Source: a virus (taxonomy: Duplodnaviria; Heunggongvirae; Uroviricota; Caudoviricetes). From it: a stretch of 10,260 nucleotides of DNA. Below the pieces are notes generated by a model. That model worked only from the letters and a program-made list of their open reading frames with translations. It was not told the DNA's origin and did not search any database. The stretch lies in IMG/VR virus record IMGVR_UViG_2667527849_000007. The stretch is one strand, 5' to 3'. Positions 1 through 10,260 of the stretch are shown one piece after another. A program made the translations under genes and the position numbers. Positions within the stretch are counted from its first letter, which is position 1. Each line of letters starts with the position of its first letter.

Positions 1-126
1 GATGAAATCATGGAGGCTCTTGATAATCGTTCGTCGATGGATTGGTGTGTTGCTGTTCATGATATGAATGCAGGGTTTGATGAAAAGATTTTGTTCCCCT
101 CATCAGTTGAAAGCACTGCGGGTTAA
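1..126 (+). CDS. 3'-terminal fragment of a CDS that begins left of the window (hypothetical phage protein)
   Basis: Frame 1 is open from base 1 to TAA at 124-126 (...DEIMEALDNRSSMDWCVAVHDMNAGFDEKILFPSSVESTAG*). The next gene follows 10 bp later with a strong RBS. Product not recognised. Confidence 0.4.
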   Translation, partial: DEIMEALDNRSSMDWCVAVHDMNAGFDEKILFPSSVESTAG

Positions 127-136
127 GGAGTAACAC

Positions 137-304
137 ATGACCACTATTACCAAAGAACGTATTGAATTGTTCATTAAAAACCCGCTTGAAAACGGGCTTA
201 CCCGTGGTGAACAAATGGAACTGGCACGGATTGCGCTGGCATCGCTGGAAGCAGAGCCGGTTGTGTTCTGGTTTGAAAAATATCAAGAAGGGGCTACGGC
301 ATGA
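137..304 (+). CDS. small hypothetical phage protein, 55 aa ([55 protein letters not shown])
   Basis: ATG at 137 preceded by AAGGAG (123-128) with 8-nt spacer. Stop TGA 302-304 overlaps the next ATG (ATGA coupling). Below the 60-aa cutoff of the ORF track. Shares N-terminal and IAL.SL.AEP motifs with the next ORF. Confidence 0.55.
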
Positions 305-645
305 CGACTTTTACCAGAGAGCAGTTAATAGCTCACGCAGAGGAGACTATTGAAGCACAGAGACTGTGCATACCGGGCACAATCGACCATGACATCATCC
401 GCACATATAAGATGGATATTGCTGTTCTGGAAATCGCACTGGTATCGCTGGCAGCAGAGCCAGCCGGTAAATTGCATGAATACAAACCAGTGGGATATCA
501 GCGTCTGGTCGATGAGTTAACCATGCTGGTAAAGCAGTTAACCTGGCAACTGAGGAAAGCGAAGCCAGACTGCAAATTACCGGATAAGGCGATGAGTTAT
601 CTGGAGCGGAACGGACTGATAAGCGTGGAGGATATTTTACGATGA
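301..645 (+). CDS. hypothetical phage protein, 114 aa
   Basis: ORF track 301..645. ATG overlaps the upstream stop. N-terminus MTTFTREQL and internal [10 protein letters not shown] resemble the preceding 55-aa ORF and the 4465-4707 ORF. Function not recognised. Confidence 0.55.
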
Positions 646-725
646 CCTGGCCTGAAGCATTAACAACGGTAGGAATTGCGATGGCGGTGGCGCTGGTGGT
701 GTATTCGATTTGCCGCTGGGGATAA
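642..725 (+). CDS. possible small hydrophobic peptide, 27 aa ([27 protein letters not shown])
   Basis: ATG 642-644 overlaps the TGA stop (643-645) of the upstream ORF. Mostly hydrophobic, consistent with a single transmembrane helix. Very short, so it could be chance. Confidence 0.3.
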
Positions 726-936
726 AAACGGTTTGCGGGAAAAGGAGAGTTAAGTAGAATTGCAGCGGGTGCTTGAGGCTATCTGTCTCAGGCATGAACA
801 CCAAAAGGCAGATAGAGAAAAGCCCCAGTTAACATTACGCGTCCGGCAAGACGCTTAACATTAATCTGAGGCTCAATCTATGAACGGCAAATCTAGGTTA
901 GCCTCTTACGTGCCGAAAGGCAAGGAGAAGCAGGCT

Positions 937-1092
937 ATGAAGCAGCAAAAGGCGATGTTAATCGCCCTGATCGTCATCTGTTTAACCGTCATAGTGACGG
1001 CACTGGTAACGAGGAAAGACCTCTGCGAGGTACGAATTCGAACCGGCCAGACGGAGGTCGCTGTCTTCACAGCTTACGAACCTGAGGAGTAA
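937..1092 (+). CDS. hok: Hok/Gef-family type I toxin (small membrane-depolarising peptide), 51 aa
   Basis: Translation MKQQKAMLIALIVICLTVIVTALVTRKDLCEVRIRTGQTEVAVFTAYEPEE has the Hok/Gef hallmarks: hydrophobic N-terminal helix, TRK.LCE.R motif, EVA.F motif, ~50 aa. AAGGAG at 922-927 lies 9 nt upstream of the ATG. The ORF track extends the same frame to an ATG at 880 (70 aa), so the start is ambiguous. Confidence 0.75.
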   Translation: MKQQKAMLIALIVICLTVIVTALVTRKDLCEVRIRTGQTEVAVFTAYEPEE

Positions 1093-1161
1093 GAGACCAG
1101 GCGGGGGAGAAATCCCTCGCCACCTCTGATGGGTCAGGCATCCTCAATGCACCCACACTTA

Positions 1162-1186
1162 ACCCGCTTCGGCGGGTTTTTGTTTT
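1162..1186 (+). terminator. rho-independent terminator after hok
   Basis: Hairpin ACCCGC-TTCG-GCGGGT followed by TTTTTGTTTTT, about 70 nt downstream of the hok stop. Confidence 0.6.
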
Positions 1187-1312
1187 TATTTTCAACGCGT
1201 TTGAAGTTTTAGATGGTGCCGGAATAGAATCAAAAATACTTAAGTAGCGCGCAGGGAGAAGAGGGATGGACCCCGAACAGGGGAGTGCTATTTATCTGGA
1301 AGGATTCTGTTG

Positions 1313-1594
1313 ATGAAAATCGAAGAATTACGTGAAATTTTTAGTGAAGATGGCCTCTATACTGTGCGCGTTGAGAATGGCGCTATTGTCAGCCACTGCC
1401 TTCCAGACTACACAATTCTGATAATTCAGCCGTCTTTGCCAGCAGGCACGGGCGGCGCTCTCACGCATTTAAATCTGATTGGTACCAGCATCCCCCATGC
1501 ACTGAAGAACAGGCCGAATGGCTCATTCAGTGTTACCGCAGGCGCGGATGCGAGGTTAAAAAAGCCCTTAGCCTCGACTACCGTCACTGGATAA
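1313..1594 (+). CDS. hypothetical phage protein, 93 aa (occupies the position rem holds in Qin-type prophages, identity unverified)
   Basis: ORF track 1310..1594 (TTG then ATG at 1313). GGAAGGA RBS at 1298-1304 with 8-nt spacer. Product not recognised. Confidence 0.45.
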   Translation: MKIEELREIFSEDGLYTVRVENGAIVSHCLPDYTILIIQPSLPAGTGGALTHLNLIGTSIPHALKNRPNGSFSVTAGADARLKKPLASTTVTG

Positions 1595-1669
1595 TCTCCG
1601 TCAGGCTCCCTTACTCCGAACGGCCAACGCGTCCGTCCCGCACATTCCAGCAACGGATCTGGAGGTAAT

Positions 1670-2728
1670 GTGCGGGTATTACTTCGACCTGTTCTGGTAC
1701 CGGAACTCGGTCTGGTTATCGTTAAGCCAGGCCGTGAATCAATGTCAGCATTCCATAACGGCAGAATACTGGTGGAGCCGGAACCAAAAAGCATGCGTAA
1801 TCTGCCGTCCGGGGTCGTTCCTGCCGCTCGCCAGCCGCTGGTGGAAGACAAAACATTGCTGCCGTTTTTCAGTAACGCACGGGTGATTCGTGCTGCTGGT
1901 GGTGCTGGTGCATTGTCTGACTGGCTGTTGCGCCATATTAAATCCTGCCAGTGGCCACACGGCGATTATCATCACAGCGAAACCGTCATTCACCGTTATG
2001 GTACCGGCGCAATGGTGTTGTGCTGGCACTGCGACAACCAGCTGCGTGACCAGACATCCGAATCACTCGAGCAACTTGCTCATCAAAACCTGTCAGCATG
2101 GATGATTGACGTCATCGGTCACGCAATAAGCGGTACGCAGGAGCGTGAATTATCTCTGGCTGAATTATCCTGGTGGGCGGTCCGCAATCAGGTGGCGGAC
2201 GCGCTACCGGAAGCGGTATTACGTCGTTCGCTGGGGTTGCGTGCGGAAAAAATTCGCTCTGTGTACAGTGAAAGCGACATCATACCGGGAGAGCAGACAG
2301 CCACCAGCATACTGAAGCAGCGCACAAAAAATATTGCGTTACTGCCTCACGTCCACCAGCAACAGAACCCACCACAGGAAAAGACGGTGGTCAGCATTGC
2401 CGTTGATCCGGAGTCACCGGCTCAGTATCTCCAGCGCCAGAAATCACAACGGGAAGAGATGCCTGTATACACGCGCTGGGTAAAAACGCAGAAATGCATG
2501 ACGTGTGGCAATCAGGCAGATGATCCGCATCACATCATTGGTCATGGACTGGGAGGGATGGGAACAAAGGCTGATGATTTGTTTGTTATTCCGTTATGCC
2601 GTAAATGCCGTAACGAACTACATGCCGGAGTAAAAGATTTTGAAGAGAAACACGGCAGTCAGCTGTTGTTGCTGATTCGTTTTTTAATGCACGCGAGAAA
2701 TTCGGGTGTTCTGAAGTGGAAAGCATAA
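1670..2728 (+). CDS. DUF968-family phage protein (YdfU-like) with a C-terminal CxxC...HH...CxxC...H motif
   Basis: 352-aa ORF. C-terminus CMTCGNQADDPHHIIGHGLGG...CRKCRNELH resembles an HNH/zinc-ribbon signature. Gene order (this gene, rusA, Q) matches the ydfU-quuQ neighbourhood of Qin-type prophages as I recall it. Start uncertain: GTG 1670 sits only 4 nt after GGAGG; an in-frame ATG at 1742 is an alternative. Confidence 0.7.
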   Translation: MRVLLRPVLVPELGLVIVKPGRESMSAFHNGRILVEPEPKSMRNLPSGVVPAARQPLVEDKTLLPFFSNARVIRAAGGAGALSDWLLRHIKSCQWPHGDYHHSETVIHRYGTGAMVLCWHCDNQLRDQTSESLEQLAHQNLSAWMIDVIGHAISGTQERELSLAELSWWAVRNQVADALPEAVLRRSLGLRAEKIRSVYSESDIIPGEQTATSILKQRTKNIALLPHVHQQQNPPQEKTVVSIAVDPESPAQYLQRQKSQREEMPVYTRWVKTQKCMTCGNQADDPHHIIGHGLGGMGTKADDLFVIPLCRKCRNELHAGVKDFEEKHGSQLLLLIRFLMHARNSGVLKWKA

Positions 2729-3109
2729 ATGACCGAGCGCATAGAATTTGTTTTACCTTACCCGCCGACGGTGAACACTTACTGGCGTCGTCGTGGCAGC
2801 ACATATTTTGTATCAAAAGCCGGGGAGCGTTATCGCCGGGCAGTGGCGCTTATTGTTCGCCAGCAGCGGCTGAAATTAAGCCTGTCCGGAAGGTTGGCAA
2901 TAAAAATTATTGCAGAACCACCGGATAAGCGCCGCCGTGACCTGGACAATATTCTGAAAGCGCCGCTGGATGCGCTGACGCATGCGGGGTTGCTAATGGA
3001 CGATGAGCAGTTTGATGAAATCAATATCGTTCGTGCTCAGCCAGTATCTGGTGGACGTCTGGGGGTGAAGATTTATCCCATAATGCTTGAAGGGCAGGTC
3101 AAAAAATGA
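2729..3109 (+). CDS. rusA: RusA-family Holliday junction resolvase (crossover junction endodeoxyribonuclease)
   Basis: 126 aa. LPYPPTVNTYWRRRG N-terminus and acidic PDKRRRDLDN and LMDDEQ motifs fit the RusA family. ATG abuts the DUF968 stop; stop overlaps the Q start. Confidence 0.85.
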   Translation: MTERIEFVLPYPPTVNTYWRRRGSTYFVSKAGERYRRAVALIVRQQRLKLSLSGRLAIKIIAEPPDKRRRDLDNILKAPLDALTHAGLLMDDEQFDEINIVRAQPVSGGRLGVKIYPIMLEGQVKK

Positions 3110-3497
3110 AACTGGAAGATTTACCGAAATACTACTCCCCAAAATCCCCCGGCCTGACTGATGCATCGGCCTCAACGTCGAAAGATGCGCTGAGTATCAC
3201 TGATGTGATGGCCGCGCAGGGCATGACACAGAATCGGGCTGAGATGGGGGTTTCTGCGTTCCTTGGGAAAATGGGCATTAGTATGAATGACAGAGAGCGG
3301 GCAACAGAATTGCTGACAGAATATGCACTCAGTCGGTGTGATCGCGTGGCGGCGTTAAGAAAACTCCCGGCAGAAATAAAACCGGCAGTGATGCGTATTA
3401 TGGCTTCGTATGCGTTTGAAGATTATGCCCGTAGCGCGGCGAGCAAAAAACAGTGCCCCTGCTGTCACGGAAAAAAATTTATTGAAAGCGAGGTTTT
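3106..3497 (+). pseudogene. Q-like antiterminator, 5' fragment (codons 1-129) truncated by IS2
   Basis: First 129 codons give the same protein as the intact Q at 7002-7823. Sequence diverges after 3497 into IS2 antisense. The track ORF 3106..3870 is a Q/IS2-antisense chimera. Confidence 0.75.
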
Positions 3498-3498
3498 A

Positions 3499-3915
3499 AT
3501 CACAGCAGAACTCGAACCCGTCAGAGCACCATCGCTGATTGCTTTCTTTCACGGCCACTCTGCCTGTATGTGCCCGTTTCGATGGCGGTACAGCAGGTTT
3601 TCGCTCAAGCAACAGCGCATTCTGGCGCATGATCCGGTAAACACGTTTGGCATTGATCGCAGGCATACCATCAAGTTCTGCCTGTCTGCGAAGCAGCGCC
3701 CATACCCGACGATAACCATACGTGGGCAGCTCTCCGATAACATGGTGTATACGGAGAAGCACATCCGTATCATCAGTGTGACGACTGCGGCGGCCATCCA
3801 TCCAGTCATCGGTTCGTCTGAGAATGACGTGCAACTGCGCACGCGACACCCGGAGACAACGGCTGACTAAGCTTACTCCCCATCCCCGGGCAATAAGGGC
3901 GCGTGCGCTATCCAC
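3499..3915 (-). pseudogene. insD: IS2 InsD (transposase OrfB), N-terminal 139 codons only
   Basis: Minus-strand translation [41 protein letters not shown]...[11 protein letters not shown] matches the IS2 InsD N-terminus. Full InsD is about 300 aa; the reading frame ends at the IS2/Q junction. Confidence 0.8.
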
Positions 3916-4238
3916 TTTTTTGCCCGTCCATATTCAACGGCTTCTTTGAGGAGTTCATTTTCCATCGTTTTCTTGCCGAGCAGGCGCTGGAGTTCTTTAA
4001 TCTGCTTCATGGCGGCAGCAAGTTCAGAGGCAGGAACAACCTGTTCTCCGGCGGCGACAGCAGTAAGACTTCCTTCCTGGTATTGCTTACGCCAGAGAAA
4101 TAACTGGCTGGCTGCTACACCATGTTGCCGGGCAACGAGGGAGACCGTCATCCCCGGTTCAAAGCTCTGCTGAACAATTGCGATCTTTTCCTGTGTGGTA
4201 CGCCGTCTGCGTTTCTCCGGCCCTAAGACATCAATCAT
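3873..4238 (-). CDS. insC: IS2 InsC (transposase OrfA), 121 aa
   Basis: Minus-strand translation [56 protein letters not shown]... matches IS2 InsC from memory. The track ORF 3873..4283 carries a 15-codon upstream extension. Confidence 0.85.
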
Positions 4239-4464
4239 CTGTACTCCAATGACTAGTCTAAAAACTAGTATTAAGACTATCACTTATTTAAGTGATACTG
4301 GTTGTCTGGAGATTCAGGGGGCCAGTCTACGGACATTTTCTGCCTGTGGACCAGGAAAGTGCACGGGTGCTTTCCACTCCCATGAAGCCCGGCAATCCGC
4401 GCAGATACAGTAATAAACGAACTGACAGCAGTAAGATGGAGCGTTTCTTTTGAACAACCAGACA

Positions 4465-4707
4465 ATGACTTTTACCTCTGAACAATTGCGTAAACACGCG
4501 CAGGAAATGCTGCGTCATGCTGAACAACTCGAAAAAACGGGCATAACAAAAGACGCTATCCGTAAAGATATGGTACCCGCGCTTCGGGAACTGATGCAGG
4601 CGAAGCATCGCGCACAGAAAGCAGTAGATGAGCTGGTGGACTGTGTGGCAGAGCTGGAAACCAGAGTCGGAAAGTTTGAAAAACTGGTGCAGGAGGTGCT
4701 GCGCTGA
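4465..4707 (+). CDS. hypothetical small phage protein, 80 aa (85 aa if the TTG at 4450 is used)
   Basis: ORF track 4450..4707. Likely start is ATG 4465 (MTFTSEQLRKHAQEM...). N-terminus resembles the ORFs at 137-304 and 301-645. Stop overlaps the rusA' start (TGATG). Confidence 0.5.
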   Translation: MTFTSEQLRKHAQEMLRHAEQLEKTGITKDAIRKDMVPALRELMQAKHRAQKAVDELVDCVAELETRVGKFEKLVQEVLR

Positions 4708-5081
4708 TGCGCCATGAGTTTATTTTACCTTATCCGCCGACGGTGAATACTTACTGGCGACGTCGTGACAACACATATTTTGTATCAAAAGCCGGTGAGC
4801 GTTATCGCCGGGATGTGGCGCTTATTGTCCGTCAGCAGCGACTGAAATTAAGCCTGTCCGGAAGACTGGCGATAAAGATTATTGCAGAGCCACCGGATAA
4901 GCGCCGTCGTGACCTGGACAATATCCTGAAAGCACCACTGGATGCACTGACACATGCGGGAGTGTTAATGGACGATGAGCAGTTTGATGAAATCAATATC
5001 GTTCGTGCTCAGCCAGTATCTGGTGGACGTCTGGGGGTGAAGATTTACCCCATAATGCATGAAGAGCAGGTCAAAAAATGA
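4707..5081 (+). CDS. rusA: RusA-family Holliday junction resolvase, divergent second copy
   Basis: 124 aa, roughly 90% identical to the 2729-3109 copy, with a different N-terminus (MRHEFILPY vs MTERIEFVLPY) and scattered substitutions at both nucleotide and protein level. Confidence 0.8.
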   Translation: MRHEFILPYPPTVNTYWRRRDNTYFVSKAGERYRRDVALIVRQQRLKLSLSGRLAIKIIAEPPDKRRRDLDNILKAPLDALTHAGVLMDDEQFDEINIVRAQPVSGGRLGVKIYPIMHEEQVKK

Positions 5082-5823
5082 AACTGGAAGATTTACCGAA
5101 ATACTACTCCCCAAAATCCCCTTGCCTGACCGATGCATCGGCCTCAACGTCAAAAGATGCGCTGAGTATCACTGATGTGATGGCCGCGCAGGGCATGACA
5201 CAGAATCGGGCTGAGATGGGGTTTTCTGCGTTCCTGGGGAAAATGGGCATCAGTATGAATGACAGGGCGCGGGCAACAGAATTACTGGCAGATTATGCAC
5301 TCAGTCGGTGCGATCGTGTGGCGGCGTTGAGAAAACTTCCGGCAGAAATAAAACCGGTAGTGATGCGCATTATGGCTTCGTACGCTTTTGAGGATTATGC
5401 CCGCAGCGCAGCGAGTAAAAAGCAGTGCCCTTGTTGCTATGGGGAAAAATTTATTGAAAGCGTAGTTTTTACAAACAAGGTCCAGTATCCGGATGGTAAG
5501 CCGCCGGTATGGGCAAAGTGTACGAAAGGTGTGTATCCGTCTTACTGGGAAGAATGGAAAAAAGTCAGGGAGGTGGTAAAAGTTGCCTGTCCGGAGTGTG
5601 GCGGAAAGGGTGAGGTTTCCACCGCCTGTAAGGATTGCCGTGGGCGTGGTGTCGCCATTCATCGTGAAGAGTCGGTAAAACGTGGTATGCCTGTTATCAG
5701 AGACTGCCAGCGTTGTGGTGGTCGTGGCTATGAAAGACTACCATCAACGGAGGCATTTAATGCTATATGCGAGGTGACAAACCAGATAACACGCGCGTCA
5801 TGGGAAAAAACAGTTAAGAAATT
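5078..5823 (+). pseudogene. Q-like antiterminator, mosaic copy truncated at codon ~248 by fusion to the middle of a DUF968 gene
   Basis: The 5' half differs from the other Q copies (SPCLTD, ARATELLADYA, CYGEK); the 3' half from about 5481 is identical to copy 3. At about 5821-5825 the sequence switches to DUF968 sequence (matching 1929 onward), giving the track ORF 5078..6001 an out-of-frame 59-aa tail. The last ~25 Q codons are missing. Confidence 0.6.
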
Positions 5824-6624
5824 ATGCGCCATATTAAATCCTGCCAGTGGCCACACGGCGATTATCATCACAGCGAAACCGTCATTCACCGTTATGGTAC
5901 CGGCGCAATGGTGTTGTGCTGGCACTGCGACAACCAGCTGCGTGACCAGACATCCGAATCACTCGAGCAACTTGCTCATCAAAACCTGTCAGCATGGATG
6001 ATTGACGTCATCGGTCACGCAATAAGCGGTACGCAGGAGCGTGAATTATCTCTGGCTGAATTATCCTGGTGGGCGGTCCGCAATCAGGTGGCGGACGCGC
6101 TACCGGAAGCGGTATTACGTCGTTCGCTGGGGTTGCGTGCGGAAAAAATTCGCTCTGTGTACAGTGAAAGCGACATCATACCGGGAGAGCAGACAGCCAC
6201 CAGCATACTGAAGCAGCGCACAAAAAATATTGCGTTACTGCCTCACGTCCACCAGCAACAGAACCCACCACAGGAAAAGACGGTGGTCAGCATTGCCGTT
6301 GATCCGGAGTCACCGGCTCAGTATCTCCAGCGCCAGAAATCACAACGGGAAGAGATGCCTGTATACACGCGCTGGGTAAAAACGCAGAAATGCATGACGT
6401 GTGGCAATCAGGCAGATGATCCGCATCACATCATTGGTCATGGACTGGGAGGGATGGGAACAAAGGCTGATGATTTGTTTGTTATTCCGTTATGCCGTAA
6501 ATGCCGTAACGAACTACATGCCGGAGTAAAAGATTTTGAAGAGAAACACGGCAGTCAGCTGTTGTTGCTGATTCGTTTTTTAATGCACGCGAGAAATTCG
6601 GGTGTTCTGAAGTGGAAAGCATAA
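5824..6624 (+). pseudogene. DUF968 (YdfU-like) 3' fragment, C-terminal 266 codons with a junction-created ATG
   Basis: Protein identical to the C-terminal portion of the 1670-2728 product. The ATG at 5824 exists only because the junction reads ATTATGCGCC where the full copy reads CTGTTGCGCC. Retains the CxxC/HH motif region. Whether it is translated is unknown. Confidence 0.6.
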
Positions 6625-7393
6625 ATGACCGAGCGCATAGAATTTGTTTTACCTTACCCGCCGACGGTGAACACTTACTGGCGTCGTCGTGGCAGCACAT
6701 ATTTTGTATCAAAAGCCGGGGAGCGTTATCGCCGGGCAGTGGCGCTTATTGTTCGCCAGCAGCGGCTGAAATTAAGCCTGTCCGGAAGGTTGGCAATAAA
6801 AATTATTGCAGAACCACCGGATAAGCGCCGCCGTGACCTGGACAATATTCTGAAAGCGCCGCTGGATGCGCTGACGCATGCGGGGTTGCTAATGGACGAT
6901 GAGCAGTTTGATGAAATCAATATCGTTCGTGCTCAGCCAGTATCTGGTGGACGTCTGGGGGTGAAGATTTATCCCATAATGCTTGAAGGGCAGGTCAAAA
7001 AATGAAACTGGAAGATTTACCGAAATACTACTCCCCAAAATCCCCCGGCCTGACTGATGCATCGGCCTCAACGTCGAAAGATGCGCTGAGTATCACTGAT
7101 GTGATGGCCGCGCAGGGCATGACACAGAATCGGGCTGAGATGGGGGTTTCTGCGTTCCTTGGGAAAATGGGCATTAGTATGAATGACAGAGAGCGGGCAA
7201 CAGAATTGCTGACAGAATATGCACTCAGTCGGTGTGATCGCGTGGCGGCGTTAAGAAAACTCCCGGCAGAAATAAAACCGGCAGTGATGCGTATTATGGC
7301 TTCGTATGCGTTTGAAGATTATGCCCGTAGCGCGGCGAGCAAAAAACAGTGCCCCTGCTGTCACGGAAAAAAATTTATTGAAAGCGAGGTTTT
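5825..7393 (+). repeat. direct repeat copy B, partner of 1929-3497
   Basis: See copy A. Its left boundary is the Q'/DUF968 fusion junction; its right boundary is where copy A is interrupted by IS2. Confidence 0.8.
6625..7005 (+). CDS. rusA: RusA-family Holliday junction resolvase, third copy, identical in protein to 2729-3109
   Basis: Identical 126-aa translation to copy 1, and the antisense shadow ORFs are also identical, implying nucleotide identity. Confidence 0.85.
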   Translation: MTERIEFVLPYPPTVNTYWRRRGSTYFVSKAGERYRRAVALIVRQQRLKLSLSGRLAIKIIAEPPDKRRRDLDNILKAPLDALTHAGLLMDDEQFDEINIVRAQPVSGGRLGVKIYPIMLEGQVKK

Positions 7394-7823
7394 TACAAAC
7401 AAGATCCAGTATCCGGATGGTAAGCCGCCGGTATGGGCAAAGTGTACGAAAGGTGTGTATCCGTCTTACTGGGAAGAATGGAAAAAAGTCAGGGAGGTGG
7501 TAAAAGTTGCCTGTCCGGAGTGTGGCGGAAAGGGTGAGGTTTCCACCGCCTGTAAGGATTGCCGTGGGCGTGGTGTCGCCATTCATCGTGAAGAGTCGGT
7601 AAAACGTGGTATGCCTGTTATCAGAGACTGCCAGCGTTGTGGTGGTCGTGGCTATGAAAGACTACCATCAACGGAGGCATTTAATGCTATATGCGAGGTG
7701 ACAAACCAGATAACACGCGCGTCATGGGAAAAAACAGTTAAGAAATTTTATGATGCGCTGGTGACCCGGTTTGATATTGAAGAAGCATGGGCTGAGCGGC
7801 AGTTAAAAAAGGTAACTAGGTAA
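7002..7823 (+). CDS. Q-like late-gene antiterminator (QuuQ/YdfT-like), the only intact copy, 273 aa
   Basis: N-terminus MKLEDLPKYYSPKSP... Carries CPCCHGKK plus three CxxCxGxG zinc-finger-like repeats (CPECGGKG, CKDCRGRG, CQRCGGRG). Lies directly upstream of a pR'-like promoter and tR'-like terminator and downstream of rusA, as expected for lambdoid Q. Family assignment is from memory. Confidence 0.7.
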   Translation: MKLEDLPKYYSPKSPGLTDASASTSKDALSITDVMAAQGMTQNRAEMGVSAFLGKMGISMNDRERATELLTEYALSRCDRVAALRKLPAEIKPAVMRIMASYAFEDYARSAASKKQCPCCHGKKFIESEVFTNKIQYPDGKPPVWAKCTKGVYPSYWEEWKKVREVVKVACPECGGKGEVSTACKDCRGRGVAIHREESVKRGMPVIRDCQRCGGRGYERLPSTEAFNAICEVTNQITRASWEKTVKKFYDALVTRFDIEEAWAERQLKKVTR

Positions 7824-7828
7824 CAAGG

Positions 7829-7856
7829 TTGATTTTTCCGGAATCTGTGGTAAATT
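7829..7856 (+). promoter_or_regulatory. candidate late promoter pR' (and qut region) immediately after Q
   Basis: TTGATT (7829-7834), 16-bp spacer, extended -10 TGgTAAATT (7848-7856). TAAATT is the -10 I recall for lambda pR'. Begins 6 bp after the Q stop. Confidence 0.5.
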
Positions 7857-7905
7857 CGTCATAACGATGGGCGTTTTATGCCTGACGTTAGAAGAGTTTC
7901 TACAA

Positions 7906-7927
7906 CCCGCCGCCGAGCGGGTTTTTT
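7906..7927 (+). terminator. tR'-like intrinsic terminator in the late leader
   Basis: Hairpin CCCGC-CGCCGA-GCGGG followed by TTTTTT, about 50 nt downstream of the predicted -10. Expected to be read through only by Q-modified RNA polymerase. Confidence 0.55.
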
Positions 7928-8047
7928 ATGACTGAAATCGCGTCAGTACAGTAAACGCGCTGGTGGCGGTGAATACCTGTCTTTCAGCTTGCTGGCTTTT
8001 TCGACAAGAGTTATTGGTGTGTCACGTTAACCGGAAAAGGAAAAGAC

Positions 8048-8245
8048 ATGCTAAAACAGCAGGATATGACAGAAACCGCCAGAGTGGTGTTTAATGAATT
8101 AAGCGTTACCGAACCGGCGACAGTCGGGGAGATAGCGCAGAATACTTACCTTTCACGCGAACGCTGCCAGTTAATACTGACCCAGCTGGTTATGGCGGGT
8201 CTGGCAGACTATCAGTTCGGTTGTTACAGACGCCTTCCGCAGTGA
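8048..8245 (+). CDS. small putative helix-turn-helix protein, 65 aa
   Basis: ORF track 8048..8245. AAGGA RBS 8-9 nt upstream of the ATG. Segment ATVGEIAQNTYLSRERCQLILTQL has an HTH-like pattern. The stop lies inside a terminator hairpin. Confidence 0.5.
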   Translation: MLKQQDMTETARVVFNELSVTEPATVGEIAQNTYLSRERCQLILTQLVMAGLADYQFGCYRRLPQ

Positions 8246-8255
8246 AGGCTTTTTT
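8232..8255 (+). terminator. intrinsic terminator overlapping the stop of the small HTH ORF
   Basis: Perfect 6-bp stem GCCTTC / GAAGGC with loop CGCAGT, followed by TTTTTT (8250-8255). Confidence 0.5.
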
Positions 8256-8272
8256 ATTTGTGGTAAATGGGC

Positions 8273-8303
8273 GGCTGGTGGGTGTTAGGGGCACCCACCA
8301 GCC
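8273..8303 (+). promoter_or_regulatory. perfect 12-bp inverted repeat (GGCTGGTGGGTG - 7 nt - CACCCACCAGCC) in the methyltransferase leader
   Basis: Arms and spacer read directly from the sequence. No U-tract follows, so it is not a canonical terminator. Could be an RNA stability or processing element or a protein-binding site. Confidence 0.35.
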
Positions 8304-8395
8304 ATCTGCTCATGCGTTGGGTTCACAAGCAAACCTCAGGCCCACTGCTTTGCGCAAAAGCAGAATGAGCCTATCAGAGACAGGCTTAATGATCC

Positions 8396-9454
8396 ATGCT
8401 TAATACTGTAAAAATATCCAGTTGTGAGTTAATCAACGCCGACTGCCTGGAATTTATCCGGTCGTTACCCGAAAATTCTGTTGACCTGATAGTCACGGAC
8501 CCGCCGTACTTTAAAGTGAAGCCTGAGGGCTGGGATAACCAGTGGAAGGGCGACGATGATTACCTGAAGTGGCTGGACCAGTGTCTGGCGCAGTTCTGGC
8601 GGGTGCTGAAACCTGCCGGAAGTCTTTACCTGTTCTGTGGTCATCGCCTGGCATCTGATATCGAAATCATGATGCGTGAACGCTTCAGTGTGCTGAACCA
8701 TATTATCTGGGCGAAGCCGTCCGGACGCTGGAACGGATGCAACAAGGAAAGCCTGCGGGCGTATTTCCCCGCCACAGAGCGCATTCTGTTCGCGGAACAT
8801 TATCAGGGGCCGTATCGTCCGAAAGATGCCGGGTATGCGGCGAAGGGCAGTGCACTGAAACAGCATGTGATGGCCCCGCTGATTTCTTACTTTCGTGATG
8901 CGCGAGCTGCCCTGGGGATAACGGCAAAACAGATTGCAGATGCCACAGGAAAGAAAAACATGGTGTCGCACTGGTTCAGTGCCGGTCAGTGGCAGTTGCC
9001 GAATGAGAGCGATTATCTGAAATTACAGGCGCTGTTTGCCCGGGTGGCAGAAGAGAAGCATCGGCGTGGTGAACTGGAAAAGCTCCACCACCAGCTGGTG
9101 GATACGTATACCTCACTGAACCGGCAGTATGCGGAGCTGCTGAGTGAATATAAACATCTGCGGCGGTATTTTGGCGTGACGGTGCAGGTGCCGTATACCG
9201 ATGTGTGGACGCATAAACCGGTGCAGTTCTATCCCGGGAAACATCCGTGCGAAAAACCGGCAGAAATGCTGCAGCAGATAATCAGCGCTAGCAGTCGTCC
9301 GGGTGACCTGATTGCAGATTTTTTCATGGGGTTGGGTTCGACAGTGAAAGCGGCACTGGCGCTCGGGCGTCGTGCAATTGGCGTTGAGCTGGAGACTGAA
9401 CGTTTTGAGCAGACGGTTCGGGAAGTACAGGATTTAGTCAGCCAGAACGGATGA
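8396..9454 (+). CDS. DNA methyltransferase, beta-class amino-methyltransferase (probable N6-adenine; DPPY motif), orphan
   Basis: 352 aa. Motif IV DPPY near the N-terminus (LIVTDPPYF) and an FxGxG AdoMet motif near the C-terminus (DFFMGLGST), the circular permutation typical of beta-class N6A/N4C methyltransferases. No restriction endonuclease gene adjacent. No obvious SD before ATG 8396. Confidence 0.85.
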   Translation: MLNTVKISSCELINADCLEFIRSLPENSVDLIVTDPPYFKVKPEGWDNQWKGDDDYLKWLDQCLAQFWRVLKPAGSLYLFCGHRLASDIEIMMRERFSVLNHIIWAKPSGRWNGCNKESLRAYFPATERILFAEHYQGPYRPKDAGYAAKGSALKQHVMAPLISYFRDARAALGITAKQIADATGKKNMVSHWFSAGQWQLPNESDYLKLQALFARVAEEKHRRGELEKLHHQLVDTYTSLNRQYAELLSEYKHLRRYFGVTVQVPYTDVWTHKPVQFYPGKHPCEKPAEMLQQIISASSRPGDLIADFFMGLGSTVKAALALGRRAIGVELETERFEQTVREVQDLVSQNG

Positions 9455-9494
9455 TATTGAAGAATTAATTACGCGTCGTTATTATGCGGCTCCC

Positions 9495-9570
9495 GGCCCT
9501 TTAGCTCAGTGGTGAGAGCGAGCGACTCATAATCGCCAGGTCGCTGGTTCAAATCCAGCAAGGGCCACCA
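9495..9570 (+). tRNA. ileZ: tRNA with CAT anticodon, most likely tRNA-Ile2 (lysidine-modified, reads AUA); tRNA-Met not excluded
   Basis: Hand-folded cloverleaf: acceptor GGCCCTT / AAGGGCC, D-stem GCTC/GAGC, anticodon loop CTCATAA, T-loop TTCAAAT, encoded CCA. Closely resembles E. coli ileX-type tRNA. Symbol by analogy with the ileZ-argN-argO cluster of Stx phages, from memory. Confidence 0.8.
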
Positions 9571-9577
9571 TCACATA

Positions 9578-9654
9578 CCGCCATTAGCTCATCAGGAAAG
9601 AGCGCCAGCCTTCGAAGCTGGCTGCGCGGGGTTCAAGTCCCCGATGGCGGTCCA
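9578..9654 (+). tRNA. argN: tRNA-Arg, anticodon TCG (reads CGA)
   Basis: Acceptor CCGCCAT / ATGGCGG, anticodon stem CCAGC/GCTGG, loop CTTCGAA, T-loop TTCAAGT, encoded CCA. Anticodon read by hand; symbol by analogy only. Confidence 0.75.
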
Positions 9655-9667
9655 TTATCTGCATCAT

Positions 9668-9744
9668 GCGTTGTTAGCTCAGCCGGACAGAGCAATTGCC
9701 TTCTAAGCAATCGGTCACTGGTTCGAATCCAGTACAACGCGCCA
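9668..9744 (+). tRNA. argO: tRNA-Arg, anticodon TCT (reads AGA/AGG)
   Basis: Acceptor GCGTTGT / ACAACGC, anticodon stem ATTGC/GCAAT, loop CTTCTAA, T-loop TTCGAAT, encoded CCA. Symbol by analogy only. Confidence 0.8.
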
Positions 9745-9758
9745 CACTTATTTTCCCT

Positions 9759-9784
9759 GGCTCGCTTTTGCGGGCCTTTTTTTT
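9759..9784 (+). terminator. intrinsic terminator after the tRNA cluster
   Basis: Hairpin GGCTCGC-TTTT-GCGGGCC (one G-U pair) followed by eight T, starting 15 nt after the last tRNA. Confidence 0.6.
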
Positions 9785-10260
9785 AAATGTCTCACAATTC
9801 AGACGGTTGACAGTTGTCTGTTTTGCGGGGAGTTTGTTAAAAGAAACTGGCATGGTGAATCCCCCTGTGCGGAGGGGCAATCAGCGAGTAGGTATATGGG
9901 ATAATCGCGGATTCAGGTGCTGGTACTGAATTCACCGGGAGGCACCCGGCATCATGCAATGGCACATAGCGCCACTCTCCAGCCCTCTCCGGAGGGGCTT
10001 TTCTGTGCCGGATACATCACAGTTTCTGGAACCTTAGGTACTACAGTATCAGTCAGGGTGCTATATTTTCAGATGTGATGAAAGCCTGTCAGCAGGCAGG
10101 GCGTATCGGAAATGACCCAGTAGAGAAAACGTTGACTCAGATACCGGTGCTGAGTTACCGGGAAACCGGCATCACATGACCGCTATCCTGAGGTGTACTG
10201 GCAATAGCGGACACTACCATTTGTTCTTTTTTTAAGCAGCCATCTGATGATATTTTTCCC

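Follow-up and report, generated by a model that had tools for sequence, protein, structure and literature searches.

Two small early genes of a lambdoid prophage as probable members of a modular mosaic family, followed by a separate, translationally coupled candidate gene for a 27-residue membrane peptide

Three short open reading frames of one prophage start with nearly the same residues, and two of them are followed without a gap by a 27-codon hydrophobic frame. Are the three paralogues, and is the 27-codon frame a gene? We analysed a stretch of 10,260 nucleotides (the window), in which orf55 (137-304, 55 aa), orf114 (301-645, 114 aa) and orf27 (642-725, 27 aa) have the coordinates given by the first-pass annotation and are joined, as it had also described, by the ATGA overlaps at 301-304 (orf55/orf114) and 642-645 (orf114/orf27). 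The answer that we favour, and regard as rather probable, is that orf55 and orf114 belong to a modular mosaic family, that orf27 is a separate coupled gene for a membrane peptide, and that the frame at 4465-4707, proposed as the third paralogue, is unrelated to them. The features on which this answer draws are the following.

10-126, plus strand: 3' end of an 87-aa array gene (MATLTKKER...) that precedes orf55; phrog_1714, E=1.9e-16
137-304, plus strand: orf55, a protein made of the N-module only, named 'Eaa protein' or hypothetical in databases; phrog_3323 1.3e-19, phrog_60 4.3e-18
137-259, plus strand: N-module of orf55, residues 1-41, closing with the IALxSLxAEP segment at 230-259; from the alignment
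260-304, plus strand: last 15 codons of orf55 (residues 42-55 and stop); 100% DNA identity to the 3' end of the HNH endonuclease gene of phage ArgO145
301-645, plus strand: orf114, a minimal protein of N-module, linker and C-module; phrog_660 8e-43, homologues, AF2 mean pLDDT 77
301-462, plus strand: N-module of orf114, residues 1-54, closing with the IALxSLxAEP segment at 433-462; AF2 hairpin, direct repeat
490-642, plus strand: C-module of orf114, residues about 64-114 (ELTMLVKQL...); three AF2-predicted helices, common to hundreds of longer proteins
627-631, plus strand: GGAGG Shine-Dalgarno sequence of orf27 within the last orf114 codons; from the sequence
642-725, plus strand: orf27, a 27-aa single-span hydrophobic peptide whose start overlaps the orf114 stop (ATGA); from conservation
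767-942, plus strand: hok mRNA leader/sok region, a separate toxin-antitoxin module; Rfam RF01794, 112 bits
880-1092, plus strand: mok (70 aa), with hok (937-1092, 51 aa) nested in frame; Pfam HOK_GEF 3e-23, phrog_251
1161-1178: terminator hairpin after mok/hok
4450-4707, plus strand: orf80/85, a phiP27 L20-like helical protein; after a DnaB-like helicase gene in intact phages

Near-identical prophages have their genes in the order cro/cI, replication genes, ead/Ea22-like genes, orf55, orf114, hokD, DUF968, RusA, Q. The region would thus be the tail of an early accessory gene array of an Escherichia/Shigella lambdoid prophage, placed between the replication genes and a hok - DUF968 - RusA - Q block. 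The 87-aa array gene upstream of orf55 is complete in two other loci (L001, L002). Shine-Dalgarno-like sequences precede all three starts (AAGGAG for orf55, AAGGGG for orf114, GGAGG for orf27). The hok leader/sok module begins 42 nt past the orf27 stop, and 933W has SokW annotated on the other strand, at a place corresponding to about 817-887. The same window holds an IS2 fragment, a truncated Q gene and segmental duplications.

Paralogy of orf55 and orf114 stood for one module of about 41-54 residues, and not for the whole genes. BLASTP aligns the two over 54 residues with 33% identity (E=1e-5), and both the N-terminus and the IALxSLxAEP segment, which the first-pass annotation had picked out as common to the pair, fall inside this alignment. 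In the DNA this segment forms a direct repeat of 29 nt (230-258 and 433-461) with 86% identity between the copies. We call this module the cap. Across its relatives it begins with the consensus MTT[FI]Tx[EK]x[LI] and ends, 20-50 residues on, with [RK] plus an IALxSLxAEP-type motif; orf55 (MTTITKERI) and orf114 (MTTFTREQL) carry both ends and are therefore members. The 'MT' common to both has a partly mechanical origin: in an ATGA-type start the first base of codon 2 is bound to be A.

The cap family corresponds to PHROGs 660/3323/5117/60, which orf55 and orf114 match at 1e-19 to 8e-43, and it has no Pfam entry. Scans of Pfam (E<=1) and NCBIfam gave nothing significant for orf55 or orf114, PADLOC gave no matches, and a PDB sequence search with orf114 returned chance or designed-helix matches only. 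We collected 815 clusters of relatives (50% identity, E<=1e-3), with lengths of 50-395 aa. The cap itself measures 41-69 residues, with conserved ends and a hypervariable middle, and falls into at least 12 subtypes, among them that of K-12 YfdT. In the AF2 model of orf114, on which the structural prediction rests, the cap is a predicted antiparallel helix-loop-helix hairpin (helices 6-22 and 30-51, block pLDDT 78-91 over 1-50), followed by a low-confidence linker (52-63) and helices at 64-87, 95-103 and 109-113. Many members end in this three-helix C-module (ELTMLVKQL...), and the architectures found are cap + cargo + C-module, cap + DUF551, and Ea22 N-terminus + C-module, the cargo between cap and C-module taking up 0 to about 250 residues (DUF551, for example). 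Orf114 would be the minimal form, cap + C-module, and forms of this build that are shorter still recur (e.g. P0326).

The joints between these parts can be located. From base 260 on, the DNA of the orf55 tail is that of the 3' end of an HNH gene which in ArgO145 precedes the orf114 homologue, and residues 31-54 of orf55 match phrog_2118 (HNH). As this tail is 100% identical to the HNH gene end, a mosaic junction lies directly after AEP, and orf55 would be the cap alone, produced by a recombination right after AEP that added the last 15 codons of the neighbouring gene. Hybrids of the two genes also occur: P0031 consists of orf55(1-37) and orf114(51-114) joined inside IALASL(E/A)AEP, and P0017 is joined within the first 9 codons. 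Judged by these comparisons, the orf55/orf114 pair is also shaped by recombination.

Since the mosaic junctions of orf55, P0031 and P0017 sit exactly at the motifs, and the cap-end motif is a direct repeat whose two copies lie 203 nt apart in the window, the shared N-terminal and cap-end sequences might be mainly DNA-level 'linker' homologies that promote the recombination of lambdoid modules, and not a functional domain. We consider this unlikely. Between cap subtypes, 35% and 43% of the same-amino-acid codon pairs at the two cap ends use different synonymous codons, as do 3/8 of the same-residue codons in the orf55/orf114 motif pair, and it is therefore the amino-acid sequence that is kept; moreover, the AF2 model would place the cap-end motif at the end of a confidently predicted helix. 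The role of the motifs as DNA linkers and their role as parts of a protein domain are compatible. In the reading of the cap as a protein module, its conserved ends may double as preferred joints for module shuffling.

Recombination of this kind also leaves waste, and orf55 and orf114 could be non-functional debris, left of longer Eaa/DUF551-type genes that lost their cargo as the prophage decayed. Orf55 is indeed a cap with a foreign 14-residue tail, orf114 is without the cargo of most relatives, a cap pseudogene is found nearby in L001, and the IS2 fragment, truncated Q gene and segmental duplications of the window would fit such decay. However, both frames are intact, and identical or nearly so, on >1000 contigs each, they retain their Shine-Dalgarno sequences and coupling, and their pN/pS, though drawn from few variants, is low (orf114 0.29, orf55 0.13). 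Phages that are inducible or have been isolated (689R5, ArgO145) carry orf55 and orf114 as well, and still shorter cap + C-module forms such as P0326 recur. Decay is thus an improbable account of the pair, with the qualification that for orf55, whose 4 variants are too few for a firm selection test, a harmless leftover is conceivable.

If the two are functional cap proteins, as we favour, known systems give some idea of what the cap may do. The same N-terminal cap (MTTFTNKELIKEIKERISSLEVRDDIERRAYEIALVSLEVEP) is found in YfdT of E. coli K-12 (cryptic prophage CPS-53, b2363), which matches the cap alignment in hhalign with 98% probability (E=1e-14). yfdT is likewise an early-region prophage gene, directly after the DUF551 gene yfdS; it differs in its C-terminal part, which is without the C-module, and no orf27 follows it. 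For the yfdQRST cluster only multicopy phenotypes are known (PMC4776307). Among DUF551 (PF04448) proteins, such as YfdS and Ea22 V2, many begin with the same cap (P0066, L126, L004; P0066 matches DUF551 at 1e-21), and the DUF551 profile itself finds no match in orf55 or orf114.

The closest parallel in design is offered by the Ead/Ea22-like proteins of lambda and Stx phages (Pfam PF13935, IPR025153), whose genes stand in the same array as orf55 and orf114. They share the mosaic build, in which the N-terminal part stays constant and the C-terminal domains, DUF551 among them, can be exchanged, and Ea22 proteins (N-terminus, coiled coil and variable C-terminal domain) are tetrameric and pro-lysogenic (PMC10834534). 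In P0342 a C-module of the orf114 type is fused to the Ea22 N-terminus and coiled coil, and orf27 stands behind genes annotated as Ea22 in the PhiR12 and PhiR5 phages. Homology between the cap and the Ea22 N-terminal region was considered and rejected (hhalign 0.3%), PF13935 matches neither orf55 nor orf114 (Pfam, E<=1), and the cap is a short predicted hairpin, whereas Ea22 has a long coiled coil. With no detectable homology between the cap and the Ea22 N-terminus, the analogy is therefore architectural only. By that analogy, the cap may be a protein-level scaffold or oligomerisation element that presents variable C-terminal parts, which would make it the analogue of the N-terminal/coiled-coil part of Ea22 proteins, themselves mosaic and tetrameric.

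The third frame does not belong to this family. Its similarity to orf114 covers the first 19-33 residues only (BLASTP E=2e-4), hhalign gives 14% probability over 19 columns, and it shows neither an alignment to orf55 nor an IALxSLxAEP-type cap-end motif. The proposal of a 'cross-prophage' paralogue at 4465-4707 falls by the refuting condition that the first-pass annotation had itself set, since the resemblance does not go beyond the first residues. The family start of this protein is a TTG 5 codons upstream with GGAG ahead of it, which gives 85 aa, and in a 65%-identical homologue Thr replaces the 'initiator' Met of MTFT. The 4450-4707 product is 94% identical over 80 aa to phiP27 L20 (NP_543072), and has 187 homologues, with a length of 85 aa for almost every one of the 120 listed; a PDB sequence search with orf80 yielded chance or designed-helix matches only. 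Like L20, the gene stands after the replicative helicase gene and before RusA/Q, the difference being that the helicase gene of the window is reduced to a 3' remnant beside the IS2 fragment. It would be an unrelated phiP27 L20-like gene, the first helix of whose product merely resembles the cap start.

We now turn to orf27, which had been described as a hydrophobic 27-codon frame, coupled by an ATGA overlap and lying just upstream of hok; its hydrophobicity, its ATGA overlap and its position are confirmed, hok by its HOK_GEF match and sok by Rfam. Its conservation, on which the first-pass annotation had in part made its standing as a gene depend, proved to be strong: 27 codons, start overlap and frame are kept in diverged copies. 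Copies were gathered with a degenerate DNA pattern that fixes 12 of the 27 residues, so that sampling is unbiased in the 14 middle codons only. The IMG/VR loci contain 126 copies in 53 distinct DNA versions, with 27 codons in all but 2. Over the 14 pattern-free codons pN/pS is 0.40-0.41, against 1.0-1.4 in the other two sense frames and about 1-1.4 in three of the five frames other than that of orf27. The start overlaps the upstream stop wherever the upstream gene is readable, and the upstream genes have C-termini of three unrelated types (C-module, DUF551 and the 933W L0139 type), DUF551 proteins being the second commonest partner; GGAGGTG, the equivalent of the orf27 Shine-Dalgarno sequence, lies inside the DUF551-type and 933W-type upstream genes.

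The borders of the homology coincide with those of the frame. It begins at the orf27 ATG in 933W and 606R7 and stops at the orf27 stop in ArgO145, and past the stop codon the sequences diverge at once into >10 contexts. Diverged 27-aa copies (59-67% identity) stand behind DUF551/Ea22 genes, beside xis-int, in BP-4795 and the PhiR12/PhiR5 phages. The consensus is M[TSN]WP[ED]A..x..G...A.A....S..RW[GRW], with a hydrophobic core that is kept (mean Kyte-Doolittle 1.3-2.8, residues 7-23). Orf27 is present in 1636/5426 complete E. coli genomes (about 30%), in up to 7 places per genome, and is carried by the Stx phages 933W and VT2-Sakai and by phage-plasmids, including one copy on a P1-size plasmid; CPS-53 of K-12 has none. 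The strict pattern matched in Escherichia and Shigella only. In every region inspected the frame is unannotated in RefSeq/PGAP, and a literature search for the peptide string gave nothing; the string is also absent from the supplements of the O157 Ribo-seq study of Hücker et al. 2017, which is uninformative either way.

Could this conservation have a source other than the peptide, such as an RNA or DNA element (for example the hok/sok control region) or a frame on the opposite strand? Orf27 abuts hok/sok in 57% of the loci (72/126 copies), the antisense frame that shares its wobble positions has a pN/pS of 0.35, and RefSeq/PGAP passes orf27 over. But 43% of the sampled loci are without hok, the homology ends at the orf27 stop, and no Rfam family covers 642-725. 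Start, Shine-Dalgarno sequence, overlap and the 27-codon length persist at 59-67% peptide identity, as does the hydrophobic single-span character. Stops interrupt the orf27 frame in 0/54 variants and the antisense frame in 4/54, and the antisense extension into the variable flank is unconserved. A source other than the peptide is accordingly very improbable. Nor is orf27 a hok satellite: its place is ahead of the hok/sok unit, and hok is missing from 43% of the sampled loci. Orf27 looks like a conserved small membrane-protein gene, to which its length, start, Shine-Dalgarno sequence, frame and purifying selection all point at the level of sequence.

We propose that orf27 is a separate, mobile and real gene for a 27-residue single-span membrane peptide, which would be translated by termination-reinitiation coupling through the ATGA or TGATG overlap and the Shine-Dalgarno sequence in the last codons of the upstream gene. 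It would close an operon segment, with the hok/sok module, a terminator-like hairpin or some other gene directly behind its stop. As a fused upstream-orf27 frame exists (P0011), we also considered a programmed frameshift by which orf27 would become a tail anchor of the upstream protein. We do not favour it: no slippery heptamer was seen in three upstream contexts inspected by eye, and the fusion is a rare variant.

Small single-span membrane proteins of E. coli and its phages (for example AcrZ, MgtS and KdpF, and type I toxins such as Hok, DinQ and TisB) are of similar size, consist of one hydrophobic helix flanked by aromatic and charged residues, and are commonly missed by annotation. Orf27 resembles them in its size and in its one hydrophobic helix with aromatic and charged flanks; it differs from them in having no family-level sequence similarity (no significant match in Pfam, NCBIfam or PADLOC) and in its proposed expression by coupling to the upstream gene and not from a regulated transcript of its own. 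Its length and hydrophobicity, its frequent place beside hok, and a weak match of the glycine-zipper type (DUF883_C, E=0.029, below cut-off) raise the idea of a type I toxin-like killer peptide or a Hok accessory; DinQ, ShoB and TisB are peptides of this size. We think this quite unlikely. Orf27 matches neither the Hok/Gef profile (PF01848) nor the NCBIfam Hok and other toxin models nor PADLOC, while the neighbouring 880-1092 frame matches Hok/Gef at 3e-23. Neither a known antisense RNA family (Rfam) nor a promoter-like site in front of orf27 was detected, and its strong Shine-Dalgarno sequence and its stop-start overlap with an ordinary early gene suggest that it is not translationally silenced. 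Furthermore, a genome tolerates it in up to 7 places.

The orf27 product would probably act in the inner membrane with its charged N-terminus (E5) outside and R25 inside, perhaps in exclusion or as a modulator of a host membrane protein. A wider proposal, which we put forward tentatively and hold to be rather doubtful as a whole, is that orf27 represents a family of 27-residue phage membrane peptides not described before, always the translationally coupled last cistron behind Ea22/DUF551/cap-type genes of temperate coliphages and phage-plasmids. These peptides would be the effector arm of those early proteins and would act on the host inner membrane (e.g. in superinfection exclusion or by controlling a host transporter or sensor); in parallel, the cap/C-module 'bookends' would be a cassette system for swapping cargo domains.

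Lambdoid and Stx phages carry early accessory regions (exo-xis and nin-like arrays) that affect the lysis-lysogeny decision and prophage induction and that are largely uncharacterised. The cap, as a discrete domain not yet in Pfam, ties together YfdT, many 'Eaa', 'DUF551' and 'hypothetical' proteins and the C-module, and so gives a handle on these mosaics. Orf27, in turn, is a concrete and testable small-protein candidate, often present in several copies, and if it acts on the membrane it could account for phenotypes that are now credited to its upstream neighbours.

The window is a segment of a lambdoid prophage of Escherichia/Shigella. Positions 1-1191 recur as 98-99% identical DNA in 241 complete E. 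coli genomes, as well as in phage vB_EcoS-689R5, and near-identical records show the order cI/cro, replication genes, a small-gene array ('ead/Ea22-like' and hypothetical genes), orf55, orf114, hokD, DUF968, RusA, Q, DNA methylase and tRNAs. The three ORFs and the ATGA overlaps at 301 and 642 were exactly as the first-pass annotation had described them, with a Shine-Dalgarno-like sequence ahead of each start, and the hok gene it had placed downstream of the 27-codon ORF was recovered with Pfam, the sok/hok leader with Rfam:

137-304, orf55, 55 aa, ATGA overlap with orf114 at 301
301-645, orf114, 114 aa, ATGA overlap with orf27 at 642
642-725, orf27, 27 aa
767-942, sok/hok-leader (Rfam match)
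880-1092, mok/hok (Pfam HOK_GEF, 3e-23)
1161-1178, terminator hairpin

Between hok and DUF968, at 1310-1594, lies a 94-aa ORF with no Pfam or PADLOC match, in place of which the closest genome (L001) carries an HTH gene and an ImmA/IrrE gene. Further on, 1929-3497 is repeated base for base at 5825-7393 (1569 nt, offset 3896 nt; part of DUF968, RusA and the 5' part of Q), a third RusA-Q copy, 83-97% identical, occupies 4709-5460, and the middle Q-like ORF (5078-6001) enters the second DUF968 copy out of frame at 5824/5825. Two prophages may have recombined here, or the repeats may be an artefact of assembly. At 9495-9744 and 9821-10010 lie tRNA-Met(CAT), tRNA-Arg(TCG) and tRNA-Arg(TCT), then the sRNA family STnc100 (full-length match, 123.6 bits).

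The paralogy proposed for orf55 and orf114 held for their N-terminal parts, which BLASTP aligned at E=1e-5 (18/54 residues identical) across MTT[IF]T and IALxSLxAEP; it did not extend to the whole genes, the common part being one module within a modular family. The IALxSLxAEP segment is also a 29-nt direct repeat in the DNA, 86% identical. The modular build was seen among the 238 proteins obtained in a database search with orf114, each of which matched it partially. Their N-terminal module, the cap, spans 41-69 residues, with conserved ends, the start MTT[FI]T[KR]E[QR]L and a hypervariable middle, and comes in at least 12 subtypes; a variable cargo of 0 to about 250 residues follows, and many members terminate in a C-module starting ELTMLVKQL. 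Among 1.84 billion cluster representatives, a profile search picked out 815 clusters at E<=1e-3 (50-395 aa), whose architectures included cap+cargo+C-module, cap+DUF551, and the C-module joined to an Ea22 N-terminus/coiled coil. In orf114 the build is reduced to its minimum, cap + C-module. YfdT of E. coli K-12 carries the same cap as orf55 and orf114; multicopy yfdQ and yfdR together with yfdS or yfdT dampens replication over-initiation (PMC4776307).

In an AlphaFold2 model of orf114 (45-sequence alignment, mean pLDDT 77) the cap forms a helical hairpin (helices 6-22 and 30-51, block pLDDT 78-91), residues 52-63 a floppy linker and the C-module three helices; structure searches returned nothing beyond generic helical hairpins. 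The cap may be a hairpin that serves as a scaffold or for oligomerisation and displays the variable C-terminal parts. Its likeness to the N-terminal/coiled-coil part of the Ea22 proteins, which are tetrameric (PMC10834534), is one of architecture and not of homology; neither a Pfam scan nor profile-profile comparison found homology between cap and Ea22.

Could the likeness of the cap ends be pure DNA 'linker' homology? When cap subtypes were compared, codon pairs for the same amino acid differed synonymously in 35% of cases over the first 9 codons and in 43% over the last 11. Selection therefore acts on the peptide, and this divergence argues against linker homology as the sole cause. Judged from the sequences, the cap ends are conserved for the peptide and are also the joining sites of the mosaics. 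From base 260, directly past AEP, the orf55 sequence matches with 100% identity the 3' end of an HNH endonuclease gene that in phage ArgO145 lies ahead of the orf114 homologue; orf55 thus consists of a cap plus the final 15 codons of a different gene. Two homologous proteins are themselves hybrids: P0031 corresponds to orf55(1-37) plus orf114(51-114), and P0017 has its joint inside the first nine codons. The 87-aa gene 5' of orf55 (window 10-126) likewise begins MATLTKKER, and it is this start that is joined to orf114 in P0017, a natural hybrid; the first nine codons therefore look like a recombination joint common to otherwise unrelated array genes. With few variants to go on, 8 in orf114 and 4 in orf55, pN/pS came to 0.29 and 0.13 respectively, weak evidence that is compatible with function. 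Recombination debris is a possible reading, especially of orf55, although both genes are intact and widespread. orf55 and orf114 are products of module shuffling that have a genuine protein module in common. Since mosaicism of Ea22-type regions was already known, there is nothing unusual in the family itself; defining the limits of the C-module and of the cap, K-12 YfdT included, is new, though incremental.

The ORF at 4465-4707 (orf80), previously counted as the third paralogue, was ruled out as such: its likeness to orf114 is confined to the first helix (BLASTP E=2e-4, 33 residues), it did not align with orf55, and a profile-profile comparison of the cap and orf80 families matched 19 columns at a probability of 14%. 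The orf80 family is compact, with 187 homologues found and a length of 85 aa in almost all of the 120 listed. Its members start at an upstream TTG with GGAG ahead of it; in intact phages this TTG lies across the stop codon of a DnaB-like helicase gene, and one 65%-identical homologue has Thr in place of the 'MTFT' Met. orf80 is a phiP27 L20-like gene, and 'MT' is common to the ORFs partly because of ATGA-type starts. In phiP27 and Stx phages the helicase gene sits upstream of the orf80 homologue; in the window its 3' remnant (4292-4453) adjoins an IS2 fragment (InsC and the 5' part of InsD; 3496-4283, minus strand), which interrupts the first Q gene at 3497.

For orf27, a degenerate pattern with M-T-W-P-E-A and Y-x-I-C-R-W fixed and the 14 central codons free matched 126 copies in IMG/VR prophage contigs (53 distinct DNA versions). 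The ORF, put forward as hydrophobic, has a hydrophobic core at residues 7-23 and is conserved in related prophages: all copies but two have 27 codons, and this frame is free of internal stops in every variant. W3, P4, G11, A15, S22, R25 and W26 are the best-conserved positions. Over the free central codons pN/pS was 0.40-0.41, against 1.0-1.4 in the two other sense frames; the antisense frame with the same wobble positions gave 0.35, has stops in 4/54 variants and extends into non-conserved flanks. Diverged copies (59-67% peptide identity) keep both the length of exactly 27 codons and the overlap with the upstream stop; in BP-4795, PhiR12_1 and PhiR5_1 they lie next to xis-int, behind a DUF551 or Ea22 gene, and another copy is on an 87-kb P1-size plasmid. 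Of 5426 complete E. coli genomes, 1636 carry orf27; a single genome has it at as many as 7 places, and 164 of the places are on plasmids. Among species representatives the strict pattern was found in Escherichia and Shigella only. E. coli-type copies in a Xanthomonas pisi contig (L131, 431 nt) and an Acinetobacter idrijaensis contig (L133, 369 nt) look like contamination; the former, the only one of the two that was read, runs on into hok-type downstream sequence.

Wherever the upstream gene was readable, the orf27 ATG overlaps its stop, and the orf27 Shine-Dalgarno sits within its last codons, these genes ending in three unrelated ways: the C-module, DUF551 (...HWMPLPEPPQEVNQ) and the 933W L0139 type (...ENDLKNIEQEVNR). 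Past the orf27 stop codon the copies diverge immediately into more than 10 contexts, hok/sok being next in 72/126 and many terminator-like hairpins occurring among the rest. Homology with the window starts at the orf27 ATG in 933W and 606R7 and ends at the orf27 stop in ArgO145. In the window the hok/sok unit begins 42 nt past the orf27 stop; we infer that orf27 lies outside it. A non-coding element is an unlikely explanation, since the frame-specific constraints and the boundaries speak against it. The comparisons establish that orf27 is a coding unit, both conserved and mobile, with its start codon overlapping the upstream gene's stop.

The very conserved C-terminus PEPPQEVNQ* of DUF551 proteins is encoded by the orf27 Shine-Dalgarno region (GGAGGTGAATCAATGA; L126 1990-2004, L136/L137 about 1185-1204, L003 about 2485-2504), so some of this 'protein' conservation may exist for the sake of translating the next gene. 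Directly past the orf27 copy of E. coli CI5 (L127 2131-2235) an annotated 34-aa hydrophobic ORF (MSDDISLAMEGALAVIAVVIVYCLVVFLMDRLGN, WP_072134538.1) may be a further small membrane peptide encoded at that end of the operon. In phage vB_EcoS-689R5 (L002 5642-5752) a 1-nt deletion directly past the orf27 ATG yields a different annotated 36-aa ORF, and in one E. coli protein, P0011 (143 aa), a frameshift has fused orf114 to orf27.

PGAP had not annotated orf27 in the regions inspected, the peptide string was not found in a literature search, and GenBank holds scattered 27-aa entries labelled 'prophage protein', 'bacteriophage protein' or 'hypothetical protein'. A type I toxin would be another reading of orf27; against it, the peptide has no family match, its Shine-Dalgarno is strong, and its translation appears to be linked to that of ordinary early genes. 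orf27 would be the array's last cistron, translated by termination-reinitiation, and its peptide would lodge in the inner membrane, R25 on the inside, and act on a membrane target. Among genes of temperate coliphages, orf27 is a good candidate for encoding a small membrane protein that has not yet been described.

What the first reader, a model, noticed from the sequence alone, without database searches (positions are those of the whole stretch)
780..1186. Hok/Gef-family type I toxin gene embedded in the prophage
The 51-aa product has the Hok/Gef signature and is followed by a clean intrinsic terminator, so it looks like an intact type I toxin locus, not a decayed one. An in-frame upstream ATG at 880 would add 19 residues, unlike the usual out-of-frame mok arrangement. 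Whether a Sok-like antisense RNA is encoded upstream (about 780-940, minus strand) cannot be decided by eye. If no antisense partner exists, the toxin would have to be controlled another way, for example by phage induction.
Basis: partly seen in the sequence, partly recalled or inferred. Interest (0 to 1): 0.55.

Follow-up and report, generated by a model that had tools for sequence, protein, structure and literature searches.

The report
Intact prophage hok/mok/sok toxin-antitoxin locus
This is a complete but ordinary copy of the well-known hok/sok killer module (a small membrane toxin, a leader reading frame and an antisense RNA antidote), which is carried by many lambda-like prophages of E. 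coli.

Summary
Bases 937-1092 encode a 51-aa Hok/Gef peptide (Pfam 82.9 bits) identical to E. coli K-12 HokD. An in-frame ATG at 880 gives a 70-aa ORF, and an intrinsic terminator lies at 1161-1186.

The in-frame ORF is mok. It has the same layout as the annotated mokW/hokW (phage 933W) and mokC/hokC (K-12), and 26 of 37 related loci are in frame. A Sok antisense gene is present on the minus strand at about 888 to 818. Rfam family 'sok' matches 767-942 full length (112 bits). The promoter is TTGCCT-17 nt-TAACCT, and its -10 box is the element whose mutation abolished SokW protection in prophage Sp5. A hairpin plus U-run follows.

The hok mRNA (about 767-1186) carries every hok-paradigm element: tac, ucb, dcb and fbi. 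The 5'-3' tac/fbi duplex forms in 37/37 homologues, with compensatory changes. Predicted folds of the nascent, full-length and 3'-trimmed RNA reproduce the three known conformations.

This is the untruncated form of K-12 hokD, in the Qin-type position upstream of Q. Similar DNA is found in 4937 of 5426 complete E. coli genomes, and at least 80% of the 601-bp query is matched in 2244. Already known; low interest.

The parts
733..760 (+). Putative hok/mok mRNA promoter: -35 TTGCGG (733-738), 16-nt spacer, -10 TAGAAT (755-760), 6 nt before the predicted +1 at 767
   Evidence: Read from the sequence. A -10-like hexamer (TAGAAT, TATAAT or TATATT) sits at the same distance from the GGG(T/C)GCTTG start in the homologues. 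The generic promoter scan did not call it, because the -35 matches only 3 of 6. Inferred, not shown.
767..1186 (+). Full-length hok (mok-hok) mRNA, about 420 nt
   Evidence: Rfam RF01794 model position 1 aligns at 767 and the terminator ends at about 1186. MFE -169.2 kcal/mol, z -6.76 against shuffles.
767..778 (+). tac (translational activator element), GGGUGCUUGAGG, at the 5' end of the mRNA
   Evidence: Pairs with fbi in the full-length fold, with ucb in the 3'-trimmed fold, and with 785-795 in the nascent leader as a metastable hairpin. Invariant in 78 phage loci.
820..826 (+). ucb / anti-SD (AAGCCCC)
   Evidence: Pairs with the mok SD in the full-length fold and in the RNAalifold consensus, and with tac in the trimmed fold. 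Invariant in 78 phage loci.
818..888 (-). Predicted Sok antisense RNA, about 71 nt: single-stranded 5' tail, long hairpin (874 to 820), then U-rich tail (UUUUCUCU)
   Evidence: Positional homologue of the annotated sokW of 933W. It overlaps the mok start by 9 nt, as sokC overlaps mokC in K-12. Fold -32.9 kcal/mol, z -5.5. The hairpin is conserved with compensatory changes in 36 distinct homologous rows. The ends are inferred, not mapped.
895..923 (-). sok promoter: -35 TTGCCT (923 to 918), 17-nt spacer, -10 TAACCT (900 to 895)
   Evidence: Sequence. The position is conserved in all 37 loci, with TTG of the -35 invariant. The sense-strand TAGGTTA was replaced by CCGGCTC in the Sp5 'pro-less' construct, which lost SokW protection (primers YO-421/422). 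The generic scan did not call it, because the -10 matches 3 of 6.
868..871 (+). mok Shine-Dalgarno sequence (GAGG), 8 nt before the mok ATG
   Evidence: Sequence. Sequestered by ucb in the closed fold and in the SD/dcb target hairpin in the open fold.
880..1092 (+). mok reading frame, 70 codons, in frame with hok and sharing its stop codon
   Evidence: Same layout as mokW/hokW and mokC/hokC. In frame in 26 of 37 homologues.
883..894 (+). Hypervariable patch: mok codons 2-5, which is the loop of the Sok-target hairpin, the first 6 nt of Sok, and the 6 nt between the sok -10 and +1
   Evidence: Heterozygosity 0.34 against a locus mean of 0.088. There are 17 alleles of the 41-nt stretch 866-906 among 78 loci (77 phage contigs plus the window) that encode the identical HokD. 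The window's allele AACGGCAAATCT occurs in 7 of the 78.
901..905 (+). dcb (GCCUC), which pairs with the mok SD region (GAGGC) to close the Sok-target hairpin
   Evidence: Rfam consensus structure and the trimmed-RNA fold.
903..909 (+). CUCUUAC box, paired long-range with GUAAGAG (1089-1095, spanning the hok stop codon)
   Evidence: RNAalifold pairs at columns 141-147 with 328-336. Six of the seven pairs are invariant in 37 sequences and one shows a single A-U to G-U change, so the pairing is conserved but shows no compensatory covariation. Also present in the MFE fold.
924..927 (+). hok Shine-Dalgarno sequence (GGAG), 9 nt before the hok ATG
   Evidence: Sequence. Homology with the truncated K-12 hokD begins here, at about 923.
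937..1092 (+). hok (hokD-type) toxin gene, 51 aa
   Evidence: Pfam HOK_GEF 82.9 bits. The protein is identical to K-12 HokD. PGAP annotates homologous loci as 'type I toxin-antitoxin system toxin HokD'.
1070..1084 (+). Small hairpin CAG-CUUACGAAC-CUG that presents the TadA editing motif TACG (1075-1078). Editing of A1076 would recode Tyr47 (TAC) to Cys.
   Evidence: The stem pairs covary (C-G 22 / U-A 14; G-C 22 / A-U 13) and TACGAA is invariant. K-12 hokD mRNA, which has the same sequence here, is edited by TadA (PMC5630033).
1100..1121 (+). Stable 3'-UTR hairpin (GGCGGGGGA...UCCCUCGCC), the likely 3' end structure of the processed, translatable mRNA
   Evidence: Present in the folds. Conserved with some compensatory changes (columns 342-349 with 361-368). 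Its role is inferred from plasmid R1 (PMC9841398).
1142..1154 (+). fbi (fold-back inhibitory element), CCUCAAUGCACCC, complementary to tac with one bulged U
   Evidence: 5'-3' duplex in the MFE fold. A 12-bp duplex forms in 37 of 37 homologues, always ending 57-69 nt after the hok stop, with compensatory U-A to C-G and G-C to A-U changes.
1161..1186 (+). Intrinsic terminator of the hok mRNA
   Evidence: Terminator scan. Identical in K-12 Qin.

Best explanation
Bases 733-1186 are a complete hok/mok/sok type I toxin-antitoxin locus of the hokD/hokW kind. It sits in the early-right (nin) region of a lambdoid prophage, upstream of the Q antiterminator.

Proposed mechanism, by homology with plasmid R1 hok/sok and Sp5 hokW-sokW:
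- A weak promoter makes a stable mRNA of about 420 nt. Its 5' end (tac, 767-778) is clamped to a 3' element (fbi, 1142-1154). In this closed form the mok ribosome-binding site is hidden by ucb, and neither ribosomes nor Sok can bind.
- Slow 3' trimming removes fbi. tac then switches to ucb, which exposes the mok start in a hairpin loop.
- In the lysogen, the short-lived antisense Sok RNA (888 to about 818, minus strand) binds there. This blocks mok translation, and with it the coupled hok translation, and the duplex is cut.
- When Sok supply stops (loss of the element or, as shown for Sp5, prophage induction), mok and hok are translated. The 51-aa Hok inserts into the inner membrane, depolarises or lyses the cell, and may aid phage release.

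Shown here: the presence, integrity and conservation of every sequence and structure element. Inferred: transcription, processing, toxicity control and physiological role.
For: - Toxin: Pfam HOK_GEF 82.9 bits. The protein is identical to K-12 HokD and differs at 4 of 51 residues from HokW of 933W.
- Regulatory RNA: Rfam RF01794 matches full length at 767-942, 112.4 bits against a gathering score of 59, E 1.5e-25. A control on K-12 hokC shows that this model lies on the hok strand across the annotated sokC. The truncated K-12 hokD gives no hit.
- Sok: positional homologue of the annotated sokW. Promoter TTGCCT-17 nt-TAACCT is conserved in position in 37 loci. Its -10 box is the element mutated in the Sp5 construct that lost protection. 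The hairpin plus U-run has z -5.5 and shows compensatory pairs.
- mRNA switch: the full-length fold gives tac/fbi and ucb/SD. The trimmed RNA gives tac/ucb and the SD/dcb target hairpin. The nascent leader gives the metastable tac hairpin. These match the R1 model summarised in PMC9841398.
- Conservation: the tac/fbi duplex forms in 37/37 loci from Escherichia, Kluyvera, Photorhabdus, Pantoea and Citrobacter, with compensatory changes.
- Function of a close homologue: HokW is toxic, SokW neutralises it, SokW disappears and HokW appears on mitomycin C induction, and deletion halves phage release (PMC8621323).
- Context: flanking phage genes are DUF968/HNH, RusA, Q and a methyltransferase. The order hokD-rem-DUF968 (ydfU)-Q is shared with Qin of K-12; the window additionally has RusA between DUF968 and Q.
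Against: - There are no expression data for this sequence. The Sok ends, mRNA ends and 3' processing are inferred by homology.
- The generic sigma-70 scan called neither the hok nor the sok promoter at its threshold. The sok -10 TAACCT matches 3 of 6 and the hok -35 matches 3 of 6.
- NCBIfam Hok models score below their cut-offs (48.5 against 73), although Pfam is far above its own.
[quoted passage not shown] An intact sequence therefore does not prove an active killer.
- The experimentally studied hokW lies at a different place in its phage, near the right end, so its induction-linked behaviour may not transfer.
Confidence: 0.9

Rival explanations
1. The locus is intact in sequence but physiologically silent. 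It would be a passenger relic that is transcribed and kept off permanently, with no killing, maintenance or lysis role, as was concluded for several chromosomal hok loci.
For: [quoted passage not shown] Copies are numerous and often decayed: K-12 hokD is truncated, L009 lacks tac, L051 is frameshifted, and L018, L020 and L034 have defective mok.
Against: Every regulatory element here is intact. tac, ucb and the sok -35 are invariant in 78 loci (77 phage contigs plus the window), which suggests purifying selection on the RNA switch. The close homologue hokW-sokW has a measurable phenotype on induction.
Confidence: 0.15
2. This is a toxin without an antisense partner, controlled only by phage induction.
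For: The generic promoter scan found no minus-strand promoter in 650-1350.
Against: Rfam 'sok' matches full length. The sok promoter position is conserved in all 37 loci, and the same -10 box was shown to be needed for protection in Sp5. The Sok hairpin and U-run are conserved with compensatory changes.
Confidence: 0.03
3. The 70-aa in-frame product (19 extra N-terminal residues plus all of Hok) is the real or a second toxin isoform, rather than mok serving only as a translational coupler.
For: Because mok is in frame, its translation necessarily yields an N-terminally extended Hok. The in-frame layout is the majority, 26 of 37.
Against: Close relatives with identical or near-identical Hok have mok in the +1 frame (8 of 37). 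These include the Rac-type locus annotated with separate mok and hok stop codons. In addition, 11 of 78 loci in the phage set carry a 2-nt deletion in the patch that shifts the frame. In R1, only mok translation up to the hok start matters, not the Mok product (PMC9841398).
Confidence: 0.07

Closest known systems
hokW-mokW-sokW of Stx2 phages 933W / Sp5 (E. coli O157:H7)
   Same: About 93% DNA identity over window 700-1164. It has the same 213-nt mok and 156-nt hok sharing a stop codon, sok at the same position overlapping the mok start by 9 nt, the same sok -10 TAACCT, and the same tac, ucb and fbi. It has been shown experimentally to be a type I TA.
   Different: Four C-terminal residues of Hok differ. 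The mok codon 2-5 / Sok 5'-end patch is a different allele (CTGAACACATGT against AACGGCAAATCT). Homology ends after fbi, so 933W lacks the window's terminator sequence. The position in the phage also differs: near the right end in 933W, and in the nin region upstream of Q here.
hokD (relF) of the Qin cryptic prophage, E. coli K-12
   Same: The Hok protein is identical. The DNA is nearly identical from window position 923 to about 1410, including the 3' UTR, fbi, the terminator and the start of rem. The gene order hokD-rem-DUF968 (ydfU)-Q is the same.
   Different: In K-12 everything upstream of the hok SD is replaced by relB-relE. There is no tac, ucb, mok, sok or sok promoter, and no Rfam sok hit. 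The window carries the untruncated, presumably ancestral, form.
hokC (gef)-mokC-sokC, E. coli K-12 chromosome
   Same: mok is in frame with a 19-codon extension and a shared stop codon, and sokC overlaps the mok start by 9 nt. Rfam sok scores 118 bits. The tac, fbi, ucb and dcb framework is the same in hokC-type loci of other Escherichia.
   Different: Hok is 82% identical and 50 aa long. The Sok hairpin is shorter: the window has about 18 extra nt in its loop. hokC is chromosomal rather than on a prophage. In K-12 an IS186 lies next to it.
hok/mok/sok (parB) of plasmid R1
   Same: This is the paradigm for the mechanism: tac/fbi closed form, 3' processing, tac/ucb open form, a metastable nascent hairpin, mok-coupled hok translation, Sok acting at the mok start, and RNase III cleavage. 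In R1, mok is likewise 70 codons with 19 codons upstream of the hok start.
   Different: HokW, which differs from the window's Hok at 4 of 51 residues, is only 44% identical to R1 Hok. mok is out of frame in plasmid-type loci (annotated example). R1 is carried on a plasmid, where its role is post-segregational killing.

Membership tests
hok/sok (Hok/Gef) type I toxin-antitoxin family | Hok/Gef toxin peptide of about 50 aa (PF01848) with an N-terminal transmembrane helix and a conserved Cys | tested here: met
   Pfam HOK_GEF 82.9 bits against a cut-off of 22, covering profile positions 1-42 of 42. The protein is identical to K-12 HokD.
hok/sok (Hok/Gef) type I toxin-antitoxin family | A mok reading frame with its own SD that starts upstream of hok and overlaps it | tested here: met
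   ATG 880 lies 8 nt after GAGG and opens a 70-codon ORF that reads through the hok start. An ATG is aligned at the same site in 36 of 37 homologues.
hok/sok (Hok/Gef) type I toxin-antitoxin family | A cis-encoded Sok antisense RNA gene (promoter, 5' tail, terminator hairpin) complementary to the mok translation initiation region | tested here: met
   Rfam RF01794 112.4 bits, full length, with an orientation control. Promoter TTGCCT-17-TAACCT. Hairpin plus U-run, z -5.5, with compensatory pairs. This is sequence-level evidence only.
hok/sok (Hok/Gef) type I toxin-antitoxin family | Long-range 5'-3' tac/fbi pairing that locks the full-length mRNA | tested here: met
   Present in the MFE fold and the RNAalifold consensus. 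A 12-bp duplex forms in 37 of 37 loci with compensatory changes at positions 4, 11 and 12.
hok/sok (Hok/Gef) type I toxin-antitoxin family | Alternative pairings (ucb/SD against tac/ucb plus SD/dcb; metastable nascent hairpin) that give a processing-dependent switch | tested here: met
   Predicted folds of 767-1186, 767-1128 and 767-942 give the three expected conformations. These are thermodynamic predictions, not structure probing.
hok/sok (Hok/Gef) type I toxin-antitoxin family | Sok RNA is actually transcribed, is unstable, and neutralises Hok; Hok kills when Sok is absent | not testable with these tools
   Shown for the homologue hokW-sokW (PMC8621323) but not for this sequence.
hok/sok (Hok/Gef) type I toxin-antitoxin family | 3'-end processing of the hok mRNA to a translatable truncated form | not testable with these tools
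   Only the conserved 3' hairpin (1100-1121) and fbi placement (57-69 nt after the stop codon) are consistent with it.
hokD subgroup (as named by NCBI PGAP) | Protein identical or near-identical to K-12 HokD/RelF, located in a lambdoid nin region next to rem, DUF968 and Q | tested here: met
   51 of 51 residues identical to K-12 HokD. Synteny. The best E. coli hits are annotated hokD.

The most novel reading that the evidence does not exclude
The 12-nt patch right after the mok ATG (883-894) covers the loop of the Sok-target hairpin and the first nucleotides of Sok. It may be under diversifying selection, so that the several lambdoid prophages sharing one cell each carry a private Sok/hok recognition allele and do not cross-protect each other's toxins. 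It is the most variable stretch inside the locus: heterozygosity 0.34 against a mean of 0.088, with 17 alleles of the surrounding 41 nt among 78 loci encoding the identical HokD. The flanking tac, ucb and sok -35 are invariant. In the two genomes checked, the three co-resident loci had three different alleles. That is about what chance would give, by my own hand estimate, so the idea is untested.
Probability: 0.35. Interest if true: 0.3.

Novelty: already known. Interest (0 to 1): 0.08.

Why it matters
It matters little as a discovery. hok/sok loci in lambdoid prophages have been annotated since the 933W genome (mokW/hokW/sokW). They were tested experimentally in 2021 (PMC8621323) and are reported to be enriched in prophages (bioRxiv 10.1101/2025.08.07.668861).

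There are two practical points:
- Standard annotation (PGAP) marks only the hokD CDS in such loci, and not mok, sok or the mRNA elements. The map given here fills that gap for this window.
- This locus shows what the truncated K-12 hokD looked like before relBE replaced its control region.

Tried and rejected
- The generic promoter scan found neither the hok nor the sok promoter. I rejected it as decisive, because both have weak hexamers and the sok -10 box was shown to be needed in Sp5.
- NCBIfam naming gave only below-cut-off Hok/HokA hits and added nothing beyond Pfam.
- The literature search for hokD/sokD/mokD returned mostly unrelated words.
- Column-wise counting of tac/fbi pairs 7-12 on the MAFFT alignment was abandoned. 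The bulged nucleotide shifts the register between clades, so I computed per-sequence duplexes instead.
- The first regular expression for fbi matched GCAACG just after the stop codon. It was corrected.
- I considered whether the Rfam 'sok' hit on the + strand meant a sense-strand sRNA. I rejected this after the K-12 hokC control showed that the model is built on the hok-leader strand.
- I considered the 70-aa ORF as the true toxin. This is judged unlikely because the mok frame is not conserved among close relatives.
- I did not run structure prediction or the large protein searches, because the answer did not depend on them.

Full report
**Observation.** The window holds a 51-codon ORF at 937-1092 (+). 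An in-frame ATG at 880 extends it to 70 codons. A terminator-like hairpin (1161-1178) is followed by a T-run. The 51-aa product matches Pfam HOK_GEF at 82.9 bits (cut-off 22) over the full profile. It is residue-for-residue identical to HokD of E. coli K-12.

**How common it is.** Bases 700-1300 find similar DNA in 4937 of 5426 complete E. coli genomes, and at least 80% of the query is matched in 2244. The median is 2 places per genome and the maximum 11. The gene under the match is annotated hokD. Seventy-eight phage records also match. Among them is phage 933W, whose record annotates mokW, hokW and the antisense sokW. In IMG/VR at least 576 stretches encode a relative, and the best 80 all encode the identical 51-aa protein.

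**The in-frame ATG is mok.**
- In 933W, mokW (213 nt) and hokW (156 nt) share a stop codon.
- In K-12, mokC and hokC do the same, with a 19-codon extension.
- Among 37 related loci from Escherichia, Kluyvera, Photorhabdus, Pantoea, Citrobacter and others, the aligned mok ATG lies 57 nt upstream and in frame in 26. It lies 58 nt upstream (+1 frame) in 8 and is defective in 3.
- An annotated IncF plasmid locus shows the out-of-frame layout.

In-frame mok is therefore the usual state in this clade. The frame flips among close relatives, which fits the R1 finding that mok translation matters and the Mok product does not (PMC9841398).

**Sok is present.**
- Rfam RF01794 ('sok') matches 767-942 on the + strand, full length, at 112.4 bits against a gathering score of 59.
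- A control on K-12 shows that this model is built on the hok-leader strand. It hits the hokC/mokC strand across the oppositely annotated sokC. The truncated K-12 hokD gives no hit.
- Aligning to 933W places Sok on the minus strand from 888 to about 818, overlapping the mok start by 9 nt, exactly as sokC overlaps mokC.
- Upstream on the minus strand lie TTGCCT (923 to 918), a 17-nt spacer and TAACCT (900 to 895). This arrangement is conserved in position in all 37 loci.
- In Sp5, replacing the sense-strand TAGGTTA by CCGGCTC gave the 'pro-less' construct, which lost protection. Protection was partly restored by sokW in trans (PMC8621323).
- The predicted RNA has a free 5' tail, a long hairpin and a U-rich tail (-32.9 kcal/mol, z -5.5). 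The hairpin keeps pairing through compensatory changes.

**The hok mRNA switch is complete.**
- The full-length RNA (767-1186) folds with its first 12 nt (tac) paired to 1142-1154 (fbi). The mok SD is paired to AAGCCCC (ucb) (z -6.8).
- The RNA trimmed to 1128 refolds. tac pairs with ucb, and the SD region pairs with dcb to form the Sok-target hairpin.
- The nascent leader forms a tac hairpin with 785-795.
- These are the three conformations of the R1 paradigm.
- RNAalifold on 37 loci independently predicts the 5'-3' pairing, ucb/SD, a CUCUUAC/GUAAGAG long-range helix across the hok stop codon, and sequestration of the hok start.
- A 12-bp tac/fbi duplex forms in 37/37 loci. It shows U-A to C-G and G-C to A-U compensations, and fbi always ends 57-69 nt after the stop codon.

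**Relation to K-12 hokD.** K-12 Qin has relB-relE-hokD-rem-ydfU-Q. Homology with the window starts at about 923, just at the hok SD. K-12 therefore lacks tac, ucb, mok, sok and the sok promoter. The window carries the untruncated form in the same prophage position. Its neighbours are phage genes: DUF968/HNH, RusA, Q and a methyltransferase.

**Mechanism and role.** By homology, the locus should work as described under the best explanation. For the homologue in Sp5, several steps have been shown:
- HokW is toxic and goes to the inner membrane.
- SokW neutralises it, helped partly by RNase III and Hfq.
- SokW vanishes and HokW appears after RecA-dependent induction.
- Deleting the locus delays growth arrest and halves phage release.

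Whether this transfers to the nin-region copy is inference. Here hok is co-oriented with the surrounding early-right genes. Read-through transcription from pR on induction would therefore be convergent with sok. This is my hypothesis and is untested.

**Caveats.** There are no expression data for this sequence. The generic promoter scan missed both weak promoters. Older tests of chromosomal hok loci found no post-segregational killing.

**Verdict.** This is an intact but ordinary hok/mok/sok locus, and it is already known. The two features that made the finding look unusual are not: in-frame mok is normal in this clade, and a Sok gene is present.

Noticed in passing
window 1929-3497 and 5825-7393 (context 1670-7823): There is a perfect 1569-bp direct repeat, and the late-regulation module occurs three times: DUF968/HNH (1670-2728), RusA (2729-3109) and a hybrid Q (3106-3870); then a transposase fragment (3873-4283, minus strand); then RusA (4707-5081, 90% identical) and a Q fused or overlapping with a DUF968 C-terminal fragment (5078-6624); then RusA (6625-7005) and Q (7002-7823). 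The closest complete E. coli genomes have this module only once. It is either a real IS- or recombination-driven mosaic, or an assembly artefact among co-resident lambdoid prophages.
   Followed up: partly
window 883-894: This hypervariable 12-nt patch (mok codons 2-5, loop of the Sok-target hairpin, Sok 5' end) has 17 alleles of the surrounding 41 nt among 78 loci (77 phage contigs plus the window) with the identical HokD protein. The neighbouring tac, ucb and sok -35 are invariant. It may set Sok specificity. Some alleles carry a 2-nt deletion that shifts the mok frame.
   Followed up: partly
window 1070-1084 (TACG at 1075-1078): The Tyr47 codon TAC sits in a TACG motif in the loop of a small covarying hairpin. 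K-12 hokD mRNA, with the same sequence, is edited A-to-I by TadA, which recodes this Tyr to Cys (PMC5630033). The toxin made from this locus may therefore be a mixture of Tyr47 and Cys47 forms.
   Followed up: partly
window 642-725 (+): A 27-codon hydrophobic ORF ([27 protein letters not shown]) overlaps the stop codon of the upstream 114-aa ORF in an ATGA junction, just before the hok promoter. The same ORF start lies upstream of hokW in Sp5, since primer YO-432 contains ATGACCTGGCCTGAAGC. It has no PHROG match and its function is unknown.
   Followed up: no
window 9495-9744 and 9821-10010 (+): Three tRNA genes lie downstream of Q and the methyltransferase. ARAGORN calls them Met(CAT), Arg(TCG) and Arg(TCT). 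PGAP calls the first one tRNA-Ile in a homologous prophage, so it is probably a lysidine-type tRNA-Ile2. They are followed by a full-length Rfam STnc100 match at 123.6 bits. This looks like the tRNA cluster of the Stx-phage-type late region.
   Followed up: no
window 1201-1230 and 1313-1594 (+): A promoter-like site (TTGAAG-18-TAGAAT) lies just after the hok terminator and is nearly identical in K-12. It precedes a rem-like ORF that matches K-12 rem only for about its first 30 codons and then diverges into unrelated sequence. PHROG 340 matches only residues 1-30.
   Followed up: no
L009, L018/L020, L034, L051 (related loci): Decayed relatives illustrate how these loci break down. L009 lacks the tac motif, L018 and L020 have a 1-nt deletion that truncates mok to 19 codons, L034 has ATA instead of the mok ATG, and L051 (Shigella) has a frameshifted hok.
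   Followed up: no

Follow-up and report, generated by a model that had tools for sequence, protein, structure and literature searches.

In phage Mu, com-mom is an example of a toxic DNA-modification enzyme that is gated at the level of translation. The C proteins of restriction-modification (R-M) systems are of the Xre type, and the SOS boxes of E. coli are exemplified by that of uvrB (AACTGTTTTTTTATCCAGTA). Among described methylases, M.EcoGII and M.EcoGI from the prophages of E. coli O104:H4 C227-11 share with the enzyme discussed here a PF01555 beta-class domain, a length of about 350 aa and a prophage location. M.EcoGII is a widely used reagent in chromatin mapping and RNA methylation. 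According to the available text of its description, it methylates every adenine, its sequence non-specificity having been measured, and is fully active and non-specific alone (Murray et al. 2018, PMC5778455). The same text portrays the enzyme as undetected in the lysogen and deleterious when made constitutively, proposes restriction protection as its role, and cites phage 1720a-02 as a source of a close homologue. It contains no mention of tRNAs or antitermination (0 hits), and describes no upstream ORF, leader or LexA box. M.EcoGII can also methylate RNA in vitro. In PMC6602927, homologues with 92-93% similarity carry the predicted label 'nonspecific'.

Another phage methylase, M.EcoPA8orf6770P, is encoded in the Stx2a phage PA8 together with PNB-2, a small winged-helix protein whose gene lies just upstream (Gong et al. 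2023, PMC10810198). The two proteins form a 1:1 holoenzyme in which PNB-2 sets the substrate choice (PMC10810198). The locus compared with these systems here lies in a 10,260-nucleotide stretch of viral DNA (the window; IMG/VR record IMGVR_UViG_2667527849_000007). It is a widespread lambdoid-prophage module comprising a small winged-helix ORF, a structured leader and an M.EcoGII-type methylase, and every feature listed in the preliminary description of this DNA was found in place.

Methylase, small ORF and late-operon context

The methylase ORF (8396-9454, plus strand) encodes 352 aa and is assigned to the M.EcoGII family of beta-class N6-adenine DNA methyltransferases by its PF01555 domain, its identity to M.EcoGII and its PADLOC match. 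The N6_N4_Mtase domain (PF01555) is recognized at E 7.9e-42, with 144 bits against a cut-off of 26.7. DPPY (motif IV) occupies residues 35-38 (8498-8509) and FxGxG (motif I), here FFMGLG, residues 309-314 (9323-9337); this order, with the target-recognition region between the two motifs, is that of the beta class. In a full-length alignment with 2 gaps, 324 of 349 residues (93%) are identical to M.EcoGII, whose reference sequence was printed in PMC11551740 and machine-read from the PDF with a few errors. The 25 differing residues partly reflect such reading errors, and FMGLG here versus FMGSG in M.EcoGII is a real difference. An IMG/VR contig encodes a protein 100% identical to the window methylase. 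PADLOC returned MTase_II at 4.6e-163; its matches were confined to this generic model and orphan-methylase models, and it found no defence-system partner. No nuclease gene adjoins the methylase, whose neighbors are Q, tRNAs, an esterase and lysis genes, in keeping with the orphan beta-class methyltransferase at the head of a Q-dependent late operon that had been described. By sequence comparison, the enzyme itself is ordinary, a close copy of a known phage enzyme. Its specificity had been considered unreadable from the sequence, a view that no longer holds because 93% identity to the characterized, non-specific M.EcoGII makes specificity inferable by homology: the window methylase is predicted to act on adenines in any sequence context.

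The 65-aa predicted winged-helix protein (8048-8245, plus strand), named 'TrmB family' by NCBI, matches phrog_331 at 1.4e-37. Homologues with 39-100% identity occupy the equivalent position in other genomes, confirming that the ORF is real. Its best Pfam match is TrmB (E 0.0026, below the cut-off), all of its winged-helix matches are sub-threshold, and the profile search gave no Xre/HTH_3 (PF01381-like) match. The best AF2 model (pLDDT 88.8) shows an H-S-H-H-wing topology, and Foldseek matched this model to winged-helix domains. The earlier label, HTH-like, can therefore be kept in the sense of a predicted winged helix but not of an Xre/HTH_3 protein. Of 76 genome loci, about 58 have the ORF immediately before the methylase, as do 103 of 112 viral loci; roughly a quarter of the species-representative genome loci and one in ten viral-contig loci are without it. 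The winged-helix protein is not a C protein; it accompanies the module often without being indispensable, and could act as a partner of either the methylase or the leader.

Immediately 5′ of the module is an intact third copy of the Q antiterminator gene (7002-7823, plus strand), which matches PF03589 (Antiterm) at 1.6e-53 and phrog_127 at 6.2e-112. A pR′-like late promoter on the same strand (7829-7856; TTGATT, a 16-nt spacer and TGgTAAATT) was called by eye, scoring 8/12 where the promoter scan requires 9/12; the call fits the standard lambdoid layout because the sequence lies directly after Q. The terminator scan identified a candidate tR′ at 7904-7930 (plus strand), with a 7-bp stem (7904-7923) and a T-run. 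A second plus-strand intrinsic terminator (8232-8255; hairpin 8232-8249, then a T-run) overlaps the stop codon of the small ORF, as had been noted. Homologous loci have a comparable hairpin ahead of the leader, also where the small ORF is missing. Beyond the methylase, the plus strand carries three tRNAs with anticodons CAU, UCG and UCU (9495-9744; ARAGORN and Rfam tRNA matches), followed by an intrinsic terminator from the terminator scan (9759-9786).

Of 5426 complete E. coli genomes, 3177 carry the module of small ORF, leader and methylase. Relatives of M.EcoGII occur in the majority of E. coli genomes and in many Shiga-toxin phages. The module is found in Stx2a phages, in phiP27, where it lies between a Q-like gene and stx2e, and in phage 1720a-02, which shares the small ORF and leader and is 94.6% identical to the window in nucleotide sequence. 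In some Shiga-toxin phages, the late transcript crosses the methylase gene before reaching stx. In all five distant lineages sampled, the module is flanked by a Q antiterminator and a lysozyme or lysis gene, and the Q proteins belong to three unrelated families (PF06530, PF06323 or PF03589). Gene context thus places the methylase in a prophage late operon both in the window and in the sampled lineages. Scanning viral sequences with the methylase alignment returned near-identical loci only and added no diversity; using the divergent L194 enzyme as query broadened the set.

A conserved structured leader

Between the second terminator and the methylase lies a conserved structured leader of about 140 nt (8258-8395, plus strand), covered by a covariance-model hit at 8258-8407 with 131.5 bits. 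The 140 bp given in the preliminary description is correct when counted from the end of the terminator; from the small-ORF stop to the ATG the distance is 150 nt. A 155-nt stretch folds more stably than chance would give (z = -3.46), and the leader surpasses both neighbors in mean pairwise nucleotide identity over 465 pairs, at 81.8% versus 71.7% in the methylase CDS and 66.6% in the small ORF. Pair statistics define a plus-strand three-way junction composed of P1 (8268-8272/8340-8344), H1 (8273-8303) and P2 (8305-8314/8324-8333), followed by two 3′ hairpins, P3 (8345-8351/8357-8363) and P4 (8366-8371/8383-8388). H1 is the perfect 12-bp inverted repeat (8273-8284/8292-8303) and P3 the near-palindrome CTGCTTTGCGCAAAAGCAG (8345-8363) that had been reported, and both were confirmed. 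They also define an alternative fold, in which 8259-8263/8323-8327 and 8267-8272/8308-8313 pair together with 8338-8345/8365-8372.

In the junction fold, 84.5% of the cells from 58 distinct sequences pair, versus 35-43% in slid controls, compensatory changes occur at 35 of 40 leader pairs versus 13-19 in the controls, and P1 is 100% paired with four of its five pairs compensated; the covariance model that fitted alignments A3 and A6 to the structure inflates their pairing counts. In an unfitted MAFFT alignment, leader covariation is weaker and still significant. Double changes affect 10 of the 12 pairs of H1, and pairing in P4 is just 68% in the diverse set. The alternative helices are 91-98% paired, and the constrained energies of the two folds are nearly equal (-48.9 vs -47.6 kcal/mol). 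In 115 of 116 viral instances the methylase follows the leader directly, on the same strand; in Xenorhabdus and Photorhabdus the leader is shorter and is accompanied by no LexA box.

A permissive Rfam 15 search of the window gave no sense-strand match to the leader at E up to 1, and four diverse loci matched no family at the gathering score. These searches exclude AgvB, AsxR, SAM/SAH and other riboswitch families as the identity of the leader. A literature search on the leader sequence found nothing relevant, and this conserved folded leader RNA has apparently not been described so far. A sigma-70 promoter at the leader start (TGTGGTAAAT, like a pR′ -10 region) was considered and rejected, its hexamer and spacing varying among loci; the promoter scan at this position found none. 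The short frame that opens with the AUG at 8267 and reads MGGWWVL* in many loci was likewise discarded as a conserved leader peptide, since its frame, length and two Trp codons are unconserved and it has no Shine-Dalgarno sequence. The methylase ATG is also without a Shine-Dalgarno sequence, in the window and in homologues alike, which agrees with the earlier reading. The structure of the leader is observed, and its function is probably to control translation or processing of the methylase message.

A LexA-box-like palindrome in the first codons

Codons 3-9 of the methylase contain a LexA-box-like palindrome, TACTGTAAAAATATCCAGTT (8404-8423, plus strand), with the pattern ACTGT-N9-CAGT. This is the sole match to the pattern in the window, where 0.09 would be expected, and it agrees with the consensus TACTGTATATATATACAGTA at 16 of 20 positions. 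The palindrome did not feature in the preliminary description. Across homologues, 45 distinct start regions have a CTG-N10-CAG box at offset +8 from the ATG, and one further region has it at +10. Nowhere else in the table of start regions does the box fall inside or shortly after the start codon; for the remaining 29 hits, which are upstream, the start is placed less exactly. The offset is identical in all leader-bearing loci with the start in register. The arms of the box are invariant, and the residues encoded by its spacer vary.

E. coli SOS boxes are similar in combining CTGT-N8-CCAG/ACAG with an AT-rich spacer. The window box differs from them in being intragenic, about 140 nt from the leader start, with no recognizable promoter overlapping it. 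No promoter that a putative LexA box could repress was found, nor, by eye, an antisense promoter with workable spacing near the box. An intragenic position is unusual for a LexA site, and the idea that LexA acts here as a roadblock is a guess. The literature on LexA in combination with a methyltransferase and an antiterminator yielded nothing relevant.

Proposed gating, competing readings and relatives with other locks

The methylase is probably an anti-restriction enzyme made only on induction, with transcriptional, SOS and RNA gates proposed to hold it back. It would be the first cargo of the late operon, behind pR′, the tR′-like terminator and the second terminator, and, judging from gene position, only RNA polymerase that Q has modified and made terminator-resistant would transcribe it, once the prophage is induced. 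On the putative box in codons 3-9, LexA could stop read-through transcription for as long as it is not cleaved in the SOS response, and the leader, which lacks a Shine-Dalgarno sequence and has two mutually exclusive folds, may gate translation or processing. LexA box and leader together would probably keep the toxic methylase off until the prophage is induced. Replicating phage DNA would then be hypermethylated before packaging and broadly protected from restriction in the next host, as the M.EcoGII paper proposes. Induction-only expression and protection of phage DNA, both suggested previously, remain plausible and agree with the published account of M.EcoGII (PMC5778455).

A more specific and tentative version, possible rather than probable, makes the leader an undescribed cis-regulatory RNA switch, alternating between the three-way junction and a conserved extended-hairpin fold, which, with the LexA box, licenses methylase translation only in induced cells. 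Its trigger could be a SAM/SAH-type metabolite, the winged-helix protein, the methylase itself or folding kinetics set by the Q-modified polymerase. Such a switch, if true, would be a new regulatory RNA class across thousands of sequenced genomes, and where stx lies downstream it might affect the transcript that continues into stx. The leader and intragenic SOS box offer testable answers to how cells survive with an every-adenine methylase. Like com-mom of phage Mu, the locus would represent a harmful adenine-modifying enzyme silenced at an RNA leader; Mom is not a PF01555 protein, however, and the window leader is a far larger, three-way-junction RNA.

The palindromes admit other readings. 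The preliminary description compared the locus to a controller protein with its operators: the 65-aa protein, C-protein-like, would bind 8273-8303 and 8345-8363 and set methylase transcription, as in an R-M circuit minus its nuclease. The likeness lies in a small predicted DNA-binding protein encoded just before the methylase in most loci, with palindromes nearby. Yet the protein is a predicted winged helix with no HTH_3/Xre match, no nuclease gene is close by, and the palindromes come after the small ORF and behave as RNA helices, the compensatory changes in H1 keeping pairing and not sequence. They also persist without the protein: of 16 genome loci lacking the small ORF, 13 keep the leader, with unrelated cargo genes upstream of it, and the homology of Stx2c phages to the window starts only at position 8265 and continues onward. 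The controller analogy is accordingly judged highly improbable. It is distinctly unlikely that the leader works as DNA or on the opposite strand, for instance as a Chi recombination or RecBCD-protection site, a cruciform or the template of an antisense RNA silencing the methylase. Chi (GCTGGTGG, 8274-8281) is indeed present in the 5′ arm of H1, with its complement in the 3′ arm, and the window has 13 Chi sites against 0.41 expected, but the helix is kept in many H1 variants without Chi and the element invariably lies directly 5′ of the methylase in the same orientation. G-U versus A-C counts are 112 vs 176 over the leader and 11 vs 107 in P2, which by this measure would pair better on the antisense strand, where its tandem C-A/A-C mismatches become G-U pairs. 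A minus-strand terminator-like hairpin was also called at 8386-8368, and Rfam gave a weak minus-strand P26 match (E 0.038, below the gathering score). Against an antisense RNA, the P2 positions mismatched in the junction are Watson-Crick paired at 95-98% in the alternative sense fold, P4 favors the sense strand (64 G-U vs 23 A-C), and inspection by eye of the first 65 nt of the CDS revealed no convincing minus-strand promoter.

Other proposals concern the enzyme rather than its leader. The winged-helix protein might be a subunit or partner that retargets or restrains the methylase, for example toward RNA or phage DNA, which is somewhat unlikely. Gene order is tightly kept throughout Enterobacterales, even where identity of the small protein falls to 39%, the PNB-2 holoenzyme of PA8 provides a precedent for a phage methylase with a small winged-helix gene immediately upstream (PMC10810198), and the RNA methylation described for M.EcoGII would suit such a role. 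PA8 differs, however, in that its enzyme is of the MT-A70 type (DPPW) instead of PF01555 and lies in the early region, PNB-2 has 143 aa and no sequence similarity to the small ORF (E 0.14), and a structured leader is unreported there. In addition, M.EcoGII is fully active and non-specific by itself (PMC5778455), the genome loci without the small ORF have no such partner, and a terminator separates the two genes. It is unlikely that the methylase mainly serves a host or phage program such as epigenetic reprogramming, induction frequency, RNA methylation or aid to recombination. A different Stx-phage methylase does alter spontaneous induction and virulence through rRNA methylation (PMC10810198), in vitro activity of M.EcoGII on RNA points the same way, and the surroundings are very Chi-rich. 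On the other hand, a gene expressed from the head of the late operon acts in a cell already bound for lysis, a timing suited to modifying progeny DNA; protection from restriction is the role put forward for M.EcoGII, and no support for another role was found in its family.

The anti-restriction methylase appears to be locked differently in some relatives, where sequence comparison suggests that the intragenic box is replaced by an upstream LexA box and/or a protein like Com of phage Mu. No Com ORF is present in the window. In the relatives L194, L285-L287, L314, L345 and L350, a Com-like Zn-ribbon ORF (PF10122, E 2.2e-4, 21.1 bits vs a Pfam cut-off of 22.9) lies directly upstream of the methylase, and some relatives carry the LexA-box-like sequence ACTGTATAAAAATACAGT upstream.

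The methylase and its place in the late operon

The right end of the window carries, all on the plus strand, the Q antiterminator (7002-7823), which has a PF03589 domain, then a pR'-like promoter with an extended -10 (7829-7856; picked by eye, 8/12 and under the scan threshold) and a terminator found by scanning (7904-7923 plus T-run). The 65-aa ORF that follows (8048-8245) has an SD-like AAGGAA 5' of its start, and its stop codon lies within a second scanned terminator (8232-8249 plus T-run). A gap of 150 nt leads to the methylase ORF (8396-9454, 352 aa), for which no Shine-Dalgarno sequence precedes the ATG in the window, and then to three tRNAs found by tRNA search (9495-9744) and a third scanned terminator. 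The features listed in the preliminary description were all recovered: the 65-aa ORF, its stop in a terminator, the perfect 12-bp inverted repeat (8273-8284/8292-8303), the near-palindrome (8345-8363) and the SD-less methylase.

The region between Q and the first terminator (7824-7930) would yield a short pR' transcript, comparable to lambda 6S RNA or StxS; its weak Rfam Trp_leader match (E 0.27) is probably due to chance. Beside its PF03589 domain, the Q protein (7002-7823) has DnaJ-type CXXCXGXG zinc-finger repeats (PF00684, 30.1 bits, slightly below the cut-off of 32.7). The sole promoter-like site passing the scan, at 9457-9485 (TTGAAG, 17-nt spacer, TATTAT), lies shortly 5' of the first tRNA, so the tRNAs may also be transcribed without pR'.

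The methylase belongs to PF01555 (E 7.9e-42). Its DPPY motif precedes FxGxG, which marks it as a beta-class enzyme, and its relatives in the PDB are ordinary members of that class, such as RsrI and CcrM. By BLASTP it is identical at 324 of 349 positions to M.EcoGII as printed in the supplement of PMC11551740 and machine-read from the PDF, part of the mismatches being reading errors. The preliminary description had held that specificity could not be read from sequence; with a near-copy of a non-specific enzyme in hand, it can be inferred by homology. M.EcoGII is described as a characterised non-specific adenine methylase from an E. coli O104:H4 prophage, with no activity detectable in the lysogen and with slow-growing, unstable clones upon constitutive expression (PMC5778455). 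Its authors propose that the enzyme is turned on at induction and defeats restriction, and name phage 1720a-02 as bearing a very similar enzyme (PMC5778455). This phage shares 94.6% nucleotide identity with the window across small ORF, leader and methylase. Judged by homology, the methylase is thus of a known kind, and published work already contains a proposal for what it likely does.

Of 5426 complete E. coli genomes, 3177 contain matches to the 1.67-kb module of small ORF, leader and methylase, at up to 10 places in one genome; 254 phage records also match it, for the most part Stx2-converting phages. In phiP27 the order is a Q-like gene, a nuclease-family gene, small ORF, methylase, tRNAs, stx2e and lysis genes; in E. 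coli O121 it is Q, small ORF, methylase, tRNAs, esterase, holin and lysozyme. A scan with one genome per species returned 80 loci, spread over Enterobacterales, with methylases of 61-97% identity. Five distant loci were sampled for neighbours (Salmonella, Klebsiella, Photorhabdus, Xenorhabdus and Providencia), and all five have a lysozyme gene 3' of the module and a Q antiterminator 5' of it, which belongs to PF06530, PF06323 or PF03589, Pfam families unrelated to one another. The module therefore stays at the head of the late-operon cargo under any of these Q systems. Transcription of the methylase is predicted to depend on induction and on Q, chiefly from this conserved position.

The small ORF

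Its homologues show the small ORF to be a genuine gene, with a phrog_331 match (E 1.4e-37) and 334 database relatives, frequently named "TrmB family transcriptional regulator" at NCBI. About 58 of the 76 informative genome loci have a homologue directly 5' of the methylase, as do 103 of 112 viral loci, with identity as low as 39%. The HTH-like character first ascribed to it holds at the level of predicted fold: AlphaFold's best model (pLDDT 88.8, against 58-66 for the remaining four) shows a canonical winged helix, and Foldseek returns winged-helix domains of O-methyltransferases and MarR/IclR regulators (E 3e-3 to 5e-2). Pfam matches to winged-helix families (TrmB 0.0026, MarR_2 0.036, DprA_WH 0.039) all stay below threshold. 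The ORF does not encode an Xre-type C protein, and no sequence relationship was found to PNB-2, the small winged-helix partner of an MT-A70 methylase in Stx2a phage PA8.

The preliminary description saw in this ORF a controller protein acting on operator palindromes. That reading fails when the module is tested for the features of such a circuit. Loci lacking the small ORF retain the leader, with an IS element or unrelated cargo 5' of it, and in Stx2c phages homology to the window starts only at 8265. The small protein is thus better regarded as a common but dispensable accessory.

A conserved leader with two competing folds

Across Enterobacteriaceae small ORF and methylase stand 147-154 nt apart, and mean pairwise nucleotide identity is higher in the leader (81.8%) than in the methylase CDS (71.7%) or the small ORF (66.6%). 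Drawn by hand, helices P1 (8268-8272/8340-8344), H1 (8273-8303) and P2 (8305-8314/8324-8333) form a three-way junction, followed by hairpins P3 (8345-8351/8357-8363) and P4 (8366-8371/8383-8388). When 43 leaders are aligned by MAFFT without fitting to this structure, the paired share of cells is 88% (slid controls, 32-41%), and 13 pairs show double changes (4-7). The covariance model built from this alignment finds exactly one copy in the window (8258-8407). In viral contigs a pattern scan places the methylase directly 3' of the leader in 115 of 116 cases with sufficient flank; through the lone exception a divergent clade came to light, whose enzyme, used to seed another scan, brought in far more varied leaders. 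In an alignment of 58 distinct leaders, which was fitted to the model and biases counts towards the structure, 84.5% of cells are paired (controls, 35-43%), compensatory changes occur in 35 of 40 pairs (13-19) and the covariation score is 0.345 (shuffles, 0.131). P1 is 100% paired with four of five pairs compensated, as are 10/12 in H1, 10/10 in P2 and 7/7 in P3; P4 is weaker, with 68% paired and a variable register. The arms of H1 can be wholly different yet complementary between loci (CUACAGUAUG/CAUACUGUAG and GACUGUUAAGAG/CUCUUAACAGCC). Leaders of Xenorhabdus and Photorhabdus are shorter, with a long hairpin and a hairpin with a CAGAG loop.

The same sequences also fit a second, mutually exclusive fold. 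Here UGUGG (8259-8263) pairs with UCACA (8323-8327) in an extended hairpin, and AUGGGC (8267-8272) with GCUCAU (8308-8313) around H1, while the 5' arm of P4 can take GGCCCAC (8339-8345) as its partner, so that the stretch directly before the start codon would be freed. Pairing in these helices stands at 95-98%, 91% and 83%, respectively, with mainly wobble-compatible variation, and the two adjacent mismatches of P2 in the junction fold are exactly bases paired in the alternative. Constrained energies of the two folds differ by only 1.3 +/- 4.9 kcal/mol (46 sequences). A switch is expected to leave just this signature, two competing folds of nearly equal energy; comparing G-U with A-C pairs in the leader gave no proof of which strand folds. 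The leader has no match in Rfam, and a literature search for its sequence found no paper.

An invariant AUG starts an upstream ORF across H1 (8267-8368), reading MGGWWVL-stop in many homologues and 33 codons here. It is probably not a coding feature, since it is SD-less and unconserved in frame and length. A ribosome on it would break both leader folds.

A putative intragenic SOS box and other proposed locks on the enzyme

A LexA-box-like palindrome, TACTGTAAAAATATCCAGTT, occupies codons 3-9 of the methylase (8404-8423, plus strand) with 16 of 20 matches to the SOS-box consensus; the window has no second ACTGT-N9-CAGT (0.09 expected). Among distinct start regions, 45 have the CTG-N10-CAG box at +8 relative to the ATG, and one more has it at +10. 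No other box falls within or just after a start codon in the start-region table. The offset is therefore constant among exactly placed starts, and it is shared by every leader-bearing locus in register. The arms are invariant (Thr always ACT; Ser always AGT or AGC) and the spacer residues vary (K/N/Y, I/L, S/N), which points to constraint on a DNA or RNA palindrome rather than on the peptide. As a guess, the putative LexA site inside the CDS would block read-through transcription. Together, the leader RNA with its two folds and this intragenic box are apparently new, and as sequence features they are well supported.

In sister clades, which lack the internal box, the methylase gene either bears an SD and has a consensus-like box (ACTGTATAAAAATACAGT) 5' of it, or is accompanied by a box together with a Mu Com-like Zn-ribbon ORF. 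Independent lineages would thus have given the same enzyme different induction-linked locks, which fits its toxicity. Mu mom, which Com controls, offers a parallel. Among the numbered loci with methylase relatives, the leaderless clade (L288-L301, L308) has ACTGTATAAAAATACAGT about 150-200 nt 5' of the methylase start, a normal SD and a separate conserved element, GCCTTGAGTACCTGAGACCC...GGAGAGGAAGC, 5' of the methylase. The Com-like ORF (PF10122, E 2.2e-4, slightly below cut-off) lies between regulatory region and methylase in L194 (10775-11070), L285-L287, L314, L345 and L350; that region is the leader 5' domain in L194 and L285-L287 and a LexA-like box in the other three.

Elsewhere in the window, a rearranged triple ninG-rusA-Q module spans 1929-7823, with 1929-3497 repeated at 5825-7393 (100%) and 4709-5823 at 6633-7747 (94%). 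An IS2 fragment of 849 bp (about 3499-4347) interrupts the first Q copy, the middle one is fused to ninG sequence, and the third is the only intact copy; coverage of the IS2 junction stays below 80% in every complete E. coli genome. The 10.26 kb contain 13 Chi sites (GCTGGTGG), where shuffling predicts 0.41 (plus strand: 692, 1837, 1895, 4632, 7959, 8274, 9094; minus: 2301, 2353, 6197, 6249, 8295, 9088); two site pairs lie within a duplicated segment, and one site and its complement form arms of H1. Just 3' of the tRNA cluster, 9821-10010 strongly matches the prophage sRNA STnc100 in Rfam (123.6 bits, E 5e-28), which a 2026 preprint links to PasD sRNAs; a second, weak match (10049-10237, 21.8 bits) is under the gathering score.

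Follow-up and report, generated by a model that had tools for sequence, protein, structure and literature searches.

An ileZ-argN-argO tRNA cassette of Stx-type lambdoid phages in a toxin-less, IS-disrupted prophage

The 10,260-base stretch of viral DNA analyzed here (IMG/VR record IMGVR_UViG_2667527849_000007; hereafter, the window) carries a cluster of three tRNA genes that is probably (we would put it at roughly 0.7) a copy of the ileZ-argN-argO cluster of lambdoid (Stx-type) phages, located in a Shiga-toxin-less prophage disrupted by IS elements and supplying decoders for rare codons. The cassette is already known, both from database annotation (AP012536.1, AP012537.1, and AP012534.1) and from the literature (PMC7946995 and PMC3636060); it is real yet ordinary, and it resides in a toxin-less, IS-riddled prophage. 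In terms of its sequence motifs, it is a compact unit of ~330 bp (9457-9784), consisting of a promoter-like site, three tRNA genes, and a terminator-like hairpin, as follows:

9457..9485, + strand: sigma-70 promoter-like site, TTGAAG-17 nt-TATTAT (promoter scan)
9495..9570, + strand: tRNA-Ile2 type gene ileZ (tRNA1), anticodon CAU (ARAGORN, Rfam, and comparison with ileX/ileY)
9578..9654, + strand: tRNA-Arg(UCG) gene argN (tRNA2) (ARAGORN and Rfam)
9668..9744, + strand: tRNA-Arg(UCU) gene argO (tRNA3) (ARAGORN and Rfam)
9759..9784, + strand: terminator-like hairpin followed by T8 (terminator scan)

Within the window, ARAGORN called three tRNA genes and no more, each of them on the + strand, and their anticodons were the CAT, TCG, and TCT set claimed in a preliminary description of this DNA. 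Scores against the Rfam model RF00005 were 72.5 bits for tRNA1, 58.0 for tRNA2, and 70.1 for tRNA3, all above the gathering score of 29, and the matches lie far beyond chance because their E-values were 1e-14, 1e-10, and 4.8e-14, respectively. Standard cloverleaf pairs numbered 20 of 21 in tRNA1, with A27.C43 as the sole non-standard pair, and 21 of 21 in both tRNA2 and tRNA3. As read from the sequence, the tertiary nucleotides T8, A14, the D-loop GG, and T33 are present in all three genes, as is a T-loop of the form TTC(A/G)A.., hence A58. Each gene combines a score above gathering with a four-arm cloverleaf and the conserved tertiary nucleotides, and ARAGORN and Rfam concur in presenting three genuine tRNAs rather than pseudo-tRNAs or genes with other anticodons. 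Likewise, the CCA that the preliminary description had claimed for all three tRNAs is encoded at every 3' end (3/3: ...GGGCC-A-CCA in tRNA1, ...GGCGG-T-CCA in tRNA2, and ...AACGC-G-CCA in tRNA3). Spacers of 7 nt (tRNA1-tRNA2) and 13 nt (tRNA2-tRNA3) separate the genes, and the interval initially marked (9495-9784) runs exactly from the first base of tRNA1 through the end of the T-run.

The CAU gene is labeled tRNA-Met by ARAGORN and in several phage records, and an identical gene is annotated tRNA-Ile in RefSeq. We found that tRNA1 matches K-12 ileY at 70/76 positions and ileX at 68/76, versus 54/77 for metT/metU; moreover, its 7-nt anticodon loop is identical to that of ileX/ileY, and it keeps C4-G69 and C5-G68, which are reportedly the determinants recognized by TilS. 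Going by these nucleotides, tRNA1 is an ileX/ileY-type tRNA-Ile2, not a tRNA-Met, and the gene should be annotated under the former name instead of the latter. It is distinguished from the host genes by A27.C43, where ileX/ileY have G27.U43. A phage record listing a 'tRNA-Pseudo-TAT' in place of ileZ was considered as a UAU-anticodon variant that could read AUA independently of lysidine; this candidate was rejected, as the copy is internally deleted and received no ARAGORN call.

The third gene, argO, shares its 7-nt anticodon loop with K-12 argU, along with A20, C35, U36, and G73, but the two match at only 56/77 positions and most stem pairs are exchanged. In light of such comparisons, tRNA1 and tRNA3 are separate prophage-borne genes, not copies of chromosomal ileX/ileY and argU.

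The identity set of E. coli ArgRS comprises A20, C35, and G36 or U36. All of these nucleotides were found in both tRNA2 and tRNA3, with A20 lying within the D-loops ATCAGGAAA and AGCCGGACA of the two Arg tRNAs. The argN scaffold is nonetheless unusual (C1-G72, U73, U15/G48). A purine at discriminator position 73 is a minor ArgRS determinant, and E. coli tRNA-Arg species, to our knowledge, carry A73 or G73. Such a purine is present in tRNA3 (G73) and absent from tRNA2, whose U73 (...ATGGCGG-T-CCA) was kept in 17 of the 18 scaffold variants compared; efficient charging of argN is therefore less certain, though possible. Covariation across the 18 variants supports the tRNA2 cloverleaf, with 96% of cells paired and four pairs changed on both sides, as opposed to at most 53% paired in slid controls.

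The names ileZ, argN, and argO are said to date from the 933W genome. The cluster is 93-98% identical to phage clusters annotated with these names, which have the same order and lie downstream of Q and a DNA methylase. In total, 306 phage records match it, mostly from Stx2-converting phages, and several of them name ileZ, argN, and argO and place these genes directly upstream of stx2A, which bears out the earlier claim of a match to the Q-proximal tRNA cluster of Stx phages. The same three anticodons were called in the related loci L001, L002, and L003, and window positions 7904-9785 align with L002 4513-6388 at 93.7% identity in one BLAST block. Similarity to the Stx2a phage ends at 9785 and restarts at 9788, where the phage counterpart is the region after stx2B. 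The position exactly after the cassette terminator, which STnc100 takes in the window, belongs to stx2AB in Stx2 phages; by alignment, the window is a toxin-less allele of the stx locus, and the cassette terminator (9759-9784) marks the exact stx2AB site of Stx2 phages. More specifically, Stx2-converting lambdoid phages of the 933W type (AP012536.1, AP012537.1, and AP012534.1) have the same anticodons in the same order with similar spacing, as well as the same promoter-like site, terminator, and position downstream of Q; the window differs in having no stx2AB, with STnc100 directly after the terminator, and in its type of Q (273 aa with PF03589, compared with 113 aa in Stx2a_1447).

In other lambdoid prophages of E. 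coli (e.g., that of strain PF9285), the same genomic slot, between Q and the holin gene, is filled by a sister cassette, Ile(CAU)-Lys(UUU)-Thr(UGU)-Gly(UCC). Its first tRNA is identical to that of the window and is preceded by the same promoter-like site (TTGCAA, 17 nt, TATTAT), and its second tRNA is built on the argN scaffold, with an identical D-arm, U73, CCA, and an acceptor stem differing by one compensatory pair. In contrast to the window, it has Lys in the second slot, Thr and Gly instead of Arg(UCU), and no methylase upstream. The tRNA genes downstream of Q in SfI, Sf6, ST64T, and phage 21 (tRNA-Asn and tRNA-Thr) share the position of the cassette, but the tRNA species and sequences differ. 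Such post-Q tRNAs of lambdoid and P22-like phages have been proposed to supply decoders for codons overused by the phage (PMC3636060), and the same paper cites Schmidt et al. 1997 on a tRNA gene of ileX type near the Stx2 operon. Our full-text literature searches on ileZ, argN, argO, and prophage-encoded tRNAs returned no relevant paper, and the tRNAs went unmentioned in the papers found on the stx-flanking region.

The promoter-like site ends 9 nt 5' of tRNA1, the gap being filled by the G+C-rich 9-nt stretch GCGGCTCCC. The upstream 60-mers of the 120 ileZ-type copies examined amount to 26 distinct sequences and are visibly of several types; all 120 had TATTAT upstream (ending 9 nt before the tRNA in 104 and 10 nt in 16), and 119 had a TTG-type -35 hexamer, at the 17-nt spacing. 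Among 40 distinct Ile-Arg-Arg cassettes, the -10 hexamer showed 0.000 differences per site, compared with 0.28-0.30 for the flanking spacer and discriminator. Preservation of the -10 hexamer across several kinds of upstream context suggests a candidate promoter belonging to the cassette itself. At the other end, the intrinsic terminator that had been claimed for the cluster was found as a terminator-like hairpin (9759-9776) with 7 pairs (6 of them G-C) and a 4-nt loop, followed by the T8 run (TTTTTTTT) to 9784 and having a predicted energy of -13.8 kcal/mol. These motifs, one promoter-like and directly upstream, the other a terminator-like hairpin directly downstream, could belong to a moron-type autonomous transcription unit.

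The cassette lies in the late region, downstream of Q and pR' and upstream of cargo/lysis genes. The surrounding features are as follows:

7002..7823, + strand: antiterminator Q gene, 273 aa (Pfam PF03589 Antiterm, E = 1.6e-53)
7829..7871, + strand: pR'-like site, putative late promoter (read from the sequence and by lambda alignment)
7904..7930, + strand: tR'-like intrinsic terminator (terminator scan; 7 pairs, AACCCGCCGCCGAGCGGGTT then TTTTAT)
8048..8245, + strand: 65-aa ORF, first of the late unit (ORF list)
8396..9454, + strand: DNA methyltransferase gene, 352 aa (Pfam PF01555 N6_N4_Mtase, E = 7.9e-42)
9821..10010, + strand: STnc100-family sRNA gene (Rfam RF02076, 123.6 bits, E = 2e-27)

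In E. coli TUM10008 and O121, the ORF homologous to Q carries the annotation 'antitermination protein'. The pR'/tR' pair adjoins Q, 1.6 kb upstream of the cassette. The pR'-like site consists of TTGATT (7829-7834), a 16-nt spacer, TAAATT (7851-7856), 6 nt, and AACGATGGG (7863-7871), the last of which is, in lambda, the sigma-dependent pause/qut element; the aligned lambda region after Q has the same geometry of GGTAAATT, 6 nt, and AACGATGGG. This site, which was found by eye and by lambda alignment, matches 8/12 consensus positions, and an automated promoter scan of 7700-8500 returned no promoter. The tR'-like terminator lies just downstream of pR', and similarity to the Stx2a phage module begins there. 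The 65-aa ORF (8048-8245) had no Pfam match; its counterparts in L002, L003, and L008 are annotated 'hypothetical protein' at the same place, and a terminator-like hairpin (8232-8249) overlaps its stop codon. The methyltransferase gene is directly upstream of the cassette, just as a 'DNA methylase' is upstream of ileZ in Stx2 phages. STnc100 is the downstream neighbor and is located outside the tRNA cassette; the family also occurs after stx2B in L002 (153.8 bits). We considered whether STnc100 (~190 nt, terminator-ended) could be a leader of pR' resembling the 6S RNA of lambda, placing the tRNAs upstream of the late promoter, and rejected this arrangement because a lambda-like pR', pause element, and tR' directly follow Q, and because STnc100 follows stx2B in Stx2 phages with unrelated Q genes. 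The region is broken by an IS element at 10187 of the window; the closest complete prophages continue after the cassette with genes for SASA esterase, holin, and lysozyme.

Two routes of expression can be proposed for this arrangement. In the lysogen, transcription would start at the promoter of the cassette itself and stop at the cassette terminator, with no read-in to downstream cargo/lysis genes. After induction, the tRNAs would be part of the late transcript starting from pR' beside Q (about 7863), with Q-modified RNA polymerase passing tR', the 65-aa ORF, the methylase gene, the tRNA genes, and the cassette terminator. Because the lambda-like pR'/tR' adjoins Q upstream, the cassette could stand alone as a transcription unit and also belong to the late transcript antiterminated by Q. 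A discrete transcript or processing from the late transcript, presented previously as alternatives, need not exclude one another, since the sequence supports both, the first through the conserved promoter-like site and the second through the location of the cassette 3' of a lambda-like pR'. Maturation would follow the established E. coli pathway, with cleavage of the precursor by RNase P and RNase E and exonucleolytic trimming back to the encoded CCA. TilS would turn C34 of tRNA1 into lysidine, yielding an AUA reader charged by IleRS, and ArgRS would charge both Arg tRNAs. The UCU anticodon of argO would then read AGA and, more weakly, AGG, and the UCG anticodon of argN would read CGA and CGG, avoiding the poor I.A wobble pair. 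The net effect would be a larger supply of decoders for codons that E. coli core genes use rarely. Any benefit to lytic growth may be moot here, the prophage being disrupted by IS elements.

Codon frequencies were compared across four sets (40 K-12 genes, the window genes, the late genes of a related prophage, and stx2AB). Per 1000 codons, the respective values were 2.8, 14.3, 5.9, and 36.9 for ATA; 1.1, 9.2, 5.0, and 14.8 for AGA; 0.7, 4.1, 3.7, and 4.9 for AGG; and 3.9, 14.3, 15.4, and 7.4 for CGG. Lambdoid phage genes and their cargo use such codons 2-14 times more often, with stx2AB as the extreme case. CGA was not enriched, its share among the Arg codons being 5-8% in the phage sets versus 6.5% genome-wide in K-12 (counts from PMC3711424). 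Of the enrichment in AUA, CGA, and AGA that had been anticipated, that of AUA and AGA was observed and that of CGA was not, whereas AGG and CGG were also enriched. As CGA shows no excess and CGG is enriched, the UCG tRNA more likely serves CGG, or a wobble-free reading of CGA, a codon at which the I34.A pairing is hard to translate in E. coli (PMC3711424). Codon frequencies of loci with the Ile-Arg-Arg cassette and those with the Ile-Lys-Thr-Gly cassette were indistinguishable, and thus in this comparison, which carries little information, cassette content did not track the codon usage of the carrier phage.

The Arg tRNA genes of MG1655 comprise four with ACG and one each with CCG, TCT, and CCT, and the TCG column is empty (PMC3711424, Table 1), in agreement with the statement in the preliminary description that K-12 lacks a UCG-anticodon tRNA-Arg. 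Its broader wording, that E. coli does not normally encode one, holds for the K-12 set, but 2030 of 5426 complete E. coli genomes (37%) carry an argN-like sequence, at up to 8 places per genome. Within an exact-pattern scan of one genome per species, which diverged relatives elsewhere would escape, the argN acceptor and D-arm were found only in E. coli and Shigella flexneri. Regarding the host set, ileX/ileY (CAU) and argU (UCU) already provide two of the isoacceptors, and the UCG anticodon alone is new. Even so, the decoding capacity that the middle tRNA was expected to add amounts to a new anticodon rather than a newly readable codon, since an ICG tRNA reads CGA and a CCG tRNA reads CGG.

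The pattern of conservation bears on whether the tRNAs are instead neutral passengers or decaying relics, with intact sequences that bring no measurable benefit and that persist only through their place in a module which lies between Q and the lysis genes and is often exchanged. Across the 40 distinct cassettes, we detected 0.005 differences per site in tRNA1 and 0.014 in tRNA3, compared with 0.08-0.11 in the spacers and 0.23-0.35 in the upstream flank. Decay does occur: ileZ of phage vB_EcoS-611R1 is deleted, annotated as a pseudo-tRNA, and not called by ARAGORN; many argN alleles have stem mismatches, G58, or a broken CCA end; the T-arm is disrupted in some argO alleles; and the window prophage itself is broken by IS elements. 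Among the 40 cassettes, tRNA2 is 3-8 times more variable than its neighbors, and its commonest alleles in the IMG/VR sample carry the stem mismatches A6.A67 and A52.C62 and G58 for A58. This variability, together with the mismatched common alleles, fits weak constraint on argN, as judged from the alleles compared; the window allele is fully canonical, with fully paired stems and A58. However, tRNA1 and tRNA3 are near-invariant against 10-60 times more variation in the neighboring spacers and flanks, the -10 hexamer shows no change at all, stems stay paired via compensatory changes, and argN-like sequence is present in those 2030 of 5426 genomes, often at several places each. Neutral sequence is an unlikely source of this pattern, given the near-invariance, the compensatory changes, and the wide spread, and we regard relic status for the cassette as improbable.

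Supply of decoders for rare codons must also be weighed against a role of the tRNAs as counter-defense spares that, instead of compensating for codon usage, would replace host tRNAs cut during infection or induction by anticodon nucleases (abortive-infection systems, or colicin D acting on tRNA-Arg). In favor of this role, the sister cassette that occupies this site elsewhere has a tRNA-Lys(UUU) on the argN scaffold; AAA is not a rare E. coli codon, and PrrC and PARIS are anticodon nucleases for which tRNA-Lys(UUU) is a classic target. Colicin D cleaves tRNA-Arg isoacceptors, and the UCG tRNA-Arg is without a K-12 counterpart. Against this, tRNA1 has the very loop of ileX/ileY, and tRNA3 that of argU, so that neither would escape a loop-recognizing nuclease; a nuclease-evading loop differing from the host isoacceptor was absent from both, tRNA2 having no K-12 isoacceptor for comparison. 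Moreover, we know of no nuclease that targets tRNA-Ile2, and the anticodons fit the codons enriched in phage genes. We consider counter-defense quite improbable as the explanation.

We give very little credence to the view that decoding is incidental and that the tRNAs are recombination/integration targets, tRNA genes being common integration sites (bioRxiv 10.64898/2026.05.13.724894), or processing punctuation of the late transcript, with RNase P/RNase E entry sites parting the methylase mRNA from downstream cargo: although the cassette sits exactly at a module junction, with stx2AB (in Stx2 phages) or STnc100 (in the window) beginning no more than 2-3 bp from the terminator end and a methylase module present or absent directly upstream, punctuation has no need for conserved anticodons, an encoded CCA, synthetase identity nucleotides, or a dedicated promoter, and the junctions fall at the promoter and terminator, outside the tRNA sequences, whereas att sites lie inside a tRNA.

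Rare-codon decoding from a phage-borne cassette thus remains our preferred reading. The argN scaffold of the second slot, with its invariant D-arm including A20, was seen with UCG (Arg), with UUU (Lys), and once with UCU (Arg, A73), and the promoter-tRNA-terminator cassettes that hold these versions are homologous in other respects. Provided that every version is charged correctly, the second slot might be an anticodon-swappable tRNA chassis, a natural and recent example of amino-acid identity switching within a mobile phage module, a tentative idea that we find rather doubtful. Were it true, the decoding repertoire of lambdoid prophages would be retuned through anticodon replacement and not through capture of host tRNA genes, and the same retuning would apply to the 37% of E. 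coli genomes with argN-like sequence. As for the cassette as a whole, its conserved promoter-like site suggests that the tRNAs may be made in lysogens. In that case, many E. coli strains would have extra decoders for AUA, AGA, and CGR codons, and expression of acquired genes rich in rare codons, virulence genes included, could rise.

ARAGORN detected three tRNA genes, and no others, in the window; all lie on the + strand, and each was also recovered with the Rfam tRNA model (gathering score, 29). The cluster belongs to a cassette of the ileZ-argN-argO type, with the following features:

9457-9485, + strand: promoter-like site from a promoter scan (TTGAAG, 17 nt, TATTAT), ending 9 nt before tRNA1
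9495-9570, + strand: tRNA1 (ileZ), anticodon CAT by ARAGORN; Rfam 72.5 bits, E = 1e-14
9578-9654, + strand: tRNA2 (argN), Arg, TCG by ARAGORN; Rfam 58.0 bits, E = 1e-10
9668-9744, + strand: tRNA3 (argO), Arg, TCT by ARAGORN; Rfam 70.1 bits, E = 4.8e-14
9759-9776, + strand: terminator-like hairpin of 7 pairs (6 G-C) with a 4-nt loop, -13.8 kcal/mol, followed by eight T's to 9784

With the cloverleaf imposed, standard pairs were found at 20/21 (tRNA1), 21/21 (tRNA2), and 21/21 (tRNA3) positions. The sole non-standard pair, A27.C43 of tRNA1, is kept in 121/121 collected copies of that gene and is thus a conserved feature rather than decay. All three genes encode CCA. The preliminary description, which had placed three such genes and a terminator at 9495-9784, was therefore right in every detail of coordinates and structure. 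The cluster is real and had been interpreted correctly, but it is already known as a named cassette: 306 phage records, mostly of Stx2-converting phages, match 9400-9900, and several of them name the genes ileZ, argN, and argO; the same three tRNAs adjoin stx2a in a published Stx2 phage, for which codon compensation is cited (PMC7946995); and an ileX-type tRNA gene near the Stx2 operon is attributed to Schmidt et al. 1997, as cited in PMC3636060.

Although ARAGORN labelled tRNA1 as tRNA-Met, it is, judged by its sequence, an ileX/ileY-type tRNA-Ile2. Positions shared with K-12 ileY and ileX number 70/76 and 68/76, as compared with 54/77 for the elongator tRNA-Met genes; tRNA1 also has the ileX/ileY anticodon loop, keeps C4-G69 and C5-G68, and is labelled tRNA-Ile in RefSeq. 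tRNA3 shares the anticodon loop, A20, and G73 with K-12 argU, but only 56/77 positions overall, and the body of tRNA2, which carries A20, C35, and G36, is unusual (C1-G72, U73, U15/G48). As the preliminary description stated, K-12 has no UCG-anticodon tRNA-Arg: in the MG1655 gene set the Arg anticodons are ACG (four genes), CCG, TCT, and CCT, with no TCG (Table 1, PMC3711424). Two of the three tRNAs thus duplicate host anticodon types and only UCG is new, and even this tRNA makes no new codon readable. It would, however, avoid the poor I.A wobble pair when reading CGA (PMC3711424), and would read CGG as well.

Scanning IMG/VR with the tRNA2 D-arm yielded 120 loci, which were pooled with loci from other comparisons for ARAGORN analysis. 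Ile(CAU)-Arg(UCG)-Arg(UCU) was found in 73 of the pooled loci and a sister cassette, Ile(CAU)-Lys(UUU)-Thr(UGU)-Gly(UCC), in 42; the remaining few carried partial clusters or none. The sister cassette, also present in E. coli PF9285 (2924-3233 of the locus compared), occupies the same position, with Q on one side and holin on the other, and has the first tRNA and the promoter-like site in common with the Arg cassette; its tRNA-Lys, 83% identical to argN, uses the argN scaffold. In one further locus this scaffold bears A73 and a UCU anticodon. These variants suggest that anticodons have been switched on a phage tRNA chassis. The Lys(UUU) version also suggests a role of the tRNAs as counter-defence spares, an explanation weakened by the fact that tRNA1 and tRNA3 have the same anticodon loops as their host counterparts.

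Pairwise comparison of 40 distinct Ile-Arg-Arg cassettes gave mean differences per site of 0.005 for tRNA1, 0.014 for tRNA3, and 0.043 for tRNA2, versus 0.113 for the tRNA2-tRNA3 spacer, 0.077 for the 3' spacer, and 0.23-0.35 for the upstream flank, indicative of strong constraint on the outer two tRNAs. Constraint on argN seems weaker than that on ileZ and argO: its most frequent alleles in the IMG/VR sample carry G58 in the T-loop along with the mismatches A6.A67 and A52.C62, and about 12/74 copies in IMG/VR loci end in ...GGCGGTTC instead of ...GGCGGTCCA, so that CCA is not encoded. The window itself has a fully canonical argN allele. Over the 18 tRNA2 scaffold variants compared, 96% of cells were paired in the cloverleaf (slid controls, ≤53%) and four pairs had changed on both sides; one argO variant likewise has a two-sided compensatory T-stem change. 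In phage vB_EcoS-611R1, the first cassette tRNA (1496-1564 of the locus compared) has decayed through internal deletions, is annotated 'tRNA-Pseudo-TAT', and receives no ARAGORN call, with argN and argO intact.

The same promoter-like arrangement precedes the ileZ-type tRNA in 120/120 copies, with a TTG-type -35 hexamer in 119/120 and a distance from TATTAT to the tRNA of 9 nt (104 copies) or 10 nt (16 copies); in the window, this interval is G+C-rich (GCGGCTCCC). Upstream of these copies, the 60-mers fall into 26 distinct sequences and several types that differ visibly, among them the 3' end of the methylase gene and a tR' terminator joined straight onto the promoter-like site. The -10 hexamer shows zero differences among the 40 distinct cassettes, while the surrounding spacer and discriminator vary at 0.28-0.30 per site. 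This is good comparative evidence for a candidate dedicated cassette promoter. If the tRNAs served as processing punctuation or as recombination targets, then conserved anticodons, CCA ends, and a promoter would be needless. That the genes are neutral relics is contradicted by the conservation pattern, even though decayed copies do exist.

Codon supply was examined by counting codons in the window genes, in late genes of a related prophage, and in stx2AB, with 40 annotated K-12 genes as the reference.

Codon frequencies per 1000 codons
ATA: K-12, 2.8; window, 14.3; late genes, 5.9; stx2AB, 36.9
AGA: K-12, 1.1; window, 9.2; late genes, 5.0; stx2AB, 14.8
AGG: K-12, 0.7; window, 4.1; late genes, 3.7; stx2AB, 4.9
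CGG: K-12, 3.9; window, 14.3; late genes, 15.4; stx2AB, 7.4
CGA: K-12, 3.2; window, 3.6; late genes, 5.9; stx2AB, 4.9

Enrichment of ATA, AGA, AGG, and CGG was mostly highly significant in the window and in two gene sets of the related prophage; in stx2AB it was clear for ATA and AGA only. CGA reached p = 0.014 at best, in the late genes only, and its share of Arg codons was 5-8% in the phage sets versus 6.5% genome-wide in K-12 (counts from PMC3711424), whereas CGG made up 19-22% in the window and late genes versus 9.9% in K-12. Codon supply therefore fits AUA, AGA/AGG, and CGG; of the codons originally proposed, AUA and AGA/AGG stand, but CGA shows no special demand. Codon usage did not differ between loci with the Arg cassette and those with the Lys-Thr-Gly cassette, a comparison that does not separate the hypotheses.

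The cassette also lies downstream of a lambda-like late promoter region:

7829-7871: lambda-like late promoter (pR'), directly after the Q stop codon (TTGATT, 16 nt, TAAATT, 6 nt, AACGATGGG)
7904-7930: terminator-like hairpin (tR'), 3' of the pR'-like site
8396-9454: DNA methylase gene, full length
9821-10010: STnc100-family sRNA gene directly after the tRNA terminator, Rfam 123.6 bits, with a terminator-like hairpin at 9981-9999

The geometry of 7829-7871 is that of lambda pR' with its promoter-proximal pause element, and without Q this region (7829-7930) would give a terminated transcript of roughly 65-70 nt, presumably resembling lambda 6S RNA and the StxS sRNA of Stx phages. Since the pR'-like site and tR' directly follow Q, the Q-dependent late transcription unit, which would start ~1.6 kb upstream of the tRNAs, also takes them in. 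Two routes of expression may thus exist, a short self-terminating cassette transcript in the lysogen and read-through by Q-modified polymerase after induction.

From 5824 onward, the gene order is that of the closest complete E. coli prophages (DUF968, RusA, Q, 65-aa ORF, methylase, three tRNAs, SASA-family esterase, holin, lysozyme); in phage Stx2a_1447 it is Q, two opposite-strand ORFs, 65-aa ORF, DNA methylase, ileZ, argN, argO, stx2A, stx2B. Phage PhiR49_2 has only the 3' part of the methylase gene (5777-6055 of the locus compared; annotated ORF, 279 bp), with similarity beginning at window position 9158, and some IMG/VR loci have the exact tR' hairpin sequence of the window immediately next to the tRNA promoter-like site. 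From these junctions, the 65-aa ORF and methylase, which separate tR' from the tRNA cassette, look like an optional insert. Similarity to the Stx2a phage compared here extends over 7904-9785 (93.7% identity) and restarts at 9788, aligned with the stretch that immediately follows stx2B, placing stx2AB of that phage exactly between the cassette terminator and the sRNA gene; its STnc100 (153.8 bits) follows stx2B instead. By this alignment, the window represents an allele of the stx locus that lacks the toxin genes. STnc100 has been related to the prophage sRNA PasD in a 2026 preprint (bioRxiv 10.64898/2026.05.13.724894). E. coli O121 carries a second, 70%-identical STnc100 copy ~270 bp further on, and a RefSeq minus-strand pseudo-ORF over the STnc100 region is probably spurious.

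argN-like sequence occurs in 2030/5426 complete E. coli genomes (median 2 places per genome, maximum 8), and the methylase-tRNA block is covered to at least 80% in 1249, the E. coli type strain included. With one genome per species, exact matches to the argN acceptor and D-arm were confined to E. coli and Shigella flexneri. At most 85% of the window was found in one place in any complete E. coli genome. The remainder of the window includes:

767-1092: hok/sok type I toxin-antitoxin locus (sok RNA model 767-942, 112.4 bits; Hok/Gef ORF within 880-1092, PF01848, E = 3e-23, its equivalent annotated hokD in related prophages)
1929-3497 and 5825-7393: 1569-bp direct repeat, 100% identical, copies 3896 bp apart, with a third copy in between at 91-94% identity (4716-5823 against 6640-7747)
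2729-3109, 4707-5081, 6625-7005: RusA ORFs
3106-3870, 5078-6001, 7002-7823: Q-like ORFs
3496-4283, - strand: IS fragment with transposase HTH-domain ORFs (PF01527, PF13276)
10187-10260: IS fragment, last 74 bases of the window

The DUF968-RusA-Q module is thus present about three times, with pR' after the last Q-like ORF only; prophages may truly have recombined here, or the assembly may be at fault. The transposase ORFs begin exactly where the match of the first Q copy to the third ends, and 10187-10260 matches, at 100% identity, the sequence next to an IS600-family transposase pseudogene of an E. coli O121 prophage. As read from these insertions, the prophage is disrupted, its late region being cut ~180 bp after STnc100.

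Useful additions to the known cassette are that its CAU gene is assigned to Ile2, that its conserved promoter-like site would make it a self-contained unit, that it is placed relative to pR' and to the stx site of Stx2 phages, that the codon signal lies at CGG rather than CGA, and that the second-slot scaffold bears different anticodons in sister cassettes.

Follow-up and report, generated by a model that had tools for sequence, protein, structure and literature searches.

Hfq-crosslinked small RNAs (sRNAs) of E. coli O157 Sakai, together with Northern probes for them, were reported by Tree et al. 2014 (PMC4104026) and include EcOnc05, which has an Hfq-CRAC peak at Sakai positions 1179806-1179914 and a Northern band of ∼222 nt. 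EcOnc06 is a discrete Hfq-bound transcript of ∼177 nt and, like EcOnc05, comes from lysogens grown uninduced. EcOnc27/sRNA103, with Northern bands of ∼235/247 nt, and PasD1/2 are likewise Hfq-associated, Northern-confirmed sRNAs (PMC4104026, PMC7873438, PMC8550237, bioRxiv 10.64898/2026.05.13.724894), and common ancestry of PasD and STnc100 has been proposed (Zhu, Shabalina and Storz 2026, bioRxiv 10.64898/2026.05.13.724894). In EDL933 the STnc100 family is transcribed and numbers 11 copies, one of which (STnc100_4) is Northern-positive, and some of these copies have ribosome-footprint ratios >1 (PMC5331693). Effects of sRNA103 on fimZ and espA have been reported (PMC12711010, PMC7873438), one STnc100 copy lying 75 nt downstream of stx2 has been found in vesicles (PMC12370729), and variants in the stx2-linked copy have been flagged as predictors of clinical outcome (PMC12711010). 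The “convergent sRNA dyad” of the prophage moron region has also been published (PMC4104026, PMC7873438). In literature searches on EcOnc05, EcOnc06 and sRNA103, we came across no work on the function of the EcOnc05 type.

Here we describe the right-hand end of a 10,260-nt stretch of viral (Caudoviricetes) DNA, referred to throughout as the window. A first-pass annotation had marked positions 9785-10260 as lacking a convincing open reading frame (ORF) and had left three options for them, namely a structured leader, a small RNA, or a cargo gene starting past 10260. We consider it very likely that the stretch is a small-RNA cassette of the moron region of an E. coli/Shigella lambdoid prophage, situated between the Q/pR' module and the esterase/lysis genes. 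The small-RNA option is borne out by a full-length match to the STnc100 model and by identity to the EcOnc05 probe, and the cargo option holds in part. Two sRNA-like units, c1 and c2, are followed by the end of an IS600 element; the IS600 end (10189-10260) and c2 had both been overlooked.

The stretch lies downstream of three tRNA genes with anticodons CAT, TCG and TCT (9495-9744, + strand), an ileZ-argN-argO cluster in which the CAT gene is annotated as ileZ in RefSeq relatives. A terminator-like hairpin, GGCTCGC-TTTT-GCGGGCC followed by T8 (9759-9784, + strand), closes the cluster; it is absent from the first-pass annotation and is also present 3' of argO in the Stx2 phage Stx2_481, directly before the stx2 cassette. 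A promoter-like TTGAAG-17-TATTAT (9457-9485, + strand) lies directly before the tRNA cluster, in the gap that follows the methylase stop codon, and could allow the tRNAs to be expressed independently of pR'. Overall, the interval 9400-10260 contains five terminator-like sites, against 0.6 ± 0.7 in shuffled sequences. Both GC-rich hairpins proposed previously do exist; the second, with its T tract, is where it had been placed (stem 9981-9999, tract 10000-10006), whereas the first, placed at 9852-9867, has its stem ∼10 nt further right at 9862-9866/9873-9877.

The description of the stretch as free of genes was confirmed when all ORFs of at least 20 aa in 9745-10260 were considered with their upstream sequences. 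The longest are two of 53 aa (9917-10078, GTG start, and 9768-9929, TTG start), one of 42 aa on the minus strand (9837-9965) and one of 34 aa (10075-10179, GTG start) that lies on c2; as had been stated, none of them has a Shine-Dalgarno sequence at a usable distance. Pfam searches of the ORFs in this interval gave no matches, and the single PHROG match was that of the 34-aa ORF to phrog_23557 (function unknown, E 2e-19). A search of the region for a short conserved ORF, which the first-pass annotation had regarded as evidence against its own reading, found none. Two further signals were set aside: a minus-strand promoter-like site at 10092-10065 is accompanied by neither a terminator on that strand nor homology support, and we make no claim for it, while sigma-54 motifs near TGGCAT and TGGCAC, checked by eye, have the wrong spacing.

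The first unit, c1 (9791-10006, + strand, start approximate), matches the Rfam STnc100 model RF02076 at 9821-10010 over all of its 206 positions (1-206) with 123.6 bits (E 2e-27; gathering score 47). It consists of a conserved box CTCACAATTCAG (9791-9802), the hexamer TTGACA (9807-9812), an RNA core and a terminator. Once reverse-complemented, the Northern probe for EcOnc05 matches window positions 9879-9913 exactly, the EcOnc06 probe differs from the window by one base, and the Sakai Hfq-CRAC peak projects onto about 9882-9990. Compared with EcOnc05 in Sakai prophage Sp4, c1 is near-identical, with a few substitutions and one 1-nt deletion; two allele-specific changes reduce its STnc100 score from about 137 to 123.6 bits. 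The location also fits the family, with Q (7002-7823), a methylase gene and the tRNAs upstream, and with esterase and holin genes on the 3' side in chromosomes that are identical to the window across the IS junction. By sequence, c1 is the counterpart of the published, experimentally detected sRNA EcOnc05, and is itself already known; only c2, for which we found no published name, is mildly new.

On a practical level, a known sRNA gene occupies a seemingly empty stretch in which some pipelines place spurious antisense “hypothetical proteins”. Such genes, or pseudogenes, are annotated antisense to STnc100 or PasD copies as PWR57_RS09580, ECs_1960 and E2348C_RS28255, and calls of this kind fall at 9837-9965 (-) in the window and at 5441-5566, 372-890 and 2301-2699 in the compared loci L001, L019 and L004, respectively. 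They lie over verified sRNAs and are probably spurious.

The conserved RNA core of c1 (9850-9957, + strand) consists of a closing helix (9850-9857/9950-9957) that encloses three hairpins (9862-9866/9873-9877, 9909-9916/9926-9933 and 9935-9939/9945-9949), with a variable single-stranded segment in its centre (about 9878-9908). A variable 3' linker (9958-9980) ending in the CU-rich CUCUCC leads to the Rho-independent terminator (stem 9981-9999, U tract 10000-10006), the 5' arm of which carries a 1-nt deletion relative to Sakai and O121. We aligned 15 family copies, comprising the window, five Sakai prophages, the Stx2_481 copy, four copies from three other phages, c2 and a third copy (c3) from locus L010, and PasD1/2. 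These have five helices with 29 pairs in common, and 95.8% of the cells are paired, compared with 43-52% when the partners are slid. Compensatory double changes occur in 11 of the 29 pairs, against 3.2 ± 1.3 in shuffled alignments, none of which reached 11 in 500 attempts, and against 1-3 in the slid controls. A C-to-U change private to the window at 9952 converts a G-C pair of the closing helix to G-U and keeps the pairing. The minimum free energy of 9850-10006 is not unusual relative to shuffled sequences (z = -0.25); we therefore dropped thermodynamic stability as evidence and base the structure on homology and covariation.

The two variable segments reassort independently of each other. 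In an alignment of 9821-10010 with 14 homologues, the central segment of the window also occurs in Sp10, Sp17 and 733R4_b, and its 3' segment also occurs in the stx1-linked copy, phi296 and PhiR5_1. This distribution indicates modular recombination among prophage sRNA genes and fits a conserved scaffold that would carry exchangeable pairing regions.

Where c1 transcription would begin is suggested by two lines of comparison. The candidate promoter at 9814-9843 (+ strand), with a -35 element TTGTCT (9814-9819), an 18-nt spacer and an extended -10 element TGtTAAAAG (9835-9843), aligns to the PasD promoter TTGACT-18-TAAAAA; the PasD 5' end determined by RNA-seq (PMC8550237 Table S6) aligns to window position 9850, which would then be the 5' end of c1 and predicts an RNA of 157 nt. 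The candidate -10 hexamer (TAAAAG) is weak, lacking the final T, and a generic promoter consensus scan did not flag it. The Northern bands of EcOnc05 (∼222 nt) and EcOnc27 are 50-70 nt longer than this prediction and suggest instead that the RNA begins around 9790-9800, 3' of a TTAAAT at 9783-9788; both starts may be used. The conserved block begins at CTCACAATTCAG whether it follows tRNAs, stx2B or c2, and after stx1B it begins with one substitution (ATCTCAATTCAG). TTGACA at 9807-9812 is conserved only in copies that also carry the CTCACAATTCAG box, and we rejected it as a -35 element in the absence of an acceptable -10 element 16-18 nt downstream.

The second unit, c2 (10049-10188, + strand), was recognised from a sub-threshold STnc100 match (10049-10237; 21.8 bits, E 0.012) that does not reach the Rfam gathering score of 47. 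The intact allele scores higher (30.1 bits, E 2.4e-4; L010 11654-11827) and is also below that score. Uninterrupted c2 alleles are found in E. coli O121 (L001) and in locus L010 (HE616528.1), which we take to be Shigella sonnei 53G; there c2 ends in its own terminator, GGCCCA..TGGGCC followed by T5, and precedes the third, strong STnc100 copy c3, at 161 bits. All helices of the family are retained in order in c2 through compensatory changes: its closing helix in the window pairs ATGTGATG (10073-10080) with CATCACAT (10170-10177), and this closing helix (AUGUGAUG/CAUCACAU) differs from GCAUGGUG/CACCAUGC by three compensatory pairs. The two known alleles are conserved from an extended -10 box onward, TGcTATATT (10059-10067, + strand), and diverge strongly upstream of it. 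The unit is present in 673 of 5426 complete E. coli genomes (about 12%), as two alleles. We read c2 as a probable diverged RNA paralogue that resembles STnc100 and falls outside the family by the Rfam criterion.

The last 72 nt of the window (10189-10260, minus strand) are one end of IS600, an IS3-family element. The end begins TGAGGTGTACTGGCAATAGCGGACAC and matches the IS in Stx2_481. The PGAP name is “IS3-like element IS600 family transposase”, and the element's transposase genes, encoded on the minus strand, are located past the window end. The full element is about 1.26 kb in locus L006, where a 3-bp target-site duplication, TCC (10186-10188 in the window), flanks both IS ends; the same TCC occurs once in the uninterrupted L010. 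Insertion at 10189 has thus separated c2 from its own terminator, and recognising the insertion is a gain for the annotation of the window. The left flanks of IS600 are similar in the window (10171-10188, ATCACATGACCGCTATCC) and in the Stx2_481 locus (L002 4001-4016, ATCACATACCGCCATT), following the pattern ATCACAT.ACCGC.AT. Other IS600 copies in the compared loci have unrelated flanks, and we rejected a target preference, the resemblance probably being a coincidence. In Stx2_481 itself (L002 4017-5280), IS600 lies inside the tRNA cluster, just past the first bases of the second tRNA, which scores 44.2 bits.

The methylase protein of the window (8396-9454) is found exactly in a set of 4.5-5.0 Mb chromosomes, HE616528.1 among them, which allowed the sequence to be followed rightward, as the first-pass annotation had proposed in order to look for stx or lysis genes. 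Seven of ten chromosome loci share the IS junction and match window positions 5825-10260 with one or two mismatches. Past the window they continue with IS600, the c2 terminator, c3 (152 bits), a weak antisense sRNA-like match, a gene for a 617-aa DUF1737-SASA (NanS-type) esterase, a holin gene and DUF1327. The extension thus yielded a holin and no stx gene, and the suggestion of a cargo gene beyond 10260 is upheld to the extent that the esterase gene starts about 1.7 kb to the right of position 10260, with IS600 and a further sRNA copy in between. Directly behind c3, we also observed a minus-strand element (L006 13371-13459 and L010 12103-12191) that has a terminator and resembles the AgvB and AsxR anti-sRNAs; it falls below the AgvB/AsxR Rfam thresholds and appears only as a weak OmrA-B match of 25.2 bits. 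This element may represent a diverged anti-sRNA that has acquired a new 5' region.

Two further features of the window were noted in passing. A hok/sok type I toxin-antitoxin module is indicated by an Rfam sok match at 767-942 (+ strand; 112.4 bits, gathering score 59), which overlaps a 70-aa hok-like ORF at 880-1092 in the place where RefSeq relatives have hokD annotated. Relative to near-identical chromosome loci, the window also contains a 1.57-kb direct duplication of a DUF968-RusA-Q segment (1929-3497 and 5825-7393), with copies 2.3 kb apart; within the insert (3498-5824), positions 4709-5823 are only 94% similar to the RusA-Q region. Either the prophage is recombinant or tandem in structure here, or the duplication is an artefact of assembly.

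The first-pass annotation had stated that toxin genes follow the tRNAs closely in Stx phages, which is correct for Stx2: in Stx2_481, stx2A begins 93 nt past the last tRNA. The order in this Stx2a phage (L002) is tRNAs, the same terminator hairpin, stx2A, stx2B, an STnc100 copy of 206.9 bits and, on the opposite strand, AsxR. Its similarity to the window breaks off just past the T tract of the terminator and is regained at TCACAATTCAG, on the far side of stx2B; stx2A and stx2B (L002 5533-6773) lie between these two break points. In Sakai Sp15, an STnc100 copy lies 79 nt downstream of stx1B. In the window, only 7 nt (9785-9791) separate the terminator T tract from the start of the conserved sRNA unit, and the canonical stx site is therefore unoccupied. 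The locus does not have the arrangement of a stx-converting toxin locus, in which stxAB is bordered on one side by the tRNA terminator or pR' and on the other by the STnc100 unit, and no stx-sized ORF was found in 9745-10260 or in the rightward extension of the identical chromosomes. The earlier opinion that the window alone does not reveal whether this site holds a toxin is thus superseded, as two adjoining landmarks, the tRNA terminator and the STnc100 unit, suffice to call the prophage stx-negative at its canonical site.

Together, these observations suggest how the cassette may work. The tRNA cluster ends at the 9759-9784 hairpin. Directly after it lies c1, which would be an autonomous gene equipped with a promoter region, a core of four helices, two single-stranded segments of variable sequence and a Rho-independent terminator. 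Next comes c2, read as a diverged paralogue with an extended -10 promoter of its own and cut off from its terminator by IS600 at 10189. By analogy with its relatives, c1 in a lysogen would be transcribed on its own, stop at its own terminator and bind Hfq, and it may act in trans, with the variable segments base pairing to targets and the conserved core as their scaffold. During lytic growth, RNA polymerase modified by Q would read from pR' through all of the terminators to the esterase and lysis genes.

Much of this layout could also be expected if the region were only a cis-acting, structured, terminator-rich leader of the late (pR') operon, insulating the esterase and lysis genes in the lysogen and giving rise to no independent RNA: it sits between Q, the tRNAs and those genes, its terminator-like hairpins are well above chance, and the c1 promoter is weak by consensus. 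However, near-identical orthologues (EcOnc05, EcOnc06, EcOnc27 and PasD) yield discrete Hfq-bound transcripts in uninduced lysogens, the conserved helices other than the terminator covary, which a plain insulator would not need, and the unit recurs as an independent module behind stx1B, stx2B, tRNAs or terB-like genes. We consequently regard a mere leader as unlikely. A version in which the untranslated leader serves a toxin or other moron gene just past 10260, as the first-pass annotation had supposed and as the position of stx2A in Stx2 phages might encourage, is highly improbable given that the stx position relative to the terminator and STnc100 landmarks is empty and that the seven chromosome loci sharing the IS junction continue with IS600, the rest of c2, the third STnc100 copy and the esterase, holin and DUF1327 genes.

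That the region encodes one or more small proteins seems to us distinctly improbable too, whether from the c2 ORF (33-34 aa from 10075/10078, or 55 aa in other alleles; phrog_23557) or as a peptide from the conserved ATG at 9852. The phrog_23557 match, a frame that is open in both known c2 alleles and is called as a 55-aa CDS in such alleles by phage annotators, and the ribosome footprints on some EDL933 STnc100 copies (PMC5331693) are in its favour. Against this, the window allele has ATA in place of the ATG that starts the 55-aa form, whose first 21 codons are strongly divergent, with conservation beginning only at TGcTATATT; there is no Shine-Dalgarno sequence before 10075/10078; and among the RefSeq records listed PGAP has no gene at c2, which 673 E. 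coli genomes carry. The c2 alleles differ by six non-synonymous and two synonymous changes in the ORF, six of the eight falling in one hairpin with pairing kept. In c1-type copies the ORF from the conserved ATG ranges from 8 to 28 aa with unrelated tails, and the 1-nt terminator indel between the window and the Sakai/O121 alleles frameshifts every ORF that crosses it. We therefore did not adopt the PHROG-matching ORF as a protein gene, the more likely situation being an ORF called over an RNA, and keep to the reading of the stretch as an sRNA cassette.

The biological gain from that reading is small, as publications already cover the STnc100, EcOnc and PasD sRNAs as well as their place within the moron region. 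A more speculative extension, which we put forward only tentatively and consider doubtful, is that c2 is a functional, unnamed third STnc100-like sRNA type, or a dual-function RNA with a 33-55-aa peptide, and that tandem c1-c2-c3 arrays and the reassortment of variable segments generate new regulatory specificities. IS600, which has removed the c2 terminator here, might in that case also have a polar effect on late genes further downstream.

Among the described systems, PasD1/2 of EPEC E2348/69 have in common with c1 the 5' core (GCAUGGUGAAUCC...), the first and third hairpins, the promoter geometry and the prophage region. Their fourth hairpin and closing helix are unlike those of c1, and the UUGUGAG seed that precedes the PasD terminator is missing from c1; c1 is accordingly not a PasD, as only the 5' core aligns while the 3' half and the seed differ. 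PasD falls below the STnc100 gathering score, with no match in L003, L004 and L017. The AsxR and AgvB anti-sRNAs are the convergent partners of STnc100 copies in the dyads of the moron region; they (RF02702, RF02703) have no match in 9745-10260 even at E <= 10, and in the extended locus the AgvB-like element is found only past IS600, after the third STnc100 copy. EcOnc27/sRNA103 and Salmonella STnc100, which is in the RF02076 seed, agree with c1 in family, helices, upstream box and map position upstream of the esterase, but their two variable segments have different sequences, and the seed regions of c1, if any, therefore probably differ from theirs. The Stx2-linked copy (EcOnc27) scores 206.9 bits and is preceded by stx2AB, compared with 123.6 bits for c1, and the effects reported for sRNA103 on fimZ and espA cannot be transferred to c1. 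EcOnc05 of Sakai Sp4 directly follows ileZ1-argN1-argO1 and precedes the esterase-like (NanS-type) ECs_1088, a gene order shared with c1, and has the same extent of STnc100 match as c1. The window differs from it by the C-to-U change at 9952, the 1-nt deletion in the 5' arm of the terminator and three substitutions in the upstream box, and whereas EcOnc05 is directly followed in Sp4 by the antisense EcOnc08/21, c1 in the window is followed by c2 and IS600.
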